DNA of 40,594 nt from a bacterium. GTDB taxonomy: Bacteria > Krumholzibacteriota > Krumholzibacteriia > LZORAL124-64-63. Where the stretch lies: contig JANOEP010000053.1 of NCBI GenBank assembly GCA_031441465.1, forward strand, positions 1 through 40,594, written 5' to 3'. The notes below the pieces were generated by a model. It had not been told where the DNA came from. It worked only from the letters and a program-made list of their open reading frames with translations, and made no database searches. A program made the translations under genes and the position numbers. Positions 1 to 40,594 of the stretch are shown piece after piece. The first letter of the stretch is position 1. Every line of letters begins with the position of its first letter.

Positions 1-1414
1 CCTCGCCGCGGATGATCGACAGGATCTTCTTGGGGTTCGCCAGGATGCTCTTGAGCTCCTCGATGAGCTGGATGACCTCGAGGTACTCGGCCTCGATCTT
101 CTCGCGCTCGAGCGCGACGAGGCGGCCCAGGCGCATGTCGAGGATCGCGTTCGACTGGATCTCGGACAGGCCGAACGTCTTCATCAGCCCGTTGCGCGCG
201 TCCTCGGTGTCCTTCGACGCGCGGATCAGCGCGATCACCTGGTCGAGGTGATCGAGCGCGATCTTGAGGCCCTCGAGGATGTGGGCGCGCTTCTCCGCCT
301 CGGCCAGGTCGAACTCGGTGCGCCGGCGCACCACGATCTTGCGGTGCGCGACGTACTCCTCGAGCACGGCCTTGAGCGGCAGCGTCTGCGGCCGCCCGTC
401 GACCAGCGACAGCATGATCGCGCCGAACGTCGTCTGCAGCTGCGTGTGCACGTAGAGCTGGTTGAGGATGACCTTGGGCTGCGCGTCCTTCTTGAGCTCG
501 ATGACGATGCGCATGCCGTCGCGGTCGGACTCGTCGCGCAGGTCCGAAATGCCGACGATCTTCCCTTCCTTCACCAGGTCCGCGATCTTCTCGAGCAGGT
601 TCGTCTTGTTCACCTGGTACGGGATCTCGGTGACGATGAGCGCCATCTTGCCGGCGCGCCCCTCTTCGGCGCTGGCCTTGGCGCGCACGCGGATCAGCCC
701 GCGCCCGGTCTCGTAGCAGTCGCGAATGCCCTTGAAGCCGTAGATCATCGCGCCGGTCGGGAAGTCCGGGCCCTTCATGTGGACCATCAGCTCGTCGAGC
801 GTGCACTCGGGCTTGTCGATGACCAGCGCGAGCGCGTCGGCGACCTCGGTCAGGTTATGCGGCGGGATCTCGGTGGCCATGCCGACCGCGATGCCCGACG
901 CGCCGTTGATCAGCAGGTTGGGCACGACCGAGGGCAGGATGACCGGCTCCTCGAGCGTCTCGTCGTAGTTGGGGCGCGAGGCGACCGTGTTCTTCTCGAG
1001 ATCCTTCAGCATCTCCATCGCGAGCGGCGTGAGGCGTGCCTCGGTGTAACGCATCGCGGCTGGTGCGTCGCCGTCGACAGAGCCGTAGTTCCCCTGCCCG
1101 TCCACCAGCGGGTAGCGCATGTTGAAATCCTGCGCCATGCGCACCAGCGTCGGGTAGACGACCTGCTCGCCGTGCGGGTGATAGTTGCCCGACGTGTCGC
1201 CGGCGATCTTGGCGCACTTTCGGTACGGGCGCCCGGGCGCCAGGCCCAGGTCGTTCATGGCGACGAGGATGCGGCGCTGCGACGGCTTGAGCCCGTCGCG
1301 AACGTCGGGCAGCGCGCGCGACACGATGACGGACATCGAGTAGTTCAGGTACGACGTCTTCATCTCGTCTTCGAGGAAGATGTCGGTGAACTTGTGGCGG
1401 GTCAGCTCGCTCAT
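1..1414 (-). CDS. gyrA: DNA gyrase subunit A (N-terminal part; runs off window start)
   Basis: Manual translation from ATG at 1414: [48 protein letters not shown]...[18 protein letters not shown]...AAMRYTEAR (catalytic Tyr). Follows gyrB; absent from the ORF track because no stop lies in the window. Confidence 0.96.
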
Positions 1415-1432
1415 GCGTCGGCTCCCGGGGGC

Positions 1433-3361
<1,929 letters not shown>

Positions 3362-3414
3362 TCACCTCTCCTCGGCGTCGCCGCCGGTTTCCGCTCCTGG
3401 CGGCTTGTGTCGCC

Positions 3415-3768
3415 CTACGGCGTGTGTTTCCCCGGGTCGCCGCGGTAGCCCGCGGTGCGCTCGCGGTGCAGCCACCGGATCTCGCGCACGGTGCCCGCGC
3501 CGTGGCGTTCGTTGTACTTGCGGGCGATGGTCGGGAACAGGAGCGTCAGCTCCTGGCGCCAGGCGCCGTGGTCCGCGTCCAGGACGAGCACGCCGTCCCG
3601 CAGGTCCACGGCGCGGCTGTGCGCGGCGACCCGTTCGCCGGCGATCTGCGCCCAATCGTCCAGCACGGACCGCTCCGCGAAGCGTCGGCCGAGGCCGGCC
3701 GCCTCCAGAACCGAGGGCAGGATGTCGCCCACCGCTTCGGGTCTGCTCTTGCCGCGCTTGCCCGTCAT
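3415..3768 (-). CDS. dciA: DciA / DUF721 family protein
   Basis: [25 protein letters not shown]...WRQEL pattern; typical position between recF and gyrB; 4-nt overlap with recF. Confidence 0.85.
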
Positions 3769-4901
3769 GGAGCTTCGGTGATCCTTCCGGCCTCGACCGT
3801 CCAGCGACGGGCGTCGTCCGGCCGCCAGCCGGCCACGTCGTCCGCGCGCGCGGTCGCGATGAATACTTGATGCATCTGCGCGGTCGCCTCCTGCAGCCGC
3901 CGCGTGCGTTCCTGGTCGAGTTCGCTGAAAATGTCGTCGAAGAAGAGGATGGGGCGGATCCGCCTCCTGCGGAACACCAGTTCGCCCTGGGCCAGCTTCA
4001 ACGCGATGGCCACCGAGCGGGTCTCCCCCTGGGAACCGAACGTCCTCAAACTCACGCCGTCGAGCACCAGATCCAGGTCGTCGGCGTGGGGTCCGGCCAG
4101 GCAGCGGCCGCGCCGGATTTCCGCCTCCCCAATATAGTCGAGAAGCGACGAAATTTCCCGGGTTAAATCCGCCTGCGGAGCCTCTTTTTCGGCGATCTCG
4201 AGGCCGGGCGCGTACACGATTTCCAGCGACGAGACCCGGCCCGTGAAACCCGCAAGCACGTCCTGCGCCACCGGGCCGAGTTCCCGCACATAACGCGCGC
4301 GATCGCGGATCAGCGGCGCCGCGTGCCGGGCCATCTCGTCGCTCCAGGCTTGCAGGTCCTCGCGCAGGCCGGCGCGGCGGCGGCCGCCAGCGGCCGCGTC
4401 CCGCAGCAGGCTCGTCTTCTGCCGCAGCGCGCGGTTGTAGGCCTGCAGCTCCACGAAGTAGGCGTGGTCCAGACCGCAGAGGCCCTGGTCGAGGTAGCGC
4501 CGGCGGCCCTCGGGCGCGCCGCGCACCAGCGTCACGGTCTGCGGGTCGTAGACCACCGTGGCCAACCGGCCCACCAGGTCGGCCTTGCGCGGCACGGGCT
4601 CCCCGTCCACGCGCAGGCGACGCCCGCCGCCGCGCTCCAGGCCGTACTCGTAGCGCTCACTCAACCCGTTCTCGTTCTCGGCCTCGACCGCGACGTGGGC
4701 GGCCGCGGCGTCGAAGCCGATGAGTTCTTCGTCGCGAGCGCCGCGGAAGGAGCGGCCCAGGGCGGGATAGTTCAGCGCTTCGAGCAGGTTGGTCTTGCCC
4801 TGGCCGTTGGCGCCGGTGAAGACGTTGACCCCGGGCGAGAAAGAGAGCCGGGCTTCCGCGAGGTTGCGGAAGCCCGACAGGGAAGCCTCGATCAGACGCA
4901 C
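3765..4901 (-). CDS. recF: DNA replication and repair protein RecF
   Basis: FRNL, Walker A GANGQGKTNLLE, GPHADDL, SQGE, FDDIFSELD; GTG start. Confidence 0.96.
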   Translation of the reverse strand: MRLIEASLSGFRNLAEARLSFSPGVNVFTGANGQGKTNLLEALNYPALGRSFRGARDEELIGFDAAAAHVAVEAENENGLSERYEYGLERGGGRRLRVDGEPVPRKADLVGRLATVVYDPQTVTLVRGAPEGRRRYLDQGLCGLDHAYFVELQAYNRALRQKTSLLRDAAAGGRRRAGLREDLQAWSDEMARHAAPLIRDRARYVRELGPVAQDVLAGFTGRVSSLEIVYAPGLEIAEKEAPQADLTREISSLLDYIGEAEIRRGRCLAGPHADDLDLVLDGVSLRTFGSQGETRSVAIALKLAQGELVFRRRRIRPILFFDDIFSELDQERTRRLQEATAQMHQVFIATARADDVAGWRPDDARRWTVEAGRITEAP

Positions 4902-4908
4902 GGCGCCC

Positions 4909-6024
4909 TCACTCGGAGGTCAGGCGCAGCGGCATCAGCAGGCAGAGCAGGTCGCCGTCCTTGGCCTCGCCCTCCGGGCGCACCAGGGCCGCGCTCTGCG
5001 AGTCGCGCAGGGAGAAGCGGATCGTGTCGGCGCTGATGTTCTTCAGCACGTCCAGCAGGTAGGTGTAGTTGAAGCCGATCTCCATGGCCTCGCCGTCGAA
5101 CTCCACCGGCATCTCGTCCTCGGTGCGGCTGTTGTCGGTGCCCGAGGCGCTCAGTTCGAGGCGGCCGGACTCGATCCCCAGGCGGATCTGGCTGGTGACG
5201 CGGTCCGCGGTGATCGAGACGCGCCGCGCCGCGATGTTGAGCGCCTCGCGGTCGACGATCATCTGCAGGTTGTTGGCCTGCGGGATCACGGCGGTGTAGT
5301 CGGGGAACGGGCCTTCCAGCAGGCGGATGTGCAGGACGGTCTCGCCCAGCCGGAAGCTGATCTGGTTGTCGCCGAACTTGACGCGGGCGTTCTCGACGCC
5401 CTCGGCCAGGCGCACGAACTGCAGCAGGCCCGGGGTGTCGGCGATGACGCTGCGCACCTCGGTGACTGTCCAGTCCATCTTGCGCTCGATGCGGGCCAGG
5501 CGGTGGGCGTCGGTGGCGACCATGGCCAGCGACGTGGGCTTCAGTTCCCACAGGATGCCCAGCAGGGCCGGCCGGGTCTCGTCGCGGGAGACGGCATAGC
5601 AGGTCGAGCGGATCATGCGGGACAGGGTGCCGGCCTCGACCTCGTGGCCTTCGCCTTCGGGCATGCCGGGCAACGAAGGGAACATCGCCGCGTCCATGCA
5701 CTGCTCGCTGAGACTCGACTTGCCGGCCACGACACTGATGCGGCCGCCCTTCTCCGAGACGACGACCTCGCCCGCGGGCAGGCTTCGCACGAAGGAGACG
5801 AACTTGGCCGCCGGCACGGCGAGACGCCCGCCGTCCTTGACCGTGAGCTTGTCGGTGGAGGTCGTGACGGACATGTCCAGGTTCGAGGACGAGACGGTCA
5901 GCTTGCCTTTGTCGACCTCCAGAAGCACGCAGTTCAGCACGGGCATGACCGGCTTGTTGGCCACCACGTTGGCGACGATCGCCAGGGCTTTCTGCAGGTC
6001 GTCCTGCTGGATCGTGAACTTCAA
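4909..6024 (-). CDS. dnaN: DNA polymerase III beta sliding clamp
   Basis: 371 aa; ATDAHRL, LLEGPFPDY, IGFNYTYLLD, C-terminal LLMPLRL; TTG start with GGAGGA RBS. Confidence 0.97.
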   Translation of the reverse strand: MKFTIQQDDLQKALAIVANVVANKPVMPVLNCVLLEVDKGKLTVSSSNLDMSVTTSTDKLTVKDGGRLAVPAAKFVSFVRSLPAGEVVVSEKGGRISVVAGKSSLSEQCMDAAMFPSLPGMPEGEGHEVEAGTLSRMIRSTCYAVSRDETRPALLGILWELKPTSLAMVATDAHRLARIERKMDWTVTEVRSVIADTPGLLQFVRLAEGVENARVKFGDNQISFRLGETVLHIRLLEGPFPDYTAVIPQANNLQMIVDREALNIAARRVSITADRVTSQIRLGIESGRLELSASGTDNSRTEDEMPVEFDGEAMEIGFNYTYLLDVLKNISADTIRFSLRDSQSAALVRPEGEAKDGDLLCLLMPLRLTSE

Positions 6025-6104
6025 GAGTCGTCCTCCGGATCAGGGTGGGGACTCGAGAGCGGCGACGCTCGTCGAGGGATGCCCATGATAGGAACCGCGC
6101 TCTT

Positions 6105-6322
6105 CCTCTTCAAGTCTTTATAGATAAAGTAGGAGAGGTAGTAGGAGCGGTGGACAGGGTGGACATCTGCCGGAATCCCGTTCCTTTCCCGCCCTGCGGG
6201 CGCCTGCGGCGGCGATGCGGATTGTGGATCAACCGTGGACGACTGCGGGTCTTCCGGCGCGTCGTCCACCGGATCCGGTTCGTGCACGAACCGTGCACCG
6301 CCCGTCCACAGCTTTCTCCCCA
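6105..6322. other. oriC, unwinding sub-region: degenerate DnaA boxes, DnaA-trios and AT-rich stretch
   Basis: Minus strand reads ATGTCCACC-CTGTCCACC-GCTC-CTACTACCTCTCCTACTTTATCTATAAAG (adjacent boxes 6149-6166, trio-like repeats ~6121-6146). Further box-like 9-mers at 6223-6231, 6234-6242, 6262-6270, 6302-6310. Confidence 0.8.
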
Positions 6323-6382
6323 GCCGGCGAGGAGCCGAAAACAGGGCCGGCCCCCGCGAGGAGGCCGGCCCGGCGCTGCGTC

Positions 6383-7792
<1,410 letters not shown>

Positions 7793-7846
7793 CAGGTGGT
7801 TGCCCCTTCCTTGGTCGCGAGACATACTTCCCCAACCGACGCCCAC

Positions 7847-7985
7847 TTATGCACATGAGGGCGACATCGCTAAACCCATCAATTTTATTGAGTTGCGAAA
7901 ACCGACGCCAGGTGTCGATGTCAAGTTATCCACACAAGAGACTTTTGGTGGATAATCTTGGGGTGCCATTCTTTGGTTTTCAACA
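7847..7985. promoter_or_regulatory. DnaA-box cluster upstream of dnaA
   Basis: TTATGCACA 7847-7855, TTATCCACA 7926-7934 (perfect), GGTGGATAA 7947-7955, TTTTCAACA 7977-7985 in an AT-richer intergenic region. Confidence 0.85.
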
Positions 7986-8206
7986 GCCGCGGAGCCAAGC
8001 TAGCATGGGCCAAAAAGGGCTGCAAGGACTTTCTTCCGGCCTGATGAAAAAGGCGTGAAATGTCTGCCGTCCTGGAAGTTATGGCCAGAGCCCCCCACTG
8101 AGGGTCGGATCCGGCAGCTACCGGCCGAGCCTCCAACCCGACCCCCTGGATCACCGGAGGCCGCCCTGTGGAGGCCTACCGGGGGCCGTCCCGTTGGTGA
8201 AGTTCC

Positions 8207-8233
8207 TTGACACCCCCACGTAATCGGTATAAT
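8207..8233 (+). promoter_or_regulatory. Putative sigma70 promoter of rpmH operon
   Basis: TTGACA 8207-8212 and TATAAT 8228-8233; both perfect consensus but spacer is 15 bp. Confidence 0.6.
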
Positions 8234-8279
8234 TTTCAGCGGTTCTGCTCTGAAAACCCGTTGCACAAGGAAGGCCCCC

Positions 8280-8414
8280 GTGAAGAGGACCTATCAGCCC
8301 AGCAATATCAAGCGCGCCCGCACGCACGGCTTCCGCTCGCGGATGGCCACCAAGGGCGGCCGTCTCGTCTTGAAGCGCCGCCGCGCCAAGGGCCGCAAGC
8401 GCGTGAGCGTCTGA
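8280..8414 (+). CDS. rpmH: 50S ribosomal protein L34
   Basis: Manual translation from [47 protein letters not shown] (44 aa, below ORF-track cutoff). Confidence 0.98.
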
Positions 8415-8453
8415 TGTCGGGATGCGTCTGATGGTGGGACATCGAGGACGGAT

Positions 8454-8909
8454 GTGAATCCGCGATCGCTGACCCGGCAGAAGGATTTCCAAAAGGTCTA
8501 TCTGGAAGGCCGGAAACTCGTCACCCGCACGTTCGTCCTCCATCTGCTTCCGGCTCCGGACGACGCCCGGGCGGTCGTCGCCAGCAAGAAGGTCGGCGGA
8601 GCCGTCCAGCGCAACCGGGCCAAGCGACTTCTGCGGCACATGCTCCAGGCGGTGTTCTTCCCGGGCTCGGAAGCGACCGTGAAGAAGACCGCCTGGTTTG
8701 TCGACAGCGCCCGGCTGTTGGTGCAGGATGCGTCAGCGTTGCCGGAGGCGGAAGCCGCGACGGGACTCTGGGTCGTGGTCGTGGGACGCCGGCCGATCCT
8801 CGAGCGCGACATCCACGATGTCATCAAGGACGCGCGCGCCGCGCTGGCGCAACTGGACGAACCCGAAGCCGGCGACGCCGGTCGGTCCAGGCAGCCGGAG
8901 GGATTGTAG
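8454..8909 (+). CDS. rnpA: Ribonuclease P protein component
   Basis: [27 protein letters not shown] (RNR motif); position after rpmH. Confidence 0.93.
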
Positions 8910-8913
8910 AAGC

Positions 8914-9171
8914 ATGTGGCGCGCGCCTTACCTGCTGATCAAGCTCTACCAGCGCCTGCTCTCGCCGCTGCTGCCCGCCACGTGCCGCTACGATCCGTCG
9001 TGTTCCGAGTACGCCGCCGAGGCCCTGCGGACCCACGGCCTGCGGCGCGGCGCGCGGCTCGCCTCGCGCCGTATCCTGCGCTGCCACCCCTGGCGCGCCG
9101 GCGGCCACGATCCGGTGCCCTCCGCTGCGGCGGGCGCCTCCTCCCACCACGGAGATCCTCGTCATGGATAG
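8914..9171 (+). CDS. yidD: Membrane protein insertion efficiency factor YidD
   Basis: [23 protein letters not shown]...RILRCHPW...GGHDPVP; ATG at 8914. Confidence 0.95.
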
Positions 9172-10915
9172 ACGCACGCTCCTGGCCATGGTGCTGTTCC
9201 TGCTCCTGTTCCTGGTCTGGTCGAAGGTGATGGATCGCTACCGGCCGGCGCCGACGCCGGCCAGGACCGCGGCCGAGAACACGGCGGTCGTCGCGGCGGC
9301 CGACGACGCGAGAACCGCCGGCGTCGCCCCGAACACCGCCGCGACAGACACGACATCCGCCGCCTTGACGTCCGCCGGGGGCGTCTTCGCGGCGCCCGGC
9401 GACGCGGTCTACGAGGTGGGCAACGATTTCTTCACCCTGCGCATCGCCGAGGCCGGCGGCGCCATCGTCGGCTGCAAGCTGAGCGAGTATCGCAACGGCG
9501 ACGGCGGTGGCCTGGAGCTGGTGCCGCCCGTCGGCGCGCTCGACGAGACGCCCGCGGGCGACGTCCTGGTGCGCGAGAGCGGCGAGTTGGACGTGAGCCG
9601 GGCGCCGTTCCTGCCCGTCGGCGAGGCGGGCTTCACGCTGGGCGCGGGCGACGCGCCGCGCGATCTGGTCCTGGAAGCCGCAGGCGCGGACGGGCTGCTC
9701 GTGCGCAAGGTCTTCACGCTGCGCCCCGGCACCTACGTCGTGGACGTGCGCTACGAGATGCCGTCGGGCGGCCCCGCGTTGCGCGGTGCGCGCTTCGTCT
9801 GGAATCGCGGCATCGCGGTCACCGAGCACGCGACCAAGGCCATGATGCAGCGCGGCAGCTTCCGTTCCTTCGTGCAGGTGGGGGAGGAGTTCCGGGCCGT
9901 CTCGCAGGACAACCTCGTCAAGGGCAAGGGCGAGGAATCGTTCCGCGGCACCGTCCGTTTCGCCGGCGTGCAGAACAAGTACTTCTCGATCCTCGGCTTC
10001 CTGCCCGAAGACGGCCGTTCGGCCGTCGAAGGCCGCGCCAGACTCGGCGGCGACCGCGAGTCGGGCCACCAGGCCTGGGAGTTCGAGGTTCCCGCCCGAC
10101 TCGACGCCGGCGCCCCGGCCGCTGCGGTGTCGCTCTATCTCGGCCCCAACGACTACCGTCGTCTGCGGGCCCTCGGCCACGATCTCGAGAAGATCGTGAA
10201 CCTGGGCTGGAAGTGGATCCAGCCCATCAGCGAACTCGTGCTGCGCCTGATGAACTGGCTGCACGGGTTCATCCCCAACTACGGTTGGGTCATCGTCATC
10301 ATCTCCATCCTGAGCAAGCTGGTGTTCTGGCCCCTGACGGCCAAGGGCACCAAGGCCATGAAGAGCATGCAGGACTCCCAGGCCAGGTTGAAGCCGAAGC
10401 TGGACGCGCTGAAGAAGAAGCACAGCGGCGACCCGCAGCGCTACAACCAGGAGATGATGAAACTCTACAAGGAAGAGGGAGTGAATCCCCTCGCGGGCAT
10501 GTCGGGCTGCATGCCGATGCTGGTCCAGATGCCGGTGTTCATCGCGCTCTACCAGGTGCTTTACAACATGGTGGACCTGCGCATGACGCCCTGGCTGGGC
10601 TGGATCAAGGATCTGTCGCAACCCGACGCGTTGTTCGTGCTGCCGTTCTCCCTGCCGCTGCTCGGCAACCTGTTCAACCTGCTGCCCCTGCTGATGGCGG
10701 CGGTGACCTGGTGGCAGACCAAGATCACGCCCACCAGCGGCGCAGGCGGACAGATGGCGGCGATGAACACGATCATGCCCGTGATGATGCTCTTCTTCCT
10801 CTACAACATGCCTTCCGGACTCGTGATCTACTGGACGATCAACACGGCCGTCACGGCCCTGCAGACCTGGAGGATCCACAAGTCCGCACCCGCATCGGGA
10901 GGTGCACCAGCGTGA
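9164..10915 (+). CDS. yidC: Membrane protein insertase YidC
   Basis: N-terminal TM, large periplasmic domain, [48 protein letters not shown]. Confidence 0.97.
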
Positions 10916-12321
10916 AGAACGAGAAACAGCAAGGTGATGTCTACGAGAGCAAAGGGCGCACGGTCGACGAGGCCGTGTCCGAAGCCCTGCTCCACCTCGG
11001 CGCCCGTCGCGACGAGGTCCAGATCGAAGTGCTCGACGAGGGCAAGGACGGCCTGTTCGGCCTGATCGGCCGTCGCGCGGCCCGCGTCCGCGTCCGTCGC
11101 CGCGGCGGCGGCCGCGCCCGGCAGGACGCGCCGGGATCCGGCGATCGCGGCCAAAGCTCGAACCGTGGTCGCGGCGGCCAGGGCGGCGACCGCAACCGCG
11201 GCGCGGCCCGCGTCGACGGGCAGCAGCGCCCCGCCCGCGGTCGGGACGACAACAGGGGTCGCGACGACAACCGAAGCCGCGACGGCGCGCGTGGTCGTGA
11301 CGACAATCGGGGCCGCGACGGTGGCCGCGGCCGCGATGACGGCAACCGCCGCGATGAACGCCCGCGGACCGAATCCCGCCCGGGCGCCCGCCCCGAATCG
11401 CGTCCCAACGCGCCTCGCCCCAATGAGTCTCGCCCCAACGAGGCAACCAGCGTCGAGTCCCGCGAAGACGGGGAGCGTCGCTCCAGCCGCCGCCGCCGTC
11501 CGCGCGGCAAGCGCCCTGAGGGCGACTTCGCGCCTGCCGCCCGCCTCGACGCGCGCCCGGACCTGGATGCGCCCCAGGGCATCGAGTTCGATCGCGACGC
11601 GCCGGTCCGCGCGGAGATGCCCGCCGCCCCGGTCGCCCGCGAGCCGGAGTCCGCCTACGTGAACCGCGACGAGTCCGTCGGCGTCGTTCGCCGGGAGGCC
11701 CACCAGGAGGAGCGCCAAGCCATGCACCAGGACGATCAGCCCACGACACCCGCGGCCGACCGCCACGAACAGGAAGCCGTCGCCGGCGAGGCCGTCGTCG
11801 CCGTCGACCTGGTCCAGCCCCGTCGCGGCGTGCCGCCGGCGGAGGCCGCCGAGACCCAGCGCCTCTACGCCGAAGAGCTGATGGTGCGCTGCGGCTTCCC
11901 TTGCCGCTGCACCGTGAATCCCGGCGACTACAACCAGGTCAAGCTCGTGACCGACGAGGACAGCGCCGACGTCCTGACCGGCCGCCGGTTCTACGCCCTC
12001 GACTCGCTCGAGCACCTGGTCGACCGCATGGCCACCGTGGCCATGGGCGAGCACGCCCCCATGAGCCTGGACATCAACAACCACCGCCTGCGCCTCGATG
12101 GGCGCCTGGTGGCGCTGGCGGCCGACGCCATGGACCGCGCGCGCCGCGAAAGCGAGCCCGTGCACCTGCCGCCGATGAACCCCCGGGAGCGGCGCGTCGT
12201 GCACATGGAAGTCGCCCGCTGCGAGGGATTGATGACGGAGACCGAGGGCGAGGGGTATGATCGCCACGTGATCGTCCGCCTCGACGACGGCTCGCGTCCC
12301 GCCGCCGAGGACGAGACCTAG
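10912..12321 (+). CDS. jag: Jag/EloR (KhpB) RNA-binding protein with long low-complexity linker
   Basis: GTG at 10912 overlapping yidC stop; Jag_N (GRTVDEAVSEAL...GLFGLIG...ARVRV), degenerate KH, R3H (PMNPRERRVVH...TEGEGYDRHVIV). Confidence 0.92.
   Translation: MKNEKQQGDVYESKGRTVDEAVSEALLHLGARRDEVQIEVLDEGKDGLFGLIGRRAARVRVRRRGGGRARQDAPGSGDRGQSSNRGRGGQGGDRNRGAARVDGQQRPARGRDDNRGRDDNRSRDGARGRDDNRGRDGGRGRDDGNRRDERPRTESRPGARPESRPNAPRPNESRPNEATSVESREDGERRSSRRRRPRGKRPEGDFAPAARLDARPDLDAPQGIEFDRDAPVRAEMPAAPVAREPESAYVNRDESVGVVRREAHQEERQAMHQDDQPTTPAADRHEQEAVAGEAVVAVDLVQPRRGVPPAEAAETQRLYAEELMVRCGFPCRCTVNPGDYNQVKLVTDEDSADVLTGRRFYALDSLEHLVDRMATVAMGEHAPMSLDINNHRLRLDGRLVALAADAMDRARRESEPVHLPPMNPRERRVVHMEVARCEGLMTETEGEGYDRHVIVRLDDGSRPAAEDET
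11236..11445 (+). repeat. Degenerate coding tandem repeats (RGRDDN-like, then RP-x-ES-like units) in jag
   Basis: RGRDDN RGRDDN RSRDGA RGRDDN RGRDGG RGRDDG followed by RPRTES RPGA RPES RPNAP RPNES RPNE. Confidence 0.8.
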
Positions 12322-12351
12322 GAACACGGAAGCACCGCCGTTGCGGTACCG

Positions 12352-12381
12352 GAGGGGCGGCGCGGCGCGCCGCCCCTCTTT
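12352..12381 (+). terminator. Intrinsic terminator after jag
   Basis: 12-bp stem GAGGGGCGGCGC / GCGCCGCCCCTC followed by TTT. Confidence 0.7.
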
Positions 12382-12423
12382 GTCACCGGTCGCCGCCGAC
12401 CACCGAAGGGACCGTCCCCGACG

Positions 12424-13809
12424 ATGTCCACGCCCACCGACACCATCGTCGCGATCGCCACGGCGGCCGGGGAGGCCGGTCTGGCGATCGTGCGCCTGAG
12501 CGGCCCCGCCGCCCTGGACGTCGCCCGCCGCCTGGTCGGCGAGCGCGCGCTGCCGCGCGGGGGCGTCCGCTCCCACCTGGCGTTCGCCGCGACGCTGCGC
12601 GGCGGCGCCGCCGCGGACGAGGGCCGGGAGGTCCTCGACCACGGGCTCGTGCTGCCGATGCTCGCGCCGCGCTCGTACACCGGCGAGGACGTCGTCGAAC
12701 TCCACTGCCACGGCGGCGCCCTCTGCGCGCGGCGCGTGGTGCGCGCCTGCCGCGACGCCGGCGCCCGGCCGGCCGGCCCCGGCGAGTTCACGCGGCGCGC
12801 GTTCCTCAACGGGCGCCTGAGCCTCGACCAGGCCGAAGCCGTGGCCGACCTGATCCACGCCGAGGACGAACTCGCGGGCCGCGCCGCCCTGCGCCAACTG
12901 CGCGGCGGTCTGCGCCGCGACGTCGGGGCGATCGAGCGGCCGCTGCTGGACCTGCTCGCACGCCTCGAAGGCGGCCTCGAGTTCGAGGACGCCGACGCCG
13001 AGGCGTCCGCCGTGCCCCGCGCGGGCCTGCTGATCGTCCTGGACGCCGCGCTCGCCGCGCTCGCCCGGTTGCTGGCCGACGCCGACGCCGCACGGCGCGT
13101 GCGCGAGGGCGTGCACGTCGTCCTGCTGGGCGCGCCGAACGCGGGCAAGAGTTCCCTGTTCAACGCGCTGCTCGCGCAGGAGCGCGCCATGGTCGACGCG
13201 GAGCCCGGCACGACGCGCGACGTCGTCACCGCGCGCCTGCGCCACGGCGGCGTGGTCTTCGTGCTGCACGACACGGCCGGGCTACGGCCCGAGGGTGGTC
13301 GGATCGAAGCGCTCGGCATGACGCGCGCCCGCGAGGCGGCCGCCGCGGCCGACGTCGTGCTGCTGTTGTCGGACCTCACCGCGCCGGACGGGGAGGAGGT
13401 TGCCGTCGCCGCCGGTGTGACGATCCTGAAGGTCGCCACCAAGGCCGACCTCGCCGCCGCCGCGCGCCGCGATGCCGCCCGTGCGTCCGGTCGCGTCGTG
13501 ACCTCCGCGCACGACGGCGCCGGCCTCGACGAGCTGCGCGCAACCCTGCTCGCGGCGGCCGACGGCGAACGCCTGCGCGAGGTCGCGGACCTCGGCCACG
13601 TGTTCAACGAGCGTCAGCGTTACCGGCTCGCCGCCGCCAGGGACGAACTGGCAACCCTGCGGGACGAGGTTGCGCAGCGCGACGCGCCGGCCGAAGTTGC
13701 CGCCAGCCTGCTCGCGGGGATCCTCGCGGAGCTGGGCGAGGTGACCGGCCGGGTGTTCAGCGAACACCTGCTGGGTGAGGTCTTCGCCCGCTTCTGTGTC
13801 GGTAAGTAG
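12424..13809 (+). CDS. mnmE: tRNA modification GTPase MnmE
   Basis: DTIVAIAT, SYTGEDVVELHCHGG, GEFTRRAFLNG, GAPNAGKSS, GTTRD, DTAG, C-terminal FCVGK. Confidence 0.97.
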   Translation: MSTPTDTIVAIATAAGEAGLAIVRLSGPAALDVARRLVGERALPRGGVRSHLAFAATLRGGAAADEGREVLDHGLVLPMLAPRSYTGEDVVELHCHGGALCARRVVRACRDAGARPAGPGEFTRRAFLNGRLSLDQAEAVADLIHAEDELAGRAALRQLRGGLRRDVGAIERPLLDLLARLEGGLEFEDADAEASAVPRAGLLIVLDAALAALARLLADADAARRVREGVHVVLLGAPNAGKSSLFNALLAQERAMVDAEPGTTRDVVTARLRHGGVVFVLHDTAGLRPEGGRIEALGMTRAREAAAAADVVLLLSDLTAPDGEEVAVAAGVTILKVATKADLAAAARRDAARASGRVVTSAHDGAGLDELRATLLAAADGERLREVADLGHVFNERQRYRLAAARDELATLRDEVAQRDAPAEVAASLLAGILAELGEVTGRVFSEHLLGEVFARFCVGK

Positions 13810-13831
13810 AAGTCACCAAAGAAGATAGAAA

Positions 13832-15725
<1,894 letters not shown>

Positions 15726-15739
<14 letters not shown>

Positions 15740-16451
15740 GCTGCCCGCTCCGGGGCGCGAGGCCCTGGCTCACCATGGGGCCGAAGTCCTGCGCTGGAAC
15801 GCCCAGTTCAGCCTCATCTCCCGGGTCGCCCCCGAGCAGCGCCTGCTGGCCATGCAGCAGGAGTGCGAGGCGGCCTTCCGCGCGCTGCACGCGACCTGGA
15901 AGATGTTCGACTCCGGCGCGACGGAATCGGCCAGTCCCTTGCGGTACATCGATCTGGGCTCCGGCGGTGGTTTCCCTGGCCTGATTTGGCACGCCTGGCT
16001 CGTCCATGCCGGTCTGCCCGGCATGTCGCTCGCCCACACCCTCTTAATCGAGCCCCGCGACAAGCGGGCTTGGTTCCTTGAGCAGGTCGCCCTCGCCACG
16101 AAGTGGCAGATCGAGGTTCGTCGCCTTCACTGGGGCCGCCGTCAGTCCCCCTCTGTGCGGCCCCCGGCTCCTGCCCACGACCTGATCACCCTGAAAGCTT
16201 TGCGCCTCACCGACGAAGAAATTCTCATCGGCTGCCGCTGCGACCGCCCCGACAGCATTGCCCCCATCACGATCTGCCGCTTCTGTTCGGCTGAAGACGG
16301 AAATTCCGCAACCGCTACCGAGTTCGGCCTGGGCTTACCCGTGGGCGGCCCCCCTGGTGAGCCTGGTGCGCCCTTCAGTCTCAGCCTGCCCTTTGCTCAT
16401 GCCGCCGGCCAAGACGCGCTCCTGATCTCACATTACCCCGCAGGCGCCTGA
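15726..16451 (+). CDS. rsmG: Divergent 16S rRNA m7G527 methyltransferase RsmG (GidB)
   Basis: WNAQFSLI, SAM motif DLGSGGGFPG, IEPRDKRAWFL; position between mnmG and parA; C-terminal half atypical. Confidence 0.75.
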
Positions 16452-16476
16452 ACCTCCAAGGGGCGGCGGGACGGCA

Positions 16477-16492
16477 TGTTCTACGTGGAACA
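16477..16492. promoter_or_regulatory. parS site 1
   Basis: TGTTCTACGTGGAACA, near-palindrome close to consensus TGTTNCACGTGAAACA, upstream of parA. Confidence 0.9.
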
Positions 16493-16523
16493 CCTTCTCG
16501 CCCGGGGCGCCCGCCCGCCAAGA

Positions 16524-16539
16524 TGTTCCACGTAGAACA
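16524..16539. promoter_or_regulatory. parS site 2
   Basis: TGTTCCACGTAGAACA, exact reverse complement of site 1. Confidence 0.9.
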
Positions 16540-16566
16540 CCCGCCCGCCGGCCCGCGTCCCGCCGG

Positions 16567-16600
16567 TTATCAACAAGTTTTTACGCATGGCTGTGGATAA
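16567..16600. promoter_or_regulatory. Two DnaA boxes upstream of parA
   Basis: TTATCAACA 16567-16575 (1 mismatch) and TGTGGATAA 16592-16600 (perfect, reverse strand). Confidence 0.7.
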
Positions 16601-16693
16601 CCACCGGAATCGTCTGGACACGCCCCGCGCACAAGGAATACCTTTCAGCCCGCACCCTCGTCCCACACCGTCTCATCGCCGAGGAAGGGCCCC

Positions 16694-17503
16694 ATGGGCA
16701 GGATCATCGCCATCTCCAATCAGAAGGGCGGCGTCGGCAAAACGACGACGGCCGTCAACCTCAGCGCCAGCCTGGGAGCCGCCGAAAAGCGGACGCTGCT
16801 CCTGGATCTCGACCCCCAGGGAAATGCGACAAGTGGTTGCGGCATCGCCGAATACGACCTGACGAGCTACGAATTGCTGCTGGGGAATGCGTCCCTGGCG
16901 GACTGCGTTCGCACGACGGCGATCCCCTTCCTGGACGTGGTGCCGGCGGACCGCCGGCTGGCCGGCGCTGAGATCGAATTGGTGCCGCAGGTCAGCCGAG
17001 AGCGCTTCCTGGACAACGCCCTGGAGGCCGCGACCGACAGCTACGACTACGTCATCATCGACACACCGCCGAGCCTGGGCCTGCTGACGCTCAACGCCCT
17101 GACCGCGGCCGACGCTATACTTATCCCCATCCAGTGTGAATACTACGCCCTGGAGGGATTGAGCCAGCTCCTCAGTACTGTACAACTTGTGCAAAAGGGC
17201 CTGAACCCGGGCCTACGTATCGAAGGCGTGCTGTTGACGATGTACGACCGGCGACTGAAGCTCTCCAACCAGGTGGCCGCGGAGGCCGTCGACTATTTCG
17301 GCGAAACCGTCTACCGGACCCGGATCCCGCGCAACGTCAGGTTGAGCGAGGCGCCCTCCTTCGGGAAGCCGATCCTGCTTTACGACGTCGAATGCCAGGG
17401 CTCCCAGAGCTACATGGATCTGGCGTCCGAGGTGATCGCCAGGAACGATCGGCCGGCGGTTGCGCCCGTGCCGGGGTTGACGAGTCGCGAGGAGGCGTCA
17501 TGA
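16694..17503 (+). CDS. parA: Chromosome partitioning ATPase ParA/Soj
   Basis: NQKGGVGKTTT, DLDPQGNA, IDTPPSLG, PIQCEYYALEG, IPRNVRLSEAPSFG. Confidence 0.97.
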   Translation: MGRIIAISNQKGGVGKTTTAVNLSASLGAAEKRTLLLDLDPQGNATSGCGIAEYDLTSYELLLGNASLADCVRTTAIPFLDVVPADRRLAGAEIELVPQVSRERFLDNALEAATDSYDYVIIDTPPSLGLLTLNALTAADAILIPIQCEYYALEGLSQLLSTVQLVQKGLNPGLRIEGVLLTMYDRRLKLSNQVAAEAVDYFGETVYRTRIPRNVRLSEAPSFGKPILLYDVECQGSQSYMDLASEVIARNDRPAVAPVPGLTSREEAS

Positions 17504-18489
17504 ATCCCAGGCAAGACCGCGTGCTCGGCAGGGGCCTGTCGGCCCTGATCTCGGGCGCCGACCGCGCCGGCGGCAGCATCGGCGCCGGCCTGGGCGACCG
17601 CGAAGCGCGACTGATCGCGATCGGGGCGATCGGACTGAACCCCGACCAACCTCGCAAGCTGTTTAATGACAACGCATTACAGGAATTATCCGATTCGGTG
17701 CGCCAGGTCGGCATCCTGCAGCCCGTGCTGGTGCGGCGCCTGAAGGTCGGCGAGGCCGCCCCCCTGCACCTGTCCGCAAGGCTGGATCCGGAATCCCCGC
17801 CGGTCGCCGGCGCCGCGAAGCTGGAGTACTGCCTGGTGGCCGGCGAGCGCCGCCTGCGTGCGGCGAGCATGGCCGGCATCGCGGAGATCCCGGCCATCGT
17901 CTGCACCTACGAGGAGACCGAGGCCCTGAAGGTCGCCCTGCTCGAGAACATCCAGCGCGAGGACCTCAACCCCGTCGAGGAGGCCACGGCTTTCCAGCAG
18001 CTGCTCGAAGGCTACGGCGCGACCCAGGAGGAACTCGCCGTCATGCTGGGCAAGAGCCGCAGCGGCGTGGCGAACACGCTGCGCCTGCTCGCGCTCGACC
18101 AGGAGATCCTCGACATGGTGCGCGACGACCAGCTCAGCCGCGGCCACGCGAAGGTGCTGCTGGGCGTCGTCGATCCCGCCGCGAGGCTGCGGCTGGCGCG
18201 CCTCTGCCGCACGCGCGGCCTTTCGGTGCGCGAGTGCGAAGCGCGCGTGCGCGCACTGCTCGTCGCGGACGCCGGCGACAAGTCGCCGCGCGCGCGCTCG
18301 AAGCGCGGAGCCGTCGGCGAGAGCCGCGAGATCCGCGCGCTGCGCGAGCGGGCGGAAGCGATCCTCGGTTCGCCCGTGCAGATCGACCGCGGCGCCGACG
18401 CGAAAGGGGCGCTCACCATCAGGTTCTACTCGGACGACGACCTGCTGAGGATCCTCGCGGCCCTCGGCGTGGACACGGACCTGTCGTGA
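17500..18489 (+). CDS. parB: Chromosome partitioning protein ParB/Spo0J
   Basis: ATG at 17500 (ATGA overlap, GGAGG RBS); LGRGLSALI, NPDQPRK, AGERRLRA, ENIQREDLNPVEEA, HTH GKSRSGVANTLRLL. Confidence 0.97.
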   Translation: MNPRQDRVLGRGLSALISGADRAGGSIGAGLGDREARLIAIGAIGLNPDQPRKLFNDNALQELSDSVRQVGILQPVLVRRLKVGEAAPLHLSARLDPESPPVAGAAKLEYCLVAGERRLRAASMAGIAEIPAIVCTYEETEALKVALLENIQREDLNPVEEATAFQQLLEGYGATQEELAVMLGKSRSGVANTLRLLALDQEILDMVRDDQLSRGHAKVLLGVVDPAARLRLARLCRTRGLSVRECEARVRALLVADAGDKSPRARSKRGAVGESREIRALRERAEAILGSPVQIDRGADAKGALTIRFYSDDDLLRILAALGVDTDLS

Positions 18490-18502
18490 ACGGCGCGCGG
18501 AC

Positions 18503-19933
18503 GTGAAGGCCGCGAGTTCGCTGAAGTACTCGCGGCTGGCCGGCCTCGTGCGGCGCTGGCGACCGGACCCCCTGCTGGCGCTGCTGCTCGCCGCGACCGC
18601 GGCGCTGCTGGTGTTCGTCGTGGCCGGCTTCGTGCGCCAGTTCACGCACGTGCGCGGCGGCGGCGCCTTCCCCGCGGGCGCCGACTCGACGGGACCGCTG
18701 GGCCTCTGGTCGCAGGTCTGGGCCGTGGCCTCGATGGTCCTGTTCGTGGCGGTCGGCTGGGGGATCTGGGTCGTGGGGCGCCGTCGGCAGCTCGACCAGC
18801 TGCGGCTGCGGCGCTCGGAGCGGCGCTACCGCGACATCATCAACCACGCCGGCGAGGCGATCTTCCTGCTGGACGACCAGGGGCGCGTCCTGGAGTGGAA
18901 CAAGGCGGCCGAGAGCCTGTTCGCCGCGCCGCGCCGCAACGTGCTGCACCGCCCGTTCCGCGACATCCACCTCTGCTGCGCCGTGGAAATCGACCGCGCC
19001 ATGGTCGACGCCGACCGGCTGAACCGCAGCATGACCTACGAGTTTCCCCTGCGTCGCCGCGGCCAGCAGGAATCGGGGCAGATCTCGCTGATCGTCTCGC
19101 CGGTGGCGTCGGGCCCCGGGATGCGGCGCGGCGCGGACGAGGGGGGCGGCCACTTCGTGGTGATCGCCCGCGACATCACGTCGCAGAAGCATCTCGAAGA
19201 ACGCATGAGCGAGACCGAGAAACTCGCCGGCATCGGCCAGTTCGCCGCGGGCATCGCGCACCAGCTCAACACGCCGCTCGGCTCGATCCTGCTGTCGGCG
19301 CAGATGCTCGAGGAGAACGCCGGCAACCCCGACGACGTCGAGGACATCCAGCGCATCATCCGCCAGACCGAACAGTGCCGCACGATCATCAAGGGGCTGT
19401 TGAACTTCGCCCGGCCGTCGGGCAGCCTGCGCACGCAGCTCTCGTTGGCCGAGGTCGTGCGCGAGACCGTCTTCCTGATGGACAAGACCATCCGCACGCA
19501 GAACGTCGACGTGGTGCTGGAGATCCGCGCCGAGGGCGAGATCTACGGCAACCGCAACGAGATCGAACAGGTGGTCTTCAACCTGCTGGCCAACGCGTTG
19601 GACGCGCTGCCCGCGGGCGGCGTGGTGACGATCACGATCGCGGGCGGCGGCCGCGACGAAGTGAGCTTGCTGTTCGAGGACAGTGGCCCCGGCGTGCCGT
19701 CGGAGTCGCGCGAGCGGGTCTTTCTGCCCTTCTTCACGACCAAGGAATACGGCAAGGGCACAGGCCTGGGCCTGTCGATCGTGGCCCGCATCGTCCACGA
19801 GCACGGCGGGCATATCGATCTGCTGGAGGGAGAGGGCGCCCGGTTCCTCATGGTGTTTCCGCCCTGGCGTCCCGGCACGGGGGGGGCCGATGCGGCCGAA
19901 GGGCCGACCGGACCCGAGTCGCCGTCATCCTGA
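18503..19933 (+). CDS. Membrane-bound PAS-domain sensor histidine kinase (NtrB-like)
   Basis: Two TM segments, PAS (WNKAAESLF...RDIT), H-box AGIAHQLNTPL, N-box NLLANALDA, DSGPG, PFFTTK, GTGLGL. Confidence 0.93.
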   Translation: MKAASSLKYSRLAGLVRRWRPDPLLALLLAATAALLVFVVAGFVRQFTHVRGGGAFPAGADSTGPLGLWSQVWAVASMVLFVAVGWGIWVVGRRRQLDQLRLRRSERRYRDIINHAGEAIFLLDDQGRVLEWNKAAESLFAAPRRNVLHRPFRDIHLCCAVEIDRAMVDADRLNRSMTYEFPLRRRGQQESGQISLIVSPVASGPGMRRGADEGGGHFVVIARDITSQKHLEERMSETEKLAGIGQFAAGIAHQLNTPLGSILLSAQMLEENAGNPDDVEDIQRIIRQTEQCRTIIKGLLNFARPSGSLRTQLSLAEVVRETVFLMDKTIRTQNVDVVLEIRAEGEIYGNRNEIEQVVFNLLANALDALPAGGVVTITIAGGGRDEVSLLFEDSGPGVPSESRERVFLPFFTTKEYGKGTGLGLSIVARIVHEHGGHIDLLEGEGARFLMVFPPWRPGTGGADAAEGPTGPESPSS

Positions 19934-19978
19934 AGCGCATATCGGGGTTGAATTCCTGCGGGGTTCAGGTAACCTACG

Positions 19979-20009
19979 CGCGGCGGCGGCTTTCGGGGCC
20001 GCCGCCGCG
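19979..20009 (+). other. GC-rich stem-loop between kinase and bactofilin (terminator or 5'-UTR stem)
   Basis: 12-bp stem CGCGGCGGCGGC / GCCGCCGCCGCG with TTTCGGG loop; preceded by TTGAAT-16-TAACCT promoter-like motif (19948-19975). Confidence 0.55.
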
Positions 20010-20029
20010 GGTCACCGCACCAGGAGGAC

Positions 20030-20461
20030 GTGAACATGCTGGGCAAGGATTCCGACACGCACGAGACCGCAGGCAGCCAGACCTCGGTGCTGGCCCAGGG
20101 CTGCAGGTTCGAGGGCAAGGTGCACGCCGTCGGCACCCTGCGCGTCGAGGGCGAGTTCCGCGGCGAGATCGAGACCCCGGAGATGCTGGTGATCGGCAAG
20201 ACGGGCACCGTCCAGGCCAACGTGCGGGTCAAGAACGCCGTCATCGGCGGGCAGCTCTTCGGCAACATCATCGCCGAGAACAAGATCGAACTGCAGGGCG
20301 GCTCCCACGTCGAGGGCGACATCAAGACCAAACGCCTGGTCATCGACGAGGGCGTCTTCTTCGAGGGCAACTGCAGCATGGGTGGGCCGAAGCAGGCGCC
20401 GGGCGGTCCCGCGGCGACCCCGCGGCCCCCACAGCCGGGCGCCCCGGCGCCCCAGAAGTGA
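20030..20461 (+). CDS. Bactofilin (polymer-forming cytoskeletal protein)
   Basis: Beta-helix repeats SVLAQGCRFEGKV...LRVEGEFRGEI...LVIGKTGTVQANV...VEGDIKTKRLVIDEGVFFEGNCSM; AGGAGG RBS. Confidence 0.93.
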   Translation: MNMLGKDSDTHETAGSQTSVLAQGCRFEGKVHAVGTLRVEGEFRGEIETPEMLVIGKTGTVQANVRVKNAVIGGQLFGNIIAENKIELQGGSHVEGDIKTKRLVIDEGVFFEGNCSMGGPKQAPGGPAATPRPPQPGAPAPQK

Positions 20462-20572
20462 CCCAGAACGCCGTTAACAGGTGAAATGACTCCGATATTC
20501 GGTTGACAACCACGGTCGCCGGTAACTCATTGTGGGCGCCGACAAATGGCGCGGAGGGCGGGGAGGCAGCCA

Positions 20573-20797
20573 GTGAGACGCCGCCCGACCCAGCAGGAGC
20601 GCGGCCGCCAGTTGAGGGACGTGGGCACCTACACCGCGATCCCGATGATGCTGATCGCGGGGCCGGCCCTGGGCTACTTCCTGGGCACGCTGGCCGCCAA
20701 GCGCTGGGGCCACGCGCCGGCCTTCGAGGCCGGCGGCGCGATGCTCGGCCTCCTGGCTTCGGCCCGTCAGATCTGGTTGCTGCTGTCGCGGAAATGA
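20573..20797 (+). CDS. AtpZ/AtpI-family small membrane protein
   Basis: Two hydrophobic helices (GPALGYFLG...GAMLGLLA); first gene of atp operon; GTG at 20573 behind GGGAGG (alternative ATG 20546). Confidence 0.8.
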   Translation: MRRRPTQQERGRQLRDVGTYTAIPMMLIAGPALGYFLGTLAAKRWGHAPAFEAGGAMLGLLASARQIWLLLSRK

Positions 20798-20825
20798 ACG
20801 AGCGCGCGAGCGCGGCGGGGATGGC

Positions 20826-21230
20826 TTGGACACGACGCGGATGCTGTCCCGGGCGCGCCGGTGGACCCTGGCGGCGGCCGCCGCCGGCACCGGGGTGATG
20901 TTCCTCGTGGCGACGCCGCGGTCCGCGCTGAGTTTCCTGGGCGCCGCCGTCTGGGGCGTCGCGGGCTTCTGGTTGCTCGAGCGGCTGATCCGATCGGCGC
21001 TGGTCCCTCCCGGCGGGCCGCGCGACCGCCGCGCCCTGGTGGGCCTCGTGCTGGGGAAGGTGGCGCTGTACGCCCTGGGATTCTGGGCCTTGTTTTCCGG
21101 CGCCGCGGCGCCGACGGCCTGCGCCATGGGTTTTTCGCTCCTGTTGGTCGTGCTGGTCGTGGTCGGGGTCGTGCTCCGACCCGGACTGCAGCTCCCTCGT
21201 ACCGAGCCGCGGAGTCGCGATGACGAGTAA
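20826..21230 (+). CDS. ATP synthase subunit I-like membrane protein
   Basis: Four hydrophobic segments; directly upstream of and overlapping atpB. Confidence 0.7.
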   Translation: MDTTRMLSRARRWTLAAAAAGTGVMFLVATPRSALSFLGAAVWGVAGFWLLERLIRSALVPPGGPRDRRALVGLVLGKVALYALGFWALFSGAAAPTACAMGFSLLLVVLVVVGVVLRPGLQLPRTEPRSRDDE

Positions 21231-22209
21231 GCTGAAGAACCTGACGATCCTCGCCGTGGCCCTGGCCATGCTGGCCTTCGTCGCGCCCCCCGCGGGCGCG
21301 ACCGGCGACGAGCACGGCGACGCCGTCGCGACCGAGCGGGTTGCCGCTGATGAGCACGCCGCGACCGCCGAACACGCCACAACTGATGAACACGGAGCCG
21401 TCGCCGAGCACGCCGTCGCCGGCGCGCACGCGGAAGAGCACGACCCCTACCACCTGCCGAACTTCATCAGCATCTTCTGGGGCGACCGCCTGGCCGGCGA
21501 GAAGGCCGGCTTCCTGGACCCGCTGTTCTCGGCGCTGGCGGCGCTGATCATCATGACCGTGCTGCTGCGCGTGGCCTCGCGGCCCACGGACGAGCCGTCG
21601 CGCTTCCACGTGGCGATCGAGATGCTGGTGGACGGGCTGTACGGCCTGGTCGAGGGCGCGATCGGGCCGACCGCGCGCCGCTACACGCCGTACCTCGGCA
21701 CGCTGTTCATGTTCATCCTGATCAACAATTTCATGGGGCTGGTGCCGTTCCTGCACGCCTCGACCTCGAGCATCAACACGACGGCCTCGCTGGCGATCTG
21801 CACCTTCCTGTACGTGCAGTACGTCGGCATCAAGGAGAACGGCCCGCTGGGCTACCTGCACCACATGGCCGGGTCGCCGCGCTGCGGCATCGAGTGGGGC
21901 TTCGTGCCCCTGATGTTCCCGCTGCACGTGCTCGGCGAATTCATCAAGCCGCTGAGCCTGAGCCTGCGACTGTTCGGCAACATCATGGGCGAGGACAAGC
22001 TCCTGGCCGTGTTCGTGGTGCTGGGCGCGGGCATGCTCTCGTTCGCGCACCTGCCGTTCGGGCTGCCGATCCAGGTGCCCATCATGTTCCTGGCGATGCT
22101 GACCAGCACCATCCAGGCGCTGGTCTTCACGCTGCTGTCGACGATCTACATCGCCCTGATGCTCCCGCACGGCGACCACGAACACGCCGCGGCGGGGCAC
22201 GGGCACTGA
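21220..22209 (+). CDS. atpB: ATP synthase Fo subunit a with N-terminal signal-like and His/Glu-rich extension
   Basis: FILINNFMGLVP, KPLSLSLRLFGN (essential Arg), IQALVFTLLSTIYI. Confidence 0.96.
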   Translation: MTSKLKNLTILAVALAMLAFVAPPAGATGDEHGDAVATERVAADEHAATAEHATTDEHGAVAEHAVAGAHAEEHDPYHLPNFISIFWGDRLAGEKAGFLDPLFSALAALIIMTVLLRVASRPTDEPSRFHVAIEMLVDGLYGLVEGAIGPTARRYTPYLGTLFMFILINNFMGLVPFLHASTSSINTTASLAICTFLYVQYVGIKENGPLGYLHHMAGSPRCGIEWGFVPLMFPLHVLGEFIKPLSLSLRLFGNIMGEDKLLAVFVVLGAGMLSFAHLPFGLPIQVPIMFLAMLTSTIQALVFTLLSTIYIALMLPHGDHEHAAAGHGH

Positions 22210-22259
22210 ATGAGTAAGTCCGACCCGTCAACCACGACCGTGAAAGGTGAGGAGGAGAC

Positions 22260-22490
22260 ATGGAGAACAACCTGCTAGGACTGGCCCTGCCCTTGGGCGT
22301 CGGCATCGCCGCCGTCGGTTCGGGCCTCGGCCTGGGCCGCGCCATCGGCTCCGCGATGGAGGCCATGGGCCGCCAGCCCGAGGCCATCGGCCAGATCCAG
22401 ACCGCGATGATCATCGGCTGCGCCTTCATCGAGGCGTTGACGATCTACGCGCTGCTGTCGGTCATCCTGCTGATGGGCAAGCTGGGCTGA
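22260..22490 (+). CDS. atpE: ATP synthase Fo subunit c (H+-type signature)
   Basis: GSGLGLG, RQPE loop, FIEALTIY; lacks the Q...ES/T Na+-binding residues. Confidence 0.97.
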   Translation: MENNLLGLALPLGVGIAAVGSGLGLGRAIGSAMEAMGRQPEAIGQIQTAMIIGCAFIEALTIYALLSVILLMGKLG

Positions 22491-22584
22491 CAGGCCGCCG
22501 ACGGGGGCCCGTGACGACGGCGGTCCGCGGGGCCCTTCGCGGGGCCATGGCGACCGCGACCATTCGAGCGCGAAAGGTTCGGAC

Positions 22585-23076
22585 ATGCATCTGGACATCA
22601 GGGTCATCCTGACGAACGTGATCGGCTTCGTGATCGTCGTCTGGGTGCTCGGGAAGTACGCCTGGAAGCCGATCCTCGATCTGCTCGACGCGCGGCGCGC
22701 CAAGATCCGCGACGACTTCGCCAAGGCGGATACGGCGCGGGGCGAGGCGCAGACGCTGCGCGGCGAGTTCGAGGTGAAGCTGGGCGACATCAAGGTCATC
22801 GAGCGCGAGCGGGTGCAGGAGGCGGTCAAGCGCGGCGAGGAGATCGCCGAGCGGATCAAGACCGAAGCCCGCGACAGGGCCGACGCCACGCTCGACAAGG
22901 CGCGCCAGGACATCGACGTCGAGGCCCACAAGGCCCAGGTCGTCCTGCGCGACGAGGTGGTGACCCTGGCCGTCGCCTCGACCGAGATGCTGCTGAACAC
23001 CAGGCTCGACCCGGAGACGCACCGCCGTCTCGTGCGCGAGTACATCGACAGCCTCGGGGAGATGCCGCATGCGTGA
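22585..23076 (+). CDS. atpF: ATP synthase Fo subunit b
   Basis: N-terminal TM, KYAWKPI..LLDARRAKI, coiled coil. Confidence 0.95.
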   Translation: MHLDIRVILTNVIGFVIVVWVLGKYAWKPILDLLDARRAKIRDDFAKADTARGEAQTLRGEFEVKLGDIKVIERERVQEAVKRGEEIAERIKTEARDRADATLDKARQDIDVEAHKAQVVLRDEVVTLAVASTEMLLNTRLDPETHRRLVREYIDSLGEMPHA

Positions 23077-23617
23077 CCGCGGCGTCGAGACGCGCTACGC
23101 CCGCGCCCTGCTGCTCGCCGCCCGCGAGGCCGGCGAGCTGGAGGGCGTGGCCGAGTCGTTCGTCGGCGTGATCGCCGCGCTCGGACAGAACCCGGCGCTG
23201 GTCGCCTTCCTCGAGGGCCCCCAGGTCGCCCACGACGAGAAGATCGCCCTGGTCCGCAAGCTGTTCACCGGCCGCGTCGAGGCGACGCTGCTGCACTTCC
23301 TGCTGCTGCTGATCGACAAGAACCGCGTCGTGCACGTCGGCGAGATCCAGCGGGAGTTCGCGGCCATGGTCGAGGAGTCGCAGGGCCTGTCCCGCGCGGC
23401 CGTCGTCACGGCCGTGCCGCTGCCCGACGACCTCGAGCGCGACCTGACCGCCAAGCTCGAGAAGCTCACCGGCCGCCGGCTGATCCTGACCAAGACCGTG
23501 GACCCCGCCGTGCTCGGGGGCGTCCGCGTGACCATGGGCGACCGCGTGATCGACGGGACCGTCAGGACGAACCTGGACAAGCTGCGCGCGCAACTGTTCC
23601 GGACGAACGTTCGCTAG
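23069..23617 (+). CDS. atpH: ATP synthase F1 subunit delta
   Basis: RYARAL, VDPAVLGGVRV.MGDRVIDGTV. Confidence 0.96.
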   Translation: MRDRGVETRYARALLLAAREAGELEGVAESFVGVIAALGQNPALVAFLEGPQVAHDEKIALVRKLFTGRVEATLLHFLLLLIDKNRVVHVGEIQREFAAMVEESQGLSRAAVVTAVPLPDDLERDLTAKLEKLTGRRLILTKTVDPAVLGGVRVTMGDRVIDGTVRTNLDKLRAQLFRTNVR

Positions 23618-23662
23618 AACCCGCGGCGCCGGCCGCCTGCCGCCAGACCGAGGAGACCCGCC

Positions 23663-25174
<1,512 letters not shown>

Positions 25175-25184
25175 GAGGCCGTTC

Positions 25185-27511
<2,327 letters not shown>

Positions 27512-27514
27512 CCG

Positions 27515-27940
27515 ATGGCCAAGTCGTTCAAGGTCACCATCACCACCGCCGAGCAGCAGCTGCTCGAGACGGACTCCGTGTCGCTGACCCTGCCGGGCAT
27601 CGCAGGCTACCTGGGCATCTGGGCCAACCACGCGCCCCTGGTGACCGCGTTGGTGCCGGGCGTGATGACGCTGCGCCACGACGACTCGGACGCCGTAGGC
27701 TCGGTGAGCCACTTCGCGGTGAGCAACGGGTTCGTCGAGGTGGCGGACAATCGGGTGTCGGTGATGGTCGACAGCTGCGAGCCGGCCGGCCAGATCGACG
27801 TGACGCGGGCCGAGGCGGCGCTGGAGCGGGCGAAGAAGCTGCTGACGGAGCCAGCCAACGCCAAGGTCGATCTGGCGCGGGCGGAGGCGGCGATGGAGAG
27901 GGCGAAGGCGCGGCTGGTGGCGGCGAAAAAGGGCCGGTAG
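27515..27940 (+). CDS. atpC: ATP synthase F1 subunit epsilon
   Basis: GYLGIWANHAPLVTAL, VSNGFVEV, C-terminal helical hairpin. Confidence 0.96.
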   Translation: MAKSFKVTITTAEQQLLETDSVSLTLPGIAGYLGIWANHAPLVTALVPGVMTLRHDDSDAVGSVSHFAVSNGFVEVADNRVSVMVDSCEPAGQIDVTRAEAALERAKKLLTEPANAKVDLARAEAAMERAKARLVAAKKGR

Positions 27941-27960
27941 CGCTTCGGTTGGGATTAGAT

Positions 27961-28000
27961 ATCAAGTCAAGGGCCCCCGCTAGTGGGGGCCCTTGTTGAT
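27961..28000 (+). terminator. Stem-loop terminator of atp operon and target site of the group IIC intron
   Basis: CAAGGGCCCCC-GCTAGT-GGGGGCCCTTG (27968-27995), extended by ATCAA/TTGAT; weak U-tract. Confidence 0.85.
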
Positions 28001-28002
28001 CG

Positions 28003-28634
28003 GTGAGCCCGGCATGGGCGTCGACCTGGAGGTGGAAGTCCTCCCCCGAGCAGGCCACAGCGAGGGAAGTGAAGCGCAAGGGCGGAAGGGCGACCGACCG
28101 TCTGGAGGAAGCGTGGCGCGTAATCCACGGACCGACGAACAGAAACCGGATACGAGGCGACGCGAACCGGGGCGAGCGAGCCGATGATCGCGAAGCTCCC
28201 GTGGCCAAAGGGATGCGGCGTAAATCCGGCGGTCGTGTGGAGAAGGCCGGCGTTCTTACCCGGGGAGATCTCGCCTCACACCTGAAAGGGTGACGCGGCG
28301 CAAAGCGCGGAGCGAGAAGTCAGCAGAGGCCATAGTAGACAGCGCTACTGTCGAAGGGCCGAAGGAATAGGAGGGCGCGCCCTCTGGTCCTCGGACTCGG
28401 AATGTCTCAGATGTTCGCTTCTGCGAAGCTCGCCGAAACGGCAGATAGGGTGAAGCCCGAATGGTCCCGGCAGCGAGAAACCGAGTTGGGCGGATCAGAA
28501 ACAAGCAACCCCAGGCGACGTGTGGGATTCACCCGAACACGCCGACCTCAACTGTTCCAACCGCCCGGTGCGGACCCGCATGCCGGGTGGTGTGGGAGGG
28601 GACGCCGGGGTAAACTCGGCGCCCCTATCCAGAT
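28003..28634 (+). mobile_element. Class IIC group II intron lacking a reverse transcriptase ORF (~632 nt)
   Basis: 5' end GTGAGCCCGGCATGGGCG; conserved CTTACCCGGGGAGATCT and GAGAAGTCAGCAGAGGCCATAGTAG...GAAGGGCCGAA blocks; short DV ACCGCCCGGTGCGGACCCGCATGCCGGGTGGT with CGC triad (~28560-28591); DVI GGGAGGGG...CCCCTATCC with bulged A and 3' end AGAT; sits just after a terminator hairpin. Confidence 0.9.
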
Positions 28635-28664
28635 TGGGGCATAGGTTCTCATCCGCAGCCAGGC

Positions 28665-29858
28665 TCAAGTTGCGACCTCGGTAGAATCCTCTTCAGCCTC
28701 CGGAGGCGGCGCCAGCGGCAGAAAGTGGTTGAATACGGACATGATGATGAACGGGATGATCAGGATCACCAGTGCCATCACGATGCCCTCACGTCCCAGC
28801 AGCTCCGGCGTGTAGCTTTCGCGGAATCCGATCCCGCTCTTGGAAAAGATCTGCCCCCCGATTACCACGTTCCACCGCATGGAAAAGACCTGGATCAGCA
28901 GGATGATCGCAGCGATGAAGGCGATCACGTGCCGCAGTGTGTCGGTCAGGTACTTCCGCATCAGGACGACGATCCCCAGCAGGATGAACGGTATCAGCGA
29001 GCCGAAGATCATCTGGATCCCGATGAAGGAGAAGGCGATCTTGTCGGTGATCAGGGGCTTGACGATGAGCCACTCCTCGTTCTGCGCGTAGGAAAGGGTG
29101 ATGATCTCCAGCAGTTCGAGGGTGACGGTCATGGTGGCGAACAGCCACAGCCACTGGGCCAGGGACTGGACGCAGACGCCGTCGATGCGGCGGCCAGAGA
29201 ACTTGGTGAGGGCCTCGTAGAGGACCAGGATCATGGCGATCCCCGAGGTGACGGCCGAGAACAGGAAGATGATCGGCATCAGCGGCGTGGACCAGAAGGC
29301 GTTGGCCTTGACCGAGCCGAACATGAACCCGACATAGCCGTGAAGGATGCAGGCCGCGGGGATGCCCAGGGCCGCCAGGACGACGATCACCCGCTTGTCG
29401 TTCCTGCGCGCCTCGGGCGACACGTCGTAGACCCCGAGGGCGACGAGGGAGAAAAACCGCCGTTTGAAGCCACGGCTGTGGGCCGCCAGCTCGATGATCT
29501 CCACCCGGAAGATCAGCCAGATTTCGACCAGGACCAGGATCAGGTAGATCCCGTAGATCAGCCCGAACGCCGACATGGCGGAGGTGAAGTGGGGCGTGAT
29601 CATGATGTTCATGGCCCGCTCGGGATGACCGAGGTGCGCCAGCAGGGGCGTGGTGGCGACGGCCAGGAAGGCTAGCGAGGCGACCATCGACAGCCGGGCC
29701 ACGGGGCGCAGCTCCCCATGACCGAACACGTGGTACAGCGAGGAGACGATGAACGCTCCGGCCACCAGACCCGTGATGTAGGGGTAGAGCACGATCATCA
29801 GACTCCACATCACGTGGACGTCGTTGGGGAACAGGTAGTTCATGGCCTGCTCGTGCAT
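28665..29858 (-). CDS. NrfD/PsrC-family integral membrane quinol-interacting subunit
   Basis: True start ATG 29858 (TGATG overlap); WSLMIVLYPYITGLVAG, HLGHPER, SAMSAFG, LHGYVGFMFG, MRWNVVIGGQ; about 8-10 TM segments. Confidence 0.9.
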   Translation of the reverse strand: MHEQAMNYLFPNDVHVMWSLMIVLYPYITGLVAGAFIVSSLYHVFGHGELRPVARLSMVASLAFLAVATTPLLAHLGHPERAMNIMITPHFTSAMSAFGLIYGIYLILVLVEIWLIFRVEIIELAAHSRGFKRRFFSLVALGVYDVSPEARRNDKRVIVVLAALGIPAACILHGYVGFMFGSVKANAFWSTPLMPIIFLFSAVTSGIAMILVLYEALTKFSGRRIDGVCVQSLAQWLWLFATMTVTLELLEIITLSYAQNEEWLIVKPLITDKIAFSFIGIQMIFGSLIPFILLGIVVLMRKYLTDTLRHVIAFIAAIILLIQVFSMRWNVVIGGQIFSKSGIGFRESYTPELLGREGIVMALVILIIPFIIMSVFNHFLPLAPPPEAEEDSTEVAT

Positions 29859-30655
29859 CAGCGCACCTCCCCGGAATGGCCGAGGTAGTAGCATTTCGGC
29901 TCGGTGTGGAGTTCGGGCTTGAGCAGGTGGACCTCGCTGGTGGCGATGATCTGTGCGACCTCGTCGCCCAGCGTCTTGGCGTCCCCGAGCTTGCGGGCCC
30001 CGGTGGGGCAGTTCTGGACGCAGGCCGTCTTCAGGCCCTTGGTCAGCCGGTGGTAGCAGAGCGAGCACTTGCTGGCGGTGTGCGTCTCGGGGTGGATGAA
30101 GCGCGATCCGTAGGGGCAGGCCTGCACGCAGTAGCTGCAGCCGATGCAGCGCTCGCTGTCGACGAGCACCAGACCCTCGGGGCTGATGTACGAGGCGCCG
30201 ACGGGACACAGCTGCACGCAGGGCGAGTTGGTGCAGTGGTTGCACAACTTCGGCACGAAGAAGGCCTTGGTGACGTCCGCGCCCATCACCTGCGGCTCGA
30301 AGCCGTCGCGGCCGCCGTTGGGCGAGTCGATGAACGACTCGCCGGAGCGGGAGATGTGGTAGCGCTCGATCCAGGTCCGGAAGAAGTGCTTCGGCACCCG
30401 GTTCTCCAGCTCGCAGGCCCGCACGCACGATCCGCAACCGATGCACTTCTCGATGTCCACCAGGTAGATATAGCGGTGCTTGGTGGGATCGTATTCGAAC
30501 TCGCCGAAGGCGCGGCCCAGCCCCCGCGTGACGGTGTTGGCCGAGACTAGGGCCAGGCCGCCGCCGGCCATGACCACGGCCATGCCGCCGGCGCCCACGG
30601 CGGCGATTTCCAGGAACTGGCGTCGGGTGAGATCCCGTTTCTTCATCTGGCTCAT
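29858..30655 (-). CDS. Tat-exported 4x[4Fe-4S] protein, NrfC/PsrB/DmsB family
   Basis: TRRQFL Tat motif; CIGCGSCVRAC, CNHC...CVQLCP, CIGCSYCVQACP, CSLC...CVQNCP. Confidence 0.93.
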   Translation of the reverse strand: MSQMKKRDLTRRQFLEIAAVGAGGMAVVMAGGGLALVSANTVTRGLGRAFGEFEYDPTKHRYIYLVDIEKCIGCGSCVRACELENRVPKHFFRTWIERYHISRSGESFIDSPNGGRDGFEPQVMGADVTKAFFVPKLCNHCTNSPCVQLCPVGASYISPEGLVLVDSERCIGCSYCVQACPYGSRFIHPETHTASKCSLCYHRLTKGLKTACVQNCPTGARKLGDAKTLGDEVAQIIATSEVHLLKPELHTEPKCYYLGHSGEVR

Positions 30656-30695
30656 CGTCCCTCTCGCTCCTGGTTGGGGCGGTTGCTCGGGTGTC

Positions 30696-31172
30696 CTAGG
30701 GATTGTGCGCGGAGTCGCCGCCGTGGCATTCGACGCAGGCCTCGTGGGGGATGGCGTCTTCGGGACCGAGTTCCAGGTGTTCGCGCAGATCGACCTGCGC
30801 GATGCCCGCCGGCCTGGCCACCAGGCGCTGGTGGCAGAGGGCGCACAGCTTGTAGGAGCGGTTGATCTTCATGGGCGCGACGACCTCGCCGTCCTTGACG
30901 TGGGTGGCCAGCGGCGCGTGGCACACCTCGCAGCGGACGGCAGCATGGCTGCCGGCGGCCTTGACCGCGGCGACGTCGTCGTGGCACTCCGCGCAGGCGT
31001 CGGGCGCGCCGTGGATGAGTTCCTTGGCCGACTCCTCGAAGAGGGCGTCGTAGCGGTAGTAGCCCTCCTCCCCGAAGGAATCCGGAACTAGGAAGTGGCG
31101 CACCACCACGATCGACGACAGCAGCAGGCCGAGGAGTAGTGCGATGCGCCAGAGGTGTTTGGTATGTTCCAT
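30696..31172 (-). CDS. Membrane-anchored tetraheme c-type cytochrome
   Basis: N-terminal hydrophobic helix; four CXXCH motifs (CAECH, CEVCH, CALCH, CVECH); GAGGA RBS. Confidence 0.92.
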   Translation of the reverse strand: MEHTKHLWRIALLLGLLLSSIVVVRHFLVPDSFGEEGYYRYDALFEESAKELIHGAPDACAECHDDVAAVKAAGSHAAVRCEVCHAPLATHVKDGEVVAPMKINRSYKLCALCHQRLVARPAGIAQVDLREHLELGPEDAIPHEACVECHGGDSAHNP

Positions 31173-31488
31173 ATCCTCACTCCGTCAGGGAGTCCGGGTG
31201 GGACCGGCGGGGTGCGCCGCCGCGACTTGGCAGGGTTTCTCTTCCGAACAGCCAGTGCAGGAAATGACGTCCCGACGAGAGGGCGCCAACCGGAGCGTCG
31301 GTCAGAAATTCCCGCTGGAGCACGTACCCAATGAAGGAGGGGCGGCGGCGAACGGACGCCCCTGGGGGGGGGCCGGGATCACCGAGGCTTTCCCGGGATG
31401 CGAGCAGACGACAGCATTCGACGAATCGATGCGGGCGATGTAGCATTCGAGCCTCGCTGCCGGGGATTGCGAATCCACCATGCCAGAA

Positions 31489-31518
31489 ATCATATTGCAT
31501 CACTATGAATTTAGTCAA
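31489..31518 (-). promoter_or_regulatory. Putative sigma70 promoter for the cytochrome/NrfC/NrfD operon
   Basis: Minus strand TTGACT-18 nt-TATGAT in an AT-rich island. Confidence 0.55.
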
Positions 31519-31820
31519 GGTTTCGAACAATCAGTTTCGACTTTATTAGTCAATTTGAAATTGAATATTGAACAGATCCCCGTCGGATCCAAAACCCATT
31601 GATTCTGTGGGTCTTAGTGGGGTGCGAGGATCCGGCGCGGTGGCGCTCATTGGTCCGCCCCAATATTCAGTTTTTTTGATATGAAGTTACCAATATTGAC
31701 GAGGCTCGCCGGCAAGGCGGAGCGCGTTCATGGCCCCCCTCCTCTCACCGATGCTGCGTTCCTCGGAACCAAGATGCGAGGGCAAGTGGAATCAGAAATC
31801 GGTCCACGAATCGGCATTCG

Positions 31821-31836
31821 CGGCACCCTGATTGCG
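31821..31836 (+). promoter_or_regulatory. Putative sigma54 (-24/-12) promoter of the usher-like gene
   Basis: CGGCAC-CCTGA-TTGCG; GG 31822-31823 and GC 31834-31835 spaced by exactly 10 nt. Confidence 0.55.
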
Positions 31837-31994
31837 TGACCTGGCACACGTTAGGTGGCTCGAAGTTGTGATCACGAGTGCAGCGAGCCACAGGGTATGG
31901 CCCAGGCGCTTCAAGCACGGCGGACCAGTTGCGCGAACACCACCATTATTTCACATTTAAGGCACATTCATGCCGCATTCTGTGGTCGTTATTG

Positions 31995-34900
31995 ATGTTG
32001 TGTCGCAATCTCTCGTCACATGCCTATTCTGGCCCCAACAAGAACTCCAGGTCGATCGCTCACTCCGCTGAAACCATCGCGTGGGCTCCCGGCCACTATG
32101 CAGCCCTTGGTGGTGGATTTTGGGCAGGCACCATCCTCCGTGCCATCTCACTGGGCGCCGGCCTGTTGATTTTCCTGGTGGGCTGTGGGGACGACAAGGA
32201 CCAACCGGGCAGGTCCCGATCCTACGATGTTCCGGCGGTGCCGACCGTGCTTGTGGGGTCTGAATACCCCCAGTCATGGCTCTTCGGCCCCTACGCGTTG
32301 CCGATCGATCCCTTTCACGCCTCTCCACCGCCGGCCGAGGCCGCATCGCGTAGACAGAGTACCGTGAATATCAAAACACCCCGCAGAGCACCGACGGCAG
32401 CGCGGGAGACATCGCGCGAGGCCATCGCGCGAGCGTCCGCGCCGGCGCCACGTCTGACGGGCGTGAGCCTCCTGCAGCCGGAAGCCGGCGGCGTTCCCGT
32501 CATGCCTGGGGGGGTTCTCCCGCTCGCCGTAACCGTGATCGCCGAGGGCGAGGGTGAGCACGAGATCCAGGAAAGCCTCCAGTTGCCTCCGGGCTGGACA
32601 TCCCTGTTCGAGCCGGCCGTCTTCACGATTGAAGGAGGTGGTCGCCGACAGCGCATCCTGGCGGTGATCGTTCCCGGCGGCGCGTCCGCCGGCGCGTACT
32701 CCTGCACCTACCGCGCACAACCGGTTGGCCAGCCGGATCTGGAAGATGAAATCACTCTGCCGGCGACCGTCGGCGCATGCCCGGTGCTGGAGATGGTTGC
32801 GGGCGAGCATCAGGGTATTGTCGTGGCGGGCGACCCCTTCATCGCGACGGTTCACCTGTTCAACAAAGGTAATATTACCATCAGTGTCGAGACGACGGCC
32901 TCCAGCTCCGAGCAGTTCCGGGTATGGCCTCAGGTGGCGATGAGTACGCTCGAACCGGGGGAAGGCGCGGAGTTGACGTTCAGGGTCGACACGCCGGCGG
33001 ATCTCACGCGGTCGATCAGCCATCGCCTGCTCCTGGCGTCGCGCATGACTGGCGGACAAACCGCGGTTCAGGACGCAGTCACCTGCCTGCAGACTGGGGT
33101 GCTGCCGCGCTCTGGCGTCGAGCCGGATTCGTGGGTCCACATGCCGGCCCGCCTTACCCTGGCGACCATGTCCGAGGAGAGCCGACGCTCCTGGCAGGGG
33201 AGCCTGGAAGGCGCGGGTTCCCTCGATGAGGCGGGCCGCCACCGACTCGACTTCATGCTGCGGGGCAACGACACTAGGCAGCAGAGCATGTTCGGACGCC
33301 AGGATGAGTACCGCGCCAGCTACGCCTCCGACTTCATGAAACTCACCGCCGGCGATCACTTCTTCAACCTCTCGCGGCTGAGCAGCAACTATTACTACGG
33401 TCGCGGCGTGTCGTTCTCTCTGCGCGTCGGCCCGGACATCGATCTGGGCGCGCACTATGCCCAGAACCGATGGCTCTCTTCCGAACACCAGTGGTCGGCG
33501 TTCGTGCGGAGGCGCCTGTCTCCGTGGGCGACAACCAAACTGAACCTCATGTATCGCGATCCGTCTCGCCTTGCGGGGACGGATGACCGCATTGTCAGCC
33601 TCGAAACCGATCTCGACAATCGCCGCGGCGAGAAATTGCACCTGGAGACAGCGCACGGCTCCAGTACGGCCCAGGGCGTGCCGGGCGGCAACGCCCTGCG
33701 CCTGCTGTTCAGCAGTGACCGCGGCGGGCGCAACCTGTCGTTCGAGAGGATAGCCGCCGGGAGTGGCTACCGCGGCGAATTCACAAACCACGAACAGACA
33801 TCGGGGCGCCTGATCCTGCGTCACGGCCGTTTCCTGGAGACCTATGCGGCGGTGCAGCAGTATGAAAGCCCTTTCTTCGGCGTATCGCGCAGCGGTTCGC
33901 GGCAGGGCGGCCTGAACTGGTCGGCCGGAGGCGGCACGTCGCGCCTATTCCTGGAATCGCGGCGGTCGTACATCGACTTGACTGGCGGCCGCTCCTCCCT
34001 CGGTCACGATGAAACCAGCTACCGTTTCGGGTACGAACGGAACCATCCACGCGTCCGGCTCAATGTCTCGCTCGAAACGGGTGACCAAACGCACGAAGCC
34101 ACTGCCGAAACCGACCGAATCCTGAGGCTGTCGTCCTTCGCCCACGTTCCGCTCAGCCGCGACTCCGCATTGTACCTCCAGGGCCAACTGAGCGGCCGCG
34201 ACGATGTGGGCGGCGGCCTGCTCGGCGGCGGCAGCTACCTGTCGGGCAGCCTGAACTGGTGTCGGCCCGCGGGGAACCGGCTCTCGATCAGGGCCTCCGC
34301 CGACAATCTGAACTCGCGAGTCCGCGCACGGAGCACGCAAATCGATGCCGCCTGCGCCTGGGCGCTGGCGCGGGACCTGTCCCTTGACTTGCGGCTGCGC
34401 CACCTGCGCGGAAGCGACGACCGGACCCGCAATGCGTTCCTGTTGTCGGTGACCCGCGGTTTCGGCGTACCCGTCGGGCGCAGGACCAGCGTCGGCGCCG
34501 TCCGCGGCGTGATCTTCGACATGGAAGACGCCCAGCACCGCGGCGTGCCGGGAGTGGTCGTGCGGCTGAACTCGATGATGGCCATCACGGACAGCGAGGG
34601 CGTGTTCTCCTTCCCCACGGTCGAGCCCGGGAGGCTGCTCCTGACCGTCGACCGCGGTATCCTGGGTCTGAACATGACCACCCGGACCCCTCTGCCGATG
34701 ATGATCGAAGTGAAAGGGGGAGGGACCGAGCGCCTGGAGATCGGCGTATCGCGCGCATCCCGGGTCGAGGGCCGCGTTTCCTTGTACATCTCCGCGCCTG
34801 CGGTCGCCGTTGCAACCGACTCCCTACCCGGAAACACTTTGTTCGTCGAGGGGTCCGACTGCCGCAGCGTCGCCGGCCGGCCCGCCGGGGGACGCCGCTA

Positions 34901-35195
34901 CATCCAGGGATCGGGGCTGGCCAATATCATGGTCGAGATCAGCAACGGCGTGACGGTTCGCCGCAAGTTCACCGGCGAGGACGGCGGTTTCGATTTTCCA
35001 GAACTGACGCCGGGCGCCTGGACCCTCTCGGTGTCGACCCGCAACCTGCCCCCTCACCATGAACTGGAAGCACGCGTCGTCGAGATCGATGTGGCCGCCG
35101 GAGAGACGGCCGAGATTCCGCTGCGAGTGCTGCCCGTGCTGCGCGGGATCGAGATCATCGACAGCGGTGAACTGGAACTGGTCACGCTCGACTGA
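31995..35195 (+). CDS. Large outer-membrane usher-like protein (Ig-like domains, probable beta-barrel, C-terminal carboxypeptidase-regulatory/SdrD-B-like domains)
   Basis: Ig-like N-terminal domains (LPPGWT, LFNKGN..LEPGE), long amphipathic beta-strand region, two GAVRGVIF/VEGRV...TDSEGVFSF/TGEDGGFDF...PG repeats. Start uncertain (ORF opens 31878; first ATG 31995); lipobox-like FLVG-C with Cys at 32184. Confidence 0.65.
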   Translation: MLCRNLSSHAYSGPNKNSRSIAHSAETIAWAPGHYAALGGGFWAGTILRAISLGAGLLIFLVGCGDDKDQPGRSRSYDVPAVPTVLVGSEYPQSWLFGPYALPIDPFHASPPPAEAASRRQSTVNIKTPRRAPTAARETSREAIARASAPAPRLTGVSLLQPEAGGVPVMPGGVLPLAVTVIAEGEGEHEIQESLQLPPGWTSLFEPAVFTIEGGGRRQRILAVIVPGGASAGAYSCTYRAQPVGQPDLEDEITLPATVGACPVLEMVAGEHQGIVVAGDPFIATVHLFNKGNITISVETTASSSEQFRVWPQVAMSTLEPGEGAELTFRVDTPADLTRSISHRLLLASRMTGGQTAVQDAVTCLQTGVLPRSGVEPDSWVHMPARLTLATMSEESRRSWQGSLEGAGSLDEAGRHRLDFMLRGNDTRQQSMFGRQDEYRASYASDFMKLTAGDHFFNLSRLSSNYYYGRGVSFSLRVGPDIDLGAHYAQNRWLSSEHQWSAFVRRRLSPWATTKLNLMYRDPSRLAGTDDRIVSLETDLDNRRGEKLHLETAHGSSTAQGVPGGNALRLLFSSDRGGRNLSFERIAAGSGYRGEFTNHEQTSGRLILRHGRFLETYAAVQQYESPFFGVSRSGSRQGGLNWSAGGGTSRLFLESRRSYIDLTGGRSSLGHDETSYRFGYERNHPRVRLNVSLETGDQTHEATAETDRILRLSSFAHVPLSRDSALYLQGQLSGRDDVGGGLLGGGSYLSGSLNWCRPAGNRLSIRASADNLNSRVRARSTQIDAACAWALARDLSLDLRLRHLRGSDDRTRNAFLLSVTRGFGVPVGRRTSVGAVRGVIFDMEDAQHRGVPGVVVRLNSMMAITDSEGVFSFPTVEPGRLLLTVDRGILGLNMTTRTPLPMMIEVKGGGTERLEIGVSRASRVEGRVSLYISAPAVAVATDSLPGNTLFVEGSDCRSVAGRPAGGRRYIQGSGLANIMVEISNGVTVRRKFTGEDGGFDFPELTPGAWTLSVSTRNLPPHHELEARVVEIDVAAGETAEIPLRVLPVLRGIEIIDSGELELVTLD

Positions 35196-35425
35196 ACGGG
35201 TACCGGCCGCAGTATTGCCTGCCGGACAGTCGCCGTCCCGCTGGGGGCGGGATGTGCTGCGGCGGATGAAGAGGCCCCGGCAACTGAAGCAACAGGCGGG
35301 GCCAACGCATTGGTGGGAATTGCGGTCGGGGTTTGGACAGCGGAGTGGCGATCAGCCGGGGGTGTTGGAGATCATGCCCCGGACACGGCAACGATCGCGC
35401 CAATGGGTCATTCCACGGCCAGAAC

Positions 35426-36220
35426 CTATGGTGCGACAGCGAGGCTGTAGCGGCAGCCCCAGACATCACCGTCGCCGTTGTCGATGACGACCAACGCCTG
35501 GTACTCCCCCGGCTGATAATCGAGGCCGAAGTCGTAGCGGACCGAGCAACCGGGGTAGATCCGCATGGTTTCGCCGGAGAGGCGGCCCATCAGTTGACCG
35601 CCGTCGTTGTAGATCTCCGTCCAAACGGTCGGACGCAGCATGAAGTCGCCGGTGTTGTCCAGATCGAGCCGTAGTACTGTGGCGCCGTCGATCCGATGCA
35701 GACCTCCGTGCGGCTTCACGGAACGCCCCCCCACGCCGTCGATCGTCACTGAAAACTGGACTCCGCGGCGCACGACCATGCGCACGCCGACGGAGGGCCG
35801 ATCCTCGAGCGCGACCAGGTCGTCGACGGACGGCATGGGTTCGATCATGAGCATGCTCCAGTAGGTGCCCGGGAGCGTGACGTCTTCCGGGACCTCAACG
35901 CGATAGACGATCTGGACCCTGCCGTGGGGCGGCAGGTCGGCCTCGAGGGGCGAGATGGTGATCCATCCGGAGTTGGAGCGGGGAGTGGTGCCGGGCGGAC
36001 CGAATTCGTTACTCCCGTCGGACCTGAAGAGGTAGTCGGACTGGTAGAGGCGGATGCGCTGGGGCTCATCCGAAGAACTCGCGATCTCGAGGACGCCCTC
36101 TTCGATGTCTCCCGGCCTCAAGACCAGATCCCTGGTCAGACCGCCGGAGACGGAAAAAGACGCGTGGGCGCCCGCAGCCCAGAGACCGCACAGAAGTAGA
36201 GTCGCCATTCGGGACCACAT
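35426..36220 (-). CDS. Exported PapD-like/DUF916-like two-Ig-domain putative pilus chaperone
   Basis: Signal peptide ending AHA-S; RSNSGWITISP, GTYWSMLMIEP, LDNTGD...IYPG, PGEYQALVVIDNG. Confidence 0.65.
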   Translation of the reverse strand: MWSRMATLLLCGLWAAGAHASFSVSGGLTRDLVLRPGDIEEGVLEIASSSDEPQRIRLYQSDYLFRSDGSNEFGPPGTTPRSNSGWITISPLEADLPPHGRVQIVYRVEVPEDVTLPGTYWSMLMIEPMPSVDDLVALEDRPSVGVRMVVRRGVQFSVTIDGVGGRSVKPHGGLHRIDGATVLRLDLDNTGDFMLRPTVWTEIYNDGGQLMGRLSGETMRIYPGCSVRYDFGLDYQPGEYQALVVIDNGDGDVWGCRYSLAVAP

Positions 36221-36254
36221 GACGTTACCTCGCCGATGCGGAACTTCCGCCCGA

Positions 36255-36734
36255 TCAGATCGAACTGGTGATCGTGTAGGTCACCGTGTGGACCTGGCTG
36301 CCCGCAGCCAGCCCCGACGTCGCCGATGCCACGTACTCCAGGGCGCAGGTGCCGTTGCCGGTGGAAACTGCGGTCACGAAGTTCTGGGCCGTGGTGCTCA
36401 GGGTGATCTGCCCGGCCGAAGTGCCGCCCGTGACACTGCCCGCCGTGACCTTCAGGGTGGCTATCGGCGAAGCCACGCTGGTGGCGACGGTGATTTTCTG
36501 GCTGGCCTCGTTGTTGGACCAGTTCAAGTCGCAAGTCGTCGCATCGGACACATCGGACGGATTGTTGCCGGGCGTGGGTTCGACGAAGGTCAGCGTGATG
36601 TTGCCCCCCGTGATCGCCACGTCGTTGATCGTCGGGATCACGACCGTGACCGTGTGGTTGTCGCTGGTGGCCGACAGGGCCGGCAGGCTGCCTACCGAGA
36701 CCAAGAGAACGGCTAATATGAAAACACGTCTCAT
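36255..36734 (-). CDS. Secreted Thr/Ser-rich beta-protein, putative fimbrial major subunit
   Basis: ATG 36734 with GGGAGGT RBS; signal peptide; N-terminal HTVTVVIP strand, two Cys, C-terminal TVTYTIT strand; 159 aa. Confidence 0.65.
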   Translation of the reverse strand: MRRVFILAVLLVSVGSLPALSATSDNHTVTVVIPTINDVAITGGNITLTFVEPTPGNNPSDVSDATTCDLNWSNNEASQKITVATSVASPIATLKVTAGSVTGGTSAGQITLSTTAQNFVTAVSTGNGTCALEYVASATSGLAAGSQVHTVTYTITSSI

Positions 36735-37130
36735 CCCGATACCTCCCGATGTTTCGCCTTGAGAGCATGACGAGGAACTCCCGTCAGGCTTCGGCAACGA
36801 GATGCATGATTCGTTCCTTCCTGGAAATCACCATGAAGTGATAGGCAATCGAAGACATCATGCGATATCATGCCGATTAGTTAGATTTGGCGCCGTAAAT
36901 TTAACATTCGATAAGCGCCGGCGGCCTTCGAACACCATGCAATTGGCACGATATCTGTGCAGAAGTAAGCATTGGCTATAACCGGTCCCCGGGGCTCGCC
37001 CCCCATATCCATCGAATCTCGACGCATTCCCCCATCCTATCGAAGGAGGATGCGTATCAGGGATTTTCGACGATCATGTCCGGATGATTTCCGTGACCCC
37101 CTGCCACCAACCTCCCGCAAGGAGCGACCC

Positions 37131-37661
37131 ATGAACTGGACCGAGCTGCTGAAGTGCACCGTCGAGGAGTCCTACAAGGCGACCGACGGCCTGATGGCCC
37201 TGGTCGAGGACAAGGACCTCGCCTGGAAGCCCGCCACCGGCAAGAACTGGATGACCACCGGCCAGCTGCTGATGCACCTGACCAGCGCCTGCGGCTTCTG
37301 CTGCCGCGGCTTCGCCACCGGCGACTGGGGCGCGCCCCCGTGCGACGAGAACGCGAAGGACGGGCCGCCCGCAGACGCGATGCTGCCCCCGGCCGAGTCC
37401 CTGCCCTCCGTCGGCAGCGTGAAGGAAGCTCGCGCCCTGCTGGCCGCCGACAAGCAGGTCGCCCTGGACATGATCGCCCAGGCCGGCGAGCAGAAGCTGG
37501 CCAACCAGATGGTGTCCGCGCCCTGGGATCCGACCGAACGCGCGCTCGGCCTACAGTTCCTGATGATGGCCGGCCACCTGTCGACCCACAAGAGCCAGCT
37601 CTTCTACTACCTGAAGCTGATGGGCCGCGACGTCAACACCATGCACCTCTGGGGCATGTAG
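37131..37661 (+). CDS. DinB/YfiT-family protein
   Basis: ATG 37131 with AAGGAG RBS; LAWKP...MTTGQLLMHL...HLSTHKSQLFYYLKLMG (three-His signature). Confidence 0.88.
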   Translation: MNWTELLKCTVEESYKATDGLMALVEDKDLAWKPATGKNWMTTGQLLMHLTSACGFCCRGFATGDWGAPPCDENAKDGPPADAMLPPAESLPSVGSVKEARALLAADKQVALDMIAQAGEQKLANQMVSAPWDPTERALGLQFLMMAGHLSTHKSQLFYYLKLMGRDVNTMHLWGM

Positions 37662-37691
37662 GCCGCACCGGCGCTGATCCCGGAACGAGAA

Positions 37692-37721
37692 GGGGCCCCG
37701 CGTCCGTCGACGCGGGGCCCC
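37692..37721. terminator. Stem-loop between convergent genes (probable bidirectional terminator)
   Basis: 13-bp perfect stem GGGGCCCCGCGTC / GACGCGGGGCCCC; no U-tract. Confidence 0.65.
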
Positions 37722-37743
37722 GGTCGTTGCGTCGAGATGCGCG

Positions 37744-38028
37744 TCAGACCCGATCCATGGGGCCGCCGTCCAGCTGGGCCGGCGCCTCCGCGGTCTTGCC
37801 CGCCGACTCGCGCTTCCAGAGCCAGGCTCCCAGCGCCGCCAGCCCGCCGACCAGGATGATCGTGCGCGCCACGCGCAGCAGGCAGACCACCCACGCGATG
37901 CCCATCCCGAGCGCGGCCCACTGGACCCACCAGTCGCCCGGAGAGGTCGCGAGGTTGATGACGAACAACAGGGCCAGGATCAGGGGCGCCGTGAAGAGGT
38001 ACTTGATGTCGCTGAAGACCTTGAACAC
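37744..38028 (-). CDS. Small membrane protein (2TM-domain-like)
   Basis: LFVINLATSPGDWWVQWAALGMGI motif, 2-3 hydrophobic helices; AAGGAG RBS before GTG. Confidence 0.8.
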   Translation of the reverse strand: MFKVFSDIKYLFTAPLILALLFVINLATSPGDWWVQWAALGMGIAWVVCLLRVARTIILVGGLAALGAWLWKRESAGKTAEAPAQLDGGPMDRV

Positions 38029-38310
38029 GTCCGACTCCTTGGCGAGCGAGAGTGGTGCACCTGACGACGAACGGGACTACGTTCGCCGACGCCGGGGGTT
38101 GCATCTGCGGCGCGGGCCGGCCCGGAACGACTGATTGACATGGCGTCGGGCTCCGCCCTACCTTCATGCTCTCGCCTGGATCATTCACGGAGGAACGGCT
38201 CGCATTACCCGTCGACATCGACCGCAGAGACTCGGACTGCCGCGCTTCTCATCATCCGAACGACATCGTGCACCGAAGTCACGGTCGCAGGAATGCGTAG
38301 CGCCGGGCCT

Positions 38311-38327
38311 TGGGCCACGGAATTGCA
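38311..38327 (+). promoter_or_regulatory. Putative sigma54 promoter upstream of small exported-protein genes
   Basis: TGGGCCACGGAATTGCA; GG 38313-38314, GC 38325-38326, 10-nt spacing, TTGCA -12 box. Confidence 0.45.
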
Positions 38328-38415
38328 ATACGAGCGTGCGGACCGCCGCACGCGCCCGCCACAGGGTGATCTGCATGTCTGCCGCCAGGCCGCCGACCTT
38401 CCTCGGGAGGGTGCG

Positions 38416-38685
38416 TTGAAGCCAAGAGATTATGCTGCATTGGTTTCGCTACTTCTGCTCGCCCCGCTGGCCGGCTGCAGTCACGTGGCCGGCAACGCCC
38501 CCCCGCCGGACACCAAGACGACGACCGCGCCCACGCTGGTTGGTGTCGACGGCCGGAAGTACCGCTGTTTCAACGATGACGGGACCTTGCGCTGCGAAGA
38601 GCTGCGCGCCCTCCTGGCCGGCGTGGACAACAATTTGCCGGTCGAGGCGTCGCAACGAGGGATCGGGACCCCGGCGAGAAGGTGA
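38416..38685 (+). CDS. Small putative lipoprotein
   Basis: TTG start behind GGGAGG; hydrophobic stretch plus lipobox LAG-C; two additional Cys. Confidence 0.6.
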   Translation: MKPRDYAALVSLLLLAPLAGCSHVAGNAPPPDTKTTTAPTLVGVDGRKYRCFNDDGTLRCEELRALLAGVDNNLPVEASQRGIGTPARR

Positions 38686-38689
38686 TGCG

Positions 38690-39340
38690 ATGAGATGTGT
38701 GCCGGTACTCGCGCTCGTCTCGATGTTGCTGGGCGCCTCGGCGGGATCGGCGGCGACCCCCGTCACCTTCACGCCGCTCAACTCGCTCGAAGGCATCGAA
38801 TTCGCCGCCGTGAGTTCGGGTTGGCTCGACCCCGGCGCCGCCATCGACAAGCAGATCCAGGAGCACGTCACCTGGATGAGGGCCAGGAGGCCCGGCTACA
38901 AGATCACGCCGGCCGGTCGTGCCGAGATCATCAGGAGCATGGCCGAGAACGACCAGTACAAGCTGTTCACCTCCCTGAACGACCAGCCGTCCCTCGTGAC
39001 CTATCGGCTGGGCATCTACCTCCCCGAAGGCTGCCAGATGATCTTCCAGGGACGCGAAGCGATCCGGCTGAAGGTCCGGCGCGCTGACGGCGTCATCGTC
39101 ACGATCGCGGACGGCGGGATCATCTGCCCGCACCGGGCCGCGCCCCTGAGCGTGTGGGACGACACCCGCAAGGGACGCGTCGTGTTCACCTCGCAGTTCA
39201 ACGCGGGCAAGCCGGGCGATTGGCCCAACATCGCGATCATCCTGCTGCCGCGGGCGCTGCTGGGTTCCGAGGTGCTGGAGGTCATGCCGACGGAACGGCT
39301 GGAAATCGTCCATCCGCAAGGTCGGCTCAGTTACAAATAA
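38690..39340 (+). CDS. Exported hypothetical protein (216 aa)
   Basis: ATG 38690 with GAAGGTG RBS; signal peptide MRCVPVLALVSMLLGASAGSA; GC3-biased codons. Confidence 0.75.
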   Translation: MRCVPVLALVSMLLGASAGSAATPVTFTPLNSLEGIEFAAVSSGWLDPGAAIDKQIQEHVTWMRARRPGYKITPAGRAEIIRSMAENDQYKLFTSLNDQPSLVTYRLGIYLPEGCQMIFQGREAIRLKVRRADGVIVTIADGGIICPHRAAPLSVWDDTRKGRVVFTSQFNAGKPGDWPNIAIILLPRALLGSEVLEVMPTERLEIVHPQGRLSYK

Positions 39341-39405
39341 CGGAGGGAGGCTTCGTCGGACGGCACAGCGCGGATATCCGATGACTGATGACCGAAGGAG
39401 GAGGC

Positions 39406-39645
39406 ATGTCGAAAAAGACCATCGCGACCCTCATGCTCGCAACATCGATGACCGCAGGCTCTCCCTTGATCGCACCGCCGGCCGCCACTGCTTCCGCACT
39501 GCCCGAGTTCTTCTGCGATCTCGCAGAAGCGGCGGGGTGGCAGAGCGCCGGTCTGAATTTCGTCTGTTACGTCGCCATGGACATCAACGGGACGTGTTGC
39601 GATCCCTACGGGGATCCCTGGTACGAATCGCAGCCGCTGCCCTGA
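39406..39645 (+). CDS. Small exported Cys-containing acidic peptide (79 aa)
   Basis: AGGAGGAGG RBS; signal-like N-terminus ending ASA; mature part with 4 Cys; followed by a hairpin. Confidence 0.65.
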   Translation: MSKKTIATLMLATSMTAGSPLIAPPAATASALPEFFCDLAEAAGWQSAGLNFVCYVAMDINGTCCDPYGDPWYESQPLP

Positions 39646-39652
39646 ACGGAAT

Positions 39653-39676
39653 CGGGGCGGAGTTTCCTCCGCCCCG
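39653..39676. terminator. Stem-loop between convergent genes
   Basis: CGGGGCGGAG-TTTC-CTCCGCCCCG. Confidence 0.6.
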
Positions 39677-39701
39677 GCACGCGCGCCAAGTTCACCTCGG
39701 C

Positions 39702-40487
39702 TCAGCGGAGCTTGAACGTCAGCGGCATCATCACCCACACCTCGATCGGCTTGTGGTCGATCTGCGCCGGCCTCCACATCGAGGTGCGCGCGCACGCGAT
39801 CGCCGCCTCGCGCAGCATCTGCTCGCCCTCGACCACGATGACGTCCTTGACCTTGCCGTTCTTGCCCACCAGCACGCGGACCACGACCGTGCCTTCGACC
39901 TCGGCCGAGCGCGCCATGGGCGGGTAGCTCAGCGGGTCGATGGAGATGCGCACGGGATCCTCGTCGACGGCGATGAAATCGTCCGGCGACGGCGACACGT
40001 CGATGTCCACGTCCACGACCAGGCCGCCACCCTCGCCGCCCTCGAGGCCCTCCATGGTGATCGGGGCCAGCGCCTCGGCCATCTCGTCGACGGTCGCGAT
40101 GGTCTGCGAGGTGGCCAGCTCGTCGGCGACCGGCTCCGGCACGCCGATCGACGGCGGTACGGCGAGGTCGGCAACGGCCTGCGCGACGCTGACCTGCGGC
40201 GCGGTCGGCCGCGAGATCGACGGCGGCACCCCCAGGTCGGTGTAGCGCACGATCCGGATCTCCCGCGGCGGCTCGACCGCCACCTGACGGTGGCTCCACA
40301 GCCACCAGCCCGCGAACGCCAGCACCCCCAGCAGCAGCGTGATCCCGTTCGCCCAGCTCAGCCAGCGCGCCAGCTCCCGCCGCAGCGGGTGATCCGCGCC
40401 CGTCAGCGGCAGCTGCGGCGCATCGTCGAGACGGAACGCCCAAGGGATATGAGACGCGGCGGTCGCCGCCGCCTGCTTGCCCTTCAT
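39702..40487 (-). CDS. tonB: Energy transducer TonB
   Basis: Single TM helix, Pro/acidic linker, C-terminal YPPMARSAEVEGTVVVRVLVGKNGKV...WRPA...MPLTFKL. Confidence 0.9.
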   Translation of the reverse strand: MKGKQAAATAASHIPWAFRLDDAPQLPLTGADHPLRRELARWLSWANGITLLLGVLAFAGWWLWSHRQVAVEPPREIRIVRYTDLGVPPSISRPTAPQVSVAQAVADLAVPPSIGVPEPVADELATSQTIATVDEMAEALAPITMEGLEGGEGGGLVVDVDIDVSPSPDDFIAVDEDPVRISIDPLSYPPMARSAEVEGTVVVRVLVGKNGKVKDVIVVEGEQMLREAAIACARTSMWRPAQIDHKPIEVWVMMPLTFKLR

Positions 40488-40594
40488 CGCACTCCCTCCA
40501 GCACGGCGTCCTCGCCCTCCTTCATCGGGATCAGGCTGAACCGCTGCATGTTGGCGTCCTCGAGCGTGTCCATCATGTCCACCATCGGCTCGTA
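40484..40594 (-). CDS. exbD: ExbD/TolR-family protein, C-terminal end (truncated by window)
   Basis: Manual translation YEPMVDMMDTLEDANMQRFSLIPMKEGEDAVLEGVR*; ATGA overlap with tonB. Confidence 0.7.
   Translation of the reverse strand, partial: YEPMVDMMDTLEDANMQRFSLIPMKEGEDAVLEGVR

Follow-up and report, generated by a model that had tools for sequence, protein, structure and literature searches.

The window, by which we mean the whole stretch of 40,594 nucleotides that was analysed, contains an ATP synthase operon in which atpA, atpG, and atpD lie upstream of the last gene, atpC (27515 to 27940, plus strand, with the stop at 27940). This gene encodes the epsilon subunit (Pfam ATP-synt_DE_N, E 9e-21; ATP-synt_DE, E 3e-9) and provides the 5' exon context of the element described here. 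It is followed by a convergent gene for an NrfD-family membrane protein (28665 to 30446, minus strand; Pfam NrfD, E 3e-36), and the 724-nt gap between the two gene ends holds a group II intron. The 632-nt element that the earlier note had located here was indeed found at 28003 to 28634 of the plus strand, running from GTGAG to GAT (GUGAG to GAU in the RNA), and Rfam matches together with the alignment of sister copies delimit it as a complete ORF-less intron with the features of class IIC. It is inserted in the sense orientation, directly behind the atp operon.

All the domains expected of such an intron could be placed on the plus strand. Domain I (DI) occupies 28008 to 28264 and is closed by the pairing of 28008-28012 with 28260-28264, as given by RNAalifold on 10 relatives and by the model RF02001. 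Within it, the EBS1 hairpin (28176 to 28191) carries the EBS1 sequence CGAT in its loop at 28182-28185, and this loop varies between copies and fits the 5' exon of each. Domains II and III, with J2/3, cover 28265 to 28360 (DII region 28265-28321, DIII 28328-28360), as defined by RF01998 and the consensus fold. Domain IV (DIV) takes up about 195 nt from 28364 to 28558, close to the 190 nt first estimated, and is followed by domain V (DV, 28561 to 28590), which the fold and the RF00029 alignment resolve as a short domain of 30 nt with the catalytic triad CGC at its positions 2-4, a 2-nt bulge, and a 3-bp distal helix. Domain VI (DVI, 28593 to 28631; fold and RF00029 alignment) is well paired and has a bulged A at 28627, the putative branch point, 8 nt from the 3' end of the intron, which closes with GAU. 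Both DV and DVI are thus as had been proposed from the sequence. Comparison with the Rfam models, which the earlier note had recommended, supports a six-domain group II architecture. RF02001 (group-II-D1D4-3) matched with 111.8 bits, model positions 1-170 aligning at 28084-28255 (gathering threshold 32), and RF01998 (group-II-D1D4-1) with 47.3 bits at 28296-28359 (gathering threshold 35), but RF00029, the model for DV and DVI, reached only 38.4 bits at 28559-28634 (E 7e-6), which is 1.6 bits below its gathering threshold of 40. The sister copy in the same genome (on contig C16) likewise scores below this cut-off, and the reverse transcriptase (RT)-bearing copy on contig C49 is absent from the matches at E<=1. 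The possibility that DI to DIII would prove unfoldable, raised in the earlier note as grounds for rejecting the element, is not borne out: the consensus fold of the 10 relatives has 100 pairs, 48 of them with compensatory change, and standard pairs are formed at 98 of the 100 in the atpC-linked copy, at 99 in the C16 copy, and at 92-100 in full-length relatives. The intron is confirmed as structurally complete in this model of its fold, and without DIV the predicted ribozyme would measure about 437 nt.

The intron is preceded by a GC-rich, terminator-like hairpin, the target motif of class IIC introns, with its core at 27971 to 27992 (plus strand; from the sequence and RNAfold). RNAfold lengthens this hairpin to 27968-27995 through A-U and G-U pairs and gives the 55-nt 5' flank before the intron a free energy of -27.6 kcal/mol. 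The spacing of 7 nt first reported between the core stem of the terminator and the intron is correct when measured from the extended stem, but amounts to 10 nt from the core. A simple terminator scan made no call here, the T tail of the hairpin, TTGTTGATCG, being interrupted. The poor T tail counts against the identity of the hairpin as a terminator. The final four nucleotides of the 5' exon, ATCG (IBS1, 27999 to 28002, plus strand), form a perfect 4-bp match with EBS1 at 28182-28185, and this pairing covaries across the family described below. The first base of the 3' exon, T at 28635, is presumed from its position to be IBS3. Among the relatives from the host's taxonomic class for which a 5' flank is available, a hairpin precedes the intron in 17 of 17. 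Hallmarks of class IIC are a short DV with a CGC catalytic triad and an IBS1-EBS1 pairing of only 3-4 bp, and introns of this class self-splice, in vitro mostly by hydrolysis. Hairpin targeting, this type of DV, and the GsI-IIC-like RT of the ORF-bearing relatives together support the assignment of the atpC-linked intron to class IIC, as read from sequence features, and uphold the class originally proposed.

The atpC-linked copy (C53) is not alone. A search of the source genome for sister copies, suggested in the earlier note, returned a second ORF-less copy of 632 nt at C16:28729-29360, starting 5 nt behind a hairpin and identical to the atpC copy at 485 of 629 aligned bases (77%), but the only RT-bearing intron, on C49, was no close parent, being 61% identical in DI-DIII. 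In metagenome data, contigs L098 and L130 carry one and the same 632-nt copy that is identical to the atpC copy at 586 of 632 positions (92.7%), follows another hairpin, and differs in its EBS1 loop. Given that so similar a copy occupies another site with a retargeted EBS1 loop, the lineage must have moved after the deletion that removed its RT gene. These two contigs were the only introns retrieved by an 18-mer scan of metagenomes, which gave 83 matches; the other 78 of the 80 loci fetched were chance matches. The atpC copy differs from this closest copy at 11 positions among the 258 that are paired, at 21 among the 180 unpaired, and at 14 among the 194 of DIV. The lower rate at paired (4.3%) than at unpaired (11.7%) positions may be a weak signal of selection since the two copies separated.

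A motif taken from DIV, CTCAGATGTTC-N8-GAAGCTCGCC (21 bases), revealed a mini-intron family far larger than had first been guessed. It occurs at 88 places in 47 further species genomes, namely 35 assemblies of Betaproteobacteria, 8 of Gammaproteobacteria, 2 of other Pseudomonadota, 1 of Chlorobiota, and 1 of Thermodesulfobacteriota, with up to 8 loci per assembly, so that the family spans at least 48 species genomes and at least three named phyla plus the lineage of the source genome. Eighty of these loci were fetched, and in 78 of them a DV/DVI match follows about 110-140 nt downstream of the motif. They yielded 54 complete ORF-less introns (42 distinct sequences) measuring 563-685 nt, with no full-length or ORF-bearing intron among the recovered motif loci. 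In the database records examined, the introns of the family are unannotated.

The family copies are inserted at the terminators of many unrelated genes. A hairpin lies within 12 nt upstream in 47 of the 51 copies whose flank measures 45 nt or more, three of the others being arranged in tandem, head to tail, and one being marginal, and the hairpin flanks have a median free energy of -21.3 as against -9.5 for shuffled flanks. In 42 of 52 copies, a pairing of 3 bp or more joins the EBS1 loop to the end of the exon, and run length averages 3.71, compared with 3.07 +/- 0.14 in 1000 shuffles, of which the highest reached 3.63. The same deletion is shared by C53, C16, L098/L130, and the 54 complete copies, which sit at different sites with matching EBS and IBS sequences. 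The 5' part of DIV contains blocks that are specific to the mini-introns (CAGATGTTC, GAAGCTCGCC, and GGGTGAAGCCCGA).

DIV is where an RT/maturase would be encoded in an autonomous intron. The genome's sole RVT_1 match lies elsewhere, on contig C49, and no Rfam family matches within 28364-28558. Since DIV contains neither an RT/maturase nor a conserved reading frame, the 632-nt intron is not classed as autonomous, and its description as ORF-less stands. The domain is closed by a basal helix (28364-28370 with 28552-28558) and its fold further comprises a hairpin at 28414-28427, a helix joining 28428-28434 to 28469-28477, and the hairpin GGGUGAAGCCC at 28448-28458. Its homology with the stretch that encodes the RT N-terminus in full-length relatives identifies it as a structured, non-coding remnant of an RT gene: the relic start-codon region (28408-28416), an RGEA-motif region, and the relic stop region (28543-28552) all align with full-length relatives (all on the plus strand). 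Over 42 family members the DIV fold has 55 pairs, which are 94.8% paired, versus 84.0% in shuffles and 33-43% after sliding; the first of these percentages is inflated because the structure was predicted from the same alignment in which the pairs were counted. Two-sided changes were found at 32 of the 55 pairs (298 cells), which was reached by none of 500 shuffles. The core helices of DIV are also present within the N-terminal coding region of full-length relatives, where the hairpins recur with compensatory changes (GGGG-UGAAG-CCCC and GCGG-UGAAG-CCGC versus GGG-UGAAG-CCC in the family). As judged from these alignments, DIV is a conserved structured RNA, neither decaying nor a coding ORF, and its sequence comes from the beginning of the RT gene together with the few bases that preceded the stop codon.

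The position of the intron, in sense directly behind a highly expressed operon, and the degree of conservation of DIV, which exceeds what a relic would need, could also be read as signs of domestication, with the intron serving the host as an RNA at the 3' end of the atp transcript (a stabiliser, a processing site, or a read-through insulator) or with DIV carrying a small protein, for which an 80-aa frame opening at 28402 would be the candidate. We find this hardly credible. The small protein was rejected on the basis of the 42 copies, in which a stop cuts the frame from the conserved ATG short of codon 30 in 7 cases and short of codon 60 in 17, and in which the landmarks downstream of this ATG are spread over all three frames (13, 19, and 10 copies). 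A function tied to the atp transcript is at odds both with the presence of family copies behind so many unrelated genes and with the same-genus genomes, where atpC is followed by unrelated DNA and no intron in four of six, the contigs of the other two stopping inside atpC. The empty allele that the earlier note had hoped to see in relatives was not found in these genomes: given that their homology is lost at the atpC stop, an orthologous empty site cannot be aligned. Genome G004 has a similar hairpin, followed by T7, without an intron.

It could likewise be supposed that the two copies in the source genome are a private, local deletion derivative of a resident full-length intron, without a wider family. 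Several observations would agree with this. In DI-DIII, the nearest relative of each ORF-less copy of the host's taxonomic class is an ORF-bearing intron from another genome (C16 with G003, 90%; C53 with G131:C6, 88%; G163:C38 with G147, 85%), the ORF-less copies do not form one clade (AU p 4e-5, in a tree without the relic G131:C20 and without G047:C76), and a search for the DIV remnant among 208 genomes of the host's taxonomic class gave a match in the source genome only. Nonetheless, we regard this explanation as very unlikely, given that the DIV blocks and helices of both copies are common to the 47 assemblies of other phyla, and that DIV is closer to that of the proteobacterial copies (79-81% identity for C53, 78% for C16) than to that of the full-length introns of the host's class (47-56%). 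The pattern in DI-DIII is better accounted for by recombination or co-evolution between the mini-introns and full-length introns than by the same deletion arising several times. With a DIV identity of 61% between them, C53 and C16 belong to different sub-lineages of the wide family. This replaces an interpretation considered at one stage, in which the two copies shared a private DIV and had a mosaic DI-DIII produced by recombination. The DV-DVI regions of the two copies are nearly identical.

That the mini-intron probably borrows the RT of its full-length relatives is suggested by the occurrence of copies of the same design behind terminators in dozens of bacterial species. The only RT of the source genome is encoded at C49:75416-76852, within a IIC intron, the start of whose DIV is without the family helices. 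Identity between this RT and the cognate type is 50%. Among solved structures, this RT matches the GsI-IIC RT best (E 9e-145), followed by chain 7uim, a group II intron RT/maturase of 427 aa (E 2e-105) that we take to be the Eubacterium rectale IIC maturase, and its match to LtrA has an E of 5e-39. Given that the structure match covers residues 58-469 of 478, there is no room for an extra (endonuclease) domain. A cognate RT was not found in the source assembly, which is 96.8% complete in 74 contigs, so that an unassembled repeat could be missing from it. Ten other mini-bearing genomes were examined: six have an RT whose identity to the cognate type is 55% or more, two have only distant RTs (33-43% identity), and two have no RT at E<=1e-10, one of these being a complete genome. 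In a Zoogloea MAG, a terminator is followed by an array of two mini-introns and a full-length intron, and the latter is identical to the adjacent mini-intron at 332 of 360 positions of DI-DIII.

The atpC copy may now be stranded, given that the assembly of its host holds only a distantly related IIC RT. This leads to the question of whether it is a dead relic, an old arrival that lost its helper RT, became immobile, and looks intact only because decay is slow. The lack of a cognate RT in the source assembly and in four of the ten other genomes would agree with such a fate, as would the two copies in the genome, which at 77% identity form no near-identical pair and, belonging to different sub-lineages, show no sign of recent movement within it. 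Decayed relatives do occur in the host's taxonomic class (G036:C89, 426 nt; G131:C20, 400 nt). The spliced or empty-site joint of 28002 to 28635 was seen in none of the contigs from three DNA runs and one RNA run, which would also suit a relic, but this carries no weight because the data are assembled contigs. In DNA runs X1 and X2 the locus is occupied, with both intron-exon junctions present, and the contigs of the RNA run X15 contain relatives only, with 8-13 mismatches. Thirteen short internal joints turned out to be those of introns of other organisms (side under 40, likeness 90). Against a relic stand the 98 standard pairs of DI-DIII, the intact splice-site motifs, DV triad, branch-point A, and 4-bp EBS1-IBS1 pairing, the retargeted 92.7% identical copy, and the scarcity of substitutions at paired positions. 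The earlier note would have accepted a single decayed copy that does not splice, in a genome without an RT, as a mere relic, and what was found is a second 632-nt copy, an RT-bearing IIC intron, and an intact fold. We consider a dead relic possible, though on balance rather improbable, and it concerns only the present activity of this copy, being compatible with the existence of the family.

The reading that we prefer, with a rough probability of 0.8, is that the element is an intact member of a widespread, non-autonomous lineage of class IIC mini-introns, about 625-655 nt in length, that is mobilised in trans. Its ancestor would have dropped nearly the whole RT/maturase gene through one internal deletion in DIV, which spared roughly 150 nt at the gene's beginning and the last few bases ahead of the stop codon, and this remnant would now be kept as a multi-helix RNA that no longer codes. 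The mini-intron would be transcribed by read-through beyond the terminator hairpin, and a related full-length IIC intron would supply the RT, which would bind the mini-intron, with DIV as a DIVa-like docking site, and aid its splicing. The resulting RNP would then reverse-splice behind another terminator hairpin, chosen by the hairpin itself and by 3-6 bp of EBS1-IBS1 pairing, and the RT would copy the intron to DNA. A more far-reaching version, to which we would give even odds when its parts are taken jointly, is that an ancient single deletion gave rise to IIC mini-introns that parasitise full-length IIC introns across several phyla by means of a portable DIV docking module, with parts of the ribozyme swapped with those of the helpers, tandem arrays, and persistence after loss of the helper.

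If mobilised in trans, this would be, as far as the literature search showed, the first long-lived non-autonomous group II intron of class IIC. It would offer a natural model of how introns that give up their own protein become reliant on a splicing and mobility factor shared with others. Reliance of this kind has been invoked as a stage in the origin of spliceosomal introns. The mini-intron would also provide a compact natural IIC ribozyme with a defined protein-binding module, of use for structural work and for RT-based tools. As repeats, the unannotated mini-introns cause breaks in assemblies, and from their location at operon 3' ends they could influence both termination and the ends of transcripts. 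Should the mini-introns prove to be parasites, the textbook view of bacterial ORF-less group II introns as rare, local, and short-lived would be contradicted.

When compared with known systems, the mini-introns resemble the class C (IIC) introns B.h.I1, O.i.I1, A.v.I2, and GsI-IIC in their compact ribozyme, short DV with the CGC triad, and bulged A in DVI, as well as in their sense insertion a few bases behind a terminator hairpin with a short IBS1-EBS1 pairing. The start of DV in the A.v.I2 primer printed in PMC4748821, AACCGCCCGGTG, is the same as in the atpC-linked intron. The RT of the ORF-bearing relatives lacks an endonuclease domain and has the GsI-IIC RT as its best solved match, as is the case for IIC introns. 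Unlike the known IIC introns, the mini-introns have no RT gene, their DIV of about 195 nt is a conserved structured RNA, and the family includes head-to-tail arrays, among them the one formed by two mini-introns and a full-length intron.

The absence of an RT is shared with other ORF-less introns, such as B.c.I7 of Bacillus cereus E33L (PMC2504315). ORF-less group II introns of bacteria are described as rare and short-lived, nearly always found beside a close ORF-bearing relative and not persisting, and the presence of similar copies has been taken to imply mobility in trans (PMC4424553, PMC3245105). In contrast with those reported, the mini-introns represent one deletion lineage in which DIV identity has dropped to about 61-80% with the fold preserved. 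Among the 13,041 introns of a 2022 census, 888 were IEP-less, and the accessible part of that source describes no families of them (PMC8919778). The movement of ORF-less introns in trans is of a known kind, and no description of a IIC ORF-less family was found in the literature searched, the coverage of which did not extend to Simon et al. 2008, the ORF-less page of the intron database, or the supplements of PMC8919778.

The closest counterpart is found in the ORF-less TeI3 introns of Thermosynechococcus elongatus, which, according to the accessible portion of Mohr et al. 2010 (PMC2882425), arose by a single deletion, kept DIVa, and are moved by 'driver' RTs, the supply of RT in trans by full-length introns of the same genome having been shown experimentally. 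Like these, as far as that portion goes, the mini-introns bear one internal ORF deletion that leaves N- and C-terminal remnants, and occupy many sites with good EBS/IBS pairing. The TeI3 introns are IIB-like (CL), are confined to one cyanobacterial species, and use sequence-defined sites, whereas the mini-introns are of class IIC, use terminator hairpins, and are found in at least 48 species genomes, including some without a cognate RT. A further likeness, by analogy only, is to non-autonomous retroelements of the SINE/LINE type, which are short RNAs that have retained an autonomous partner's recognition module and exploit the RT of that partner; unlike those elements, the mini-intron passenger would itself be a ribozyme that carries out the chemistry of integration.

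The window element lies behind the atp operon, the last gene of which, atpC, ends at 27940 (Pfam). A GC-rich hairpin (27971-27992) stands 3' of atpC, and the 632-nt mini-intron starts 10 bases past the hairpin core, running on the forward strand from 28003 (GTGAG) to 28634 (GAT), while a convergent NrfD-family gene (Pfam) ends at 28665. RF02001 (group-II-D1D4-3) matched over its entire model at 28084-28255 (111.8 bits) and RF01998 (D1D4-1) at 28296-28359 (47.3 bits), both above the gathering score. The RF00029 (DV/DVI) match at 28559-28634 (38.4 bits, E 7e-6) slightly missed the gathering score of 40. In the scan of the whole source genome, the RF00029 score of a sister copy on contig C16 was also below threshold and the RT-bearing copy on contig C49 was unlisted at E<=1, so that the shortfall looks like a property of the short-DV lineage. 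Folding places DIV at 28364-28558 (about 195 nt), DV at 28561-28590 (30 nt; CGC triad, 2-nt bulge, distal helix of 3 bp) and the bulged A of DVI at 28627, 8 nt before the 3' end; the short DV with its triad and the bulged A had both been claimed from the sequence, and both are present in the fold. The upstream hairpin is strong (dG -27.6 kcal/mol in a 55-nt context), and a simple terminator scan made no call at 27971-27992 because its T tail (TTGTTGATCG) is interrupted. On the RNA tests the element reads as class IIC and, by definition, it does not come out as an autonomous intron.

A BLAST search of the 74 contigs of the source genome for sister copies returned a second mini-intron at C16:28729-29360, likewise of exactly 632 nt, 5 nt past another hairpin and identical to the window copy in 485 of 629 aligned bases. 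A full-length IIC intron of 1886 nt lies at C49:75039-76924 (locus L011), 8 nt past a third hairpin, with an intact ORF of 478 aa that contains YADD. This RT is the sole RVT_1 match in the genome, and also the sole tblastn match for either RT tested. Its best matches among solved structures are the GsI-IIC RT (E 9e-145) and 7uim (E 2e-105), an RT/maturase of a group II intron, the Eubacterium rectale IIC holoenzyme; weaker matches are LtrA (E 5e-39) and 6me0 (E 2e-37), a 562-aa 'maturase reverse transcriptase', the T. elongatus IIB protein. The C49 RT is thus a class C protein. With DI-DIII only 61% identical to the mini-intron, and an RT 50% identical to the cognate type encoded by full-length IIC relatives close to the minis, the C49 intron is not close kin of the mini-introns. 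No cognate RT was found by tblastn in this assembly, and the window copy may be stranded. The genome holds a third DV/DVI-like match at C16:11581-11648 (L009; RF00029, 38.3 bits), with an AGC-type DV of 34 nt that places it in a different intron class; its neighbourhood gave no D1-D4 match and no RT, and it apparently lies between two direct repeats of about 55 nt (...TCTGATTTAGCGC...GATCGTAAC...).

Relatives at E<=1e-10 occur in 24 of the 208 same-class species genomes, a full-length example being the 1847-nt intron with a 451-aa ORF on G003:C60. A strong hairpin lies 3-11 nt upstream in all 17 class copies that have 5' flank. The consensus fold of DI-DIII from 10 aligned sequences has 100 pairs, and compensatory changes occur in 48; standard pairs number 98 in the window copy, 99 in the C16 copy, 92-100 in full-length copies and 73 in the distant C49 intron. 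Between the window and C16 copies, 17 pairs have changed on both sides and six on one side while still pairing, and three are broken in one copy. A further ORF-less copy of about 623 nt, on G163:C38 (L082/L055; 1-590) in another genus of the same family, is cut by the contig start, which removes its first 33 nt; its DIV resembles the full-length type (GGGGTGAAGCCCC), so that it likely arose by a deletion of its own or belongs to a distinct lineage of minis. Two relics with internal deletions, of 426 nt (L033, G036:C89:135-560) and 400 nt (L095, G131:C20, locus 1501-1900), retain the 5' end, bits or the tail of the RT gene and DV/DVI, with most of DI-DIII gone, and are probably dead fragments.

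Alignment with full-length relatives shows that DIV of the minis retains, besides the leader and the start-codon region (CAGATG), roughly the opening 150 nt of the RT gene, the RGEA-encoding part among them. These are followed by the last bases about the former stop codon (GACCTCAAC) and, of the DIV basal helix, the 3' strand. The mini is thus a deletion derivative. The earlier note had placed about 190 nt without an RT here, and indeed the ancestral RT frame is interrupted, in the window copy by a TAG, and the only RVT_1 match of the genome is elsewhere, on C49. DIV as a gene was rejected, given that the frame opening at the conserved ATG is not maintained among 42 copies: a stop occurs before codon 30 in 7 of them and before codon 60 in 17, and the landmark GACCTCAAC falls in frame 0, 1 and 2 relative to the ATG in 10, 13 and 19 copies, respectively. 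RNAalifold, applied to 42 aligned members (the 3 shortest of 45 distinct sequences being omitted), predicted 55 pairs in 11 helices. In this structure, which derives from the alignment used for counting and thereby favours pairing, 94.8% of the cells are paired, versus 84.0% in shuffled alignments and 33-43% with partners slid. Two-sided changes affect 32 pairs (298 cells), a number reached in none of 500 shuffles and five times that of any slid control. By these counts, DIV is a conserved RNA. Its core hairpins recur with compensatory changes within the coding region of full-length relatives, which points to an RNA element that predates the deletion. This element is a putative RT binding site, to judge from the DIVa known in other group II introns (PMC2882425).

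The family to which the window copy had been suggested to belong does exist, as one deletion lineage in 48 species genomes. A scan of 185,579 species genomes with the pattern CTCAGATGTTC-N8-GAAGCTCGCC, common to both minis of the source genome, gave 88 places, and the 80 loci fetched are spread over 47 assemblies (35 Betaproteobacteria, 8 Gammaproteobacteria, 2 other Pseudomonadota, 1 Chlorobaculum and 1 Desulfurivibrio), with up to 8 mini loci per assembly. By nhmmer profile, DV/DVI lies about 110-140 nt past the motif in 78 of these loci and DI-DIII upstream in 63, many of the others being cut by contig ends. The 54 complete introns extracted (563-685 nt, 42 distinct sequences) contain no ORF, and one MAG carries the same 624-nt design at six different terminators.

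Among metagenome contigs, an 18-mer of DIV gave 83 matches, and the 80 loci fetched held only two introns, L098 and L130. These are the same copy, identical to one another in 632/632 positions and to the window copy in 586/632, and stand behind a hairpin and a gene other than those of the window, with an EBS1 loop (pairing with IBS1 at the end of the 5' exon) of GCATCGAA, versus GCCGATGA in the window copy, that matches their own exon end. A different site with a loop fitted to it shows that the ORF-less form moved after the deletion. The two records share an identical 5' flank and mini and have unrelated 3' flanks, reflecting either several identical copies in one organism with assembly jumps or rearrangement at the intron.

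Three plasmid records cover at least 80% of the query. One of them, the conjugative plasmid pRheCIAT894c of the alphaproteobacterium Rhizobium sp. CIAT894 (L280, locus 1501-2129), carries a complete 629-nt ORF-less copy with all three Rfam matches, unannotated in the PLSDB gene table, and is a possible vehicle for spread between hosts. The E. coli plasmid NZ_CP122941.1 (L279, locus 1501-1953) has a shorter relative of about 453 nt, 76% identical in two pieces, which matches RF02001 and RF01998 and has no RF00029 match at E<=0.001, and may therefore be truncated or DIV-less. On these phage-plasmids its neighbours are a phage holin/lysis cluster on one side and a serine acetyltransferase gene on the other; it has no annotation in the PLSDB table, and about 70 Escherichia plasmid records carry it.

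Across the family, 51 copies have 45 nt of flank or more; a hairpin lies within 12 nt upstream in 47 of these, three stand head to tail after another copy and one is marginal. In 42 of 52 scored copies (5 of 57 were unscorable), the EBS1 loop and the final bases of the exon form a pairing of 3 bp or longer, and the mean run is 3.71 versus 3.07 +/- 0.14 (maximum 3.63) for exons shuffled among copies. Head-to-tail mini arrays were seen at L192/L193, L228/L229 and L239/L240. In a Zoogloea MAG (L270, C4:50553-53701), one terminator is followed by two minis and a full-length intron of 1841 nt, whose DI-DIII is identical to the adjoining mini in 332 of 360 positions. In such arrays, each following copy apparently uses the DVI of the one before it as its hairpin. 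When ten mini-bearing genomes were surveyed for helpers with the G003 RT as query, six had an RT with 55% identity or more to that query (three intact full-length frames, one apparently frameshifted and two fragments at contig ends), two had distant RTs only (33-43% identity) and two, one of them a complete genome, had no RT at E<=1e-10.

Compared with proteobacterial copies, DIV identity is 79-81% for the window copy and 78% for the C16 copy, and the two share only 61% with one another, so that they represent separate sub-lineages, two in number, within the family. Each is closest in DI-DIII to the ORF-bearing intron of another class genome, and a single clade of ORF-less copies is rejected (AU p 4e-5) by a tree built without the G131:C20 relic and G047:C76. 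This pattern may mean that minis and helpers have exchanged ribozyme parts or have co-evolved. Two full-length introns, G003:C60 and G131:C6 (L013, L083), share 91% identity over the 5' portion of the RT gene and only 78% in DI-DIII, so that mosaic evolution is not confined to minis. DV-DVI of the window (28559-28634), C16 (29285-29360) and L098 copies are mutually 98.7-100% identical, versus 86-89% to other members, and the remainder of the C16 copy is only 61-80% identical to the other two; this could result from gene conversion, from a template switch as reverse transcription begins, or from adaptation to a local RT.

Four of six same-genus genomes have no intron after atpC, and the contigs of the other two end earlier, so that the insertion is neither old at this locus nor a conserved host feature. 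In DNA-run contigs the window intron junctions are occupied, and the RNA run contains only relatives of the window intron. At window 28002, metatranscriptome contigs of related introns (run X15, 8-13 mismatches) start at the first base of the intron; their loose ends carry another hairpin, which identifies them as unspliced precursors or DNA carry-over from relatives in another organism. The ORF-less IIC intron of the window is confirmed as an observation, and its interpretation is supported in its core, with transcription, splicing and mobility putative.

No description of such a IIC ORF-less family was found in the literature searched, outside the reach of which lay the main survey (Simon et al. 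2008). Trans-mobilised group II introns without an ORF are known from bacteria, among them T. elongatus TeI3 (PMC2882425) and B.c.I7 (PMC2504315), and ORF-less introns are stated to be rare and to accompany close ORF-bearing relatives (PMC4424553; PMC3245105). A census counts 888 IEP-less among 13,041 introns (PMC8919778), and ORF-less introns are also reported in phages (PMC12350094). In contrast with the known ORF-less introns, the mini family is of class IIC and terminator-targeting, constitutes one deletion lineage across 48 species genomes of several phyla, has a conserved structured DIV, forms tandem arrays and occurs also in genomes without a cognate RT.
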